NCBI RefSeq assembly: GCF_009914755.1
Contig: NC_060930.1
Reading direction: 5' to 3' (one strand)
Origin: the human T2T-CHM13v2.0 reference genome, Homo sapiens
DNA: 64,000 nt
The translations under genes were made by a program, and so were the position numbers. Shown here piece by piece: positions 1 through 64,000 of this stretch. The notes below the pieces were generated by a model that was not told the DNA's origin, ran no database searches, and worked only from the letters and a program-made list of their open reading frames with translations. Each line of letters opens with the position of its first letter. Position 1 is the stretch's first letter.

Positions 1-1419
1 CCCAAGCAAGCCAGTAAGTTCGACAAGCTGCCAATAAAGATAGTCAAAAAGAACAACCTGTTTGTTGTTGACCGATCTGACAAGTTGGGGCGTGTGCAGG
101 AGTTCAATAGTGGCCTTCTGCACTGGCAGCTCGGCGGGGGTGACACCACCGAGCACATTCAGACTCACTTTGAGAGCAAGATGGAAATTCCTCCTCGCAG
201 GCGCCCACCTCCCCCCTTAAGCTCCGCAGGTAGAAAGAAAGAGCAAGAAGGCAAAGGCGACTCTGAAGAGCAGCAAGAGAAAAGCATCATAGCAACCATC
301 GATGACGTCCTCTCTGCTCGGCCAGGGGCATTGCCTGAAGACGCAAACCCTGGGCCCCAGACCGAAAGCAGTAAGTTTCCCTTTGGTATCCAGCAAGCCA
401 AAAGTCACCGGAACATCAAGCTGCTGGAGGACGAGCCCAGGAGCCGAGACGAGACTCCTCTGTGTACCATCGCGCACTGGCAGGACTCGCTGGCTAAGCG
501 ATGCATCTGTGTGTCCAATATTGTCCGTAGCTTGTCATTCGTGCCTGGCAATGATGCCGAAATGTCCAAACATCCAGGCCTGGTGCTGATCCTGGGGAAG
601 CTGATTCTTCTTCACCACGAGCATCCAGAGAGAAAGCGAGCACCGCAGACCTATGAGAAAGAGGAGGATGAGGACAAGGGGGTGGCCTGCAGCAAAGATG
701 AGTGGTGGTGGGACTGCCTCGAGGTCTTGAGGGATAACACGTTGGTCACGTTGGCCAACATTTCCGGGCAGCTAGACTTGTCTGCTTACACGGAAAGCAT
801 CTGCTTGCCAATTTTGGATGGCTTGCTGCACTGGATGGTGTGCCCGTCTGCAGAGGCACAAGATCCCTTTCCAACTGTGGGACCCAACTCGGTCCTGTCG
901 CCTCAGAGACTTGTGCTGGAGACCCTCTGTAAACTCAGTATCCAGGACAATAATGTGGACCTGATCTTGGCCACTCCTCCATTTAGTCGTCAGGAGAAAT
1001 TCTATGCTACATTAGTTAGGTACGTTGGGGATCGCAAAAACCCAGTCTGTCGAGAAATGTCCATGGCGCTTTTATCGAACCTTGCCCAAGGGGACGCACT
1101 AGCAGCAAGGGCCATAGCTGTGCAGAAAGGAAGCATTGGAAACTTGATAAGCTTCCTAGAGGATGGGGTCACGATGGCCCAGTACCAGCAGAGCCAGCAC
1201 AACCTCATGCACATGCAGCCCCCGCCCCTGGAACCACCTAGCGTAGACATGATGTGCAGGGCGGCCAAGGCTTTGCTAGCCATGGCCAGAGTGGACGAAA
1301 ACCGCTCGGAATTCCTTTTGCACGAGGGCCGGTTGCTGGATATCTCGATATCAGCTGTCCTGAACTCTCTGGTTGCATCTGTCATCTGTGATGTACTGTT
1401 TCAGATTGGGCAGTTATGA
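1..1419 (+). CDS. ARID1B: ARID1B (BAF250B, SWI/SNF cBAF subunit) terminal coding exon, 5'-partial; encodes the C-terminal BAF250_C/EHD2 armadillo-like domain
   Basis: Frame 1 is open from base 1 ([35 protein letters not shown]...) to TGA at 1417-1419. The translation contains the ARID1-family motifs [51 protein letters not shown], an LxxLL motif (LDGLL, 814-828) and the ARID1B C-terminus [12 protein letters not shown]. The ORF-track start at 85 (TTG) is not a real start. Confidence 0.98.
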
Positions 1420-1907
1420 CATAAGTGAGAAGGCAAGCATGTGTGAGTGAAGATTAGAGGGTCACATATAACTGGCTGTTTTCTGTTCTTGTTTATCCAG
1501 CGTAGGAAGAAGGAAAAGAAAATCTTTGCTCCTCTGCCCCATTCACTATTTACCAATTGGGAATTAAAGAAATAATTAATTTGAACAGTTATGAAATTAA
1601 TATTTGCTGTCTGTGTGTATAAGTACATCCTTTGGGGTTTTTTTTTTCTCTTTTTTTTAACCAAAGTTGCTGTCTAGTGCATTCAAAGGTCACTTTTTGT
1701 TCTTCACAGATCTTTTTAATGTTCTTTCCCATGTTGTATTGCATTTTTGGGGGAAGCAAATTGACTTTAAAGAAAAAAGTTGTGGCAAAAGATGCTAAGA
1801 TGCGAAAATTTCACCACACTGAGTCAAAAAGGTGAAAAATTATCCATTTCCTATGCGTTTTACTCCTCAGAGAATGAAAAAAACTGCATCCCATCACCCA
1901 AAGTTCT

Positions 1908-1915
1908 GTGCAATA
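1908..1915 (+). promoter_or_regulatory. miR-25/32/92/363/367 8mer seed site (GTGCAATA); second 7mer-m8 at 3230-3236
   Basis: Exact seed match in the 3'UTR; function not shown. Confidence 0.5.
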
Positions 1916-2196
1916 GAAATTTCTACAGATACAGGTATAGGGGCTCAAGGAGGTATGTCGGTCAGTAGTCAAAACTATGAAATGATACTGGTTTCTCCAC
2001 AGGAATATGGTTCCATTAGGCTGGGAGCAAAAACAATGTTTTTTAAGATTGAGAATACATACCTGACAACGATCCGGAAACTGCTCCTCACCACTCCCGT
2101 CATGCCTGCTGTCGGCGTTTGACCTTCCACGTGACAGTTCTTCACAATTCCTTTCATCATTTTTTAAATATTTTTTTTACTGCCTATGGGCTGTGA

Positions 2197-2204
2197 TGTA
2201 TATA
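2197..2204 (+). promoter_or_regulatory. Pumilio response element TGTATATA (second PRE TGTACATA at 3268-3275)
   Basis: Both match UGUAHAUA exactly. Confidence 0.5.
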
Positions 2205-2761
2205 GAAGTTGTACATTAAACATACCCTCATTTTTTTCTTTTCTTTTTTTTTTTTTTTTTTAGTACAAAGTTTTAGTTTCTTTTTCATGATGTGGTAACT
2301 ACGAAGTGATGGTAGATTTAAATAATTTTTTATTTTTATTTTATATATTTTTTCATTAGGGCCATATCTCCAAAAAAAGAAAGAAAAAATACAAAAAACA
2401 AAAACAAAAAAAAAAGAGGGTAATGTACAAGTTTCTGTATGTATAAAGTCATGCTCGATTTCAGGAGAGCAGCTGATCACAATTTGCTTCATGAATCAAG
2501 GTGTGGAAATGGTTATATATGGATTGATTTAGAAAATGGTTACCAGTACAGTCAAAAAAGAGAAAATGAAAAAAATACAACTAAAAGGAAGAAACACAAC
2601 TTCAAAGATTTTTCAGTGATGAGAATCCACATTTGTATTTCAAGATAATGTAGTTTAAAAAAAAAAAAAAGAAAAAAACTTGATGTAAATTCCTCCTTTT
2701 CCTCTGGCTTAATGAATATCATTTATTCAGTATAAAATCTTTATATGTTCCACATGTTAAG

Positions 2762-2767
2762 AATAAA
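2762..2767 (+). terminator. Candidate proximal PAS (AATAAA, with ATTAAA at 2773)
   Basis: Two hexamers 11 nt apart, followed by GT-rich gggtgttctt. Confidence 0.45.
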
Positions 2768-2788
2768 TGTACATTAAATCTTGTTAAG

Positions 2789-2796
2789 CACTGTGA
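2789..2796 (+). promoter_or_regulatory. miR-128 8mer / overlapping miR-27 7mer-m8 site (CACTGTGA)
   Basis: Exact seed match just downstream of the proximal PAS candidate. Confidence 0.45.
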
Positions 2797-3855
2797 TGGG
2801 TGTTCTTGAATACTGTTCTAGTTTCCTTAAAGTGGTTTCCTAGTAATCAAGTTATTTACAAGAAATAGGGGAATGCAGCAGTGTATTCACATTATAAAAC
2901 CCTACATTTGGAAGAGACCTTTAGGGGTTACCTACTTTAGAGTGGGGAGCAACAGTTTGATTTTCTCAAATTACTTAGCTAATTAGTCTTTCTTTGAAGC
3001 AATTAACTCTAACGACATTGAGGTATGATCATTTTCAGTATTTATGGGAGGTGGCTGCTGACCCACTTGAGGTGAGATCTCAGAAGCTTAACTGGCCTGA
3101 AAATGTAACATTCTGCCTTTTACTAACTCCATCTTAGTTTAATCAAAGTTCAATCTATTCCTTGTTTCTTCTGTGTGCCTCAGAGTTATTTTGCATTTAG
3201 TTTACTCCACCGTGTATAATATTTATACTGTGCAATGTTAAAAAAGAATCTGTTATATTGTATGTGGTGTACATAGTGCAAAGTGATGATTTCTATTTCA
3301 GGGCATATTATGGTTCTCATATTCCTTCCTACCTGGTGCACAGTAGCTTTTTAATACTAGTCACTTCTAATTTAAACTTTCTCTTCCTGGGTCATTGACT
3401 GTTACTGTGTAATAATCGATTTCTTTGAAACTGCTGCATAATTATGCTGTTAGTGGACCTCTACCTCTTCTCTTCCCTCTCCCAATCACAGTATACTCAG
3501 AATCCCCAGCCCCTCGCATACATTGTGTCGGTTCACATTACTCACAGTAATATATGGAAGAGTTAGACAAGAACATGCAGTTACAGTCATTGTGAGACGT
3601 GACTCTCCAGTGTCACGAGGAAAAAAATCATCTTTTCTGCAAACAGTCTCTCATCTGTCAACTCCCACATTACTGAGTCAAACAGTCTTCTTACATAACA
3701 ATGCAACCAAATATATGTTGAATTAAAGACCCATTTATAATTCTGCTTTAAATACATCTGCTTGCTAAGAACAGATTTCAGTGCTCCAAGCTTCAAATAT
3801 GGAGATTTGTAAGAGGGAATTCAATATTATTCTAATTTCTCTCTTACAGAGTACA

Positions 3856-3861
3856 AATAAA
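3856..3861 (+). terminator. Candidate alternative PAS (AATAAA)
   Basis: Canonical hexamer inside the 3'UTR. Confidence 0.45.
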
Positions 3862-4255
3862 AGGTGTATACAAACTCCGAACATATCCAGTATTCCAATT
3901 CCTTTGTCAATCAGAAGAGTAAAATAATTAACAAAAGACTGTTGTTATGGTTTGCATTGTAACCGATACGCAGAGTCTGACCGTTGGGCAACAAGTTTTT
4001 CTATCCTGATGCGCAACACAGTCTCTAGAGACTAATCCAGGAAGACTTTAGCCTCCTTTCCATATTCTCACCCCCGAATCAAGATTTACAGAAGCCCACG
4101 AAGAATTTACAGCCTGCTTGAGATCATCTTGCCTATAAACTGAGTTATTGCTTTGTCCTAAAAATTAGTCGGTTTTTTTTTTTCTATGAGGCTTTTCAGA
4201 AATTTACAGGATGCCCAGACTTTACATGTGTACCAAAAAAAAAAAAAAGATAAAA

Positions 4256-4261
4256 AATAAA
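4256..4261 (+). terminator. Distal polyadenylation signal (AATAAA), likely the main ARID1B PAS
   Basis: AATAAA with upstream TGTA (4229-4232) and downstream GT/T-rich tracts (gttgaatctgttggtatttgagtggattttttt). Confidence 0.75.
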
Positions 4262-4889
4262 GGTGCAAAGAAAGTTTAGTATTTTGGAATGGTGCTATAA
4301 AGTTGAATCTGTTGGTATTTGAGTGGATTTTTTTAATGTCACATAAGAGATACTGGGCGGCGTCTGCTCAGCAATAGCTATTCACAGTGTTTTGTTCGAG
4401 GAAGAGAATGATATAGAAGCATGTTTTACTGATGAAGGTGGCCTGTTCAAAGACTAGTTAAGCTGTTTTTTCAGAGTTATAATGAAGAATGATTTTTTTA
4501 AGGGCATATGGGCAGTCTCATACAATGTAAGCTATTAACTACCTCCTTTATGAAAAGAAGCCAGCCTTTGCCCTGAAGTCCATCCATTTAAAACTGTTGG
4601 AAATCTTTCATTTCCTATCAAACCACATGTACCTGTTCCCATGTCTGTTCACCTTTGAGGAAGCAAAGAAAGTATTATAAATGAGCCACAAATGGACAGT
4701 GCAAACAGTCCCTGTTCTTCTTGCTGAGTGTTGGTTCACTTCTTTATTTCGAGGGCCGTGGCCCAGCTGCCTGAAGTCCTGCTCAGCACCAGCCTAGAAG
4801 AACTTGGAAGTAAACTTCATGGTCAGGCAAGATTGTTAAAAACTCTGATGAATACACTTGGTAGCAGCATTTAATCTGCGAACAGGCAA

Positions 4890-4990
4890 CATTACTCATG
4901 AATTTAACAGAGATGTGTTGAGCACATGCTATGTGCCTGGCTCTGTTCTAGGCTCTGAGGAGTCCTCAATAAACAATGACCCTGTTTCAA
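4890..4990 (-). mobile_element. L2 3'-end fragment
   Basis: ttgagcacatgctatgtgcctggctctgttctaggc is the typical antisense L2 tail. Confidence 0.55.
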
Positions 4991-5099
4991 TTATGTTCTA
5001 GTCTTCCATGTCAGACAATTATAGAAATAAACTAGTCTTCCAAATACAGTGTTTTACATTGAAAACACTCAGAACGCTCCATGTTTATGCACTGAACAC

Positions 5100-5393
5100 T
5101 TTTTTTATTTTTCCAAAGACAGGGTTTAGCTCTGTCACCCAGGCTGGAGCACAGTGGCATGATCATAGCTCACTGCAGCCTTTAACTCATAGGTTCAAGT
5201 GATTCTCCCACCTCAGCTTCCCAAGCAGCTGGGTTTACAGGCATGTGCCACGACGCCCAGCTATTTATTTTTAAGAACTTTTTGTAGAGATGGGGTCTTG
5301 CTATGTTGCCCCAGCTGGTCTAGATCTCCTGGCCTCAGGCCACCTCTGCTTCCCAAACCTCTGGGATTACAGATATGAGCCACCATGCCTGGC
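5100..5393 (-). mobile_element. Alu (old, AluJ-like)
   Basis: Antisense dimeric Alu with T-tail at 5100 and J-type features (atcatagctcactgcagcc). Confidence 0.9.
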
Positions 5394-6379
5394 TGAAAAC
5401 ACTCATTTTTGTTAAGAAATAAAAGTAAGATACTGGCTATTGAGGATAAGGGGGTGTGATGAGATGAGCTCTGGACTGAAAATCAAAAACACTTAAAAGG
5501 TTAAGTCTCATCTGGGGTGTGGCCTGTAGGCTCCCAACTGTGCTCTGCAGTTGTCCAAGGCCCTCCCGTTTAAGAGCTGCTCCTGCAGAGCATACAGTTC
5601 CTGGCCTGCCCAGGCTCCCGCCAGCACGCTGGTGAGTCCTGATGTGGAAGGAAAAAGCAGCAGTGGCTTGGTACCCGGTGCTCCCAGGCTCCACCATCAG
5701 CCCTTAGAAATGCAGGAACTGACTGCACCTGTACAAAGGCCGTAGTCAAGGCCTCCTGACCCCAAGCCCCACGCTGTCAGGTGCATCCACGTGCATCTCC
5801 AGGCACTGTGCTAGCGCTTCTACCCTTGCTTTCTGGTCCTGGTTTGGTTTTATGATGATCCAAGTCATGTCATCCTCTAAAGTGCCAAAGTCAAATTGCT
5901 GAGTTAATTCACTTTGGGATTTAAAATGATGAAACCCTGAGGGAAAGCTGGTGGGGCTGGAGGTGGGAGGGGCAACCGTCAAGTGTGTCCTAAACATGAG
6001 ACTCATTTGTCTTCTTCCTGAATCTGATTTCAGGGACTTAAAGTTTTACCCCAGCTTTTTCCAAAGTGTATTCTAAGAAACAGAAGAGATCTCCAAAAAA
6101 TCTCCTTATGTATTCTCTTGGCAATCCATAGTCCATATTGCCATATTAAAGATAGAAATCCTGCAGAAGAGACACCTGTTATAATCCAGGCATTTCCTGA
6201 CTTAATTAACCTTGGAATTAAAAAAAAAAAAAAAAAAAGCAATTCCTGAAAACATGCTGCAGAGCTTTGGGAAACAACTTCATCCACCAGTGCTCATGCC
6301 TGGCCATTGCCCCGGACTGAATGCTCCTTGCATTCTTACTCCTGAAACCAAAATTAAGATGTCCTCATGGGAGGAGAGA

Positions 6380-6545
6380 ACATGGAATCTTCTCTTGCTA
6401 TCTCCACGGCCTTGAGCCAGGTACTTAAATTATTTGAACCTCAGTTTCCTTGTCTGTAATATGGGCATGACACCCATCTCAGGGGATTGGTAAGGATTAA
6501 ATGAGATGATTAAAGGCCTTGTCACATGTGACCGGTGAATATTAA
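6380..6545 (+). mobile_element. MIR
   Basis: MIR core acctcagtttccttgtctgtaatatggg...aggattaaatgaga. Confidence 0.75.
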
Positions 6546-6688
6546 CCCCAAACATCCATCCATCCATACATATAGACTTCTCCTTTGGCTGGTGTCCTAA
6601 AATGTGTTTCACACAAAGTCCAAGAGAATAGCTTCCCATTTTCATAACCAGTCACACAGCTTGTGTGACTCTTTGTTGCTGTTTTTGG

Positions 6689-6799
6689 TTTATAGTAAAA
6701 CGTCTTAGTCCATTGAAGGCCTGTATTTGGCACTAAATACTAAATACTAAATTTAGTGCCAATACAGGCCTTCAATGGACTAAGCCGTTGTACTGTAAA
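6689..6799. repeat. Fold-back quasi-palindrome: ~50-bp arms (6689-6738 / 6751-6799) with (ACTAAAT)x3 at the centre
   Basis: Arms are reverse complements with 3 mismatches and one 1-nt indel. Confidence 0.95.
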
Positions 6800-6801
6800 A
6801 C

Positions 6802-7046
6802 GTCCCTATGTCCATCTGACCTCTACATCCCACCACCCTTACACCCTTGAATCTGCCTGGTCTTTTAAGGGCTTCAGCTGGCGGCCACTGCCCTCCCCAG
6901 CCCGGCCCACCCTGCTTGGGTTCTGCAAAACCCCCCATGGGTTCGGCCTCCAGTTCACTCCTCAGATCCCCACATCTTTCTGATTGAGGATCCCATTCTG
7001 TTGTACCCATATTTAAAATTGCCCGTCATCTCACCAAGGCCAGCTT
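6802..7046 (+). repeat. Inverted duplication, copy A (partner 10697-10941)
   Basis: 245 bp, ungapped, 11 mismatches against the reverse complement of 10697-10941. Confidence 0.97.
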
Positions 7047-8324
7047 GATTCTGCATAATTTCTCTACCGAATGTCAGTTTTGGGTGTCCAACACCCTGCA
7101 GTGGTGGAAGATCGCACCTTTTTCGCAGACCTGGGGGAAGCAAATCTCTGGACTACAGTCACACAGTAAATTTGCTCTGCCCTACCCTGCCCTAACCTAA
7201 GAAAGTGTCTTGTAACACCTTTTAAAGGTCAGATGTGGCAGGTGGCCGACCACAGTGTTTAATTTGATACTCCTTTTCATCTGACACACAGCAGAGAGAG
7301 CCCCTCTAAAGAAAGAGCACTACGGTCTTCACGCGTAGCTGGAGATGGGCTGCAGTGCTGTGGGCTGGAGAAGTGGGATTCACGATACTCTTCACTTCCT
7401 GGTAGGCTTAAGGTCAGGTGAATCAATGAAGCTTGAGCCTTGATCTGCGTAAGTTTGGTATTTAGCTGGCCCGGGATTTGTATATTTACAAACTAGATTT
7501 TCCCCCAAGAGTTAAGGAACCGAAGCTTGGATGAAGCTTGGATGCGGCTCCTAAAGATGGTCTTCACCAAACAAAAGCGCTTCCTTCAGGCAAGAGCCAC
7601 AGCATTTGTCGAGTTGCCTCCTGGTAAGTGGTGATTACTTCACATTTGGATGTTTTTTGCACTTGAAAGAATTTCATGGCTATTAGTGGTTCTTCACAGA
7701 AGCCTTGGTATGGAACATTATCACATCCATCCTCCAAAAACAGAAGCAGAGGCTGACGCCCAAAATAACATGCCGAGTTAGAACCAAGCCGAGACCAAGA
7801 ATGTGTATGTACCCAAGATATTTTGCAGCTTTACACAAAATCTGGGGGAGACCAGGGACTTTTAAAACAGAAGCCGTGATGTACATTGGCCACAGTTAGA
7901 GGGAGAGAGGGGTCTTTCGTTAATTCTTCATTCTAGAGATTTAATGTCATATGCTCAGTTTATGTCTGTGCCTATATTAAAATGATACTGTTTCACCCAA
8001 AATCGGGATGGTCCTGGCAGCACTCTGTCTTTGCATAGCAGGCTCTGCCAAGGGTCTCCTTCCTGCTGTCATCCTCGTAATCCTCCAGAGCTTCCCTGCA
8101 TGTTTTGAGGAATAAATGTCATTATCATCCCTCCCTGGTGTAAGCAGCTCCTGTTACAGGGCTCACACCTGCACCACCTCTTTGGGCCTCCCTTATTCTA
8201 ATGCCCAAGGCTTGTGTGAACTCCTATGAGCAACTCAAGTTTGAGTCCGTATTCGACACACCTACTCTCTTGAGTAAAATTCCTAAAGCATGTCAGACAC
8301 ATTTTCTGCTCACCACGATCTTCA

Positions 8325-8988
<664 letters not shown>

Positions 8989-10696
8989 ATTTTTTTTGAA
9001 TTAAAATAAATGATGCTTTATGATAAATTAGAATTGTGCTGCTGTCAGCATTAACCAAACCCTGGCCACCTTAAAGCTGAAATTCATAGTCATCCAGGGA
9101 GTGGGCCTGTCCCGCAGGAATTGGTGTAACATTCCGCTCTGGGTTTAGTTAGGTCTTGGAAGCTTCGCTGACTTGGGGCTACTATTCCACTTAATAAATG
9201 GCCTCTAGAACCCCTATTGGACAACGCTCAGGGTTCTGATTCAATATTTTCTTCCATGTTTCAGTTTTCATTCATCCATTGAGACTTAGAAGAAGACACT
9301 TGAGGAATGACAAGTGACAAAGGACATTTGGGGAGGACACTAGTTGCTTAGGTTTGGCTCATGGCTATAAAAATTCAGGTCTCATAAGACAGCTTATTTG
9401 TTCCTATGGGGGGAAAGTGACGTGGTATATCTTACACATTTAAGATGAATACACTTAGCATGATTTTTTAAAATTACCCATAAGTGCAATGGTTGTTTTG
9501 TTGGTTCAGTGTGTTTTTCACCAAATGGTGTGAACATATGGCCAGAGCTTCTCTTGGCCATAAGATCTGAAGGGAGAAGAGTCCCCATGGCAAAGAGCCA
9601 TAGTGATTTATCCAGATGAGTTTCAATTCCAAAGGGGAGCTTAGAGTGAAGGCCTCTCCTAGCCAACTTTTCACACGCAATCCCCTCTCCCCACATTTAA
9701 CATTCAACTTCTGCTGTGTGGGTAATAGGAGATTGGAATGCATCTGGGAAAACGAAAAATGGGTTTTGTTAATGAGTGGAAGTTCATCTTGGTGGGCCCT
9801 GTTTTCAAATATTAAATGTGATATATTAGTTTGTGGGCTTGGATTTGATTTGAGCAATCAAATCTTGATAGGAACTGGCATCTCTTCCCACCCACCCAGA
9901 GTCTGTCTTTAGCAGCCGTTGCTGAATGGTGAGATCTGTAAGTGCCATGAATTGCTTTCAGTCTGATGCTTGAGAGGCTTGAACGGGGTATTGAACTTAG
10001 ATTTTTGGAGAACACTCCTTAAAGCCTCTTGCCTGGCTTCCTTTATGGCTTTTCAGTAGTTGAAAAGTGTATTGTTTTTTATTTTCAGGATGGTGGGGAG
10101 CTCCTACCTCTTCCCCAACCCTCATCTCCCCCCCCAGCTCAGCAAAGGTACTGGGGTGAGGGGTCATTACCCCCAGAGCAGCCAAAGGGTGCAAGACCCA
10201 GCTCTGTCTTCTTAGGAGGAGTGGGTCTTTGTCAAGGGGCCCTGGTTCAGAGCCTGCTCACCTCCACACCTCTGTCTATGTCATCCCTGCAGCATGACAG
10301 TGGGCAAAGCATGAGCACAGTCTAGCATGTAATCAGCATTCAGTAAACCATCGTGCTTTTTCATTCTGAAAGCAAATAACAAGCATCATCGTGTGACTCG
10401 TGGGGCCACACACGTCAGCAGGTAAGACCCATCCATGGTGATGGCATTGCCGAGATGTGCACAGGGTGCTGTGGGAGGATCCAGGAGAGGGGGAGCCCAC
10501 CCCGGCTGGGAGGGAGCAACCTGGGAAGGCTTCCTGCAGGAAGCTGCCTTTGGAGACAGAGGGCTCATCATATGGGAGAGAGACAGTTGGAAGAGATCCC
10601 TGGGCATTCTGGAATCTCGAAACGTAAGAGTTCAGTTGTGGGTTTTGAAAGGTTCTGAGGGAGGAGTTGGGGCGGGTGCCCCGCGTCTCTCCTGAG

Positions 10697-10941
10697 AAGC
10701 TGGCCTTGGCGAGATGCCGGGCAATTTTAAATATGGGTACAACAGAATGGGATCCTCAATCAGAAAGATGCAGGGATCTGAGGAGTGAACTGGAGACCGA
10801 ACCCACTGGGGGTTTTGCAAAACCCAAGCAGGGTGGGCCGGGCTGGGGAGGGCAGTGGCCGCCAGCTGAAGCCCTTAAAAGACCAGACAGATTCAAGGGT
10901 GTGAGGGTGGTGGGATGTAGAGGTCAGGTGGACATAGGGAC
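10697..10941 (-). repeat. Inverted duplication, copy B (partner 6802-7046)
   Basis: As above; the ORF track shows the near-identical peptide MGTTEWDPQSERC... on opposite strands. Confidence 0.97.
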
Positions 10942-11149
10942 AAAAGGGAACGGGGGGTCCTGGCGCCGGTCACTGAAAGTGGTGCTGCTAGTCACAGAGA
11001 GGCCAGATCCGAGGAAGGCCTGGGCTGGGCAGCCAGCCTCGGGGAGGGGGTTTGTCTGGCAGGATTAGGGCCCGGAGGCGTCCAGAACCTCTGAAGGCGC
11101 TGAGCTGGTGGCAGAGGGAAGCTGAGGTTGCTCACCAGCGGGCCTTTGG

Positions 11150-11490
11150 GAAAGCAGTGGATCCCCTGCTATCCACGTGGGCAAAAAAGTACCCCAAGGG
11201 TCTTTGGGAAGCGGAAGACAGAGGCGGAAGAGGCGGCTCAGAGAGACGACACTGCACAGCGAGGGCCAGAGAGGCCACAGGAAGGTTCATGGCCAAGAAA
11301 CCAGGAAAGGCAAGGAAACAGGCTGTACCCTAGAGCCCTGGGGGGAGTGCAGCTCTGCCCCACCGTGATGCTAGCCCGGGAGGCCTGTGCCTGACTTGAA
11401 GCCACCAGAACTGTAAGCTCGTCCACCTGTGTTGTTTTAAGTCACCAAATTTGTGGTGATTTGTTGCAGAAGCAACAGGACACTGATAGA
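11150..11490 (+). mobile_element. MaLR LTR (MLT1-type)
   Basis: 3' end tgttgttttaagtcaccaaatttgtggtgatttgttgcagaagcaacaggacactgata is characteristic of MLT1. Confidence 0.75.
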
Positions 11491-13139
11491 GGGGCTTTTT
11501 GAGTCTGTGGTGCTTATAGGATGTCCGAGGAGAACCGGTGAGGGAGCGGCTGATTGCAGGGGTCTGGGCTCAGCAGGTGGAGAGGGTTGGTGTCATCTCC
11601 ATAGAGGTGGGGAGTGCGGGGTGAGTGGAGACCTGAGGGTGGGAGCAGATTGCCAGCAAGAGCGTGGAAGGGGCGGGCTGGAAAGAGGAGGCAAGAAGGA
11701 CAGGACGGAGAGGGCGGGTGGGGCACTGGGAGAGGCCAGGGAGCCCATGTTGGCACCAAGAGCCAAAGGCTTCCAGGAGATGCTGCCACAGGGCCCAGGC
11801 TGCAGGACAGGCCCAGATGGCAGCAGAGGGTTCCCTCGATTCTGCAATGGGAGCTCATGGACCATGCAGATGACAGGGCCAGCGTTGGGTGGAGGGGGGG
11901 GTGGCTGTGCAGATGACAGGGCCAGCGTCGGGGGTTGCTGCCCTTGCCCACCTTCAGGGCCTGCTATGAAAGGCTGCTCCATGGACACGCCCTTTGAGAT
12001 GCTTCTCAGGACAGGGGCTCAGGATCCCCCGTGCCCAGCTCACTCCTGCTCGGGAAAGCCTGCCCCACCAGCGACCTTGCCTCTCCTCATGCATGAAAAT
12101 CATCCTACTTTGCTCTTCACAAAAGTGTGGGTGGAGAAAACGGCCTTCAACACTCCTCAGAGCACCTCCTCGGAGCGGAAGCTGCTTCCTGGGGTGTGTT
12201 TCTGTTCTGGAGGTTGCACCTTCGATCCTGAGGCGTGGGAGCTGGCCTGAGGTTGAAGGTGAGGCTGAGGACCTGGGTGAGGCTCCCCAAGGCCCCCGGC
12301 TGGGCTGAGCAAAGAACGGGAGCGTGCCCCCACCACTCACAGGGTGTCCACACCTGGAGAAGGAAACCACAGGCTTTGTCACCTTTGTCTTAAGTCAGTG
12401 GGACAAACCTAGAAAGTGAGGCATTTTGGACAGCTCCAAGGTGGCTGTGTCCTGGCCTGCCCAGACCGAGGGCCCCGGGATTCTGGAGGCGCAGATTGGA
12501 TCCCAGGATGCATGACTAGTGACTCCTAAGGTGGGAACCCCTGGGTGAGCGAGGAGTGGGAGGCCGGTGCACATCCACCTTCTGTCCCGGCCTCCTCTTC
12601 CGCCGGTCCTGTATTTCTCTCGAAGTCTCATCCCGGCCATCAGAGCCTCAAGACTTCTCAAGCTCCTGGCACATTCTGAGGTAAGCACCTAGGTTGATGG
12701 TGGCCTTCTCTCCACACACAGCACAGCCACGCTGGGGAGTGGGGGCCGGTGAATGGCCTGGGGACAGGCCACAAGCAGGCCTAGGTGGGGGTGCCCTGGC
12801 CTGCTGTCCCCTCCACCCCTGTCCTGGGAGCCTGTCTGCACCAGCACAGAAAGAATATCACGGCTGTCACCCACAGGGCCTAGCAGCCGGGTTTTTCTCA
12901 CCAAGAGCTCGTGTGGAGAGGGACGCAACATGTTTCCCTTTTATGAGGCTGCTCCCTGTCCCCAAAGGTGGGGCTGACGGGTGTTCCTGGGAAATGAGAG
13001 CCTGCCCTGCCCTTTCCCCGGGGCTCCCTCGTCCATGCTCAGCCTCCCAGAAGCCCCTCCTGCTGAGTTGCCCACAGCCCTCCCTGCCGGCCTGGCCTCT
13101 CCTTGCAGCTCTTCCTCTTCTCATGAAGGTGTGTGGAGG

Positions 13140-14200
13140 TTGGGGTTTGCGCTCTCTCTTCCTTGATTAACCTTGCCAGAGGCTTGTCTGTTGCAGAGAA
13201 CCCGCTCTCAGTGTCATTGATACCACTCGCTCTGAGTCATGAATTTCTCAGCTTACCCTTTCTTCTCCTTCCCTCTAGTTTAGTTTGTTCTTTACTATCC
13301 TGCTTCTTAATTACAACATTTATTTTCATTTCTGTTGAATTTTGTAAAACACATTCCAGTTATCAGTTTTCCCCAGGGAACAGTGGCTCACGTCTGTAAT
13401 CTCAGCTCTTTGGGAGGCTGAGGCAGGAGGATCACTTGAGCCCAGGAATTCCAGAACAGCCTGAGCAATATAGTGAGACCCCCATCTTCACAAATAATTT
13501 AAAACTTAGCTGAGCATGGCGGCGTGTGCCTGTAGTTCCAGCTGCTCAGGAGGATGGGACGGGAGGATCGCTTAAGCCCAAGCAGTGGAAGCTGCAGTGA
13601 GCAGTGATGGCACCGTTGCACTCCAACCTGGGTGACCGAGTGAGACCCTGTCTCAAAAACAAGACAAAAAAAATACCAGTTTTCTTCTCAGAACATTCCT
13701 ATGCCATGACTGTTGTTTTATAAAAACCCACAATGGCTGTGTTCTTTTCCTCTCCTACTCATGATTTTTTTTGGAGGCTCTTTTAGTTTGAAATAGGTTT
13801 TATTTTTCCCTGTTTTTCCTTGTACTATTGAATTTTAGTTTTATTGCATTATTATCACAACATGGCTTATATAATTTCTATATTTGATCACTTTTCATCT
13901 CTTATTTCTTCCATCATTACTTCTCTGCTCACGCTTGCCTTCTGGAATCTCCAGGAATACCCAACAGATATTTTGCGTTCTTGCCTTTTTCTTGTCTTGT
14001 TATTTATTATTTTCGCCTCTTTATCTTTTCTTCTGGGTGCTCAGAGAATTTCTAGAGTCATTAGTTTAGCTATCTGTTATATCCAATATGCTGTTCATGG
14101 CTTCTGTTGAGCTGAAAAACCAATGAGTAATTAATGTTTTACTTCTAAAAACAATATTTTTTATTTATATATTTGTGCATATCTTGGTATAAAACAATAT
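13140..14200 (-). mobile_element. Degraded ancient L1 (L1M-type) fragments interrupted by an Alu
   Basis: T-rich antisense L1-like sequence (ccttgattaaccttgccagaggcttgtc..., tttctatatttg). Confidence 0.5.
13372..13673 (+). mobile_element. Alu (AluJ-like)
   Basis: Dimeric Alu with A-rich tail; cagttttc on both flanks may be the TSD remnant. Confidence 0.9.
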
Positions 14201-14227
14201 TTTAAAGTCTCAAATTGTTCTCTTCTA

Positions 14228-14403
14228 CTTTTAGAGACAGGGTCTCTCTCTGTCACTCAGGCTGTAGTGCAGTGGGGTGTGGGTATTGGGTGGGCACAGT
14301 CATGGCTCACTGCAGCCTCAAACTCCTTCCTGGGCTCAAGCCATCCTCCTGCCTCAGTCTCCCAAAGTGCTGAGATTACAGGCTTGAGCCACTGCACCTG
14401 GCC
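14228..14403 (-). mobile_element. Alu monomer (FRAM/FAM-like) with a short GT-rich insertion
   Basis: Single ~175-bp arm, antisense; the insertion is ggtgtgggtattgggtgg. Confidence 0.75.
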
Positions 14404-14854
14404 CGGTTCCTTTTTCACAGAAGCAATTTTCTCCCAAGTTTCCTTTAGAATAGAGTTTTCTTCTGTTTCTTGGAGAACATCAATTTCACAGGAAAATAGT
14501 TGCTGGAATTCCTCACATAAGCCCCCTTATTTTACATTTCTGGATCTTTTATACGTTCAATTATTTTTCTCCATAATCTATTGGATTTGAGATGGATTTT
14601 TTTGGAAATTGTGTTGAAATATTTCAGTCTCACACAAAGGAGTAAAGAGAAACTGAAGGGACCCCGCACCTCCAGAGTCCCTTCGGTTTGCCCCCTTCCC
14701 GCCCCTGGCCGGCTCCTGGCCACAGGTGGCTGCACCTCCACAGCCTGAGGTAGGACACGACGTCCCCGCTCTTCTGTTTCTTTTGGAATTTGCTGGAGCT
14801 TTTGTCACCTAGAACATGGCCAGGTTTTTATTATGAAAAAATACATCTAATACC

Positions 14855-15020
14855 TTTTTTAAAACATTTTATTTTGCAATGATTGTAGACTCACAGTAAG
14901 TTGCAAAAATAGCACGGAGGTGCCCCATGTGCCGTTCCCGGTTTCTCCGGTTTCTCCGGTTTCTCCGGTGCTGTGTGCGAACCAGAGGGCGGTGTGGCGA
15001 CCAGGAAGCGGGGCCAGCAT
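14855..15020 (-). mobile_element. Old L1 (L1MC/ME-type) 3' end grading into CpG-rich sequence
   Basis: ttttattttgcaatgattgtagactcacagtaagttgcaaaaatagcac...cccatgtgccgttc matches the recalled antisense L1MC 3' terminus. Confidence 0.6.
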
Positions 15021-15231
15021 AGTGCGCGTGCGCAGAAACAGCCCCGCGGCGCCGGCAGCCGTTCTCCCTTTCCTAGACGGCAGGGGCCGATTCAGCCTGG
15101 GCGGGCGTGCTGCCCTCGTGTTGCTGCCATCACGGGGACTCTGAAGATGACTCCTCCATGACTAGACAATGAGAGTTTATACCAGGGCCCCTGGTTCTCT
15201 GTCCTCACAGGCCTCTCCCTGCTCACTTCAC

Positions 15232-15497
15232 CACACACTCACACGTGCACACTCAGACACACGTACACGCGCGCGCACACACACACATACACACTTTCAC
15301 ACACACAGGTGCGTGCACACACATATACACTTACAGCCATGCACACACACGTACACACACTCATACACACGCTCAGTCACACATACTTCCACACAGTCAT
15401 GCACACACACGTACACATACACTTAAGCTCAGTCACAGTCACGCACACTCTCGCATTCATGTGCACACACGTGCACATACGTACACATACACACACG
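15232..15497 (+). repeat. Degenerate (CA)n/CACG/CATG low-complexity tract
   Basis: Direct reading. Confidence 0.9.
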
Positions 15498-18400
15498 CTG
15501 GGCCAGGGCTTGTCCCTGGAGCCAGGCGCCCGCAGTCCCCCCAGCCCTGGGAGCCCGGGCATCCTCACTGCCTCCCTGCTGCCTGCAGTCTCAGGTCCCC
15601 AGGGCTGTGCTCAAGGGTGGCCTCTGTCCTCTGCCGGTCTTAGCCCCAGCAGCCCTGTGGGTCTCTTCCTGGGAGGCCTCCTGCCCCGTGTTGCATGGTT
15701 GCATGGTGTGGGGATGTAGGTGTGTGGGTTTTGGAGGGTGTGGGCCCTGCAAGCTCAGTGGAGTACAGCGAAAGTTCCGGAGACTTTTCCCTCTAGATAG
15801 GGGGACCAACTGGTCCCAGCTTTCCTGGGACTTCCCTCGTTTTGGCCCTGAAAGTCCCACATCCCTGGAAGTCCTGGGTCACCCTCCCCTTGCCCTCCTA
15901 GGACCCTCTGGCCTCGTTCCTGAGTCAAGGAAGGGCCGCCCTGCGGGTGTCCCCAGCCAAGGGCTCTGCTGCAATGCGTCCACCCCCTCTGTGGCTAGAG
16001 GAATCTGTTGGCGTCCCACTGGTGATTGGTGATGTCCCCTCACTCCCAGCCCTGTGGCCCCAACCTGGGCTGCCCAGGCTCTCCTGCCTGCCGTCCACCT
16101 CTCCCGCTGCCAAACGTGCTCTTCCCTGCCTTTCCACGTTCTCATCACAGTCGCACACTCTTTTGCCGGTTGGCAGGGCTGGAGAGAGTGGGCTGGAGTC
16201 ACTCTGACCTGGCCTCTTGGGTCACTGTCCTCATCTCAGGCAGGGTTGTCCCAGCGGCTCTCACATGACTCTATGGCTTTGCCCACCTTAGAGAGTGGTT
16301 CACACGGTGGTTGCCCCCACCTGGCCCTGGCCTGGTTCCTCTTGTCGTTTCTTCAAGATGAGCCTCCTCCCAGCCCTCCTGGGTGGCTCCTGCCATGTGG
16401 GGCCCAGTTCTCTTGCTCCTTTTCCTCAATAGAGAAAACAGTCAGAAGCCGTGTTCTGTGTATATGGCATAGGTCACATCCCTTGTCCACCCAGACCCCA
16501 GCTGTGAGGGCAGGGCCTTTGCCCAGCTCGGAGCTGGGGTGGGGCTGGGCCCCTGGAAGGCAAAGCACATAGCAGTGGGAAGGTGAAGACCCTCCAGGAA
16601 AACAGCTGCCCGCGCTTGTGGGTGTGTTTTCTCCTTAGCTTACTGGGCATCGATTGATTTTACTGTTAAGGAGAGAAGGCAGTGTTTCCCCTTTCCTCAG
16701 TGACATTGTGGGGCCATTTATGAGCTGTGGTTTTCCTGCCTGCCTTTTTGGGAGGGAGTGGCTCTGTCTGCCCCAGTGCAAGGCAGCTTGGGGAACACAG
16801 ATGAGTCGCCAGGGAGGACTCCTTGAAGGGCAGTGGTGAGGCAGGAGGACCGCCCAGGGGCCCTCCAGGTGACGAGCAGCTCCTGATTGGTCTGAGGAGG
16901 CCCCTATGCATCGCTCTCTGGTCCGTGGAGCGAAGCGACAGCTGCAACCTTTGTGCAGAAAACACAGAGAATCCCGCTGGTGTCACAGGGCCGGGGATCT
17001 TTAGTACTCATGGGCACCGAAACAGCCCAAATGCCCTGGGGGCAGGCAAACCCCCAGAGCTGATTTGGAAGGAGGTCTCCCCCAGTACCAGAGGAAAGCG
17101 CTGGGCACCCCCCCCCCCCGTGGTGGCAGTGGACTGTGACTGCTGGTGCCCCTCCGTGTCACTCCCTCTGGTCCCCCGCAAGCTCTTGGCACTCATGTCC
17201 AGGAGGCTCCCATTGCTCAGCGGATGTTGAGGGAGCACTTTGTACTAAAAGCGTGCTGGGGCAAAACGACTTCTTGATCTCTTCATGTTTTAGGCAGCTC
17301 CTCCCGTTATGGGCCCCAAGAGCGCTGCTACCTCCCAAGGGAACACAGAGAAGGTGGCTGGCGTCTGTCCTGCGCAGCGAACGGTGGTCCGGGGATGCTC
17401 CTGGACGGGGTGGAGCAGATGGATGACAGAGAAGTTGGGGGGCCCTGAGGAACAAGAGAAGCTGTGTTGGTGGCAGCAAAGGAAGACACCAGCCTGAAGG
17501 AGGTGCGGGACAGACAGGTGCTGGATGGAGTGCTGCGTGGGGATGAGGATGTTATTTTTGACAAAATGAAGGGGAACATTCAGGCGGTCATTAGCGAGCA
17601 TGGTAATGGGCTTGTCGCTTATGCTCGGTGACAAGCTGTAGTGGCTTCTAATTTCTCCTGCACCTCCAATTACCCTTCAGGAGCAAGACCGTCCTCACGG
17701 TCAAGCCTTTCCAGCCAGCAGATCCAAGCAAGGAATAAGATCTATGCAGCTTCCATGTGTCTCTGGGAGAGAAGATTGATAAAAGCAATCAGAAATTTCC
17801 GGAATTGCCTGGAGAAGAGAAGGCCAGCGGGAGGGGAGGGGGCGAAGATGAGGAAGGAGAGGGCACAAGTTAATAACACCTGTCACGTTGCCGAGGGGAT
17901 GCTGAGGGCCACAGCTGGGCTCTGTTTCGGCTTCGAGCGGAACAAAGAAGAAAGGGCAGCTGCTCCAGCAGCGAGGAGGTGGCTGGACATGAGGAAGTCT
18001 GTGGCTGACGGGCTTCGGGGAGGCCTCCAGGGAGCTGCAGTCCCTGGGGACAGCACCCCGGTGCAGGTGGCTCCGGTGGCCCCTGGGTTTGGCGCCCAGC
18101 ACATTCCCTTGACACAGCATGGCTATTTAAGGCCCAGGCCAGCATCCCATCGGGTGCTTTTAGCCGCCTGCGTCTCCTGCGCCTTTGGGGCTTCTGGGGC
18201 CTTCGTGACAGCAATCACCAGGCCTTTCATCCCCGTGGCTCAGAGCATCCCCCTCAGGGGAGCGGCAGCCTTGGAGGGGGTGAGTGGGGAGGGGTGAGTG
18301 GGGAGCGGCTGAGGGGGGCCGGCGGGCCCGCTCCGTTGTCCCCTGCAGCGGCAGGCGCTGGAGAACTCGGCTGCAGTCATTAGAGCCGGGAGTTGGCGAC

Positions 18401-19589
18401 TGTTGGGGCCTTGTGTGGGGATGAGCTGTTAGGACTTTCCTGCCTTTAAAGAACAGGGACTGGTAAAATCGTATATATGAAATCAAAGCAAAGAGGAACC
18501 TGTTTTAGAGGTGAACAAGAGAGAGCTCAGAGAAGCGCATTAGGGACATATGGCATTTGTCAATCAAACGCAGAGCAACCTTCAAAAAGCCATTAGAAGG
18601 CAGCCCCATGCCGGTTCCGCCATTTGTGCCGGCTGAGGGCTCCCCCGTCCCGCAGGCCCCACAGACGCTCTGTTTCTGGGACTAATTAGCCTTCCAGAGG
18701 GCAATCAAGGGCCTCTGCTGGAACTTTCTTAGGAACTGAGCCGTTAGATGGCTTCAAATGGACACCACTAGAAACAGGCAGGAGCCAATTAGGCAGCGGC
18801 TCCCTCCCGGGGCCCGGCCAGGCTGCAGAGCGAGCCAGGAGGCTCCAGCAGCCTCTTGGTGCTCCCTCTCTCTGACAACGCTCCTGCCTCGTTCCTCCCC
18901 ACATCCCCAATCCTTGCACTGAGATCATTAACCTTCAGGGCTCCACGAGGGCAGGCATTGGGTCTGCTTTACTCGCTGCTGGGTCTTCGGAGTCTGGAAG
19001 GGTGCCTGGCACGGAGCAGGTGTTCACTCAGTGTGGCCAAATGTCTGGGTTTTGTCCCAGCGGAACGAATCACGTGGGATTTCCTTTGCGGAGCATACTT
19101 TTAACAGGCCAGCCATGTCCACTCCCGCTTGAGTTGGACACGATTTAGGCATAGGGAAAAGGGGCGTTAGTGCCGTCTTGCCACACTCGCCAGCCAGGCC
19201 CACTGGCCTCGTCCCTGAGTTTCCCAGGGGAAGTGGGTGCCAGAGACCATCCAGTGCCCCCACACCCAATGAGTCTGTCGACTGAGTGCCGCAACCAGGT
19301 CCCAGCTAGGGGCCCGCAGGCTGCCCTTGGCCTGGGACACCATTGCGTTTTCCCGCAGGACCTGCCCACCGCTGACCTACCGCATCCGCTGCTGGCCTCC
19401 ACCTGCTAGCCCAGGCCAGGGCCCAGGGTGTGGGTGCTGGACACGTCGAGGGGCACAGGGAGCCAAGACTGCCTCATCCAAGCCCCAGAGCCTGCAGCTA
19501 ACAAGCTAACAGGGAGACGGTATGTAGCAAACAGTCACACAAATAGTTCTTTCCCTCACTCCTTGTGTCCTCCTATTCACCCTCCCTTC

Positions 19590-20330
19590 TTTGTCCTTTT
19601 CTTAAAATTAGAAGCTAAAAATATGTCCATTGTAGAAACTTAGAACAGTACAAGAGCATAGAGAAACAAAGTTAAAAATATCAGTTACCTGTAATTCTGG
19701 CATCCAGAAATATCCACTTTAATAAGGTGTTCAATTTTGTAAGCAAACTTTAAATTTTATTATATCCTAAGCCTCTTCATGTCATTAATTTTTCTAAAAT
19801 TTGAGCCTTTGTGGCTGCCTAGGGCCCCATTTATTTCACCCATCCCCAGTTGTTGGACATTCATGTCTCTTCCACATTTTCACCCTCATAAAAAAATGCC
19901 GCCACAAACATCCCAGAAGATAAATCTTTGTCACAATCTCTAATTAATTCATTAAGATAAATTCCAGGGAGTGAAAAACAGTGTTTCAAATGGTATGACT
20001 ATTTTTAAAGCTATCTGGACATGTGGCCAAGTTACACTCTTGGGAACGTCATGGAAAATCCCAGCAGAAGTCTAAGAAAGGATCTAGATCCAGCTCCTTG
20101 AACCCAGCCAGCACTGGGTTATCTTCCCGCTTTGCGAAATTTGTCCTGTTTTCATTTCCTTGTCAGCAAGATTGAATTTTTTTTTTGTATGTTCCTAACC
20201 CATCTATATTTTGTTTTCTGGAAATTTTCTATTTGTATCCTTTGTCAATATTTTTTTTACCAGACTACTAATCTTTTATGAAAGTTTATTGTTTGAATTA
20301 TAATCATTAGAAATTTCTCCTTTGTCACTT
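19590..20330 (-). mobile_element. Ancient L1 (L1ME-type) fragment
   Basis: gttggacatt...ttccacattttcacc...ataaattccagggagtg...aaatggtatgactattttt is typical of antisense old L1 3' sequence. Confidence 0.6.
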
Positions 20331-20827
20331 TTTCCCTCCCCTCCCACCCCCACCCCCAGCCCCAGTTCTGTGTTTCAGACCTCAGTGTCTTTATCTACAA
20401 AATGAATCGCTGGGCCAAACCACCTCCTGACTCCAAAAGTCTTTTCAAGAGCTCAAGCCGGCTGTGTTCTGCCAGATATGTCTGGTATAATCCTCCCTCA
20501 TCTGCAGCCCGGTTCAGGTCTCCCAGCCCTTAGCATAGCTCCAGGAAACTTGAATTCCAATGCCTGCCTGAGTTTGAGTTTCACACTTGAATAACCAAGT
20601 CAGGTTTGCTAATCAGGCTTGCAGGTGTGAGTGGGAGCTGGTCCCTCCCAGAGGAGGGTCAGGGTGTCCACACCAGGAACCTCTAAGGCTGGGCAAGGCC
20701 GAACTGCTGCAGAAATGCAAGGCATGGCCCAACCACCCCCATTTATTGGTTGAGGAAATAATTCTGTGACATGAAAGAATTTATCTCTAAATATGAAAAG
20801 GAGATTTCAGAACAATGTGAGCCATTC

Positions 20828-21470
20828 ATGCACACACGTGCATGCACACCCACACGTGCATGCACACACACACGTGGAGACTGGGGTCGTGCACACCCAC
20901 ACATGGAGACTGGATCGTGCACACACACACGTGGAGACCGGGGTCATGCACACACACACGGAAACCGGATCATGCACACACATACGTGGAGACCAGGGTC
21001 ATGTGCACGCACACACATATGCACACCCACACGTGGAGACTGGGGTCATGCACACATTGCACATCCACACGTGTAGACCAGGGTCATACAAACACACACG
21101 TGGAAACCAGATCATGCACACACATGTGGAGACTGGGGTCATGCACATCCACACATGGAGACTGGATCATGCACACACACACGTGGAGACCAGGGTCATG
21201 CACATACACACGTGGAAACCGGGGTCATGCACACACACACGTGGAAACCGGATCATGCACACACACGTGGAGACTGGGGTCGTGCACACCCACACATGGA
21301 GACTGGATCATGCACACACACACGTGGAGACCGGGGTCATGCACACACACATGTGGAAGCCGGATCATGCACACACACACACGCGTGGAGACTGCGGTCA
21401 TGCACACACACACATGAGACCGGGGTCATGCACACACACGCACGCATGCCCACACATGGAGACCGGGGTC
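20828..21470 (+). repeat. Minisatellite/VNTR, ~20 units of ~27-29 bp, consensus (CA)nCGTGGAGACYRGGGTCATG or ...GGATCATG
   Basis: About 20 GGAGAC/GGAAAC cores counted; 12 CACGTG hexamers. Confidence 0.95.
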
Positions 21471-23084
21471 TGTAAGCATAGCCTTCAAAACATTAACCAG
21501 TTCCACCACTAGGAGGTGGGGTTACCCATTTTTATTTGGTTCTTTTAATTGTATTTTTCTACGACAAATGTCAATTATCCTGCAATAAGCAACACCCCTC
21601 CCCTCCTTCCTTTCAGATGTTGCTTCCAAATCAATTGCTGTGAGGCCGTTGCCTCTGAAGTTGCACTCCCACTTCTGGGCGTCGCCTCACCACATCCTCC
21701 AGGTCTTGCCTCTAGATGCCGGGGGCCAGTTCCCAGGTGTCAGAGAGTGCAAGGAGAGTCAGGGGCCATGGCAGGCCTGGACCCAGGGAGTGTGGAGGGG
21801 GCATTCTCCCAAGCTATGGGTGGGTTTATCAACACACATTATTAACAAGACCCAGAACTGGCCAAATCTTGAATTCAGCTGGTAAAATTATAAGTTAATT
21901 TTTAAAATTAGGAAAACAGAATTGGCAACACAGGGCTCATGATGTCTCGTAGATATTCCTATGTCATGACTGTTAAAATTTAAGAAAACCCAGTTTTTAG
22001 CCTCTATGGTTGGGCCTGGAAAAGGAAGAGGCGGCCATGAGGTCAGCCCCCGGCATCTGTGTGTGACAGCGTAGGACAGTGTCAGAAGACCTATGTGGGG
22101 GCTGTGGGTGGTGGCCTCTCTACTCCACACCTTGGGCTTCCCAGGGGGACAGTGGCTCTGAGTCCCCTTGGGCTCTGCCTTGCAGGGTGCCGGAGTGTCA
22201 CATAAGACCAAAGGTAGCTCTGGGGTTTGATGAGCCCTGACACTGGCCTCTGTCATCAGGCTCCCTGAGTGGGGATCAAAACCGGGAGGCGGCGCCAGGC
22301 TGTGGGATTGGGAGAGCTGTGCCCAGCCCAGCACCAACTGCCCGGGTCTGTGCATGGGCCCAGAACCGAGGGTGAGGGCGCGTTCCTGGGGGATCATTCC
22401 CTGTACCCAGAGATGCCACCTCCAGAAGAGTTACCCCAGAGCCACCAGACATTTCCTGGAACTTTTCTGAGCTCCTTCTGTCCTGTGGAGTCACAGCTGC
22501 GGCCTCCCCTTCCTCCACGCATGTCTCGGTGGACATCTGGGCAACTCCGAGTCTCCACTCAGCCACATCAGGTGCATTTAACTCCCAGGCTCTCCGTGAG
22601 CATCGCGCCGGCAGCCACTTTGTTCCTGCCTCCCTGGCTGCTCGCCCACTTGTCTGGTCTCCATGGCGACGAGCACCTCTAATGGATGTGCCGAGGTCAC
22701 ACCCGCTGCTTCTTTGCTGAGACTTGTCACCTCCCTGCCAGTGCACGCCCCCATCTCACAGCCTCCTCTTCCCCAGATTACCCTGCACGCTGAGGGTCTA
22801 GCTTCACCTCCTAAGATGAGTTCCTCCCTGACCAACTCTCTTGTTTTCTGCTCAGTTTTAAGCATCTCAAAGATAGTTTTCTTGAAGGTTTGCTGACCTG
22901 CTTTGGACTCTAGTCTTTGGACAGTGGGGAATGGGGATGGCTGGGGTTGTTGATACGCTCTTTGGGGATGTGGGACACGGTGGTCTGGCCGGTGATGGTA
23001 CTGCCGTCAGCAGCATCTGGAAGAGGCACAGGCTGTGGTGTGGGGAAGGCCGGTTTGAAACCACCACACAACAGCTTGTCAGGT

Positions 23085-23600
23085 GCGTTTAGCAAATAAT
23101 GACTGAGCACCTGCTGTGAAGCAGGAATACACTGGGGGACCAGGCAGTCTCCTTCGCATAGCCTTCAGGCTAGTGAGCACAGGGTCATCACATTTAGCAA
23201 ACAAATACAGAAGATGCCCAGTTAAATTAGCATAAGAATCAATATTCATTGTTTATCTGAAATTCAAATTTAACTGGGCATCCTGCATTTTGTCTGGCAA
23301 CCCTAAGTGGGAGAGAAAGAAAACAAATAAATACAGAAATAACATCATTCCAGGATTCTGGTGTGTGCTAGGCAGAAAAGGCCAGTGTGCTATGAAAGCA
23401 TCCCAAGGGGACAAGTGGATGGTTAGGGACGGCCTCGTGACATTCTGGAGCATGGGAGGAGCCAACATACACAAAGCCTAGGGGAGGACACTCCAGGCAG
23501 CTGGGGCAGCAGGTGCAGAGGCCCCGCGGTGAGGAAGAGTTTGACGCAGTCCTAGGCCAAGCAGGCAGGTGTGGCTGGGTGGAGTGGCTGGCGGGCAAGT
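23085..23600 (-). mobile_element. L2 fragment hosting MER53
   Basis: tttagcaaataatgactgagcacctgctgtg... and downstream ctccaggcag...gcagaggccc motifs of antisense L2. Confidence 0.55.
23180..23305. mobile_element. MER53 palindromic non-autonomous DNA transposon (internally deleted)
   Basis: Ends ...tgtctggcaacccta; perfect 16-bp inverted repeat gatgcccagttaaatt (23213-23228) / aatttaactgggcatc (23267-23282). Confidence 0.8.
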
Positions 23601-23891
23601 AATGTGTAAACTTAAATTGATGACATAATCCACGCGGCCACAAGGAGTAGGTGCTCAACAAATTATAGCTTTTATGTCTGATTATTGATAATCACAATTT
23701 TAAAAGTCACACCAAATATGAATTCCAAACATTTCATGAAACACATCCTTTGGTGCACTAAACTGCTATATTTATCTTAACTTTCTATAAAGAGGCTATT
23801 TCAGTGCATACCATACTGAATATCATCATCCAGCCAAGCATAACGTATTTTGCCTGTACATTTAAAAGTACTCTTTCAAAATTAAAATGCA

Positions 23892-24077
23892 GGGCTGGGT
23901 GCGGTGGCTCACGCCTGTAATCCCAGCACTTTGGGAGGCCAAGGCAGGTAGATCACTTGAGGTTTGGAGTTGGAGACAAGCCTAGCCAACATGGTGAAAC
24001 CCTGTCTCTACTAAATGTAAAAAAAAAAAAAAAAAAAAATTAGCCGGGCATGGTGGCGCAAGCCTGTAATCCCAGCT
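23892..24077 (+). mobile_element. Alu, 3'-truncated (left arm, expanded A-linker, start of right arm)
   Basis: Alu sequence stops after gcctgtaatcccagct. Confidence 0.9.
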
Positions 24078-27000
24078 GGTCTACAAAGCAGGAATAATAA
24101 CACCTCAGGCTCCAGGGCCATCAGGAGAAGCAGGGAAACAGTGTCTGTCAGGGTGTTTGGAGGCCCGCTGAGGGCCACGGAAAGGAAGGGTGGGGTGATT
24201 TCTGTTACTCTCAGAATTGTCCCAATTATCTCCTCTTTCTCCTAAGAGATAAGGAAGAGAGTCTGTGTCACCTACAGTGCCCACAGCTTCCAGGCAGTTC
24301 CAGAAAATCGTCTTCCAGCTTCGTTTTCCTGAGTAGCTTGCTTTCAGTCTGCAGAGTGGAGGATGGAAGATTTAACAAACTGCTCTTAAGCGTTAAAGTA
24401 CAATTTAGTGCCGAGACATGTGTCTAATGGAGCTTAACGTTTGAAGGCTAAATATCAATGGCAGCGTTAAAGGGAGCTGTAATTCACCCTCCTCCCAACC
24501 GCTTTGCCCTTCTTAGGTAGTTACTAGGCCCAGGTTTACCTCTAAAGTGTGTCACACTATCCCAACACCAGTGGGGATGGGGAGGTCTGTCCCCAGCGGA
24601 ACTTGCTCCCATGGCCTGTGCTGGCAGGCACTGGGCCTGGCTTCACATCTTCACTCTGTGACGCATCAGCCAGGTGCACGGCTTCCTCCTCTACACACGA
24701 GGATGGGGTGCTGCTGTCTACCCACAGGCACTGGTGCAGATTCAGTCAGATGGCACGGGGTTGACAGGCTCCACGCCTTGCCTGGACCACAGGAGACATT
24801 CAATGGCAGCCCAGGACAAGGCCAACACCAACTTTGAGGCCTTTCATGTGGCAAGGGCCCCGGGCACGCCATCATCATTGCTGAGAGTGATTGTGTGCTC
24901 ACATGTGTGTGTGTCAGTGGCACGAGCTGCAATCCAGTCCCCATACCGAAGCCCCCCAACACACAGCGGATGCAGAGTCCAGAGACCCCCCCAGCTCCTG
25001 AATCTTCTCCTTCCCAGTCATGGATACCTTGAAGTCAGGCTCAGTCCTTCAGGTCGGGCTCTGATCTCTATTATCGGAGCCTAGGTGGGCACACGCTTTA
25101 GGAGGGGGCAGTGCAGGGCCCCTGCTTTGAATTCCAGGTGCAGCCACGTTACAGGGAAGTCAGCTGTGCTCGGGAAGTGTGTGACCTTATGTTTTTGCTG
25201 CACCTCAAAAGAAAACTTTACACTTTAAATTAACAGCATGTCCACTGCCAGTATTTGTGGTTACTCCCTGCAACGTAAATCTCTTTTAGAGATGTGTGAG
25301 AACAGCATACGTAATGAAACATCAACGTGAAACTTGATTTAGAGTGCCTTTTCATTAATATAACAAATGAAGTGGACCAAAAATGGAAAGTATATTCCTT
25401 TGGGCCTAATTAAAACACTGAACAAAACACATGTATGTGTATATTTTAAATGAAGACATTCAGTAGCTAGAATTAGCTACAAAAATTAATTCAAATTGAA
25501 AAGTACATTATGAGTGCATTGTTGTTATTAACATAGCCAATATGCTTCCTCTGAGATATCTCCAATAATGTGCACCTGATTTAGTGCCTGTGTGATGTGA
25601 CAGGCAGGCTTTGCTTTAAAAATACCGCACACACAACAAAGTTGGCCCACCGGGGGACCTCGCAGCTGGTTTAACTGCGCTGTCTTTTGGCCAGAGGAGG
25701 ATTTCCAGGCAGAGTGTAGGAGTCAGAGTGAGGATGTCCTCTCTGACTGCGGGGCTCTTATCCTCAGTCCAGCTTCTGAGGGCCTGGCCAGAGCTGGGGA
25801 AGGGGCAGGCTCTGTTGAAACGGAGAGGTGTATTGAGGGGTCAGGGCCTGGAAGGCCCAACCTGGCATCCAGGAACACGTCTCTGATGGTGGCCAGGAGA
25901 TACGTGGAGGGTACCAGGGGATAGGCGTGAAGGACAGTGGCCTGAGTGGAAAGACGGTCTGATTCCACGCCGAGTTGAGGGCAGGGAGTCGGTGCAGTGT
26001 TGGCCATGACCCCTCAGCCCCAGTCCTGCAGAAGCAGGGCACTGAGGGGGCGCACACAAACTTAGGGAGGGGCCCCAGCCCAAGGCAGGATGCTGGGAGC
26101 CCACCTTCTGAAGGGTGGCAGGTGGCCCCCCCCAGTGACAATTCTGGTTGATGGCAGAAGACACCCCAGAGGCCAGGCCACCTGACAGAGAGGTCCCTCA
26201 ACCATTGGGGACCGGGCTTTTTTTCTCGGCTCTGGAGCAGAACTCCTTAACCTAGCCTTTAGGGACGCAGATCGGCCTCCACACTTGGTGGGAAATGGAC
26301 CCGAGGAGCCAAAGATGTGAAATAAGGGCCTGGAGAAGTTCTGGAACACGCTGAGCTCCATGCAAGGGTGGCAGGTGCCCTTCAGGGACTGCTGATGTGA
26401 GGACGCAGCTAGGAATGGAGGACGCTCTCCAAACAGGGATGGGAGGTTTGTGTTTACTGTGGGTCCACCTAGAACTCCTGGCTGGCCAGCCCTGGAACCT
26501 CAGTACTTACCTGGAAATGGAAACACCAATAGTATCTATGCTCTTGGATTGATGTGAGGATGAAATTAAATACTTCATGTGAAGTATCATTCCTCAGAGT
26601 AGTAAGAGCTGCAAAATTGTTAGTCATTATTCTTGTTACTCCACAAGTTACTGGCTCCTATTCCAGCCCCTGGGGACTGCAAGAAAGTCAAGGATCAGAA
26701 CAATAACTGACATTTGTACAGGGCTCTGTAATTCACAAATCACTCTCCTTTAAACGGGCAACGACGTACGCCAATTATCATTCTGATCTTCACTGGGGAA
26801 ACTGAGGCTCAGAGGGCATGTGACTTCCCCAGCATCACACAGCTATGAAGGATAGATGCAAGCTCCAATCCGAGTCCCTTGTTCCTCCTCCTGTACCTCC
26901 CACCCTGAAGGCAGGGGAGGGGGTTCCCTTGGAAGAACCCAGAGAAAGCTTTACAGAACTGTGGCCCTCTCCCTCACAGGCTGGGACAGAAGAAACGAAG

Positions 27001-27822
27001 CCAGGCAGGACAGGTGCAGACTGGCAGGAGTGAGCTGACCAGGGTCTCCCCTGGAACCCTTTGTTCTGATCAGCAACTGGCTTTATTCTCATGCAGTAGG
27101 AACACTGGTTTTCATGGTGATGGGAGGACCCAAGGTCCCAGGTCAAATCTCCCCATTTCTGGGTGATTTATTGGAAGATTGGCGGCTGCTACCCAAATCT
27201 TTGTATTTAATCGGATGAAGAGGCACAAAGTAAGGAATTCTGGGCTCACAGAATTCTTGGATCTCAAGTTGTCAGAATGGGGCCTTCTGCATTTGCTGAT
27301 GCTGAGTCCCTTTCCAGGAGCACATGTCCAGGTAAGCAGACACCACCCAGCCAGGTCTTTTCCCAGGCTGGCTCCAACAAGAGGCCTTGTGTGTGTGATC
27401 AGCAGTGTTCCCTGCACCGTGTGGCTGCTAATGGTTTGGTGAAGCTAACGTTCTCCATGAACAGGCCCAAAGAGCTTCCCTTCTCCACCTGGCCCTGGTC
27501 CCAGCTTTCATCTCAGCAACATAGAAGGATTGTAACACCTGCTGCTGCCCGGTGAGTGACATCTCCCACAAGTCCAGGCTCAGGATTGGGTCCAGATGAG
27601 GGTGTGGAGGAGGCTTGCCTATTGGAGATTTTGAGAAAAGACTAAGGTGGAAAAGGTTGGTTGGGCCTCTTTGTTCTGAAAGACAGTGACCTAGTCCCAG
27701 TCTTCAGAGGTTGAGAGGGACACAGGCTTGTTTGCAAATAGCAAGACAATTGCATGGGGACACTAGCGTTTGTTTGGGTGTGTACAGGAAGCCCTGCTCA
27801 CACCTGGGGAAATGGACTTTGA

Positions 27823-28207
<385 letters not shown>

Positions 28208-28964
28208 GGCCACTGGGTATTTTTAAGAACCAAGGAGAGAGGAGGTTTTGAATGGCAGAAGATTAGAAGACTAGACCCAGCTGCTGAAACAAAGGCCAGG
28301 TGGTGGGGCCCTCCAGTAGGGACCCCCAAACCACTGGCTGGTTCTCACCATTAGGTGCTTTCACTGGCCTCTGCCTTTGCATGCACTGTTCCTGGCCTGA
28401 AACACCCTTCACCTCACTCTTGGCCTTCAACGCTTAACCTTCATTGAACACCATGTGGATTTGAGTGACATTCCAAGATTTGGAGCAGATTGAATTTGGT
28501 GTTGAGAGGAGCAAGAGAGAGAAAGACGTCAAAATAAGTCAAATGTGTTCCTACTGGTGTATTGCAACTTGTAGTGATGCAGGAAGTGGGGAAATTGGAA
28601 AGGAGGGAGTTTGTGGGGGAGGAGATGCTCTCCTTCTTTGAGCAGGGTGGATTTCTCCGGCCAGTGACACAGTCATTGAGGACAGCCAAAGTCATCAAGA
28701 AAAGACACAGTGAGAACTCAGCCTTGGGGGTGGTGACCTGGGAGTCCCTGGGTTGCTAGTTAGTGGTCAGAACTGGGCCTGATGGACAAACTCAGGCAAG
28801 GTAGGGGTTAGGTGGGGACCAAAGCAGGCCAGGCTGATGGTGGAGTGCGCAGGGCCAGGCACCCTCCCTGGAGGCATCAGCCTGGGCTTGCTTTACTACT
28901 CTGGAAGGGAACCCAAGCCCCAGGACGCTAAATCTTATGCCAATGTTCAAATATAACCATTTCT

Positions 28965-29258
28965 TTCTTTTTTTTTTTTTTTTTTTTGAGACGGAGTCTC
29001 TCTTTGGAGTGCAGTGGCGCCATCTTGGCCCCCTGAAACCTCCGACTCCCTGGTCCAAGCGATTCTCCTGCTTCAGCCTCCCGCGTAGCTGGGATTACAG
29101 GCATGCGCCACCGTGGCCAGCTAATTTTTGTATTTTCACTAGAGACAGGGTTTCACCATGTTGACCAGGATGGTCTCGATCTGCTGACCTTGTGATCCGC
29201 CCGCCTCGGTCTCCCAAAGTGTTGTTGGGATTACAGGCATGAGCCACCACGCCGGACC
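28965..29258 (-). mobile_element. Alu (AluSc-like) with a 16-bp TSD
   Basis: TSD aaatataaccatttct at 28949-28964 and 29259-29274; abuts the CpG island. Confidence 0.95.
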
Positions 29259-29289
29259 AAATATAACCATTTCTAAAAGCATTCCTCAG

Positions 29290-30650
29290 CGCTTGGAACT
29301 TGCGAGCTGATGGCTTTTGGTGGAGCCCAGGAGGGGCGCTGTGGGGCACAGACGTGTGCGGGGCCGGCAGCTGCGGAGAGAGCAGCGCACCCCAGCCTTC
29401 AATTCCCCGCCGAAGATGGGACTCTGCCCAGAGCCGAGGCCCCTGGCTGCTGCCCCGCTCCCTTGCGGCCGCAGTGACACTCAGAGCCAGATTCCTCAGA
29501 CAATCTTCACTCCTCCGTGGTGGCTGCCTTGGGAGGCGTTGCGGGGTGAAGGAAGTCGCAGCTGGTCCCAAGCAGTGGGGAGGGCAGGACAGGGAGTAAG
29601 ACACCGCCTTCCTGGGGTGCACACGGAGGAGGGGCGCTGCCCAGGAGCGGAGGGGAGGGGAGCGGAGCGCGGAGAGGAGACCGGTGCCAGACTTCACCCG
29701 CCTAGCTCTCGGAACCCCCGGGGGCCGCGCTCGGCTCCGCCTGGGGGCTACCGGTTCTGGGCCAGGAGAAGAAGTGGCATCCGCGGGGCAGGGCGGGCGG
29801 TGACGGCCGGCTCAGGTGGCGGCCCCACCCCAGCGCCCTTCAGCAGGCCTGGGTCGGTCGGCCTCGGACCCCGTAGGCGCCGGCGGAGCTGGCGGCAGGG
29901 ACCCGACAGCTCTGCCGCGGACTCCGCAGGGGACATCCCCCACCCTGGCGGCCCACCCAGGCGGAGCGCGGCGGGGACCGTGCATCTAGCGCGCCCTGGT
30001 GACCTGCGGGCCGAGGCGGGCTGTGGGGCTTGGCCCCGCGACTCAGCCTTCCGGGCCCACAGCGGCCCTGACCCGGGAAGTGCGGAGGTTTGGCCGCCTT
30101 CAACAGCACCTGCCAGGCCACTGGGAGCAGCGGGGGAGAAGTGGGCTCGCACACCGACGGCCTCCCGGGTTCGGCGGGGACGACCCGAGCTAGGAGCCCG
30201 CGGGGGCCGTGGGAGCTGCTCCGCCGAGGTGGACCCGGGGCGCCCGCACCCCTCACCTTCTTTCCGTGGGGTCCGGGGCCAGGGACGCAGCGGGGGACGG
30301 CGGGCATCAGCCGGGCAGCGCCCGAGCCGTCCCTGGCCGGGTCCCCACACCTGCGTGCTCGGGCATCCCCAGGGTCGGGGGCGCGGTGAATCGTGGTCCC
30401 CGCAGCCCGGGGCCCGCCAGGCCCGCGGAGTCAGCCCACCCTGGCGAGGGGCCCAGGCACCCGCATTTAACCAGTCCCGACCTCGGCACGTGGCGGCGCC
30501 GGTGTCGCAGACTCGGGCCCACTTCTGGGAGCTTTGGTGCGAGGGGGAAAGTGCCCCTGCGGACGGGCTCGGGTGCCCGGTGCTGCCCCGCCGCCATCCC
30601 CGGCACGCAGAGGTGGAGAATGCCAGGCAGCCTGCCGTCCTAATTGGAAG
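29290..30650. promoter_or_regulatory. CpG island not attached to any coding exon visible in the window (orphan CGI; promoter or enhancer candidate)
   Basis: About 1.35 kb of very GC- and CpG-dense sequence, GC boxes (GGGCGG at 29791-29800), E-box CACGTG at 30487. Confidence 0.85.
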
Positions 30651-30958
30651 TGGATGTTAAAGAGGAGAAATTCAGTTTTGTCAGTGAAATGTCACGGATT
30701 TCGAGTCTCAAGCCCACCCCTAGCCCTTTGGTATTTGACTATCTTTATCCTTGGCAGTGTGTGATTCCCATGTTTCAAAGAAAGAACTTTAAAGGTTCAT
30801 AAAGCTCCAAAGATTTCAAATAGCTCTTTTAAAAGCACTTTGATGGTTTAAATGCAGACACATGAATTACATATCTCTTAAATTACACAGGGTTTTAAAT
30901 CTAAGGGAAAATGTCTTTGGCAAAATGAATTGGGGTTTTGTCTTGTGTAGGTAGGTTT

Positions 30959-30992
<34 letters not shown>

Positions 30993-31002
30993 CGCGCGCG
31001 CA
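30959..31002. repeat. (TG)13(CG)8 compound alternating purine-pyrimidine microsatellite
   Basis: Direct reading. Confidence 0.97.
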
Positions 31003-31417
31003 ACATTCAGATCCATACTGGGTGGGGGAAGGGAGGCAGCTGGTGAGGATGCAGGGCTGCCTGCCACCTGGCCCCTGCTCTCTCACAGCACACGGGGCAC
31101 GCGCTGGTCTGGGCCCTGTGTGATCCTCTCAGGTGAGGACAGCCATGTGGCCACATCTGACCCCTGAAGGTCAAAAGGATAAACTCCTCTAGGGAGGGCG
31201 TGCCTCCTCTCTTCATACCCTCCCCGCTCAGATCAGCGGTGAATGGGGGAATGAATGATACAAACAGCTCATGGAGGTACAATCACATCTCCACTCACAA
31301 CGCCTGCAGCTGGCCCGTGACCAGCAGCAACTGATCTAAAGATCAATCTCACCGGTCAAACCTTCAAGAAAACAGCAGTAAACAGAGACTCGGAGCCTAG
31401 GAGGGGGCAGTTTGGTA

Positions 31418-31747
31418 CAGCAGTCCCGGTTTATCCACAGTTTCACTTTCCGTAGTTTCAATAACCAGTAGTCAACCGTGGTCTGAAAATTGGTGAGCAC
31501 AGTGTAATATATTTTGAGAGAGAGGGAGACCACATTCACATCACTTTTATTACAATATATTGTTGTAAATGTTCTATTATTGTTGGTCATCTCTTCCTGT
31601 GCCTAATTTATAAATTAAACTTAATCATAGGTATGTATGTATGTATAGGAAAAAACATAGCATATATAGGGTTTGGTACTATCCAAGGCTTCAGGCATCC
31701 CCTGGGGGTCTTGGAAAATATCCCCCACCAATAAGGGGAACTTACTA
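31418..31747 (+). mobile_element. MER44A-like (Tigger7-derived) MITE, full length
   Basis: TA-flanked, with TIR-like ends cagcagtcccggtttatcc / ataaggggaacttacta; the internal sequence matches the recalled MER44A consensus. Confidence 0.85.
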
Positions 31748-31759
31748 TATTGTGAATAC

Positions 31760-31930
31760 TCACGCAGGGTCAGGCTGCATGGGCTTGAATTCCTACTCTG
31801 CTACTTATTATCAGGGTGACCTCTCTAATCCTCAGTACCCTCACCTATAAAATGGTATCATAGTGGCCCCTATGGCACTGGATTATTATGAGGATTGTTC
31901 TAGATATATATGAAGCTCTTAGCAAACGGC
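31760..31930 (+). mobile_element. MIR
   Basis: gggcttgaattcctactctgctactta...cctcagtaccctcacctataaaatgg. Confidence 0.7.
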
Positions 31931-31952
31931 CCACCCCACAGGCACCTTTGAG

Positions 31953-33034
31953 ATGGTGGTGATAGAGAGTATAATAGTGGTGATGGTGAGGATGGTGGTT
32001 GGTGGTGATGGTGATTGTAATGGCAATGGTGGTGGTGAGGATGGTGGGAATGATGGGGGTGATGGGGGTGATGGTGGTGATGGTGGTGATGTGGTAAGGA
32101 TAAAGGTGATAGTGGTTATGGTGATGGTGATGATGAGAGTGGCAGCAGTGGTGGTGAGGATGAGGGTGATGGTGATAATGATGAGAGTGGTGATGGTGGT
32201 GGTGAGGATGAGGGTGATGGTGATAATGATGATGGTGGTGATGGTGGTAGTAAGGATGAGGGTGATGGCGATAATGATGATGGTGATGGTGATGGTGAAG
32301 ATGAGAGTGATGGTGATAATGATGGTAGTGATGGTGGTGAGGATGAGGGTGATAGTGATAATGACGATAGTGGTGATGAGGGCGATAGTGGTTATGGTGA
32401 TGGTGGTGATGAGGGTGATAGTGGTTATGGTGATGGTGGTGATGAGGGTGGCTGTGATGGTTGTGGTGAGGATGAGGGTGATGGTGATGATAGTGGTGAT
32501 GATGGTAAAGATGAGGGTGATAGTGGTGATGGTGATGAGGGTGGCGGTGATGGTTGTGAGGATGAGTGTGATGGTGATGATGGTGGTGATGATGGTAAGG
32601 ATGAGGGTGATGGTGGTAGCGGTTATGGTGATGGTGATGATGAGGGTGGCAGTGATGGGGATGGTGAGGATGAGGGTGATGGTGATAATTATGATGGTGG
32701 TGATGGTGGTGGTGAGGATGAGGGTGATGGTGGTAATGACAATGGTGGTGATGGTAAGGATGAGGGTGATAGTGGTTATGGTGATGGTGGTGATGAGGGT
32801 GGTGGTGATGGTTGTGGTGAGGATGAGGGTGATGGTGATGATGATGGTGATGATGGTAAGGATGGGGGTGATAGTGGTGGTAGTGGTTATGGTGATGGTG
32901 ATGATGAGGGTGGCAGTGATGGTGGTGGTGGGGATGAGGGTGATGGTGATGGGGGTGGTGGTAGTGATGATGATCAGGATGGTGATGAGGTGGTGATGGT
33001 GAGGATCAGGGTGACGTTGTGGTGGTGATGGTGG
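31953..33034 (+). repeat. ~1.1-kb degenerate (ATG/GTG/AGG) triplet minisatellite, almost C-free on the + strand
   Basis: Direct reading; recurring gtgaggatgagggtgatggtg blocks. Confidence 0.97.
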
Positions 33035-35700
33035 TCACCCCACAAGCTCTCAGCAACTGGGTCCCAGTGTTATCGCTAGACTCTCCTGGTGTCTATACCT
33101 CCTGTCTGCACCAGGTGTTTTTGTGCACAGCATGTCTCATCACCCCATCCTGTTAGTGGTGAGCAGCCCCTCCTCCCAGGCCTGAGAGATTCATCTGTTG
33201 ATGAGGCGGATGGGCAGAGGGAAGACCTCCTGCTGTGCTCAGGCAAATCAGACTTTGCCAGGGAGTCCTGAACAGTCTTGTGCATGTATGAGCAATGGTA
33301 GAAAAGAGGATCCTCTAAACTATTTCTTAGAACAATAAGCTTGGGAATGAGATTTGCCTAGACGAAAGGGTTTCAAAGGCAGCTTTTAGGGGTCGGTTCT
33401 TCCATAGAAGCAGGACATATCGGCAGGCCCTGTGGAGGGGCCAGGTCCAGTCACACATCTTCCTGTTTCCCACTCTTCCCAGGAGCCCTTTGCACAGAAA
33501 GAGAAGTTTCCTCAATCACATCTCATCCCATCCCCAGGAGTTCTCGGTCTCTCTCCCTTGCCCTTGATTGACATGATGCCAGTTACCATTTCTCTGGTTT
33601 GGTGCATGTTCCATATTTATTGATCTATCTGGCTCCTGTGCCCCAGTTCCAGTGGGGATTGTAAGGCTCTGGAGGGCAGTGACCCTGATCTTTCTCAAAT
33701 GTCCCACATGGCATTTAGCAACAGTAGGAGGGCACCCCCACATTCTGCATCTCCCACGGACCTAGAATGGTGCTTTGTACATACTGGCAAATGTCCACTG
33801 AATAGATAAGTAGCCAGTGACAGGTGGGGGTGAATGTCATTGTCTCAAAGCAGGCTCTATCCTTGTCCTTCCCAACTCAGGTGGCCCCAAATGCTGTGTG
33901 TATGGGCTGGGGTTATGCTCAAGGTGGGCTGCAACGTGGGTGCCTCTGGAGGGCAGCCACTCAGCTCCGACACCTCTCCTTTTAAACACAGCCTGGGGGC
34001 TACTGGGGAACTTGCCTCCTCCGTCTCCCCAGGAAACTCTTTGTGATTTTAAGCAATCAATATTATTAGATTTTTTAAAACGAATTCCTCATCCAGTCAG
34101 TTTTCATGCCAAACTCAAAAATGCTTCAAAACTCAACACCCTCCACATCACAATGTCTGGTGAAACTGCTAACTCCTGATTTTACCGCAAGATTCATTGT
34201 GGGGTTGGGGGCTGGGGGAGGAATGAGCTGGAGAAACCCCACAAAGCGCCACCACCATCCTAATCTCTCTCTATTACCAAAATGGACGGCAAGATGCGGA
34301 TTACTGCGGCTATAAATCAGCTTTGTGTTGGGGCTAATCTGATACATTTTTCAAGTGTTGTTCTCTGTTCAGCTTTCAGGGAACTGCTCGGTTGGCACAA
34401 AGTTCGCAATCAATCTCCTCTGGTCGCTCCCACCGGCTCGCCACCTCCTCCGAGCCGTCCTAATATTTTATACATAAACCAGTTTCGATTCACAGGGCAT
34501 TCCAACCAGTAAATGCTCTAAGATTCATCTTTATGGACTGGCAGCCCAGCCTTGTAGGCGTCCCAGCTTCTTAAGATTAAAAGGAGTTTTATTTGGTGTG
34601 TGATGCTGCGAGGGGAGGAGATGCTGGCGGCTGGCGGGTTCTATTTTTATTACGCGTGCTCCTCTCCAGAGAGGAGGAGGAGGCAAGGCTGGAGAGAGGC
34701 CTCGAGGGCGGGGTCCTGGAGATGCAGCCTCTTCATTGCCCCTCTTATTCCAGACCCTCCCAGCCCTGTGTCTGGGGTCCTTTGAGGTTCCCCAAGGCCT
34801 AAGCAAACAGGGGTGTTTGCAGTGACCAGGTGTGCATCTTGGCTGGTCACAGGGTTGCAGCCCAGTACCCAGGGAAGAGGGATCCAGGATCAAATAGATA
34901 GGACAACCGCTGGGGGAGGGGCCGGCCCCACCGGAGGAAATGAAAATAGTTGCAGTTTCATTTGCTTTAAAGCACAGCCCTTGTAATAAATGCGCACAGC
35001 AAATGTGCTGAGCAAACACCTCGGCATTCATCACTATGCGGGGGCTGTTTACTGCCTCATAAACTTGGAAGCAAGTGATATTGTCTCCTAAATCAATGGC
35101 TGCGCGGACAGCCTTGGCGCTCCAGGAGAACAGCACGGCCAGGCCGCGCCCGTGCTGAAATTAATGACTGGAGCAGTGACTGGAAGGTGCTTAGTCACTG
35201 CCGAGGGGATTAGGAGCCATTCCAGGGGACGAGCAGCCAGCGTGAGTGAGCGTGTGTTTTGGGGGAGGGCTGATGGGCTGTGAGGGTGTCCCTACATGGG
35301 AGCTGCACTCAGGGTGCAGGGGCCGATGACCCAGCCCTGGGGAGGGAGGGAGGGAGGAGGGGAGGGCCTGGCTGAACCGGGCTCCAGCCCCCTACTCCCG
35401 GGGATCCCCAGCACCTTGCAGCCGGCCAGCTTGGGGTAATTGCTGAGGAAGAGGGTGGAGGGAGGGGAGCCAGGCAGCCAGGTTTCCAAGGGGGATCCCG
35501 GGAAGTGTTTATGGAGGTAGACGCTGCAGTGGGGGCAGTCCCACAGGGGCCTGGCCGCTTCTGGGAGGCTTCCAAGGTGGGATGGAGAAAAGGACACCTG
35601 CCCTTGGCAAATGCTGTCGTGTTGACGAAGCACCAGCCCATTAATGAAGCAGGCTCGGGAGGAGCACTGCGGGCCAAGCCGGCTGCTGCCCTGTGCTTCC

Positions 35701-36112
35701 TGTGGGGTACTGAATGGTGGCCCCCAAAGTATGTCTGCATCCTAATCCCTAGAACCTGTGAATATGACCTTATTTGAAAAAAAGGCTCTTTGCAGATATA
35801 ATTAAGGATCTTGACATGAGGAGATCATCCTGGGTTACCTGCGTGGGCCCTAAATCCAGTGACAAGCGTCCTTTAATGGAGAGGCTAAGGGAGATTTGAG
35901 ACAGGTAGAAGGGAAGAACAGAGAGGAGGAAGCCATGTGGAGTCTAAGGCAGAGCCTGGAGTGAGGTGGCTGCAAGCCAAGGAATGCCAGGCACTGCCAG
36001 TGGCCACTCGGTTTAGGGCTTCTGGCCTCCAAGCCACGAGAGAATGAACATCTGTGGTTTTAAGCCACCAAGGCTGTGGTCATTGGTAACAGCAGCCACA
36101 GAAACTAATACA
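35701..36112 (+). mobile_element. MaLR solo LTR (MLT1B/C-like), full length
   Basis: TG...CA termini (tgtggggtactgaatggtggccccc ... gaaactaataca); 5-bp TSD-like flanks cttcc/cttct. Confidence 0.88.
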
Positions 36113-36407
36113 CTTCTCTTCCCCAAACCTGGGCTCCCCTACAGTCCAGCAGCTGCGCCCTACATTTCTGGGGATGACTGGTTCTGGCCAGAAGTGCCCA
36201 AACCGGTGGGGGCAGCCCAGCCTGGCAGAGCCTTGGAAAAACTCTGAGTTTCCTTCTCTTGGCCTCAGCAATCACTCCTATATAATAATAGCACCATTCA
36301 AAGCGCAGGTGATTTTGTTCGCCTGAATTTGTTAACCTACTCAGGCACTCAGCAACTCATGCCAAGCAAAGTGTCACTTAAAGCAGCAGGTGCCCCCAGA
36401 ATTTTAC

Positions 36408-36769
<362 letters not shown>

Positions 36770-37191
36770 TTATTCTCAATCGCAGCCCCAGGTCCTTGTG
36801 TCTCGAGTTGTCTCACTTGTTTCCCTTCATGTGCCCATCCCTTCCACTGGGGGTAGAGATGGGCAGCGCCTGAGCCCGGGCAAAGAGGTTCATAAGTCAT
36901 TTCACAAGACGATGAGTTAACTGACTTACTGACAGGCAGAAGTGGATTCGGAGCCAAGTTCCCTCTGATAAATGGAAGAGGGTGCCATGGGGGAAAAGCC
37001 TGGTATTTTCTGGAGGGTCTCACGTTACCTTGATAATTTTGAGTGTGGTTTAAGGTTCAACTCTCTGCCTTATAGGATGAGAAACCCCAAATCGTTCTCA
37101 CCCAGAGACAGAGGGCTTCCTCTCGCAGGGGGCCCAGGGGAAACTGTTAAGGGCTGCAGGATAACAAATTATTAACTAATGGTGAGAAATA

Positions 37192-37272
37192 TTTCGGCTC
37201 TACTGTGGGAAATTGCCAATATTTGAATGCTTCTGCCCTATAAAAGTGGCAATTTCATATGGCTCAACACTG
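37192..37272. mobile_element. MADE2-like mariner MITE
   Basis: gaaattgcca ... tggcaatttcatatggctcaac inverted termini over ~80 bp. Confidence 0.7.
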
Positions 37273-37489
37273 CTATCGCCACAGGGGTCTGGGATACTCA
37301 GATCCCTTTGACCACAATTGTCCCCTGCAGGTCCCACATGTGGGAAGCCCAATTCTAATCCAAGAGGTTCTTGGTGAGCAATGAACTGCAGCAGGGATTC
37401 CGGGGCGAGAGGGTGAGGAACAAACAGGCAGACCCCGCCAGCTGTCAGCTGGGAGCCAGCCTGGCGCCCACCACTCCACCATGATGGTC

Positions 37490-37955
37490 TTTTGTTGAAC
37501 AAACACAATTTTCCTGGACACCAACATCGAACAAGGCAACTCTGTGACTGGATAGGGGGAGACAAAAACAAGACCACTTGTTCAAACAAGGTAATCATGT
37601 TTGAACACAGACACACACACAGCACACTATTCAAACCACAAAAACAACCACACGTGCCTCCCTCTCACCCAATGTCAATGATGGCTACTTCCTTACCAAT
37701 GACAGCCTTAGCTCGCTCTATCCTTTCTCGTCTTGGATAAAAACTAGTGATACCCAATTATACCCAATCCAGAGCAACTGCTCCCAAGTCACCTAACGCG
37801 AGCTCAACTCCTATAACAAGGTCACCTACCACCCTCTTACTGAGACACCCCAAGTTTCCCTGTGGTGTGCGGTTTCCCCTGTGGCAACAAGTACCCAGAA
37901 ACCTAACTTTATTCAACTATGTGTTCCTGGTTTCTTTGGCTCATGGGCATTGATA
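37490..37955 (+). mobile_element. Probable ancient ERV LTR (family not assigned)
   Basis: LTR-like layout (ccaat, ctataa, ccctcttactgaga..., ending gggcattgata). Confidence 0.45.
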
Positions 37956-38232
37956 ACGGCAACAGGCTCTGGCAGCCTGGACCTGGCCATCTCTGCATTG
38001 ACGATTGGCCCACCACCACCGCCATAATCACCACCACCGCCACTATAACCACTTCCAGCAGTACCACAATGGCAATCCCCTCACCAGTGTTACTGCCACC
38101 CCTACCGGCACAGTCCTCACCACCTCTCCCTAACTGCTAAGTGAGGTATACACATTTTATCCTCCTTTAATTCCATGAGTTAAGAACTGTTGTCTCCACT
38201 TTCCCAAATGAAGCTCTTATGGCTCAGTGAGG

Positions 38233-38450
38233 TGTTACAGACTAAATGTTTGTGTCCTCCTCCACATTCGTGTTGAGATCTTCTTCCCCAGTGTCATGGC
38301 GTTAGGAGGTGAGAGCTTTGGGGGAGATTAGGTCATGAGGGTGGGGCCTTCATGAATGGGATTAGTGCCTTTACAAAGGACACAAGGAGAGGACCGTCAC
38401 CTGCAACTTGGAGGGCCATCACCAGAACTCAGCCAAGCTGCACCCTTTGT
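38233..38450 (+). mobile_element. MaLR LTR fragment (MLT1A/MST-like) inside a MIR
   Basis: tgttacagactaaatgtttgtgtcc...gattaggtcatgagggtggggcc...gggattagtgcc; MIR pieces on both sides. Confidence 0.75.
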
Positions 38451-39442
38451 TACAGGGGCTTTAACGGACTGAGACACCAGGTTAGGTAACTGGCTCAAGA
38501 TCGCACAGCTCAGAACTGGCAGAGCAGGGCTTTGGATCCCCAGTCAGCCAAGGACACTCTACTGCTTCCCCTGAAGCAGAAGAAGCCTTTGGGCCACCCC
38601 ACACCCACCCCAACCCACCCCACTTCTCCCCCGTTCCCACACCCTTCCCTCCTCTCCTTCCCCCTGCTCAGATATGAGCTCCCCGCAGTTGCCTCTGAGA
38701 CTCTCCAGGGCAGTCCTGGCTGGTCCCATCTGACTTGCAGATTGTTGTGTTTCTTTAAGGTGGCTTTGCACGCATTGTCTCCAGTGCCCTGTGTGTGGAT
38801 TTCACAACTGAACGTGTGCAGGATGATGTTATTTCCTTCATACCAAGTCCTCCAGTCTATCTCCCTGTTGCCACCATGTGCCAAATGCAGTGAGCACATA
38901 AATTCTTTCCAAAGCCAAGAATAGAAACCAAGATTTATGAGTCTCAATCTATTACTGTAACCAGCAGGATCACTTTCTCCCCATATCCTTTATTTCATGG
39001 CCATATTTTTCTTTGTAAATGGCACCTTTTTAAGATGCTATATAAAGAGGCCCAATTCAAAGTTTTAAATTCAGATTATTTGGGCTATTTGAGAACATTC
39101 TAAGCAGCTGAACTATGGGTTGAAATACCCTTTTTACATGCTTGAATAAGTCCAAACAGCTTAAAGGATTTCCTTCAAGTTTTCAGAAAAAAAAAAGATT
39201 TACTTCTAGACTGAGGAAAAAAAATATGATAAACTTCTGCACAAAAGCAATGCCCTGAGAGAGAAATCACTTATGTGGCTGTGAAAATCAGGGGCTTTGT
39301 AGAAAATGCAGCCCAGCCTACAAGCAGAGGTCCCCTGGGCTCTTAATGCAGATGTCAAGGGTGTTTGCAGAGAAGCAGGCTCAGGTGGGTTTAGGGGGTG
39401 TCTGAAGGCCGAGATCTCTTCTTCCAGTGTGTGTTTATGCTA

Positions 39443-39762
<320 letters not shown>

Positions 39763-40193
39763 TTAGAAACAGAAATCATGCTCACTATAAAGTAGTTTAA
39801 ATTGTTATTGATTCTGTTGAGTGTGAATGGGGAGCTTTTCAGTTAGGGCATGGGGGTGGCAGGTGGCACAGTTCACGGGAATGGCAGTAGCATTCCTGGT
39901 GCTCCAGGGAATTTCTCCTTTTATTGCTAGTGAGGCTGCACTGTGGTCTAGAAGCAGCTTCCAAAAATCTTCAAAAGACACATCACTGAGATGGTGGCTG
40001 CTCACTCTCTGAGCTCCTGCGTGCATAAAAACACTTCCCCGCTGCAGCTGTGGAAGCAACGGTGCTGCGGTTTGCTGTCTGCACCCCGGGATCTGCCTGC
40101 GGCACTTACCTGCTCCCAGGCCACTCCTGAGAGGAACGCTTTCCAGACTCGGGGTCCTCTCCTGATTGGGGACGGTTGGGGGGGGCGGGGGCG

Positions 40194-40271
40194 GTGCTTC
40201 ACAATGTCCTCTCTGATCAGCTGTGAAAATGAGTCCGTGTTAAACAAACAGCATTGTTCCATGTGAGCGGC
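40194..40271 (+). repeat. Inverted repeat, arm A (partner 41177-41253)
   Basis: 78 bp, 8 mismatches plus 1 gap; 48-bp core with 2 mismatches. Confidence 0.93.
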
Positions 40272-41176
40272 ATGGAGGCCTCACCCTGTCCATGAACTGC
40301 TGGAGACAAGAGTGGCCATGCTATTGTCTTTCTTGAGAAAAACCTTTAAACCAGGTTCAAGGGTTCCTTAAGCCTTGGGTGGGTATCCGATTACTTTTCT
40401 TTTCCCCCAATGCGTCATTAAAAAAATTGGCTCCATAGAACACTTGTCTCATCTGTTTAGCTCACAGACAACCCCCACTCTCCCCGCAAGAAAGACAAAC
40501 CCCAGTCTCCCCCAGACAGCAACCCCATCTCCTCAAAGACCTTGGGCAGCTGCCGGCAGGGATAAGAGCCACGTGCTTTTCATTACACCAGGGAGGCCAT
40601 GTTCTGTTGTTTGGTTTTAATATTTCACAATGGTGATTCCAGCCAGAAATGAAAGCATTAAAAGGCTCTCTGGCTCATAAGCCCCCTGCCTGGCCCTGTC
40701 CTGCGTGGGCAGGTCGTCACTCCTGATGCAAGTGGCAAATGCTTAGCAGGCCTGCACTTTCCATGAAACGCAAACCCTCCAAGCCCACAGCCGGAGCGGA
40801 GGGTGCAGGCGGCCCCCTGCACAGCCCCCTCCTTCCCCAGACCCACTTTCTCCCGCACCGCGGGGCCTGTCCCCCAATGGGGGCCTCTATTGGGTCTGGT
40901 CAGCGCGGGGCCCCGGCCCTCCCACCAGCGGGGTCCTGTGGCCTTGTTGCGGGGAAGCCCTGAGCCTCTGGTCCTCAGGGCCCCAAAGCCAAAAGGGGGC
41001 TGCTCTCTGGAGTGCTGGCCTCCTTTGGCCGCCGGAGCGCCGCAGGGCCAAGATGGATCAGTGTATCCGCAGCCGCGTCAGAAATACATCGATTTTTGTT
41101 ACAGCCACGAGGCCCATCCAATTAAAAATAATCACCAGCGTGTTCCAAGTCCTTATTCTTGCCAAGTGCATTGATG

Positions 41177-41253
41177 GCTGCTCACATGGAACAATGCTGT
41201 TTGTTGGACACGGACTCATTTTCACAGACGATCGAGAAGAAATTTTGAAGCAC
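41177..41253 (-). repeat. Inverted repeat, arm B (partner 40194-40271)
   Basis: The ORF track shows CENESV.NKQHCSM on both strands. Confidence 0.93.
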
Positions 41254-41669
41254 ACGCGTGCCCCCAATCCTGGGCGGTCTGCAGGTTTTCCGAGGTGGTA
41301 TTAATCCGCTTAGGCCTTTAGGGGGCTTGGGCCAGGGCAGCTTTCCTTGTGTGGGGCTGGAGTCATTACTAACCATTTATTAGGCTTCTGTCTAGAGTCA
41401 GGGCACAGGCCAAGGTGCAGTCGCAGCGAGAGAGGAGAGATAACGCCCCTGTGTGGTGCCTGGGAAGCATTTGTAAACTGCCAGCAGATTGGGAGGGGGA
41501 GGACAGGCAGGTCCTTGGAAATTACAGAGCCGTGGATGCACATCTGGTACCACTATGTAAACATAAAGGACACATAGGATAGAGACAGGACGCAAACCTG
41601 CCCAGGTAGGACTGTTTATTTGCTTACTGGTAATGGCAATGATGGGATGGAAAAGTCAGTCACTGATAT

Positions 41670-41860
41670 CACACAAACCTGGATTTGAATCCCAGCTCTA
41701 CCGCCAACTAGCTGTGTGACCTTAGGCAAGTCACTTACCCTCTCTGATGACTGGTTTAATCATCTCTAAAATCTGGCTAATAATACCTTCCTGCAGGGAT
41801 TGAATGGCATTATCACTTATAAAGCCTTTAGAATAGTACCTGGTGAATACTAAGTCATCA
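41670..41860 (+). mobile_element. MIR
   Basis: ggatttgaatcccagctct...ctagctgtgtgaccttaggcaagtcactta. Confidence 0.85.
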
Positions 41861-42136
41861 AAGAACACAATTTTGATTAGTTTCTCAGTTTTCTGTAACT
41901 CTCAGCAATCTTCCGAAGGTCCATTTGCTGAAGTCTGGAAGTATCCCAAGAGTCTATATTTAACTTTTTTTTTTCCCCCTTCTGGTTGAGGGTAGCAAGG
42001 AATGAGAAACTATATACAGAAAAAGATTCCTTGACAATCCCTACTTTTTTTTTTTCTAGAGATATTCTTTCTTTCCAAACTTTTCAAGGTTTCCTTTTTA
42101 GCCCAGATTTCTGTTTAGTAGAGCAACCATATCAAG

Positions 42137-42571
<435 letters not shown>

Positions 42572-42879
42572 TGAGGTCTTTAGGTGTGTAGCTAGCTGAG
42601 GCCATGTGGTACAGTGCTTAGGCAGTGGGCTTGGGAATTCATCCACCTGCTTTTAATCCCTACCATGAACTCATTTTGTCATCCAAGTTCTCCAGGTCTC
42701 AGTTTGTCTGTTAAACAGGGATGATAAGGATAATACCCTCTTCCTGGGATTGTTGACCCCAGACACTGAGTTTTAGGTTCCTGACATCAAATGGACTATT
42801 ATTTTGTAATATTGCACTCTTCCAAAATACCTTTTTCTAGAAAGTAACCAAATGATTTGTGACTCAGAGTTGAGATCTC

Positions 42880-43835
42880 CCTGCTCAGTGTATTCACCAG
42901 AACTTAGTAGGGTTGTTCTTTTTAATTTAGCCATTTTAGCAGGTGGGAAGTGGTTTTAATTTGCATTGCCCTACAGACCAACGATTTTGAGCATCTTTTC
43001 ATGTGGTTATTTCTCATCTATATATTTTTTTGGCATTATCTGACAATTTGGCAAATTGTTCAAATCTTCTGCTGTTTTTGCTTTTTTTTTATTATTTTGA
43101 GAGTTTAACAACTATATACTAGGTACAAGTCCTTTATAAGTATTTTGCCAATATTTTCTTCCAATCTATAGCATGTGTTTTTGTTCTCTTAACACTGTCT
43201 TTTTTTTTTTCTTTGATATAAGGTCTCACTCTGTCACCCAGGCTGGAGTACAGTGGCATCATCACAGCTCACTGGAACCTCAACTTTCCTGGGCTCAGGT
43301 GATCCTCCTACCTTAGCCTCATGAGTAGCTGGGACTACAGGTGCGCACCACCACACCCAGCCAATTTTCTTGTGTTTTCTCTAGAGAAGGGGTTTCACCA
43401 TGTTGCCCAGGCTGATCTCAAACTCCTGGGCTCAAGCAATTAGCCCAGCTTGGCCTCTCAAAGTGTTGGGATTACAGGTGTGAGCCACATTGTCTTTTGA
43501 AGAGCAGAGGTTTTTAATCTTGAACAAGTCTAATTTATCACTTTTTTTTTCTCCTATGGATCATGCATTTGGGTGTGGTAGCTAAGAAACCTTTGCCAAA
43601 CCAAGGTCACAAAATTTTCTCCTATGTTTTCTTCTAGGAGTTTTATAGTTTAGTTTTTACATTGAGGTCCAGGATCATTTCAAAGCTAAGTTTGGTATAA
43701 GGTTCGAAGTTCACATAGAGGTCCCATTTTTTGCATATGGGTGTCCAGTTATTCCAGCATCATTTATTGAAAAGATGATCCTTTCCCCATTGAATTGCCT
43801 TTGCACCTTTGTTGAAAATCAGTGGACCACCTATG
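42880..43835 (-). mobile_element. L1 (L1M-type ORF2/3' region), interrupted by an Alu
   Basis: gtggttttaatttgcattgccc...gagcatcttttcatgtg...tttttgcatatgggtgtccagttattccagcatcatttattgaaaaga. Confidence 0.88.
43199..43488 (-). mobile_element. Alu (AluJ-like) inserted in L1
   Basis: Antisense Alu; flanks cactgtcttt / cattgtcttt. Confidence 0.9.
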
Positions 43836-45532
43836 TGAGGAGGGGCTCTATTCAAGGGAGCATCTCAATTCATTTTATAATCTTGTATTAAAATTCCCTG
43901 CTCCTGGCCTTCATCCCCTGAAACTTCTCCCTGTTATACCCAGACAGGGTCCCCCACTCTCATCCATGGGCACTGCTCACTGTATTGGGTCTCCACCACA
44001 AAAGGCACTGACTGATCTTCTATACCCTGAAGTTCCATGAGCCTTGTTCCAGTGGAGGTTGGCTGCAGATGGGTGCACAGGCCTCTGAGAGGTTGGGGGA
44101 GTCCCCCACACCATGTCTTCCAGAAAGCCTGTCATGCGAAGAGCACTCCCCACTGTGGACCACAGCTCTGCATGCCCAAGGTGCTCTGAAACCCTGGCCA
44201 AGTTGGAGCCCTCAGAGCCCCTCCACATCCTCCCACTCCTGCCCCATCCTTACCTTCCCTTAACTCCAATCAGGCTGGAGAACCTTCAAAAGAAACTTGA
44301 GGAGAAGACCCTGTCTCCCTTTGGAATACACGGAAGGTGAACTCCTCCAGCAGCCCGCCTTGGCCGCCTCTCCAGCAGCTGCCTGGGGAGGCAGAGCACG
44401 AGCGTCTGAGGGCTGCTGGCTGCATTTCCCAGCAGTTAGGAATTAGATGAAGCCATAACCAGCGCTATACTTGGCAAAGCACCTGGACACAATAGTATGC
44501 TTAATGAAATGATTAAATGTCTCCACAGCGGAGCTTCATTTCATTGATTTAACTTTTATTGACCTCTGATGAATGTCTGCCAAAGCACTAGCACAGCATG
44601 GAGGGGCCTGGGCAGGCATCTGCCACCAGGCACGGTTTGGGCTGAACTTGTCCCCTCTTTTTTCCCAACCTGGAGAACTCAGTGCCATCATTTCTGCTCT
44701 TTAAGTCACGTCCCCTGGAGATAATTGAATGAGTACTGAACTGGAAAAATAATAATAAAATGTTTCCTTTTTCAAAGAAAATTGGTCCTGGCCAGGCAGA
44801 AACGTAGAGGGCTATGTTCCCTAACATTCCTATATTCAATTAACTGAAAATCATATGGTTTGTATCTAGGACAAAACATATTTCCAGAGAGTCCTACCAA
44901 GGTGTTCCATGGAAAATATTTTTCAAAGGGACAATTTTAATGTTAAGATTCACTGGAGAAATGCTGTCCACTTTATCCCTTCTGTAAGATTCACAGTGCA
45001 CTTCACCTTAGCAAAGATGCTGAGAAGTCGTGAAGGAGATTCACCTGCTTAGCTAAATTCAGCTGCTTTTGCAACATTACTTAAGCTAAGAAATCTTTTT
45101 TTTTTTTTCACCTAACACCTATTAACACCAGGGAACTCGGTTGGGAAATGCCTTTCCAGAAAATTCCATGAAATTTTCCCATAAAAGCAGTATCTGTTGC
45201 TCTGTTCTATTCAACAAAAGCCATAGAATCAGTGAAGGGTGAGACAGTGAGGAACTGGGGGCCACCCCAGGCGCCCTAGCTGCTTCTCTCTGGCATTCCC
45301 AGCCTGACCAGACATGAAAAGAAATCATGATGTTTTCCAGCGATGCTGATGAGTCGGGGGCCGGATGCCCCAACCAGAGCTCTGTGATTAACCAGCTGAG
45401 TAAGCCTGCTTGGACCCCCAGATCAGAAAGAGTCCATCTCCCTGAGCTTACCACAGTATGCACTGACCTATGATGGCACAGTAAGTATATAGCAGATAGT
45501 TTTTATCTTTTTCTCTCCTGCCAGTTTTCTGA

Positions 45533-45973
<441 letters not shown>

Positions 45974-47229
45974 CCACCCTGTCTTTTAAGAGGTATCAGC
46001 CATGAAAAAACAGAATGCCACAATGAAAGCCATTCTCCCCGCTTCGTATAGAGCCTCCACTGCCACTAATGCAGAATTAGATTAGGGGCTGACTATCCCT
46101 GTGAAATAAACTCTCCCCACAGTCAGAAAACATCTGGAAACCACGGAGTCAGCAGATAAAGCTCCAACCTTCCCTCTTGTCGCTCCCCAGCTCCCCACAC
46201 AGTGTGCTGGGCTGTCATCTGCAGCGGGCACATTCATTCTCATTCTTTATGCCTTGTTATTCTGTCAATTTCTTAATCTATTTATGCTGACTTTATTTTT
46301 AGTGGGCCTATTGTGACAGTGAATCCTGAAATTGCCTTGGTTGTTTTCTGAAAATGGCTGTTACTGAACCATAATGCAGACCCCAAATAAAATAATGTAA
46401 GCCCCAGGCAGTTTCTGGAGGTCTGCAGCAGCTGTCTACATTTAGGGCTGCATATCAATTCTCGCTTCAGAGGGGCTTGCCGGGAGAGGCAGCTCGAAAG
46501 GCAATGCCATGTCATATTTAGATAAGCATCTCTGGGTCCTGCTAAAAATGCTCACTTCTTCCCCTTTTGGAAAATTTCTTCAAACATTAATAAATTCCCT
46601 CCCCTCTCCCTGTTGTTGGCAAACTATAAAAAATGCAAATGATCCAGAAACCAATTAATTTTTAGAAGGTTGCAGCTGCTTTGCTGTATTCACAAGACAT
46701 GGTGGGCACATTAGGGTATGTGTCTCTGAGGCACATGCATGCAGAAGGCATCGACTTCTTGTTGCAGAAGCACCAGTTATCTCCAGATAGGAGCCATCGT
46801 TCAGCCGTGTCCGAGCAAACAGATTACTTCCAAATTGCATTCCACTTCTGAAGAAACTGCTAATGAAGGGGCCATGCCGAGGCAAAACGGTGGCCTCGTG
46901 ATACATTTCCAGTAACACAATGAAAAGTTTCACCTTTTTGTACCAAGGAAATGCTTGGTGGAGAGGCAGAGGTGCCGGCACTGGCATTCTTCAGGCTGGC
47001 TCTGGTATCTTAAGTCCTGGGGGCTTTGGGGTTACAGCTACGTAAACTTGGTTAGATTTAGAGCTCATAATTGCAAACATCAAAGTCTTTATTTTTCTGG
47101 CGGTTCTGCAAAATGTCAAAATAGTATTCATGCAAGAGAACACCATCAGTCTTTTTTCTACTTTCTATGACATTCAACCATACTGTTCACAGCTCACCCA
47201 ACAGCCATTCCCCCTTTCCGTTCTTCCCT

Positions 47230-47757
47230 TGTAGTAGAAGCTGGATTGGGTTTAGGTAGAGGGATAGCAATCCCATAATTTCAACCCCCCAAGGTACACT
47301 GTGCCTGGTCCAAACCAATCACTGTAATCCCATGTTTGGCCCAGGACTTGGCATACAACCCAGCTGTGGCCAGCGAGACACAGAGCAAGCCTGCTGATGG
47401 GGCTTCCAGGAAATACTTTTATTTTTCTTCAGATACAAGACAAAGGCATGTAAGGAAAAGACCTTTCTGCACCTTCCCCAACTTCCTGCCTCCAACGCTT
47501 CTGTGTGATGATGTGATACTTGGAACATGGTGGCATCTTGTGACCATGAGGTGACAGGCTTGGCATGGACAGCCGTGTGCTGTGGGTGGCAGAGCAGGTA
47601 ACCAGGAAGCCTGGTGCTGACACCCATCCTCCTGCACCTATGCCAGCTGGGACCGCCCACCTCCGGACTTCTGACCGTGTGAGCTGACGGCCTCTCTTCA
47701 CTGCCTGGTGCCTGTTGGTCAGCTGTTTCGTTACTTGTGATCAAAAGCATTCCTGAT
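47230..47757 (+). mobile_element. Old MaLR LTR (MLT1J/K/L-like)
   Basis: ggtggcatcttgtgaccatgagg and 3' ttacttgtgatcaaaagcattcctga. Confidence 0.65.
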
Positions 47758-47880
47758 GGATTCAAGACTCTTTGAAGAAACTGGAGCTGTGTCACCTGGA
47801 ATCTCTGCTGTCAGCTGCTTGAATCCCCTCCCAGCATTTCCACCAACCTGTGCTTAGGCAATTAGAGAAGGAGGAACTCA

Positions 47881-48830
<950 letters not shown>

Positions 48831-49145
48831 ACAATTGGTTCTCCTTATTTTTGGGAGTTCTGTTCTGTAAAGTCACCGCAAACATTGAATTAGCAAACAT
48901 TGAACCACTACCCCTACAGGAAATAGAGTTAGGTTCCTGCAAGCCTCTGGTCACATTTTTGCCTACTGATCGATATGTAATCTTGTTTTATGTGTATTTC
49001 TGTTTAAAGACAACTAATTTGATATATAATGTGTCTATATATTTATATACGTATGTGCATATGTATATATGTATAATATGTGCATATATATATAGTTGGT
49101 TCATTAACATTGAAGTTATGGCCAACAGCATTTCAACTCATATTT
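48831..49145 (+). mobile_element. Tigger-family DNA transposon fragment (MER82-like) with TA-rich insert
   Basis: aaagtcaccgcaaacattgaattagc...gttaggttcctgcaagcctctggtcaca. Confidence 0.6.
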
Positions 49146-49232
49146 CAGAGGGTGGAGGTTTGTGGGGAGGAGTGTTTTCCTGGAGAGCCTCTCAACATAG
49201 ATACACTTGTGTGGACCTAAAATCACCCAAGC

Positions 49233-49331
49233 TAGGAGGGCCAGCCCATCCTGGTCTGCCCTGGGCTGAGGGCTTTCCCAGGAGAGTGAACTTTCAGTGC
49301 TAAAGCCAGACAGGGACAGCTGCTCACCCTA
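49233..49331. mobile_element. MER81-like hAT MITE
   Basis: ctgagggctttcccagga...actttcagtgctaaa...tcacccta. Confidence 0.65.
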
Positions 49332-50289
49332 CCTGCCTCCTAACATCTATCCACGGGTTCTGCATCCACCCTTTGGAGTGGCACAAAACAAAGATGATCC
49401 CCTCTTTCCCCAAGTAGACTCTGAGTGAAGACACATCTTAGGTCCACTTCTCAGGCTCAATATCCTCAATTTCTTGGACCTCCTTCATATTGTGCGAGGT
49501 GGCAGAGGCTGCTTGCTGATCACCAGGCTCCTCTCCTCTTCTGCACTTTCCAGCCTCTCTCGCAGGTAGGAGTGGCCACAGGAGTTCTAGAATGTGAGCA
49601 GAAGGCATGTGGCCACTTCCAGGCCCTGCCTATACACACCTTCCACTCACAGTCCTCCATGCTCTTGCACAAGAGGGAAGCTGCCCTGGGTCACTGCTAG
49701 GGGAGGGCTGACCTCCACTCAGGAGCCCCTCCTAGGTGAGCAAGCCATAAGCGGTTGTGCTGGGTCTCTGTGGTTAGGGGCTTACCTGTCACAGCAGCTC
49801 CAATCACTTTGACTGGCTCACATGACGCAAAGCTCTTTTGTGACCAGCTCACTCCTCTGCACACATTCCTGCCTGTCTAGACTCCTTTTTTGGAGTCCAG
49901 GTGTGGTCCGTGTGTCCAAGGCTGAGGCCAATGCTCTCCCTCTTCCCACACCTATCTCTAGGGGTGTTGGGTAAGATTGCATTAACTGGGGGAGCCCCAC
50001 CCCGTGGCTGCCCCACATGAAACACTGTTAAACAGCCCTCCCAAGCCGTTTTCACCCATACCACTGCAAAGTCACGTTTTCCCCATCCTCTGCAGCTGGG
50101 GGCTTGGGAACACAATAATTAGCTTTATTGTGAAAATCACCCATCACCGTAGCTCACTGAGGTCCTCTGGATCCTGATTCTGTCCACTGTGCCTTGAGTC
50201 TTCGGCCATTCACTGGTGTCTCCACTCTCCACTGCCTTACTCACAAGCATGATCACTATACTAACAACAGCCAGCACTCCACAATAAAC

Positions 50290-50470
50290 TCTAAGTGCTT
50301 CCTGAGTCTCAACTCTTAATCTTCTCAACAATTCTCACGTAGAAACTATTATGATCCCCACTGTATAGAGGAGTAAACTGAGGCACAGTCAATAACTTGC
50401 TCCAGGACAATTAGCTAGTAAGTGACAGAGCTGGACTTAAACCCAGCAATTTGATGTCAGTCATATTGTT
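50290..50470 (-). mobile_element. MIR
   Basis: atccccactgtatagaggagtaaactgaggcac...taacttgctccagg...agtaagtgacagagctgg. Confidence 0.8.
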
Positions 50471-51679
50471 AACTATCAGGCTAATATGTTGTCTACACCT
50501 GGATCATGTCTGAATTCAGTTGTTGCAGACACAAATAGAGAACACAGATGTGCTCCGGGCAGCTGGGCCCTCTGCTTGGAGACGCCTGCAGTTAACACCC
50601 CTCTGCTTATAGAGCATGTTTCAGGCGTACTTGTTCAACTGGTCACTCAGCCTCAACAGCCTCCAAGCTGTTTCATCATTTTATCTGTGAGGATTTCAAA
50701 GGAAACCAGGAGCCGAGCGCCCAGAAAGAAAAGAAGACCGGAATCAGAGAGCGTTCTGCAAGTTCGCAAGTTCAAGGGCCCAGAGGCACAGTAGCCCAGA
50801 AGCCTCAAGGACTTTCTACCAAAACTCACAGGTACAACCTTGAAAACACAAGAAAAGAAAACAAGAACTTGCCTTCTTGGGCAAGGGGAGTTGAAAGAGG
50901 CCAGGCCCAGAACTCCAGAGATGAAATGGGAGCAGCTGCAGCCTGGCTGTTATTCCAAGCGTGTCGTGCTGAGAAGTAAGGGGAGTGTGTGCTCATCACT
51001 GTCTGTGGTGTGGACTCAGGACGCGCCCCCTGGAAGCATCGATTCGGCCCGAGTCGCTTGCTGAAGGTGTGCTCTGCGGAGGGGCTGCCCACCCAGCCTC
51101 TCTATATTGACCATTTTCCTGCTTTATGCAAAGTAATTGGCCAAGCATTGTACAAAAGAAGGATAATTAATACACTGGTTTAACCCTTGATGAAATTATT
51201 TTCTTTTCACCGTCCAGCCTGAGTGTTGAGAGAGATGAAATAGAAAGTTGAGAGCCGGAGAAGGATGCCTCTCCCCTCCAGTGGGGGCAGCTGGATGGTG
51301 GGCAGGTTACCCTGGTGTGTCCCAAGCCCTCGGCCACACACAGCTCATGCTCATTCCTATCAAGGGAAGAACTGCTTTCAGCAAGCTAAGGCTGGCTTGA
51401 AAGTGGTCCAAGATCTAGAATGTCCATCCCTTTGTTAAAAATCTTCCTCGAACTTCCTGTCCCTTGTCCCCCCCATCCAGACAACCAGGAGGCAGACATA
51501 GGATCAGAGCCTGGCAGGGACAAGGCACCTACTCTGAGGATAGACAAGGAACACCTGAGTTTCTAACAGGCCAGGGGTGGGTTTCAATAGCGAACAGGCT
51601 GCAAATAACAACAAGTCCTGCTAAAAAGCACTGGAAGTTGAATCAACTTCACTTTGCATATTCCATCCTGAATTATATG

Positions 51680-51682
<3 letters not shown>

Positions 51683-51716
<34 letters not shown>
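51683..51716. repeat. (AC)17 microsatellite; sister (AC)12 at 52167-52190
   Basis: Direct reading. Confidence 0.95.
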
Positions 51717-51718
<2 letters not shown>

Positions 51719-53989
51719 GGGGGGTTGGGAGGGGAGAGAGAGAGAAAGAGAAAAAGAGATTAAGATTTCATGTGTTTCTAACCTACAGGATTTCTCTAAA
51801 CATGCTGTGCAGGTCATCCAGCAATGGAGAATATAGAAAACTTCCAGAGATAGAGAAGCCCTTCTGCTTCCAGCCCCCTGATAAGGTATAAGAGAGACAG
51901 ATTTTTAATAATGTATATCCAAATAGGAGAGAAAAAGATTCTGAAACTCTAACCTTGAGACGACTCTAACCCTACATATGATATATGACCAGCAGCCACA
52001 TGTTTTCCATCATTTTAAAATAGACTTTTATGTATTTTAGAAATGTTTTCCATAAGCATGTATTTCTTCAACAATCACAAAACATTAAATTTATAATAAA
52101 ACGAATATGAAGATGAAAGAGAAGAGACCCACAGAGTCTTTTCTACATTTTTCCATCCTGAATTATACACACACACACACACACACACACATGCACACAG
52201 AGGTTTTATTTTTAAAACTAAAATGGTGGTTTTTAATGGGAACCAGAGGTTAGACAATTACATAGTCCAGCACAAAAAACCTGCGGGTGATCAGGAGTTG
52301 GAAGGTTACAAAGTAATGAAGGTAACACTGGATGTAAGAAGAAAAACTGTTCCAGAATCTCGGGAGTCAGGCTAATACAACCTCTCCTGCAATCCTGTCT
52401 GTGCTCACTCCTGGAGCCCATCTTGCCAAGGCCAAAGCTGCCTCTGTCCTCACCACCCCAACCCCCTTGGAAGTCCTTACAGTCCCCACCACAGCCCCAG
52501 TAGCCACCTTGATCATAGCCTCCTCTGCCACCATGACAATCATCTCCATAGTTACCCCCATATGAAACTTTTCCTGCAGCCTGGAAAAGGTCGTCTTGGG
52601 CAGAAAGCTGTGCTGCTGTCCACCATGAGGGGTCAGCTGGGGACTCCCCGCACAGGGACTACAGGCTGCAATACAAAGTGGTGCACGAAGGATCTAGAAC
52701 AGACCACATGCCTTCCTCACATGGAATTTTAACAGAGCCCAGCATCTGACACGGATCAAAACAGCATCTGCAGGGACTGACTCTGGGTCACCCCAGCCCA
52801 GCCCAGTATGCAGGTAGCTCCAGGACCCAGGTGCCTTTCTTGTCACAGCCTTGGAGTGTCAGGGGCTGTGCAATGATCAGGCTCAGCCAGAGGGCTTGGG
52901 GCGTCACAATAGCTAAGGAGAAGCTTAATGCCAGAGAGAGAGGTGCAGGGTTGATCCTCAGTTTCCACACCGCGGATTATCCTGGGGGGCTTCCAGCATT
53001 TTGCACTGGGAAGCCGCAGCCGATTTCAGGAGTCATGTGATCATTGTGCACTTCTCTCCAAGGCAAACCCACTAGGAGCCCTGGGCTCACCTTGGCTCTT
53101 GCTTGACACCATCCTGGGGTCTGAAGAGAGCTGGAAGTGATTCCTGGACTGGCTGCTGTGGGTGTGGCTGGGTTTTCCCAGCTTCCTGGTGGAGAGTTTC
53201 CAGGGGGTTGAGGGAAGAGTCCCCTTCTTGGGAAGGCTGAATGCCCTGATCTCCAGGCTGGGGACCCTCTGGCTGGATGGACCCGGCCCCTGTGAGCGCT
53301 CATCGCAGGTGGGAGAGCAGAGTTTGGGGATAGGGAGATTTGGCATCGCAGATCAGACCCGAGAAGTTGGTGGAAACCTGAGGCCAGCGGCTGCAGCGTC
53401 CTGGTTGACATGGCCATGGTGGTTGTGATCATCCCTACATGGCTGAGGACAGCCCCATGTGTGACCACACCATTACCCTGGAGCCACTGCGGGCGCTCTG
53501 CCATGGACGGCCATGTGCACACCACTTGCCAGTAACCCTTGCTCAGGGTGGCCTCGGAGGTGTGAAAACAGGAAGAGCTGGCCCAGTGTGGGAGTGTGGT
53601 TTTTTGGGGTGCTGTGAGACAGCCTCCAAGGCCCCTAGATATGGCAGAGCCGGATGCTCCACAACCACTTCCGTTTAGCAGCTTTGTTGAGATATAATTC
53701 ACGAGCCACACGAGTCACCTGTGGGGAGTGGAAGCTCATCGCAGGCCCTTTTGGACTTCATTTATTCTGTTGAGATGGTGGAAGGAGTCCTTGCCCTTCA
53801 AGAGATCCCTTTGTGCAGAGCCCCTGACCAAGAGGCCCACAGGAGCCCTGGGATTTTAAGTCACAGGGAAATAGGACCAAAAGAACCAATCTGGTCAACT
53901 CCTCTCCCCTCAGCCATGAAACTCTGGCTTATAACTAGGACACAAGCATTTTATTCTTCGAAAACTTTTTTGAAATATTGGAACAGAAC

Positions 53990-54149
53990 ACCACACAGAC
54001 ACACACACACACACGCACACATGCTTGCATACACATACTCGCGCGTGCACACACTGGCGTGTGCACACACATGGACACAAATGCACACACACTCGTGTGG
54101 GCACACACACACATATGCACACACACACGGACACACATGCACACACACA
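53990..54149 (+). repeat. Degenerate CA-rich tract
   Basis: Direct reading. Confidence 0.9.
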
Positions 54150-55176
54150 AAGACCCTGACATGGCAGGACCTTGGGAAAGGCAGCCCACTTATAATACTG
54201 TGAAAATGGGGGGCGGGGTCTCACTCTCTGTCTCTCTCTCTTTTCTCAGCCTTTTGAAATGCTTGTTTTGAGATAAATTGCTCACATCTGTGGAATCCTG
54301 CCTTCCATTCTGTGGCATTTGAGTCCCTTCTTGCTTCCCTCCCAATGCCCTGGGCTTGGGTCCTGTCTTTTACTTTTGGTGTCTCACTGTAAACATTGAG
54401 GAAGGACTTCCGGTGCGTGGAACACACAACACTTATATTTAGTTTGATGTCCCCGCCAGTCCTAAATTAAGCCACCTTCCTCCACCAGATTATCCTCTAG
54501 AATTGGTTTAATGATGATAACATTATTCATTTGACAACAAGAAATTGAACATTGTTTTTTTGTTTGTTTTATTTTCTGTTTTTTGCCTTGACCCAGACAG
54601 CTCTTCTAGCCAGATAAGTGGTATTTTACATTGGAAGCAATTATCATTGTAATTACAGAGATGGCTGTCATCAGAAAGGTGATATTCTAGGAAAAGTGTC
54701 AGAGGCTCCAGGCCACTTTGTTCCAGAATCCACCCTTGTAGGCAAACTCAGAATTTTTAATCCGTTTCTTCGCCTCTCTGTCTGCTCTTTGGAAGTCAGC
54801 CCGTGTCAGCTTTGGATGCCACTTCCTGGTTTGGCTGGAGGTCTTCTGAAGGCTGGCTTCTAGAGTATTTCAAGCTGACTTATTGATCTATCTGGTGATT
54901 TTGAACCTTTGGTCAAGAATGTAGTGCATACAAATTGCAGTCACAAAATCACATAAGCAAAAATTGTAATTTTTTTCTACAATTAAGCTACATTTTTATC
55001 CTGAACTTCTTTTCTGTCTAATGGTTAGAAAACCTAAACTAGTCAATTGCAGGTAAACTCAATTTCATGATCCAGCAGCCCTTTCGTGCTTAAGATCAGT
55101 TAAGATCAGGATTTTCTGCCAGTTTTTTTGCTAGCTTCTCATCACGGGGAGGTTGGATGGGTGGTAGCTTACCTGG

Positions 55177-55600
55177 TGTGGTAGGTTGCAAGTATGGCCT
55201 GACTTCACCTCTCCCTCTATTCTGCCGTTTGCCACATAATTCTCGTGTGTCCACCCACGGTGATGCCAGCCTCCGTCGCGGGACCTGTTTTGGCCAATGG
55301 GATACCAGCAAATGTAAAGCAATTAGAGGCTTGCAAAGCACTTGCATGATTAGACTTGCTTGATCTTCCCCTCTGCCCTTGCCAGGAGAAGGACATGCCC
55401 ATGCCAGCCTTTGGATCCCAGGAGAAGAACGAGAGGCAGGTGAGCACAGCTGGCTCACCTGGATGGGATGGAGGCCACTGTAGCCAGCGTATGAGAAAGC
55501 AGCTCACAGCTACTGCAGGCTCATGGGAAACCCTGCATTAGGGGCACTGAGCCTGGCAGGCTCGGAGCTGAATACGTGTTCCCTGTGGTTAGGCAGCATC
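55177..55600 (+). mobile_element. MaLR LTR (MLT1F-H-like)
   Basis: tgtggtaggttgca...ttttggccaatgggata...agaggcttgcaaagcacttgc. Confidence 0.65.
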
Positions 55601-55696
55601 ACAGTGAAGAGACCATGCACACGAGGTTGTGCTATCTAGGGGAAGTATCTGCCCTTCTTGCACTTGCATTTGCAGAGATAGGAGGTCTTCCTTTTA

Positions 55697-56314
<618 letters not shown>

Positions 56315-56924
56315 TCATCATTACCCTGGTCCCCAGGAAAACATCTTGACTCCATCCCCTAGTCCCCATGGAATGAATTTGTCTGCACAGCCTCCCAGAC
56401 CTCCAGACAGGAGCTAAGCCAAGCCCTCTGTGCTCACATCCAAAACCTGTCTTACCGATCTGTTGTTGCCCGCCCCCACCTCCCCCAACTCCCCTAGCAG
56501 TTCCAAACTGTTCCTGGCTGCCCCCAGGAATAGTCGGGAACCCCCTCATGCCTGTCTGCTATCCTTATTGTCCTGCCTCCCCTCCTCCCTGGACATCAAT
56601 CCCTTTCTACAGGATTCTCCAACAGTGAAGCTTCCTCTCCCTCCAGTCTGATAGTCTTCATGAAGCCTTTAAGTGGGGTCATCTGACTTTTCATCTCTTC
56701 TCTTCCCACTTCATGTATGCAAGTTGCTGGCACACATTTCCGACTGGGTCCCTTCAGGGCTTAGCCACTCAACTTCTAAATGCCCAGCGCTTGCTTTCAA
56801 GACCATTCTCTGTGATGAGATTCAAGAATTGATTTTAATCTGAAAAGCCAAGAACTTGACCCCCACTCCCCTATACGTCTGGGTTCTTTATATTTTCTGG
56901 TTGTATTTCCAGATTAACATTGGC

Positions 56925-57511
<587 letters not shown>

Positions 57512-58114
57512 TAAAAAATAATTGGAAGAGGGTGGTAACTTGATACATTAAGAAAATATATGTGAAAGAAACCTCAGTTAATGCCCCCAAAGTTTATCCT
57601 ATCACAAGAGTATGATTAAATTGAGAACCTCCTTTTGATTTGAGGCGATTGGCCAGTCAGAGTGTGGAACAAAGTTGAGTGAGTTTGAGTGCTGAGCAAG
57701 AAAGCGCTGGCTTGGCAGAGAGCTGTCTGGGAGAGCTGCGTTCCACTGTCAAGGCTGATGCCATCGGTGGGCCGCTGGGCAAATCACTTAGCCTCTCAAA
57801 GCCTCAATTTCCTCCTCTACAAAACAGGGGGTTGGATCAGAAGATATTTTTGGTCCATTCCAGCTTTGAAGTTCTGTGACCCAGGATTCATGCCAAGAAC
57901 AATTAAGGCCAGAGCCAGATTTCTGATCTTGCTGAATTGACCACCTCTCCTTCTTTCAACTGACAGTTTTCCTTTCAGTTTCTAAATCTGATCGTTGCTA
58001 TAATTGTTGGGCATTGACAATGGACGTGGGATGACAGCTGGACCCCCATGCAAACATCAGAGTGAAACAGGACAAAGATCATGGGCTTTGAAGTGAGACC
58101 AACCCAGGCTTTAC

Positions 58115-58600
58115 GTTAGGAGGTGTTCAGCTGAAAATAACTTACAAATACCTAACAGTGGCTTCAACCATAAGGACATTTGTCACTTTCTCACCAAGAA
58201 GTCTGGAGGCAGGTGACCCTCAGATTGGTTTGACAACTCCATGATGCCATTCTGGACCTGGGCATAGTCCAAGCTTCCATTTTGCATCTTCAGCTTGTTG
58301 GCTTTCTCCATGTCACCTCATGGGTCTCAGAAGGCTGCCACAGGCCACACACCTGACTTCCATAACATGTCCACAGACAGGAAGGAGACATGGATCAAGA
58401 GGCACTGGTCCTTGAACTGTTCCCCACTTTTTACCAGGGAGAAAATCTTTCAAGAAGCCCCTCCTCCCAAAGCTTTCTCTTCTATCCCATTGGCCAGAAT
58501 GGGTTACATGCTCATCCCATAGCAGCCCCTGCCAAAGGGGAACAGGATTCTTGTGACCAGCTAAGACCAATCACAATTTATCTCCTGGGGCCAGCCAGAT
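58115..58600 (-). mobile_element. Old MaLR LTR (MLT1K/L-like)
   Basis: aacagtggcttcaaccataagg...aagaagtctggaggcagg...cattggccagaatgggttacatg. Confidence 0.65.
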
Positions 58601-58615
58601 TGCCATAAAAAACGA

Positions 58616-58902
58616 GGTGCAGGCAGTGCTGTGATTCATGCCTGTAATCTCAGCACTTCAGGAGGCTGAGGCAGGAGGATCACTTGAGTCCAGGAGTTCG
58701 AGACCAGCTTGGGCTACATAGTGAGACCCTGTCTCTACAAAAAAATTAAAAGAATTAGCTGGATGTGGTGGCAGTAGTCCCAGCTACTCGGGAGGCTGAG
58801 GTGGGAGTATTGCTTGAGTCTGGAAGTGTGAGGCTGCAGTAAGCCATGATTGTTGCACTGCCCTCCACCCTGGGTGACAGAGTGAGACACTGTCTCAAAA
58901 AA
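58616..58902 (+). mobile_element. Alu (AluJ-like)
   Basis: Dimeric Alu with a short A-tail. Confidence 0.9.
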
Positions 58903-60259
58903 GGGGGGGCGGAGCTGCAAGTTGGTAGGCAGCTAACAGGATCTGCCACACTGGTTTTTAATTTGGGCTCCATTTAATTGTCTGAACAAATCACTCAGCA
59001 TTCATGAGCCCCATTTCCAGCATCTGAAAAATTTCCAGCATCTGAAAAATAGGATAATCATTCTCACTTCACAGTGCCGTTGGGAGGACTAAGTCAGAGA
59101 ATATGTGGACAGTGTCCAGGAGATTTGACCAGACCACACATGTCCCCTTGTTCTTCCTGATGTTACTATGGATGAAGGTAGTGGGGCATGGGCTGTGCCG
59201 AGCTGTCTATTCCCAGGTTTCAGTTTCAATAAACTCCATTTCCACAGCAAGACACGCATGAGTGTTGCCAAAGTCAACATGCTCAGCTCGCGTGTTTACG
59301 GCTGCGGCACCTGCTGCTCTAACGGGGCTCTGGGCTGTTCTGTACATATTGGTTTTGGACAGTGGCTGCGGCGATTTTGTCTTCAGATTTCTTATGGGGG
59401 AGATTTAGCATCTGGCAACATGGCCTCTAACTGCGAGGAGTCTCCTAACAAGCACTGTGGTCGGCCGTGTCCTGGAATCGGCCTTCTGTGAGGAGAGGAA
59501 AAAAGCATTGCTTAGACAAGGCACTGATTCCGTAGGACAAGGTGGCCCGTTTCATGCCCTATTGGGATCTAATGGGCATCTTAAACTTGCAAGCTCAAGT
59601 TGAACTTGGGGGTTTCCTGTTCTCTCCCCTCACAGCCAATCTGCCCGCCCCCTCTCTAAACAGAGCCCAACCCGACCTTGTTCTCTTCTCCTCTTCTTTA
59701 TCCCGCTCACTCTCCTGCAATAGGCCCTGTCTGTTCCCCAGCCCAGAATGGCCTCCCGGTGACTGCGCAGAGAGAGAAGCCATGCCAGAGCTCGCTGCTG
59801 CTTAGACCCTTCTGAGGCTTTCCACTGCGAGAGGAACCCAGTCCAGATCTTTCCCTGGGCCCCAGGCCTTGTGATCTGGCCCCAGCTACCCCTCAGGTCC
59901 CTCTTCTCACACAGGGCCAGCCTCAGGGGCACTCGGCATCTGCAGGGGCTGTGACCTGGGGACCCCGACCAGGGCATCGCTCTGCTTCCCTTTTGAAATT
60001 CTGACCCGCTGTTGAACAGGAGGCCGCATTTCCTTCTGCAGTTGATCCCACAGACTCTGTCCTGTCCCCACACTCTTTCTGTCAGTCTCTGAACACCCAA
60101 AGCTCCCCCTTTCTTCTTGGGGCTCAGGACTGTTCCCCAGCCCTTGAAGTGGACCTGCCCTCCCAGCAAGGACTCCCCTGCCTGGCACTGCCCCGAAACC
60201 CAGCAGGCTCTGCCATCGCGCTGCGTGGCCCAGCTCCTCACAGCCCTTGCCCTCCCTGT

Positions 60260-60424
60260 AAGCTATCTTCTGTATTTGTGGTGTCTGGTTTCCCCTACAC
60301 GCCAAGCTCCAAGTGAGCTGTGCCACCTGTGTGTGTACACTGGAACCCCCATGCTTAAGACAGCACCTGGCACATACAAACAGAGCGTGCACTCAGGAGA
60401 ACTGTTGAATGAATGAATGAATGA
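60260..60424 (+). mobile_element. L2 3' end with (GAAT)n tail
   Basis: cagcacctggcacata...tgttgaatgaatgaatgaatga. Confidence 0.75.
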
Positions 60425-60715
60425 AGAGCATAAAGCAACCATCTGATTCCAGAATTTAGATTCTGTTTTAGGCTTAGAGGAAGTAATTTAAAGGCACAAA
60501 AAGTGTTGCTCAAAGGAAGAGTTAATATTCTGTGATTTTGATTTGGGACAGGGGTCACCGAAGGAGAGGAAAATGAGTACGGCCATCCCTTTGCTGTACT
60601 GGCGCTGGCCTCTCAAAAGATGTGGTTAATAGGGTATTCGGAATATTCAGTGAGAGGCTCTAATGCTTTAATAAAATTAGGACTGAGGTAAAGGACAATG
60701 CCCAGAAGAGCTGCC

Positions 60716-61101
60716 ACCACACACATACACACACACACATATACAAACACATACACAAACACACACATACACATACATGAATACACACATGCACACACAT
60801 ACACATACACACAAACACACACATACACAAACATGTACACATGCACACATGCACATACACACGCACACACATGCACATACACATGCACGCACAAATGCAC
60901 ACACCCATGCACATACACAAACACACACATACACACACATGCACACACATACACACACACACAAAAACATACACACAATGTTACACATACACACATTCAT
61001 ACACACATGCACACACACATACACACATGCACATGCACGCACACACACACACATACACACGTACACATACACACATACACATATACATGCGCACACACAT
61101 G
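60716..61101 (+). repeat. ~385-bp degenerate CA/CATA/CATG tract
   Basis: Direct reading. Confidence 0.95.
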
Positions 61102-62403
61102 AGTTTAGGGCAGCAGTATCCCTTCTGAGTGGCCGCAGGTGCTTTGCAGAGAGACCGCACACAGCCCTGACCTGTGTCTGGCAGGGGATCCAAGGGTATA
61201 GACGGGTCGGCCCGAGTGAGGTTCGCACTCCCCAATTCCAGGATGCTGAGGTCCTGCCGCCTCTGCCCTCAGACCCAGCTCCGTGCAGCACCTTTGAGAT
61301 CCGGGGTGATCCCCATCGCCCATGCCTGTGCTCTGGTCTCCTCTAGAGAAGGCCAGGAGTTGATTTTGGGTTTGAGGACAAAAAATTAGTCTCCCTCCAA
61401 GAGGCCTAACACGGGGCCCCAGTAAGTGCCCCGAGGCGGCTTCAATCTCTCAAGCTGGCCATTTGCACTAAGCTGCCGTGAGCACTGCACAGGATGATGT
61501 AGGAAAAGGCTGGTGAGCACGTGAGAGGCTCTGCACGCAGCCGTGGCTTCTCCGCCAGCTGTCTCGGTTCTGAACAAGAGAACACACCCTGACCAGTTTG
61601 TGTAGAAGGGGAGTTATTACAGTGTATGCAATGGTCCGTGGGACCACTGCGAGGGCTGCAGAGACAGGTCAAGACCGAGCTTCCAGGATCAGTGCTGAAA
61701 ATCAGCTCCCCAGCCACTGCACTGCCACCCACACCCATGCGGCTTCTGCATGGAGCTGGGAGCGGCAGCTTGGGCCACTGCAGCCCCAACTGCTGTCACC
61801 ACGAGAACTAGGGGCACTTGCTTCCACCTGCGCCGATGAAAAGGAACCCACAGAGCCTGTTCCCGCACATCACTCCCTGGCAGCTGACACCTCCTTGGGC
61901 CGCATCTGGCGGTAGAGCCTGCGTCCTCACTGCAGGGGGAGCTGGGCTTTGAATCCTGGCTTCCATGTCGAGAAGTCAAGGCTCGTAACAGGGGATTTCC
62001 TCCAACAGAGGAAGGTTACTTGGAGGAAGAGGGGCGTGACACCCAGGATGAGCTGGCCTCTCCTAAGTTGCGGTCAATGGGGAACTCTGCACCTACAGGA
62101 GCAGCCCCAGTCTGTGAGCTGCAGGGAGCATGAGACACAAAAGAAACCAACAAATAACAGGAAGCTTCAGAAAGTGTCCTTCACCCAGGCCGAGGGCTTG
62201 GCTTCTGCATCCGAGGCCCCCTGGGCATAGGTCTCTGTGGGTGCCTCGCCTGGTACCTGTGGGGAAGGGGGCAGCAGGCCTGGGCAACAGAGCCCTGGAT
62301 GTTCAAAGCCAGCACCGTGGAGCTGGGCAGCCTCTGCCGGCTGGGGAGTTCTGGGTGCGGGTACTGTACCAGGCCCTGTGGCTCCTGATGGCTCCTGCTT
62401 TGA

Positions 62404-62872
<469 letters not shown>

Positions 62873-64000
62873 TAGCCCAGTGAGGTAGGTGTATCCCTAC
62901 TTGACAGGGAGGACAGTGGTGCGCAGAGAGGCTGGCACGAGGAGGCAGTGGCAGCCTGGCCTGGGACTGTGCTCTGAGCCACTCGGTCAGGCTGTTGCTT
63001 CGCGAGGTGTGGACATGAGCTGCCACTTCACTCCCATGCACACTACAAACCAATGGGCCCCGTGGGCCCCACACATCACTCACAAGGTGCAGCATGACAA
63101 GCCTAGGTTGGGAGTGATGGATTCATTCTCCAGAGAACAATGACATCCCATAAGAATCCCACCTGAGTTCCTCCCCCAAGGAGCCATTTCTGTTCCCTGA
63201 GGGGTGAGGTGCAGAGTGGGGATGACCCTTGCACCCCAAGTGTGTGAGGAAGAGGATGAAGCTCCTCTTGTCTCAAAACTACAGAGAGTTGAGGACAGAG
63301 AACTCCTCTGAGACCAGAATAGGACGAGAAAGAGGGATTTTCCATCTACTCCACAACAGAAGGCCTGGGCCAGGGTCATGACGAGTCAGGGCCAAGACCC
63401 CTTGACCATGGGCCAAGTTTCCAGAGAGAACACAGCCAACCCTGCAGGTTCTGAAGAAAATGAGGCTGTGCTTGAAGATTGCTCTCGCTCAACCCGAACC
63501 CCGACTTGCCTAGTGGACTTAGTCAGCTGGCAGCAGACACTCAGAGTGTGAGGGGCCGTGGCTTGCATGGCCATCTATTCACTCACAGGCTATTGTTGTT
63601 AGAAAAGAATTTGCAATAGGATATGTGCAAGCAAAACACAAAAGATGTAAAATATATTTACAAGACCCAGGAGAGTGGTTAGAAACAAAATCAAGAGAAG
63701 GATAAAACGAGAATGCAAATAGGCAAGCTGTAGGAAGCCGCCTGAGGTCCCTGGCCAGCCCGCACGTTTGGTTTTGAGATTCCTCATTGCAGGAGTGAAA
63801 AGAGATCCGGTCAGGATCCAGACGCCTGTGCTTTCCAGTCTCCCTGGTTCCTGGCTCCCGAGGCTGTCTCTGCAAGGGCCTTTCCAGGTCAGAAGTCCTG
63901 CTTTCCGTCTGTTCTCACAGGAACCTCCCCTCCCACGCATTCCCTTCCTGTCCTCATTTTTCTGGCCCTTCTCTGGATTTATTTTCAGAAGCCTTTTCTT

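What the first reader, a model, noticed from the sequence alone, without database searches (positions are those of the whole stretch)
2188..2450. ~260-nt rod-like RNA hairpin in the ARID1B 3'UTR that buries a Pumilio element
Seen: a collinear series of complementary blocks with a near-constant register (arm sums 4639-4660). 2197-2208 TGTATATAGAAG pairs with 2432-2443 TTTCTGTATGTA (12 bp, 4 G-U). 2209-2218 TTGTACATTA pairs with 2421-2430 TAATGTACAA (perfect). 2225-2229 CCCTC pairs with 2416-2420 GAGGG. U-run 2231-2261 pairs with A-run 2393-2415. GTA 2263 pairs with TAC 2390. TTTCTTTTT 2277-2285 pairs with AAAAAGAAA 2374-2382. GATGTGGT 2289-2296 pairs with GCCATATC 2361-2368 (2 G-U). CTA pairs with TAG, and GAAGTGATG 2303-2311 pairs with TATTTTTTC 2346-2354. 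Many DNA-level mismatches are G-U on the sense strand, which is what selection on RNA rather than DNA structure predicts. The apparent poly-T and poly-A filler tracts are the two arms of one stem. The PRE at 2197-2204 is in the basal stem. Inference: a dsRNA element for Staufen, ADAR or other dsRBPs, or a switch gating PUM access, in a haploinsufficient gene (Coffin-Siris syndrome) where mRNA dose matters.
Basis: partly seen in the sequence, partly recalled or inferred. Interest (0 to 1): 0.82.

Follow-up and report, generated by a model that had tools for sequence, protein, structure and literature searches.

The report
Long RNA hairpin in ARID1B 3'UTR
The ARID1B messenger RNA tail is predicted to fold into a long, robust hairpin that wraps an ultraconserved core and hides an ancient Pumilio-binding motif, but whether cells use this fold is still untested.

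Summary
Window 2188-2450 (+) folds into one rod hairpin of 94 bp: MFE -61.1 kcal/mol, z -5.3, 0 of 200 shuffles as good. All 94 pairs persist in the fold of the whole 2888-nt 3'UTR. The signal does not rest on the U- and A-runs. With both runs fixed, z is -5.6. The basal duplex (2188-2230 with 2416-2450) has z -6.6 and stays at p about 0.96 when the runs are forced open.

Three findings are new:
- The hairpin centre (2249-2376) is a catalogued ultraconserved element, identical in at least 3 of 5 placental mammals.
- The 5' arm, with its UGUAUAUA Pumilio element, is shared with the paralogue ARID1A (32/38 identical, 0/1000 shuffles). The U-run, the core and the 3' arm are found only in ARID1B.
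- The sense strand folds better than composition predicts (1/300 shuffles).

My best reading is an ARID1B-specific long-range RNA fold that masks an ancient Pumilio-bearing motif (confidence 0.35). Binding of Staufen, ADAR or PUM, covariation, and folding in cells were not testable here. No orthologous sequences were available, and the paper reader closed mid-session. This is a new member of a known kind, of moderate interest.

The parts
2189..2229 (+). 5' basal arm. It carries the Pumilio element, UUGUACAUU and ACAUACCCU. It is homologous to a motif in the ARID1A 3'UTR.
   Evidence: It pairs with 2416-2450. Pair probabilities are mostly above 0.9 in the full UTR. 32/38 positions are identical to ARID1A L041:964-1000 (E 6e-4). 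The Smith-Waterman score is 22 against 9.4 +/- 1.2 for shuffles, 0/1000.
2197..2204 (+). Canonical Pumilio response element UGUAUAUA, buried in the stem.
   Evidence: It is one of 2 UGUANAUA sites in 1420-4307. Its mean unpaired probability is 0.06. Forcing it single-stranded costs 3.9 kcal/mol.
2215..2220 (+). AUUAAA hexamer, partly in the 6-nt bulge 2217-2222. The U-tract starts 11 nt downstream of it, giving a layout like a poly(A) site.
   Evidence: Motif scan and unpaired probabilities of 0, 0.02, 0.56, 0.85, 1.0 and 1.0. Use as a cleavage site was not tested.
2231..2261 (+). U-tract (U7CU4CU18), the 5' strand of the middle 'zipper'.
   Evidence: Each register has a probability of 0.1-0.33. 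The last 13 U lie inside UCE_11316.
2249..2376 (+). Ultraconserved element UCE_11316 (128 nt): U13, the AU-rich core and A5.
   Evidence: The catalogue row in the supplement of PMC11837999 matches the window exactly at 2249. [quoted passage not shown]
2289..2368 (+). Apical hairpin inside the ultraconserved core. It contains AUUUA and U-rich stretches.
   Evidence: Helix 2289-2296 with 2361-2368 has p above 0.96. The core alone is only marginally stable: z -1.97 (19/500) and z -1.90 (6/200).
2372..2415 (+). A-rich tract, the 3' strand of the zipper.
   Evidence: It receives 20.5 of the 20.7 units of U-run pairing mass. G2379 pairs with C2280 and G2383 pairs with U2260.
2416..2450 (+). 3' basal arm, complementary to the 5' arm. 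It is specific to ARID1B.
   Evidence: The basal duplex is -32.6 kcal/mol, z -6.56. It has no ARID1A counterpart (46/1000 shuffles score as well). It is the best partner of the 5' arm anywhere in the UTR, at -35.2 against -22.2 +/- 3.5 for 40 random arms, 0/40 as good.

Best explanation
This is a selected, ARID1B-specific long-range RNA fold. An ancient single-stranded motif cluster (UGUAUAUA Pumilio element, UUGUACAUU, ACAUACCCU) predates the ARID1A/ARID1B split. In ARID1B it is base-paired to a complementary arm about 190 nt downstream. A slippery U-tract/A-tract zipper and an ultraconserved AU-rich core lie between the two arms. The closed fold hides the Pumilio element, and also the AUUAAA hexamer and U-tract, so it weakens repressor access to the long mRNA. 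Proteins or helicases that bind the U/A tracts or the core could open it.

Shown: the fold and its robustness in silico, the ultraconservation of the centre (taken from a catalogue), the paralogue homology of the 5' arm, and the excess stability of the sense strand.

Inferred: that the fold forms in cells, that it is under selection as a structure, and that PUM access is what it controls.
For: - The fold has z -5.31, and 94/94 pairs are kept in the whole-UTR MFE.
- The basal duplex has z -6.56 (0/1000). With the runs kept in place, z is -5.58 (0/300).
- The basal stem holds at p 0.96 when both runs are forced single-stranded.
- All 5 non-Watson-Crick pairs within the basal-stem helices are G-U wobbles on the sense strand, with no A-C.
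- The sense-minus-antisense gap is beyond composition (1/300).
- The centre is UCE_11316.
- The 5' arm is conserved between paralogues, with the Pumilio element in both. ARID1A has no partner for its arm (24/60 random arms pair as well) and no comparable hairpin.
- The element is not a multicopy repeat. Of 48 genome matches, only the locus itself covers the unique parts.
Against: - No orthologous sequences could be obtained, so conservation of the basal arms and covariation are unknown.
- The ultraconserved core is identical in its predicted loops as well as its stems, and it folds only marginally alone (z about -1.9). Structure therefore does not explain that conservation.
- The middle is all A-U and slips between registers (0.1-0.33 per register). 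U- and A-tract binding proteins would likely open it in cells.
- The GU:AC excess falls to p = 0.057 after correction for composition.
- Long hairpins of DNA-level origin are common: two other loci in this 64-kb window score higher.
- I saw no data on PUM, STAU1 or ADAR binding. Five ARID1B-focused full-text searches found no description of the fold.
Confidence: 0.35

Rival explanations
1. The fold is incidental. The ultraconserved core and the 5' arm are conserved as linear protein or miRNA sites. The 3' arm is a relic of an old inverted duplication or template switch of the neighbouring motif. The hairpin exists in silico but is not selected and is mostly open in cells.
For: - The core folds only marginally alone, yet it is 100% conserved, loops included.
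- The ARID1A motif is conserved without any partner, so the arm has a function that does not depend on structure.
- DNA-level inverted repeats are frequent: the other two strong loci in the window fold on both strands.
- The middle helix is weak A-U.
Against: - All 5 non-Watson-Crick pairs in the basal-stem helices are wobble-compatible on the sense strand.
- The strand asymmetry exceeds the composition null (1/300).
- An unselected inverted copy beside an ultraconserved element should have decayed on both strands alike.
Confidence: 0.3
2. The hairpin is a platform for double-stranded-RNA-binding proteins. It recruits Staufen, ILF3 or ADAR, to set decay, translation, localisation or editing. 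Masking of the Pumilio element would be secondary.
For: - The basal stem offers 13 + 8 bp stacked across one bulged G, then 7 more bp.
- It is a long-range 3'UTR duplex of the kind mapped by STAU1 hiCLIP (kind known to me from the search listing of PMC10164587, and from recall).
Against: - No binding or editing data were seen.
- The helices are short, rich in G-U and interrupted. Apart from the A-U zipper, no run exceeds 13 bp.
- ARID1B does not co-occur with hiCLIP or RIC-seq in any of the 40 listed of 303 papers. Supplements were not readable.
Confidence: 0.15
3. The element is a poly(A)-site module. UGUA elements at 2197 and 2210, AUUAAA at 2215-2220, a CA at 2229-2230 and the U-tract together make a cryptic or proximal cleavage site. 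Pairing of the U-tract with the A-tract suppresses or tunes that site.
For: The motif layout was read directly from the sequence. The hexamer is half exposed in a bulge.
Against: - The hub table lists no transcript end near 2230-2250.
- This reading does not explain the 35-nt complementary 3' arm or the ultraconserved core.
- AUUAAA occurs 4 times, and the two hexamers together 7 times, in this AU-rich UTR.
Confidence: 0.08
4. The element acts at the DNA level. The ultraconserved block would be an enhancer or other DNA element, and the inverted repeat would matter as DNA (a cruciform) or not at all.
For: The same catalogue paper showed an intronic ARID1B ultraconserved element acting as an enhancer (passages).
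Against: - No RefSeq functional element overlaps 2188-2450 (hub table).
- The sense strand folds far better than the antisense: -61.1 against -42.7. A DNA-level role does not predict this.
Confidence: 0.07

Closest known systems
Long-range 3'UTR duplexes bound by Staufen1 (hiCLIP atlas; ARF1-type Staufen-binding sites)
   Same: It is an intramolecular duplex within a 3'UTR that closes a loop of more than 100 nt, with stems of about 10-20 bp.
   Different: No Staufen binding data were seen. The stem encloses an ultraconserved AU-rich core and a U/A homopolymer zipper, which is not a described feature of those sites. My basis is the search listing of PMC10164587 and recall of Sugimoto 2015 and Kim 2005.
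PUM1-dependent structural switch in the CDKN1B (p27) 3'UTR (Kedde et al. 2010, recalled)
   Same: A Pumilio element sits inside a local 3'UTR fold, so Pumilio binding and RNA structure are coupled.
   Different: In that case PUM binding opens a hairpin to expose miRNA sites. Here the Pumilio element itself is predicted to be buried (unpaired probability 0.06), and no miRNA partner has been identified.
Ultraconserved elements in 3'UTRs (Stephen et al. 2008 list, as used in PMC11837999)
   Same: Window 2249-2376 is entry UCE_11316 of that list.
   Different: In what I read, the catalogue gives no structure or function for this entry. The basal arms lie outside it.
Inverted-repeat Alu dsRNA in 3'UTRs (recalled)
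   Same: It is a long imperfect hairpin formed by inverted repeats within a 3'UTR.
   Different: It is not derived from Alu and is not multicopy. It is much shorter and AU-rich, and it is older than primates, given the ultraconserved core.
Poly(U) tracts pairing with A tracts or poly(A) tails, and low-complexity repeats as drivers of RNA-RNA contacts
   Same: A U-tract and an A-tract are predicted to zip together.
   Different: Here both tracts are genomic and are clamped by specific, non-repetitive stems. My basis is the search listing of PMC12905285 and recall of Geisberg 2014 (yeast).

Membership tests
Pumilio response element | UGUANAUA consensus | tested here: met
   TGTATATA at 2197-2204. 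It is one of 2 such sites in 1420-4307.
Pumilio response element | Single-stranded accessibility for PUM repeats | tested here: not met
   In the predicted ensemble the mean unpaired probability is 0.06, and opening costs 3.9 kcal/mol. This is a prediction only.
Pumilio response element | Evolutionary conservation of the site | tested here: met
   The ARID1A 3'UTR carries TGTATATA in the homologous motif (32/38 identical, 0/1000 shuffles as good). Orthologues were not available.
Pumilio response element | PUM1/PUM2 binding in CLIP, or a response to PUM depletion | not testable with these tools
Staufen-type long-range 3'UTR duplex | Intramolecular stem of roughly 10-19 bp or more in a 3'UTR | tested here: met
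   Helices of 13, 8 and 7 bp make up the basal stem, with p about 0.96. This is a prediction only.
Staufen-type long-range 3'UTR duplex | STAU1 cross-link or hybrid reads, and dependence on Staufen | not testable with these tools
   The hiCLIP paper is not held. The atlas supplement was not read.
ADAR substrate | Extended dsRNA and observed A-to-I sites | tested here: inconclusive
   The longest stack is 21 bp, with one bulge and 4 G-U. No editing data are available here.
Inverted-repeat Alu dsRNA | Arms derived from Alu or other multicopy repeats | tested here: not met
   Of 48 genome matches, 47 cover only the T-run or A-run, and only the locus itself matches the arms.
Ultraconserved element (Stephen 2008 definition) | [quoted passage not shown] | not testable with these tools
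   This is taken from the catalogue. I verified only that the listed 128-nt string equals window 2249-2376.
ENE / triple-helix element (MALAT1, PAN type) | Match to a known family; a U-rich internal loop that clamps a downstream A-tract | tested here: not met
   Rfam gave 0 matches at E <= 1 over 1400-4400. In the predicted fold the A-tract is the 3' strand of the same helix.
MITE-like DNA transposon | Multiple genomic copies; terminal inverted repeats with target-site duplication | tested here: inconclusive
   No other copy was found, but an old, diverged family would escape that search. Target-site duplications were not examined formally.
Cleavage and polyadenylation site | A(A/U)UAAA hexamer with a U-rich downstream element and upstream UGUA | tested here: met
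   AUUAAA at 2215, the U-tract from 2231, and UGUA at 2197 and 2210. Use of the site was not testable.

The most novel reading that the evidence does not exclude
After splitting from ARID1A, ARID1B evolved a self-masking 3'UTR switch. An 'anti-PRE' arm, a U/A zipper and an ultraconserved AU-rich core together decide when an ancient Pumilio site, and an adjacent poly(A)-like signal, are exposed. This would give the haploinsufficient paralogue its own post-transcriptional dose control. It would also make the two arms candidate sites for non-coding variants that cause disease.
Probability: 0.15. Interest if true: 0.8.

Novelty: new member of a known kind. Interest (0 to 1): 0.5.

Why it matters
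Loss of one ARID1B copy causes Coffin-Siris syndrome and intellectual disability, so anything that sets mRNA output matters clinically. If the fold is real in cells, it does three things. It gives a concrete reading for one 3'UTR ultraconserved element. It explains a difference in regulation between ARID1A and ARID1B. It also defines about 80 nt of non-coding sequence, the two arms, where variants could change dose. The hypothesis can be tested directly with existing duplex-mapping, CLIP and probing data, and with simple reporters.

Tried and rejected
**Known families and repeats**
- Rfam scan of 1400-4400 at E <= 1 gave 0 matches.
- Multicopy repeat or transposon origin was rejected for the unique parts.
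- A genome-wide background of T15-N(120-150)-A10 gave 1670 + 1509 matches, against 8458 + 7838 for the reversed control. Of 13 unique loci examined, the ones with strong flank pairing are inverted Alus. This background is therefore not comparable and I dropped it as a null.
- A recurrent U-run/A-run design in this UTR was rejected. The T11/A14 pair at 4130-4300 has z -0.07.

**Orthologues and paralogue**
- An exact 40-mer from the ultraconserved core found 0 matches in genome contigs and 0 in viral contigs. The tools hold no vertebrate genomes.
- ARID1A has no equivalent hairpin.
- I considered using ARID1A to polarise arm substitutions but dropped it, because the TA/TG-rich alignment is ambiguous.

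**Literature**
- ARID1B with Staufen returned 13 papers, Pumilio 24, UTR + conserved + RNA structure 15, alternative polyadenylation 31, and UTR + hairpin + conserved 44.
- A mixed search (ARID1B, hiCLIP, EvoFold, RIC-seq, PARIS) returned 303 papers, of which 40 were listed. A search on ARID1A/ARID1B with PUM1/PUM2 returned 5.
- None describes this fold, judging by titles and by the passages I read.
- One search returned 0, but that is not a valid negative, because the phrase '3 UTR' cannot match the printed form.

- The hiCLIP paper is not held.
- Paper reading closed, so the Pumilio target tables (PMC5758885) and the hiCLIP atlas tables (PMC10164587) were not seen and may bear on the claims.

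Full report
**1. The observation**

Folded alone, window 2188-2450 (+) gives one rod-like hairpin at -61.1 kcal/mol. 200 dinucleotide shuffles gave -40.06 +/- 3.96, so z = -5.31, and 0 of 200 folded as well.

The MFE has 94 pairs: 46 UA, 21 AU, 15 GC/CG and 12 GU/UG. The exceptions are the small GTA/TAC pair, which is absent, and the exact register of the U-run.

In the MFE of the whole 2888-nt 3'UTR (1420-4307), all 94 of 94 pairs persist. The non-homopolymer helices have pair probabilities mostly above 0.9. Each U-A register has only 0.10-0.33, as expected for slipping homopolymers. Taken together, 20.5 of the 20.7 units of U-run pairing mass go to the A-tract 2372-2415.

**2. Is it more than chance?**

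A plain shuffle destroys the 'U-rich on the left, A-rich on the right' layout, so I used stricter nulls.

| Null | Result |
|---|---|
| Both runs fixed, other three segments shuffled in place | z = -5.58, 0/300 |
| Only the basal flanks shuffled | z = -4.02, 1/300 |
| Only the centre shuffled | z = -1.73, 20/300 |
| Basal duplex 2188-2230 with 2416-2450 | -32.6 against -12.9 +/- 3.0, z = -6.56, 0/1000 |
| Centre alone (2262-2371) | z = -1.97, 19/500 |

The ultraconserved stretch 2249-2376, folded alone, also gives only z = -1.90, with 6/200 as good.

The statistical weight therefore sits in the basal stem, not in the homopolymers and not in the core. The basal stem keeps p about 0.96 even when both runs are forced single-stranded. 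Against the whole UTR, the 5' arm's best partner is the 3' arm at -35.2. Forty random arms gave a best-partner energy of -22.2 +/- 3.5, and 0/40 were as good.

One caution applies. In a scan of the 64-kb window (263-nt windows, both strands, 1932 folds), this locus ranked only third by GC-adjusted energy. It came behind an inverted Alu-like pair at 56949-57467 and a locus around 6535-6930, which contains a 39-nt inverted repeat at 6689-6799. DNA-level inverted repeats make such hairpins fairly often.

**3. Strand evidence**

The antisense strand folds to only -42.7, z -2.68. The sense-minus-antisense gap is -18.4. Composition alone gives -8.2 +/- 4.1, so z = -2.5, and 1 of 300 shuffles was as extreme.

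A strand-neutral alignment of the two arms shows 9 GU-type and 1 AC-type transition mismatches. That is p = 0.011 at even odds, but p = 0.057 once the G+U-rich composition is used. Within the helices of the basal stem, all 5 non-Watson-Crick pairs are wobbles. This points toward constraint on the sense RNA, but it is not decisive.

**4. What it is not**

- It matches no Rfam family at E <= 1.
- It is not a multicopy element. Of 48 matches in the human genome, only the locus itself covers the unique parts, and the rest are T-run or A-run matches.
- It is not part of a recurrent design in this UTR.
- It does not resemble the genome's other convergent T-run/A-run pairs, which are dominated by Alus.

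**5. Conservation**

No vertebrate genomes are available in the tools. An exact 40-mer from the core found nothing in the two collections I could scan. Two indirect lines of evidence turned up.

*The centre is a catalogued ultraconserved element.* The supplement of PMC11837999 (file 1, part 264, read) lists UCE_11316 at hg19 chr6:157529855-157529982, 128 nt, gene ARID1B. Its printed string equals window 2249-2376 exactly. That stretch is 13 U, the whole core and 5 A.

[quoted passage not shown] The list comes from Stephen et al. 2008 (passages). I did not see which three species support this entry. The element's ends fall inside the two runs. That is what run-length differences between species would produce, although a base difference there would give the same ends. 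Each basal arm is shorter than 100 nt, so its absence from the list says little.

*The 5' arm is shared with ARID1A.* I located the paralogue's last exon with the translated ARID1B C-terminus and fetched its 3'UTR. Three results follow.
- ARID1B 2588-2808 aligns to the ARID1A UTR at 179/237 identities, E 6e-38. The alignment takes in a shared AATAAATGTACATTAAATCTTG near its 3' end.
- Upstream of that block and collinear with it, the 5' arm 2192-2228 aligns to ARID1A at 32/38 identities, E 6e-4. The Smith-Waterman score is 22 against 9.4 +/- 1.2 for shuffles, 0/1000. Both copies carry TGTATATA, GTTGTACATT and ACATACCCT.
- The 3' arm (46/1000 shuffles as good) and the core (663/1000) have no ARID1A counterpart.

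ARID1A has no T-run of 8 or more, and no window there folds unusually well. Its best GC-adjusted residual is -1.6 SD. Its copy of the motif has only an ordinary best partner, with 24/60 random arms as good.

**6. Reading**

The 5' arm is an old linear motif cluster that includes a canonical Pumilio element. ARID1B alone has a complementary arm downstream, separated from it by a U/A zipper and an ultraconserved AU-rich core.

In the predicted ensemble the Pumilio element has an unpaired probability of 0.06. Forcing it open costs 3.9 kcal/mol (-239.3 to -235.4). By my arithmetic, that would lower apparent affinity several-hundred-fold if the fold forms.

The explanation I commit to is an ARID1B-specific, selected long-range fold that masks this motif, with confidence 0.35. 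The steps that are inferred are formation in cells, selection on the structure, and PUM as the factor being gated.

The main rival, at 0.30, is that the fold is an unselected by-product. In that reading, the core and the arm are conserved as linear sites, and the 3' arm is a relic of an inverted duplication. In its favour, the ultraconserved core is identical in its predicted loops and barely folds on its own, so structure cannot explain that conservation.

The other rivals are a platform for double-stranded-RNA-binding proteins (0.15), a poly(A)-site module built on AUUAAA 2215-2220 plus the U-tract (0.08), and a DNA-level role (0.07).

**7. Literature**

Seven ARID1B full-text searches and the passages I opened gave no description of this fold.

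The paper reader closed. The Pumilio target tables (PMC5758885, of which I saw only the outline and abstract) and the hiCLIP atlas tables (PMC10164587, search listing only) were therefore not seen. Either could hold direct evidence for or against.

My comparisons with the p27 PUM1 switch, ARF1-type Staufen sites, inverted Alus and yeast poly(U)/poly(A) pairing rest on recall.

**8. Verdict**

The hairpin is real and robust as a prediction, and it is not a repeat artefact. Its centre is already catalogued as ultraconserved. The fold, the paralogue-shared arm and the ARID1B-specific masking arm were not described in anything I could search. I rate it a new member of a known kind (conserved long-range 3'UTR structure), with interest 0.5.

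Noticed in passing
window 2588-2808 (with UCE_11317 at window 2672-2817): This block of the ARID1B 3'UTR aligns to the ARID1A 3'UTR at 179/237 identities, E 6e-38. Near its 3' end the two share AATAAATGTACATTAAATCTTG (ARID1B 2762-2783). It overlaps a second catalogued ultraconserved element. In ARID1A this motif lies where I recall the transcript ending. ARID1B may therefore keep an ancient proximal poly(A) site near 2790-2800, about 1.5 kb before the annotated end at 4307.
   Followed up: partly
window 56949-57467: This is the strongest hairpin in the window: -172.9 on the + strand and -154.8 on the - strand for 57091-57353. It is formed by inverted repeats of 102 nt (81% complementary) and 88 nt (77%) whose sequence looks Alu-like. 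It lies inside a masked repeat and folds on both strands, as a DNA-level repeat should.
   Followed up: partly
window 6689-6799: A 39-nt inverted repeat, 92% complementary with a 33-nt spacer, lies about 2.4 kb downstream of the ARID1B 3' end. It sits within a stretch (6535-6930) that folds well on both strands.
   Followed up: no
window 2215-2261: AUUAAA is followed 11 nt later by a 31-nt U-tract, with UGUA elements upstream. This is the textbook layout of a cleavage and polyadenylation site, placed inside the 5' half of the hairpin.
   Followed up: partly
window 4173-4248: A second U11 and A14 pair lies just before the terminal AAUAAA at 4256. It shows no excess folding: z -0.07, with 90/200 shuffles as good.
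   Followed up: yes
human genome (G000), pattern T15-N(120-150)-A10: The convergent T-run-then-A-run arrangement gives 1670 + 1509 matches. That is about five times fewer than the reversed control arrangement, at 8458 + 7838 matches. Overlapping matches are counted more than once.
   Followed up: partly

What the first reader, a model, noticed from the sequence alone, without database searches (positions are those of the whole stretch)
2188..2450. ~260-nt rod-like RNA hairpin in the ARID1B 3'UTR that buries a Pumilio element
Seen: a collinear series of complementary blocks with a near-constant register (arm sums 4639-4660). 2197-2208 TGTATATAGAAG pairs with 2432-2443 TTTCTGTATGTA (12 bp, 4 G-U). 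2209-2218 TTGTACATTA pairs with 2421-2430 TAATGTACAA (perfect). 2225-2229 CCCTC pairs with 2416-2420 GAGGG. U-run 2231-2261 pairs with A-run 2393-2415. GTA 2263 pairs with TAC 2390. TTTCTTTTT 2277-2285 pairs with AAAAAGAAA 2374-2382. GATGTGGT 2289-2296 pairs with GCCATATC 2361-2368 (2 G-U). CTA pairs with TAG, and GAAGTGATG 2303-2311 pairs with TATTTTTTC 2346-2354. Many DNA-level mismatches are G-U on the sense strand, which is what selection on RNA rather than DNA structure predicts. The apparent poly-T and poly-A filler tracts are the two arms of one stem. The PRE at 2197-2204 is in the basal stem. Inference: a dsRNA element for Staufen, ADAR or other dsRBPs, or a switch gating PUM access, in a haploinsufficient gene (Coffin-Siris syndrome) where mRNA dose matters.
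Basis: partly seen in the sequence, partly recalled or inferred. Interest (0 to 1): 0.82.

Follow-up and report, generated by a model that had tools for sequence, protein, structure and literature searches.

The report
Long AU-rich hairpin in ARID1B 3'UTR
A stretch of about 255 bases in the tail of the ARID1B messenger RNA is predicted to fold back on itself into one long, weak hairpin. Its base includes an ancient protein-binding site shared with the sister gene ARID1A, but nothing yet shows that the fold itself is used.

Summary
Window 2188-2450 (+) folds into one rod-like hairpin (MFE -61.1 kcal/mol, z -5.3, 0 of 200 shuffles). All eight claimed blocks pair as described. The fold is not explained by the U/A runs (z -4.6 with the runs kept). 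It survives in every context up to the whole 3'UTR. It is much better on the mRNA strand than on the antisense strand (-42.7, z -2.7).

The new context comes from the paralogue. The 5' arm (2195-2233, with the Pumilio element) is one of four islands still at least 75% identical between the ARID1B and ARID1A 3'UTRs. ARID1A does not form the stem: fold z -0.42, arm duplex at chance level, arm pairing probability 0.000, no compensatory pair.

Opening the Pumilio element costs 4.0 kcal/mol. The ARID1A element costs 3.9 and a second ARID1B element 5.2, so it is not specially buried.

Verdict: this is a real, ARID1B-specific predicted long-range AU-rich duplex laid over an ancient linear regulatory island. 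A dsRBP or switch function is plausible but unsupported. No vertebrate orthologues or structure-probing data were available.

The parts
2189..2192 (+). Outermost 4-bp helix, 5' side (pairs with 2447-2450)
   Evidence: MFE helix list. All four pairs are broken in ARID1A.
2196..2229 (+). 5' basal arm. Helices 2196-2208, 2209-2216 and 2223-2229, with a 6-nt internal loop at 2217-2222.
   Evidence: Pair probabilities are 0.85-0.98 in all six contexts. Shuffling the basal arms alone gives z -4.3, 0 of 150.
2197..2204 (+). Canonical Pumilio response element, UGUAUAUA
   Evidence: Regex UGUA[ACU]AUA, (the consensus is recalled). Also present in ARID1A at L011 3506. Opening cost 4.0 kcal/mol.
2195..2233 (+). 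Island conserved with the ARID1A 3'UTR (at least 75% identity in 30-nt windows). It covers the whole 5' arm.
   Evidence: blastn 84% over 38, E 7e-4. MAFFT alignments. The 19-base motif inside it occurs with 0 mismatches only in ARID1A and ARID1B in the whole genome.
2215..2220 (+). AUUAAA hexamer inside the 5' arm, 11 nt before the U-run. ARID1A has AUUGCA here.
   Evidence: Usage not testable.
2231..2261 (+). U-run (31 nt, 2 C). Slippery partner of the A-run, and absent from ARID1A at this position.
   Evidence: TRF period 1. P(paired into the A-run) 0.66. Alignment.
2277..2325 (+). 5' side of the apical AU-rich stem (helices 2277-2285, 2289-2296, 2299-2301, 2303-2306, 2308-2311, 2314-2317, 2320-2325)
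   Evidence: 2262-2392 alone folds at -25.9, z -3.0 (0 of 150). In context z is only -1.6.
2330..2382 (+). 3' side of the apical stem. Overlaps (ATTTTTT)n low complexity and the start of the A-run.
   Evidence: The soft-masked interval is 2312-2424.
2372..2415 (+). A-run (44 nt, interrupted by G, C and T)
   Evidence: TRF. Pairs with the U-run in four short helices.
2416..2444 (+). 3' basal arm (GAGGGUAAUGUACAAGUUUCUGUAUGUAU), with G2431 bulged. Holds three UGUA motifs (2424, 2436, 2440).
   Evidence: It is the best partner of the 5' island among 550 windows of the 3'UTR: -29.3, next non-overlapping -17.9. Its core TGTACAAGTTTCTGTA matches ARID1A 14 of 16, collinear but E 0.099.
2447..2450 (+). 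Outermost 4-bp helix, 3' side

Best explanation
Window 2189-2450 is a genuine, thermodynamically strongly favoured, imperfect hairpin of the ARID1B mRNA strand.

Its base has 28 bp (2196-2229 with 2416-2444; loop span about 186 nt). It is formed by a 39-nt UGUA-rich island pairing with a second UGUA-rich block downstream. The island carries the Pumilio element. Between the two arms lie ARID1B-only low-complexity U and A runs and a weak AU-rich apical stem.

What is ancient and evidently selected is the linear sequence of the 5' island. That sequence is shared almost unchanged with the ARID1A 3'UTR, and it most likely serves as a Pumilio-type protein-binding site. The pairing is not ancient in the same way, because ARID1A keeps the island but has no complementary partner.

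I therefore read the hairpin as an ARID1B-specific long-range AU-rich duplex laid over an older linear regulatory site. It probably forms in free RNA. In cells it must compete with proteins that bind UGUA, U-runs and A-runs. If it has an effect, that effect is modest:
- an ordinary brake of about 4 kcal/mol on access to the Pumilio element;
- a duplex of the size, span and A:U richness that STAU1 is reported to bind.

Shown: the fold, its statistics, its strand bias, the paralogue conservation of the 5' arm, and the absence of the stem in ARID1A. Inferred: protein binding, formation in cells, and any regulatory effect.
For: - Fold and controls: MFE -61.1, z -5.3, 0 of 200. With the runs kept, z -4.6, 0 of 150. 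Basal arms only, z -4.3, 0 of 150.
- Anchors hold at P 0.79-0.99 in six contexts, up to the 2888-nt 3'UTR. The 3-bp mid helix is the exception at P 0.50.
- The basal stem alone, closing an open loop, evaluates to -26.8.
- The antisense strand folds at only -42.7, z -2.7.
- Arm complementarity goes beyond motif self-pairing. With UGUAUAUA, UGUACA x2 and UGUAUGUA kept and the rest of the arms shuffled, the duplex is -18.6 +/- 3.6 against the observed -34.0 (0 of 400).
- The 3' arm is the best partner of the 5' island in the whole 3'UTR.
- The 5' island is conserved with ARID1A. The 19-base motif is exact only in the two paralogues genome-wide.
- ARID1A lacks the stem. Fold z -0.42, 62 of 200. 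Arm duplex -19.6 against shuffled -18.7, 148 of 400. P(arms pair) 0.000. Of 32 basal pairs mapped onto ARID1A: 14 unchanged, 3 one-sided changes, 0 compensatory, 8 broken, 7 gapped.
- PRE opening costs are 4.0, 5.2 and 3.9 kcal/mol.
- STAU1-bound 3'UTR duplexes have a main span mode of 252 nt, and the long-range ones are richer in A:U (PMC10164587, passages).
Against: - Only one homologue, a paralogue that I take from recalled knowledge to date from the early vertebrate genome duplications, could be compared. It cannot tell loss in ARID1A from gain in ARID1B. A stem kept in all ARID1B orthologues would argue for selection on structure.
- Motif self-pairing explains only about 6 of the roughly 22 kcal/mol of excess arm complementarity. 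Something, selection or a recent templated mutation, made the arms match.
- In a shifted register ARID1A can still form GAC/GUC + UUGUACA/UGUACAG + GCAC/GUGC. The column-wise count of 0 compensatory pairs may therefore understate a remnant, although the total is at chance level.
- The sense/antisense asymmetry is what RNA-level selection predicts.
- All energies are nearest-neighbour predictions for naked RNA. No probing or cross-linking data were seen.
Confidence: 0.5

Rival explanations
1. The hairpin is itself the selected element: a long-range dsRNA platform for STAU1 or another dsRBP, or a switch in which the stem gates Pumilio access (or Pumilio binding opens the opposite strand), tuning the dose of ARID1B mRNA.
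For: - Strong, context-independent, sense-biased fold.
- Arm complementarity well beyond motif content (0 of 400).
- The 3' arm is the unique best partner.
- Span of about 190-250 nt and 67 of 94 A-U pairs fit the long-range, A:U-rich class of STAU1-bound duplexes (PMC10164587, passages).
- PREs near miRNA sites are reported to sit preferentially in stable 3'UTR structure that PUM opens (PMC3794589, abstract and passages).
Against: - No compensatory change, and no stem, in ARID1A.
- The PRE opening cost is ordinary.
- The basal stem has a 1-nt bulge and a 6-nt one-sided loop, and the longest unbroken helix is 13 bp with 4 G-U. The hiCLIP atlas reports that long-range STAU1 duplexes tend to be symmetric and without bulges.
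- ARID1B does not occur in the main text of that atlas (0 occurrences). Its supplements are closed.
- Four of the seven answered paper searches bore on this stem or its binders and found nothing.
Confidence: 0.28
2. The signals here are RNA-processing signals and the fold is incidental. One reading is a cryptic or alternative poly(A) site: UGUA x2, AUUAAA at 2215, then a U-rich downstream element at 2231-2261. Another is a 3' splice-site-like Y31-AG at 2231-2263.
For: The motif layout is read directly from the sequence. Another copy of UGUACAUUAAA sits at 2768, next to AAUAAA at 2762, inside the block that aligns with the end of the ARID1A 3'UTR.
Against: - All 37 RefSeq ARID1B transcripts listed over this stretch end at 4307, and none ends or splices here.
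- The hexamer is not conserved in ARID1A, which has ATTGCA.
- This reading does not explain the 28-bp arm complementarity.
- No poly(A)-site data were available.
Confidence: 0.1
3. A DNA-level feature: a relic of a palindromic mobile element or an inverted duplication, or an AT-rich palindrome that forms a cruciform. The RNA fold would be a side effect.
For: The arms align as an inverted repeat: 83 matches, 24 mismatches, 33 gap columns. The DNA-parameter fold is -30.7, z -3.0, 0 of 200. The interval 2312-2424 is soft-masked.
Against: - No other copy exists in the genome. All 58 further matches lie in the U/A-run portions of the query (query positions 72-134 and 217-304).
- Both arm cores are collinear with ARID1A, so the arms were not created by an insertion or duplication after the paralogues split.
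- The palindrome is too imperfect and its spacer too long for easy extrusion (inference).
- The mask coincides with simple repeats found by TRF.
Confidence: 0.05
4. Chance complementarity in AT-rich low-complexity sequence.
For: AT-rich runs pair trivially, and the repeat finder lists 199 inverted pairs in 2000-2700. The raw duplex energy is ordinary for this window (1884 of 7958).
Against: Zero of 200, 150, 150 and 400 shuffles reach the observed values. It has the lowest z of 89 windows. Among AT-rich segments only 2 of 1153 do as well.
Confidence: 0.02

Closest known systems
STAU1-bound long-range 3'UTR duplexes (hiCLIP atlas, PMC10164587; passages read)
   Same: An intramolecular 3'UTR duplex. 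The loop span of about 186-246 nt is close to the reported main mode of 252 nt. It is A:U rich (67 of 94 pairs).
   Different: No STAU1 cross-link evidence was seen, and ARID1B is absent from the paper's main text (supplements closed). The stem has a bulge and a one-sided 6-nt loop, whereas the atlas reports symmetry and a lack of bulges for long-range duplexes.
Pumilio-dependent structure switch of the p27/CDKN1B 3'UTR (Kedde et al. 2010, seen only as cited in PMC3794589) and the general finding that PREs near miRNA sites lie in stable structure (PMC3794589; abstract and passages)
   Same: A canonical PRE sits inside a predicted stable 3'UTR stem. The opposite strand would be freed if PUM bound.
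   Different: No miRNA site on the partner strand was tested. The PRE's opening cost (4.0 kcal/mol) equals that of PREs outside any long hairpin. No PUM binding data were seen.
Low-complexity repeats as drivers of RNA-RNA duplexes (PMC12905285; listing abstract and passages)
   Same: The U-run and A-run are low-complexity tracts that can pair in many registers.
   Different: That study analysed intermolecular duplexes and discarded intramolecular ones. Here the tracts add nothing to the fold's significance.
The ARID1A 3'UTR, the paralogous region (L011 3495-3705)
   Same: The same 5' island: PRE, GUUGUACAUU, ACAUACCCU. The 3' core is collinear (UGUACAGGUCUCUGUA), and the 3'UTR end is conserved.
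   Different: No U or A runs between the blocks; there are 125 GC-rich nt instead. The arms are not complementary beyond chance and no hairpin is predicted.

Membership tests
STAU1-bound long-range 3'UTR duplex | Intramolecular duplex within a 3'UTR, with arms more than 100 nt apart | tested here: met
   Predicted only. The arms 2196-2229 and 2416-2444 have P 0.85-0.98 in the whole-3'UTR fold.
STAU1-bound long-range 3'UTR duplex | A:U-rich, symmetric stem with few bulges (as reported in PMC10164587) | tested here: inconclusive
   It is A:U rich (67 of 94 pairs), but has a 1-nt bulge (G2431) and a 6-nt one-sided loop at 2217-2222.
STAU1-bound long-range 3'UTR duplex | STAU1 cross-linking or hybrid reads joining the two arms | not testable with these tools
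   No read data. ARID1B has 0 occurrences in the main text of PMC10164587. Supplements are closed.
Pumilio structure switch (p27 type) | Canonical PRE, UGUANAUA | tested here: met
   UGUAUAUA at 2197-2204. The consensus is recalled.
Pumilio structure switch (p27 type) | PRE held in a structure that limits access more than usual | tested here: not met
   The opening cost is 4.0 kcal/mol, against 5.2 (ARID1B 3268) and 3.9 (ARID1A).
Pumilio structure switch (p27 type) | A miRNA site on the strand paired to the PRE region, exposed on PUM binding | not tested
   No miRNA seed table was at hand.
ADAR substrate dsRNA | A long, nearly perfect duplex (tens of bp) with A-to-I sites | tested here: inconclusive
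   The longest unbroken helix is 13 bp, or 21 bp across one bulge. Editing data were not available. The length requirement is recalled.
Any Rfam family | A covariance-model match at the gathering score | tested here: not met
   Five weak matches in 1400-4400, all far below gathering, and none overlapping the hairpin at 2188-2450.
Non-autonomous DNA transposon (MITE-like) | Many copies in the genome with terminal inverted repeats | tested here: not met
   Own-genome search: besides the locus itself, all 58 matches lie in the U/A-run portions of the query (query positions 72-134 and 217-304). The arm cores are collinear in ARID1A.
Palindromic AT-rich repeat (PATRR-type) | A near-perfect AT-rich palindrome of several hundred bp | tested here: not met
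   The arms show 83 matches, 24 mismatches and 33 gap columns. The definition is recalled.
Poly(A) site | A hexamer with upstream UGUA and a downstream U-rich element | tested here: met
   UGUA at 2197 and 2210, AUUAAA at 2215, U-run at 2231-2261. This is sequence layout only.
Poly(A) site | Observed cleavage and polyadenylation | not testable with these tools
   No RefSeq transcript ends here. No 3'-end data.

The most novel reading that the evidence does not exclude
After the ARID1A/ARID1B split, ARID1B acquired (or alone retained) a partner arm and U/A zipper tracts. These turn an ancient shared Pumilio-type island into one strand of a roughly 250-nt long-range duplex. This would give the haploinsufficient ARID1B a paralogue-specific layer of mRNA dosage control: dsRBP (STAU1-type) binding competing with Pumilio on the same bases. 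It would be a natural case of a structure evolving on top of a conserved linear element, with ARID1A as the built-in stemless control.
Probability: 0.2. Interest if true: 0.6.

Novelty: new member of a known kind. Interest (0 to 1): 0.4.

Why it matters
ARID1B is dosage sensitive. Elements that set its mRNA level are therefore of clinical interest for reading non-coding variants.

The useful result here is a sharpened hypothesis:
- The 39-nt island 2195-2233 is a deeply conserved regulatory site shared with ARID1A, and it is the safest candidate for function.
- The hairpin around it is specific to ARID1B. That gives a clean contrast between paralogues with which to test whether long AU-rich 3'UTR duplexes modulate access to linear sites.

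If the stem proves to be conserved among ARID1B orthologues, it would be a well-defined example of a long-range 3'UTR duplex in a disease gene. If it does not, it is an ordinary by-product of UGUA-rich and low-complexity sequence.

Tried and rejected
- Transposon or repeat origin. The own-genome DNA search found no second copy, only matches within the U/A-run portions of the query. Rejected.
- Known RNA family. The Rfam E-value search of 1400-4400 found nothing near gathering.
- 'The runs make the hairpin.' Rejected by the shuffle that keeps the runs.
- 'UGUA motifs alone make the basal stem.' They explain part of it (-18.6 vs -12.2) but not the observed -34.0.
- Conserved stem in ARID1A. Tested four ways and not found.
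- Homology of the 3' arm. It is collinear and 14 of 16, but only E 0.099 in a restricted search, so I treat it as suggestive.
- Special burial of the PRE. Rejected.
- DNA cruciform. The DNA fold has z -3.0 but the palindrome is imperfect, so it is unlikely.

Literature. There were seven answered searches. The terms were:
- ARID1B + UTR + Staufen
- ARID1B + Pumilio
- ARID1B + UTR + hairpin + conserved
- Pumilio/p27/miR-221/structure
- hiCLIP/Staufen/duplexes
- ARID1A/ARID1B/PUM1/PUM2/PRE
- ARID1B + alternative polyadenylation + proximal

None of them gave a paper on this hairpin or on a proximal ARID1B poly(A) site. PMC11837999 concerns an intronic ultraconserved enhancer of ARID1B and is not relevant. 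PMC11467182 and PMC13027334 mention ARID1B only in passing.

Supplementary tables are closed. hiCLIP duplex lists and PUM CLIP target lists could bear directly on the claim, and I could not see them.

Full report
**What is there.** A base-by-base check of the eight claimed blocks confirmed all of them:
- 12 bp with 4 G-U
- a perfect 10 bp (TTGTACATTA/TAATGTACAA)
- CCCTC/GAGGG
- GTA/TAC
- a perfect 9 bp
- 8 bp with 2 G-U

Arm sums are 4639-4659. The U-run and A-run as quoted are 31 and 23 nt, so they cannot pair one-to-one.

RNAfold gives a single rod-like hairpin of 94 pairs at -61.1 kcal/mol: 67 A-U, 15 G-C and 12 G-U.

**Is it more than chance?**
- Against 200 dinucleotide shuffles z is -5.31, and none folds as well. 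My own 150 shuffles gave z -5.18.
- The obvious worry is that a U-run followed by an A-run folds trivially. That does not hold. With both runs kept in place and the other three segments shuffled, the mean is -40.8. This is the same as a full shuffle, and z is still -4.56 (0 of 150).
- Shuffling only the basal arms costs about 12.7 kcal/mol (z -4.30, 0 of 150).
- Shuffling only the apical 2262-2371 costs little (z -1.62, 11 of 150). That piece alone has z -3.0.
- I planned to score 122 same-length + strand windows. Of these, 89 were scored and 33 were lost to the time limit. This window has the lowest z (-5.54; next -4.07). It is the only window placed in register with its structure.
- I scanned 33-nt segments against the 150-300 nt downstream. 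The raw energy of the basal stem (-26.7) is common in this largely GC-rich window (1884 of 7958 on +). Among AT-rich segments it is rare: 2 of 1153 on +, 2 of 1136 on -.

**Robustness and strand.**
- The anchor helices keep probabilities of 0.79-0.99 in six contexts, from 263 nt to the full 2888-nt 3'UTR. The 3-bp mid helix is at 0.50. Fifty of 56 anchor pairs are in every MFE.
- The basal stem evaluated alone, closing an open 185-nt loop, is -26.8 kcal/mol. It does not depend on the runs.
- The antisense strand folds at only -42.7 (z -2.68, 1 of 200). With DNA parameters the sense strand gives z -3.0.
- In a DNA-level alignment of the arms there are 83 matches, 24 mismatches and 33 gap columns. 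Eight mismatches are G-U on the mRNA and two are A-C.

- Eight of ten is about p = 0.055 one-sided (my arithmetic).
- Many of the wobbles are not independent. UGUA pairs with UGUA, and UAUA with UGUA, by wobble, and UGUACA is its own complement. All five UGUA motifs of 2100-2560 lie in the two arms.
- Transcribed strands carry a G+T excess anyway (recalled knowledge).

A direct test of the motif idea kept the four motifs fixed and shuffled the rest of the arms. The duplex was then -18.6 +/- 3.6, against -12.2 for fully shuffled arms and -34.0 observed (0 of 400). The motifs explain roughly a third of the excess and no more.

**What it is not.**
- There is no second copy in the human genome. 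All 58 other matches to 2150-2500 lie in the U/A-run portions of the query.
- There is no Rfam match near threshold.
- The only masked interval (2312-2424) coincides with simple repeats found by TRF.

**The paralogue.**
- A sensitive blastn of the ARID1B 3'UTR against the last 4 kb of ARID1A (L011) found two collinear homologies. Window 2588-2787 matches the very end of the ARID1A 3'UTR (77% over 213 columns, E 5e-37). Window 2192-2228, the 5' arm, matches L011 3504-3540 (84% over 38, E 7e-4).
- In a global alignment of the two 3'UTRs, only four stretches stay at or above 75% identity in 30-nt windows: 2195-2233, 2588-2620, 2609-2638 and 2668-2793. The 5' arm is therefore one of very few conserved islands.
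- The 19 specified bases of GTTGTACATTNNACATACCCT occur without mismatch only in these two genes in the whole genome. There is one 1-mismatch hit elsewhere, no more than the reversed control gives.
- The 3' arm core aligns collinearly (TGTACAAGTTTCTGTA vs TGTACAGGTCTCTGTA, 14 of 16). That is only E 0.099 even in a restricted search.
- The U and A runs and the apical stem have no counterpart. ARID1A has 125 GC-rich nt between the blocks.

ARID1A does not form the stem:
- Its equivalent 211 nt fold with z -0.42 (62 of 200).
- The probability that its arms pair is 0.000, and their duplex is -19.6 against -34.0 in ARID1B. That is what shuffled arms give (-18.7; 148 of 400).
- The best partner of its 5' island lies elsewhere.
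- Of the 32 basal pairs mapped onto ARID1A, 14 are unchanged, 3 changed on one side, none is compensatory, 8 are broken and 7 fall in gaps.
- In a shifted register ARID1A can still form GAC/GUC, UUGUACA/UGUACAG and GCAC/GUGC. I note this as a possible remnant, but it is not above chance.

In ARID1B, by contrast, the 3' arm is the best partner of the island among 550 windows of the 3'UTR (-29.3; next independent -17.9; mean -10.0, sd 3.5).

**The Pumilio element.**
- UGUAUAUA at 2197-2204 matches the consensus (recalled), and it is paired in the model (P unpaired 0.03-0.18).
- The ensemble cost of freeing all eight bases is 4.0 kcal/mol. It is 5.2 for the other PRE of this 3'UTR (3268) and 3.9 for the homologous ARID1A PRE, which sits in no long hairpin.
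- So 'buried' is true, but not special. The neighbouring UGUACAUU (9.2) and the 3'-arm UGUAUGUA (7.5) are more strongly held.

**Literature.**
- Seven answered searches found nothing on this hairpin, on Pumilio or Staufen regulation of ARID1B, or on a proximal ARID1B poly(A) site.
- The hiCLIP atlas (PMC10164587; passages) reports that STAU1-bound 3'UTR duplexes have a main span mode of 252 nt. It also reports that long-range ones are richer in A:U, symmetric and poor in bulges. ARID1B is not in its main text, and its supplements are closed.
- MREdictor (PMC3794589; abstract and passages) reports that PREs near miRNA sites tend to lie in stable structure that PUM opens. It cites the p27 switch of Kedde et al. 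2010.

**Reading.**
- The fold is real as a prediction and is ARID1B-specific.
- The deeply conserved thing is the linear 5' island. I infer it to be a protein-binding site of the Pumilio type, present in both paralogues.
- I think the hairpin is most likely a lineage-specific long-range AU-rich duplex laid over that site. Its effect would be modest, and it would face competition from proteins that bind UGUA, U-runs and A-runs (confidence 0.5).
The arm complementarity clearly exceeds motif content, and the one comparison I could make cannot tell gain in ARID1B from loss in ARID1A.
- Processing-signal (0.1), DNA-level (0.05) and chance (0.02) readings are less likely.

**Limits.**
- No orthologous vertebrate sequence, structure-probing, CLIP or 3'-end data were reachable.
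- All energies are nearest-neighbour predictions for naked RNA.
- The z-scan is incomplete (89 of 122 windows) and covers the + strand only.

Noticed in passing
window 2588-2793 (and L011 3812-4000): The end of the ARID1A 3'UTR, including its poly(A) signals, aligns at 77% (E 5e-37) with an internal stretch of the ARID1B 3'UTR that holds AATAAA at 2762 and ATTAAA at 2773. This looks like a conserved proximal poly(A) site of ARID1B. It would give a 3'UTR of about 1375 nt, close to ARID1A's roughly 1350 nt. All RefSeq transcripts listed here end at 4307.
   Followed up: partly
window 2208-2228; G000:C1:26619579-26619599: The motif GTTGTACATTNNACATACCCT occurs without mismatch only in the ARID1A and ARID1B 3'UTRs in the whole genome. 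It is a paralogue-shared element of unknown binder that extends well beyond the 8-nt Pumilio site.
   Followed up: partly
window 2210-2220 and 2768-2778: TGTACATTAAA occurs twice in ARID1B, once in the 5' arm and once at the proximal poly(A) signals. AATGTACATT at 2766-2775 is a perfect 10-nt palindrome and could compete for the 3' arm. The whole-3'UTR model still prefers the local hairpin.
   Followed up: partly
window 2231-2263: A 31-nt pyrimidine tract followed directly by AG resembles a strong 3' splice acceptor. No annotated splice uses it.
   Followed up: no
window 2372-2415, 2657-2678: Genomically encoded A-runs of 44 and 22 nt lie inside the 3'UTR. They would prime oligo-dT internally and could create false poly(A) sites in 3'-end data sets.
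   Followed up: no
L011 3503-3535 (ARID1A): In ARID1A the conserved island folds on itself into a small local hairpin (GUGUGUA with UGCACAU), with GUUGUACAUU in or near the loop. ARID1B has A-A where ARID1A has a G-C pair, so this local fold is weaker there.
   Followed up: no
window 519-1018: RefSeq lists an H3K4me1 hESC enhancer element inside the last coding exon of ARID1B.
   Followed up: no

What the first reader, a model, noticed from the sequence alone, without database searches (positions are those of the whole stretch)
6689..7046. Fossil multi-step template-switch scar: fold-back palindrome fused to a 245-bp inverted copy from 3.65 kb downstream
Seen, in order: unique arm 6689-6738; ACTAAAT triplicated (6732-6752); inverted copy of the arm (6751-6799; 3 mismatches, 1 indel); then, within 2 nt, 6802-7046, the reverse complement of 10697-10941 (234/245 identical, no gaps). 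There is no TSD, poly(A) or transposon signature. Established: slippage, fold-back and distant templated inserts are hallmarks of MMBIR/FoSTeS or Pol-theta repair. The donor segment contains a five-tract G4 motif GGGTGGGCCGGGCTGGGGAGGG (10831-10852) and a perfect 16-bp palindrome GGGTTTTGCAAAACCC (10810-10825), both plausible fork-stalling structures. Inference: one old event (4.5% divergence suggests catarrhine/ape age) 2.5 kb past the ARID1B PAS, in the transcription-termination zone.
Basis: partly seen in the sequence, partly recalled or inferred. Interest (0 to 1): 0.72.

Follow-up and report, generated by a model that had tools for sequence, protein, structure and literature searches.

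The report
Old templated-insertion scar beside ARID1B
About 2.4 kb past the end of the human ARID1B gene lies an old DNA-copying accident, a small hairpin-forming palindrome joined to a flipped 245-base copy of sequence from 3.65 kb further on; it is a clear example of a known kind of mutation and shows no sign of a function.

Summary
Arms 6689-6738 and 6751-6799 form a near-perfect palindrome: 46 matches, 3 mismatches and 1 gap. DNA fold energy is -44.9 kcal/mol, z = -14.4. ACTAAAT x3 sits at the centre. Two bases later, 6802-7046 is the gapless reverse complement of 10697-10941, 234 of 245 identical.

Neither piece is a dispersed repeat. The 245-mer has 2 places in the 3.1-Gb assembly and the palindrome has 1. 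There is no target-site duplication, poly(A) or poly(A) signal.

Composition points to the downstream copy as donor. It fits its G-rich, purine-skewed surroundings, whereas the upstream copy is an outlier among its flanks.

Best reading: a fixed templated insertion made by serial template switching, first folding back and then jumping 3.65-3.9 kb. This kind of event is known (template-switch mutations, MMBIR/FoSTeS, class 2 templated insertions).

Not shown:
- that it was one event rather than two linked ones;
- the date, since no primate genomes were available;
- any role for the donor's G4 motif or palindrome, both of which lie inside the donor rather than at its ends.

An inversion with a staggered-break duplication remains a minority rival. 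Interest is modest.

The parts
6689..6738 (+). Left palindrome arm, taken to be the resident sequence that served as first template
   Evidence: pairs with 6751-6799 (46 matches, 3 mismatches, 1 gap). It is continuous with the AT-rich left flank.
6732..6752 (+). ACTAAAT x3 tandem at the palindrome centre. Units 2-3 minus the last AT (6739-6750) form the 12-nt loop. The terminal AT (6751-6752) is shared with the right arm, giving a 2-nt self-complementary microhomology.
   Evidence: TRF: period 7, 3.0 copies, 100%; 12-nt loop in the fold; junction J1.
6751..6799 (-). Right palindrome arm: inverted copy of 6689-6738 (the fold-back segment)
   Evidence: Its only other match in the genome is the left arm.
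6800..6801 (.). Two bases (AC) of uncertain origin between the two templated pieces. They are either a continuation of the fold-back copy with one error or untemplated filler.
   Evidence: 6687 G pairs with 6801 C; 6688/6800 unpaired. One search shows no match to the donor side.
6802..7046 (-). Copy A: 245-base inverted copy of 10697-10941, read as the inserted copy
   Evidence: 234/245, no gaps. It is a compositional outlier: GC 0.551 and GC skew -0.378 against flanks of 0.395/-0.114 and 0.480/-0.042. Purine fraction is 0.351, below all 47 flank windows (minimum 0.396).
7047..10696 (.). 3,650-base spacer between the two copies. It contains two Alu-like elements at about 8389-9017. Whether it is inverted relative to the ancestor is untested.
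   Evidence: spacing; Alu-like direct repeats D1-D3; sub-threshold SRP/Alu matches at 8543-8985.
10697..10941 (+). Copy B: the probable donor, resident in its context
   Evidence: GC 0.555 and GC skew +0.324, between flanks of 0.575/+0.270 and 0.650/+0.292. Purine fraction 0.641 lies inside the flank range 0.429-0.694, and the Markov score sits at the median of B-native segments.
10810..10852 (+). Interior of the donor: 16-bp perfect palindrome (10810-10825) and G4 motif (10831-10852). In copy A the palindrome has one mismatch (6923) and the C-rich complement of the G4 is intact (6891-6912).
10201..12100 (+). G-skewed, GC-rich domain (GC skew above 0.15 in merged 500-nt windows) in which the donor lies

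Best explanation
This is a fixed, old mutational scar with no sign of function. It is a complex templated insertion created when one growing 3' DNA end switched template several times.

Proposed order of events (inferred):
1. Synthesis of the + strand reached the ACTAAAT tract, at or before 6752.
2. The end let go and re-paired through the self-complementary AT.
3. It copied the + strand backwards from 6738 to 6689, giving the right arm and so a 50-bp-arm palindrome.
4. After two bases of unclear origin (AC), it moved to the + strand 3.9 kb ahead and copied 10941 back to 10697, giving copy A.
5. It then returned to its proper template at 7047.

Both inserted pieces are therefore copies of the same (+) strand. 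That strand is the lagging-strand template for a rightward fork and the non-transcribed strand of ARID1B read-through.

The enzymology cannot be read from the sequence: replicative MMBIR/FoSTeS or polymerase-theta-type break repair.

Shown: the anatomy, the uniqueness in the genome, the absence of transposon marks, and a composition that makes the downstream copy the resident one. Inferred: the order of steps, that it was one event, and the age.
For: - Anatomy: two adjacent reverse-complement copies of two different local templates, separated by 2 nt.
- Both are far beyond chance: E = 8.8e-90 and 1e-25; fold z = -14.4.
- Uniqueness: the 245-mer matches 2 of 2 candidate places in the 3.1-Gb assembly even at E up to 10. 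The palindrome matches only itself. A 22-nt arm core with up to 3 mismatches gives 2 exact hits (the two arms) plus 14 hits at 3 mismatches, against 10 for the reversed control.
- The same search tool found 77-94% identical 36-84-nt repeats elsewhere in neighbouring queries, so old repeat families of that kind were detectable.
- No TSD, poly(A) or poly(A) signal.
- Donor polarity: copy B matches the GC content, G skew and purine content of both its flanks, and copy A matches neither of its flanks. In a flank-trained Markov test the observed score (5.6 at order 1, 2.7 at order 2) lies at the median of 25 B-native control segments and is reached by 2 of 24 A-native ones.
- Divergences of the two pieces are compatible: 6.1% and 4.5%, p = 0.71.
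- The kind is documented. [quoted passage not shown] Abstract and section 9 read: PMC10710096 (more than 6,000 hairpins of miRNA size from such events on the primate-to-human lineage).
Against: - No outgroup sequence was available, so the empty site, the joint origin of the two pieces and the orientation of the spacer are all unverified.
- Microhomology, the hallmark of MMBIR and polymerase-theta joining, is minimal: 2 nt at the fold-back, 0 at 6801|6802 and at most 1 at 7046|7047.
- The composition test is only moderate. 2 of 24 A-native segments score as high, and the control segments overlap and come from about 2.8 kb per side.
- The second template lies about 3.9 kb ahead of the presumed fork, where a simple rightward fork would not yet have exposed single strands. 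An extra assumption is needed: a second fork, an R-loop or an RNA template.
- The ACTAAAT triplication may be an unrelated slippage before or after the event.
Confidence: 0.5

Rival explanations
1. Two causally linked events. A short-range template switch first made the palindrome. Later the palindrome extruded as a hairpin or cruciform and was cut at or near its base. The break was then patched with a 245-base copy of nearby sequence. The reverse order is also possible.
For: The insert begins 2 nt from the outer end of the right arm, which is where a cruciform base would be cut. The arms are nominally more diverged (3/49, or 4/50 with the indel) than the 245-mer pair (11/245). Palindromes are described as fragile sites (PMC7999016, abstract in the listing only).
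Against: The divergence difference is not significant (p = 0.71, or 0.29 with the indel). One compound event is more economical, and multi-template germline insertions are documented (PMC8421209, passages).
Confidence: 0.22
2. A small inversion of about 3.65-3.9 kb made by a staggered break. The 245-base stretch at one breakpoint was single-stranded on both ends, filled in, and so ended up at both ends of the inverted segment in opposite orientation. The palindrome is then a junction by-product or a coincidence.
For: The geometry X'-spacer-X is exactly what the staggered-break model predicts (PMC1885836, listing and abstract; details of the model recalled). The pair is the only inverted pair above 91% identity, and the only one outside NCBI-masked repeats, within 8 kb in the window's 25 listed pairs of 28 found (with the hub's mask list).
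Against: The model makes 10696|10697 a new junction. Yet GC content, G skew and purine skew run smoothly across it (0.575/+0.270 to 0.555/+0.324), inside one continuous G-skew domain at 10201-12100. Meanwhile 7046|7047, which the model makes ancestral, is a compositional step (skew -0.378 to -0.042). The model also does not account for the fold-back arm.
Confidence: 0.1
3. Reverse polarity. Copy A is ancestral and copy B is the insertion. Synthesis along A stopped where it met the pre-existing hairpin at 6799-6801.
For: A hairpin is a plausible barrier, which would explain why the duplicated block ends 2 nt from the palindrome.
Against: Copy A is the compositional outlier. Its purine fraction of 0.351 is below all 47 local windows, while copy B at 0.641 lies inside its local range. 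GC skew gives the same answer, and the Markov score is reached by only 2 of 24 A-native segments.
Confidence: 0.08
4. RNA-templated patch (a class 2 templated sequence insertion). A break near 6752 was repaired by reverse transcription of the + sense ARID1B read-through transcript, first at 6738-6689 and then at 10941-10697.
For: Both inserted pieces are complements of the + (sense) strand, as expected if a + strand 3' end primed on sense RNA. There is no TSD or poly(A), which matches class 2 TSIPs (PMC5110952, passages). Polymerase theta can reverse transcribe RNA (PMC8195485, title and abstract in the listing only).
Against: There is no evidence here that transcription reaches 6.6 kb past the annotated gene end. 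Nothing in the sequence separates an RNA template from a DNA template. [quoted passage not shown]
Confidence: 0.1
5. The pieces are members of an unrecognised dispersed repeat or MITE family.
For: None found. The only caveat is that the genome search skips very common words and scores only the best candidates (notes), and no Dfam/RepeatMasker run was possible.
Against: 2 of 2 places for the 245-mer and 1 for the palindrome, even at E up to 10 for the 245-mer. The arm core is at chance level. There is no TSD. Rfam gives only sub-threshold generic miRNA-hairpin matches, best 47.1 bits against a gathering score of 96.2.
Confidence: 0.02

Closest known systems
Template-switch mutations under the four-point model (Loytynoja & Goldman 2017, PMC5453318; Monttinen et al. 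2023, PMC10710096)
   Same: A fragment is replaced or extended by the reverse complement of a nearby fragment in a single event. This creates a ready-made hairpin; event types 1-4-3-2 and 3-2-1-4 create an inverted repeat. Such events are frequent on the primate lineage: 53,666 putative events in genic regions, 31,007 forming a new stem. The 6689-6799 palindrome fits this pattern.
   Different: Here the fold-back is followed directly by a second, much longer copy (245 nt) from a template 3.65-3.9 kb away. The pre-event state was not observed, so the four switch points cannot be placed.
MMBIR/FoSTeS templated insertions (Hastings et al. 2009, PMC2621351, abstract in the listing; Osia et al. 2021, PMC8421209)
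   Same: Inverted copies of local templates are inserted at one site. [quoted passage not shown]
   Different: The detection signature in that work requires templates within 100 bp and flanking microhomology. Here one template is 3.65-3.9 kb away and microhomology is 2, 0 and at most 1 nt.
Class 2 templated sequence insertion polymorphisms (Onozawa & Aplan 2016, PMC5110952)
   Same: A patch is copied from elsewhere in the genome with the donor left intact. There is no TSD, poly(A) or cryptic poly(A) signal, and the junctions show few or no homologous bases and possible filler nucleotides.
   Different: [quoted passage not shown] This donor is 3.65 kb away on the same chromosome, an RNA origin is unknown, and the patch is fused to a fold-back copy. 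This instance also looks fixed and old rather than polymorphic, though polymorphism was not tested.
Staggered-break inversions with inverted duplications at the breakpoints (Ranz et al. 2007, PMC1885836)
   Same: Two inverted copies of a short unique sequence bracket a few-kb segment.
   Different: Composition is continuous across the junction that this model requires to be new. The spacer's ancestral orientation is unknown. The model is described from Drosophila inversions (listing and abstract only).
Foldback priming at double-strand breaks (Al-Zain et al. 2023, PMC10622511)
   Same: A resected 3' end anneals to a short nearby inverted repeat and is extended to give an inverted duplication.
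   Different: In yeast this yields hairpin-capped chromosomes and large inverted duplications. Here the copy stopped after about 50 nt and the chromosome was restored.

Membership tests
Template-switch mutation (four-point model) | A fragment that is the reverse complement of a nearby fragment, beyond chance | tested here: met
   6751-6799 against 6689-6738: 46 of 50 columns match; fold z = -14.4.
Template-switch mutation (four-point model) | An ancestral (outgroup) sequence lacking the copy, so that one switch explains the change | not testable with these tools
   No primate genome is held (one search states the assembly has no relatives here).
MMBIR/FoSTeS templated insertion | The inserted sequence is an inverted copy of a template, and the donor is retained | tested here: met
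   Both pieces are inverted copies and both templates are still present.
MMBIR/FoSTeS templated insertion | Microhomology at the switch junctions | tested here: inconclusive
   2 nt (AT) at the fold-back, 0 nt at 6801|6802 with a 2-nt unexplained AC, and at most 1 nt (T) at the return. The pre-event sequence is unknown.
MMBIR/FoSTeS templated insertion | Template close to the insertion (within 100 bp in the MMBSearch signature, PMC8421209) | tested here: not met
   Met for the arm (template 12 nt away) but not for the 245-mer (3,650 nt between copies). This is a criterion of one detection tool rather than of the mechanism.
Class 2 templated sequence insertion | No TSD, no poly(A) tract, no cryptic poly(A) signal | tested here: met
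   the longest shared flank word is 4 nt, there is no A/T run of 6 or more, and there is no AATAAA or ATTAAA in or around the donor.
Class 2 templated sequence insertion | Patch derived from an RNA transcript of the donor | not testable with these tools
   No expression data. The orientation is compatible with a sense-RNA template (inference).
LINE-1-mediated insertion (class 1 TSIP or processed copy) | TSD of at least 5 bp, a poly(A) tail, and a TTTT/A target | tested here: not met
   none of the three is present.
MITE / DNA-transposon hairpin element | Multiple dispersed copies with terminal inverted repeats and a TSD | tested here: not met
   One place in the genome, arm core at chance level, and no flanking duplication.
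Dispersed repeat or segmental-duplication family (the 245-mer) | More than two copies in the genome | tested here: not met
   2 of 2 candidates, at E up to 10. The tool's caveat on very common words applies. The sensitivity control is the 77-94% identical hits.
Staggered-break inversion | Inverted duplicates bracketing a segment that is inverted relative to outgroups | tested here: inconclusive
   The bracketing geometry is met. Orientation against outgroups is not testable. Composition continuity across 10696|10697 argues against.
microRNA precursor | A match to a curated family at its gathering score | tested here: not met
   The best hits over 6690-6798 score 47.1, 45.3 and 44.9 bits against gathering scores of 96.2, 89 and 59. 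They hit unrelated families on both strands, which is generic long-hairpin behaviour.

The most novel reading that the evidence does not exclude
The donor may have been usable as a template because transcription had made it single-stranded. It lies in a 1.9-kb G-skewed domain (10201-12100) with a G4 motif, 5.9-7.8 kb past the ARID1B gene end. Sequence of this kind is reported to form R-loops in termination zones (Ginno et al. 2013, recalled, not retrieved). Both inserted pieces are complements of the + strand, which is the R-loop-displaced strand and also the sense of any read-through RNA. On this reading the scar would be a fixed germline example of a transcription-exposed strand, or the transcript itself, templating break repair a few kb away. 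A bolder variant: in read-through RNA the 50-bp hairpin and the 245-bp, 96% complementary pair would form long double-stranded RNA, a possible editing or sensing substrate that is not an Alu pair.
Probability: 0.12. Interest if true: 0.5.

Novelty: new member of a known kind. Interest (0 to 1): 0.3.

Why it matters
The locus is a clean worked example, with every base assignable, of one 3' end using a near template (12 nt away) and a far one (3.65-3.9 kb away) in succession. Current genome-wide screens for template-switch or MMBIR insertions look only at short range, for example templates within 100 bp (PMC8421209). Compound events like this one are therefore probably under-counted, and in alignments they would appear as an unexplained 300-bp lineage-specific insertion.

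If primate alignments show both pieces arriving on one branch, the locus would make a useful test case for extending such screens to kilobase-range templates. It would also give a datable marker in the ARID1B 3' flank.

No function is indicated, and nothing here bears on ARID1B coding sequence or its annotated 3' UTR.

Tried and rejected
- Dispersed repeat or MITE. Rejected by whole-assembly searches and a mismatch-tolerant search with the arm core (16 hits against 10 control hits, and only the two arms match exactly).
- Paralogous 'empty sites'. I searched the flanks 6300-6738 and 7047-7500 and the donor region 10200-11400 genome-wide, hoping a repeat family would span a junction and show the pre-event state. 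Only short unrelated repeats turned up, at about 6411-6478 and about 11296-11377, and none spans a junction. This led nowhere.
- Known RNA family. Rfam at E up to 1 over 5500-12500 gave 16 sub-threshold matches. They were generic miRNA-hairpin hits on the palindrome and Alu/SRP-related hits at 8541-8985. Rejected.
- Further small templated pieces. A word-7 BLAST of 6600-7250 against the whole window found only the two known pairs and one chance-level hit (E = 0.32).
- Error-prone synthesis signature. Two adjacent-base differences occur among the 11 (6936-6937 and 6971-6972). By simulation, P(2 or more adjacent pairs) = 0.068, which is not significant.
- NAHR-competent inverted repeat. The longest uninterrupted identity is 66 nt, which I judge from recalled knowledge to be short for efficient recombination. 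Polymorphic inversion was not testable.
- Prior report of the locus. I searched the three held supplements of PMC10710096 for ARID1B and for coordinate prefixes. I derived those prefixes from a recalled GRCh38 gene-end coordinate, so this negative is weak (0 occurrences). No other paper's supplements were searched.
- A search for the GC-skew/R-loop/termination paper I had in mind did not list it, so it is cited as recalled only.

Full report
**What is there.**

- 6689-6738 and 6751-6799 are inverted copies of each other: 46 matches, 3 mismatches and one 1-base gap over 50 columns.
- Between and overlapping them lies ACTAAAT in exactly three tandem copies, 6732-6752.
- As single-stranded DNA, 6680-6810 folds into one long hairpin with a 12-nt loop at -44.9 kcal/mol. 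200 dinucleotide-preserving shuffles average -9.55 (sd 2.45), giving z = -14.4, and none does as well.
- Two bases (AC, 6800-6801) follow.
- Then 6802-7046 is the gapless reverse complement of 10697-10941 with 234 of 245 identical: 9 transitions, 2 transversions, and a longest identical run of 66.
- Similarity ends abruptly at all four ends.

I corrected one point of my own. I first thought the palindrome ran on to 6687/6801.

**Is it a repeat family?**

The window's own 3.1-Gb assembly could be searched.
- The 245-mer, queried from either copy, finds 2 of 2 candidate places, the two copies themselves, even with E allowed up to 10.
- The 111-base palindrome finds only itself on both strands.
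- A 22-base core of the arm with up to 3 mismatches finds the two arms exactly plus 14 three-mismatch hits, against 10 hits for the reversed control. That is chance level.

The tool warns that it skips very common words and scores only the best candidates. As a sensitivity control, neighbouring queries did pick up 77-94% identical repeats of 36-84 nt on other chromosomes, matching window positions about 6411-6478 and 11296-11377.

Rfam gives only sub-threshold, mutually inconsistent miRNA-hairpin matches to the palindrome, best 47.1 bits against a gathering score of 96.2.

There is no target-site duplication (longest shared flank word 4 nt), no A or T run of 6 or more in 6650-7100, and no AATAAA or ATTAAA in or near the donor.

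Among the 25 longest inverted pairs listed (of 28 found) within 8 kb in the whole window, this is the only one above 91% identity. It is also the only one outside the stretches the hub lists as masked repeats.

Transposon, retro-insertion and repeat-family readings are therefore rejected, subject to a Dfam run that I could not do.

**Which copy is the original?**

No outgroup genome is available here, so I used local composition.

| Segment | GC | GC skew | CpG o/e |
|---|---|---|---|
| Left flank of B (200 nt) | 0.575 | +0.270 | 0.39 |
| Copy B | 0.555 | +0.324 | 0.30 |
| Right flank of B (200 nt) | 0.650 | +0.292 | 0.47 |
| Left flank of A (200 nt) | 0.395 | -0.114 | 0.13 |
| Copy A | 0.551 | -0.378 | 0.25 |
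| Right flank of A (200 nt) | 0.480 | -0.042 | 0.26 |

All values are; the profile agrees. Copy B sits inside one continuous G-skew domain at 10201-12100.

Purine fraction tells the same story:
- Copy A is 0.351, below the minimum (0.396) of 47 local 245-nt windows.
- Copy B is 0.641, inside its local range of 0.429-0.694 (49 windows).

I also ran a Markov-chain test trained on about 2.8 kb of flanks per locus, with held-out control segments. The observed score lies at the median of 25 B-native segments (12 of 25 score lower or equal) and is reached by 2 of 24 A-native segments. The result is the same at order 1 and order 2. This is moderate evidence, not decisive, that B is resident and A is the insert.

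**One event or two, and when?**

The arm pair differs at 3 of 49 aligned bases (plus one indel) and the 245-mer pair at 11 of 245. Fisher p is 0.71, or 0.29 if the indel is counted. The ages are compatible, but the test has almost no power.

The near-abutment of the two templated pieces, 2 nt apart, makes an unlinked coincidence very unlikely. It does not separate one compound event from a palindrome that later broke at its base and was patched.

Jukes-Cantor divergence of the 245-mer pair is 4.6%; the uncorrected 95% CI is 2.3-7.9%. Paralogue divergence accrues like divergence between species.

The caveats pull both ways. Copying errors at the event would make it look older. Gene conversion between the arms would make it look younger.
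- Only one of the 11 differences is at a CpG (7033).
- Two differences are adjacent-base pairs (6936-6937 and 6971-6972). That hints at error-prone synthesis, but it is expected by chance 6.8% of the time.

**Mechanism (inferred).**

Both inserted pieces are complements of the + strand. The simplest account has five steps:
1. A + strand 3' end stood in the ACTAAAT tract.
2. It re-paired through the self-complementary AT (2-nt microhomology).
3. It copied 6738 to 6689.
4. It added or miscopied AC, moved to 10941 and copied back to 10697.
5. It returned at 7047, with at most 1 nt of homology.

The first switch is a classic short-range template-switch mutation. Passages of PMC5453318 describe single events that create inverted repeats. 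PMC10710096 (abstract and section 9) counts 53,666 putative events in genic regions on the primate-to-human lineage, 31,007 forming a new stem and 6,054 of miRNA size.

Multi-template inverted insertions occur as germline variants in normal people. There were 103 and 99 events of 25 bp or more in two individuals, with up to five templates (PMC8421209, passages). That screen only considers templates within 100 bp.

The lack of TSD and poly(A), together with near-blunt junctions, also matches class 2 templated sequence insertions (PMC5110952, passages).

The sequence cannot tell a replicative route (MMBIR/FoSTeS) from polymerase-theta-type break repair. The small microhomologies favour neither strongly.

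The three ACTAAAT units may be slippage at the event. They could equally be a later change at the palindrome centre. Recalled knowledge, not checked here: perfect palindromes tend to be stabilised by changes at their centre.

**The donor's G4 motif and palindrome.**

Both are real, but they lie at positions 114-156 of the 245-base donor, not at either end. Copy A carries the G4 complement intact at 6891-6912.

They fit a different, speculative idea better. The G-skewed domain could form R-loops during ARID1B read-through, exposing the + strand, or providing + sense RNA, as a template. That would explain how a template about 3.9 kb ahead of the 3' end came to be available. It is my 'novel case' and is untested. 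The key paper (Ginno et al. 2013) is recalled and was not retrieved.

**Rivals.**

- Two linked events (0.22).
- A small inversion with a staggered-break inverted duplication (0.10). The geometry fits (PMC1885836, listing and abstract only). However, composition is continuous across 10696|10697, which that model makes a new junction, and discontinuous across 7046|7047, which it makes ancestral.
- Reverse polarity, with copying halted at the hairpin (0.08), which goes against the composition tests.
- An RNA-templated patch (0.10, overlapping the best explanation).
- An unrecognised repeat (0.02).

**Verdict.**

The piece of evidence that matters most, primate orthologues, could not be obtained with these tools. 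What is there belongs to a known kind of mutation, and the locus itself was not found in the one supplement set I could search (a weak negative). I rate it a new member of a known kind, with modest interest (0.3).

Noticed in passing
window 31978-33033: A minisatellite of about 1.05 kb with unit TGGTGA (171.8 copies, 63% matches) and a 48-nt higher-order period. The + strand is almost free of C: GC skew is 0.94-0.96 and the G fraction about 0.5. This is the strongest skew in the window.
   Followed up: partly
window 10201-12100: A GC-rich (0.52-0.65), G- and purine-skewed domain 5.9-7.8 kb past the annotated ARID1B end. It holds G4 motifs at 10831-10852 and 11712-11730, and a 25-nt direct repeat 43 nt apart (11865-11889 and 11908-11932, 96%). 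It could be an R-loop-prone termination zone or an unannotated regulatory element.
   Followed up: partly
window about 6411-6478 and about 11296-11377: Short stretches of about 60-80 nt with 77-94% identical matches on several other chromosomes. These are fragments of old dispersed repeats that NCBI's mask list (stretches of 100 or more) does not show.
   Followed up: no
window 6936-6937 and 6971-6972 (copy A) against 10806-10807 and 10771-10772 (copy B): Two of the differences between the 245-mer copies are adjacent-base changes (CA vs AG, and CA vs TG). This is a possible mark of low-fidelity synthesis at the copying event, but by simulation it is not significant (P = 0.068).
   Followed up: yes
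window 8389-9017: Two adjacent Alu-like elements inside the spacer, with sub-threshold SRP RNA matches on the + strand. They also give the sub-threshold mir-3135 and mir-1268 Rfam hits.
   Followed up: no
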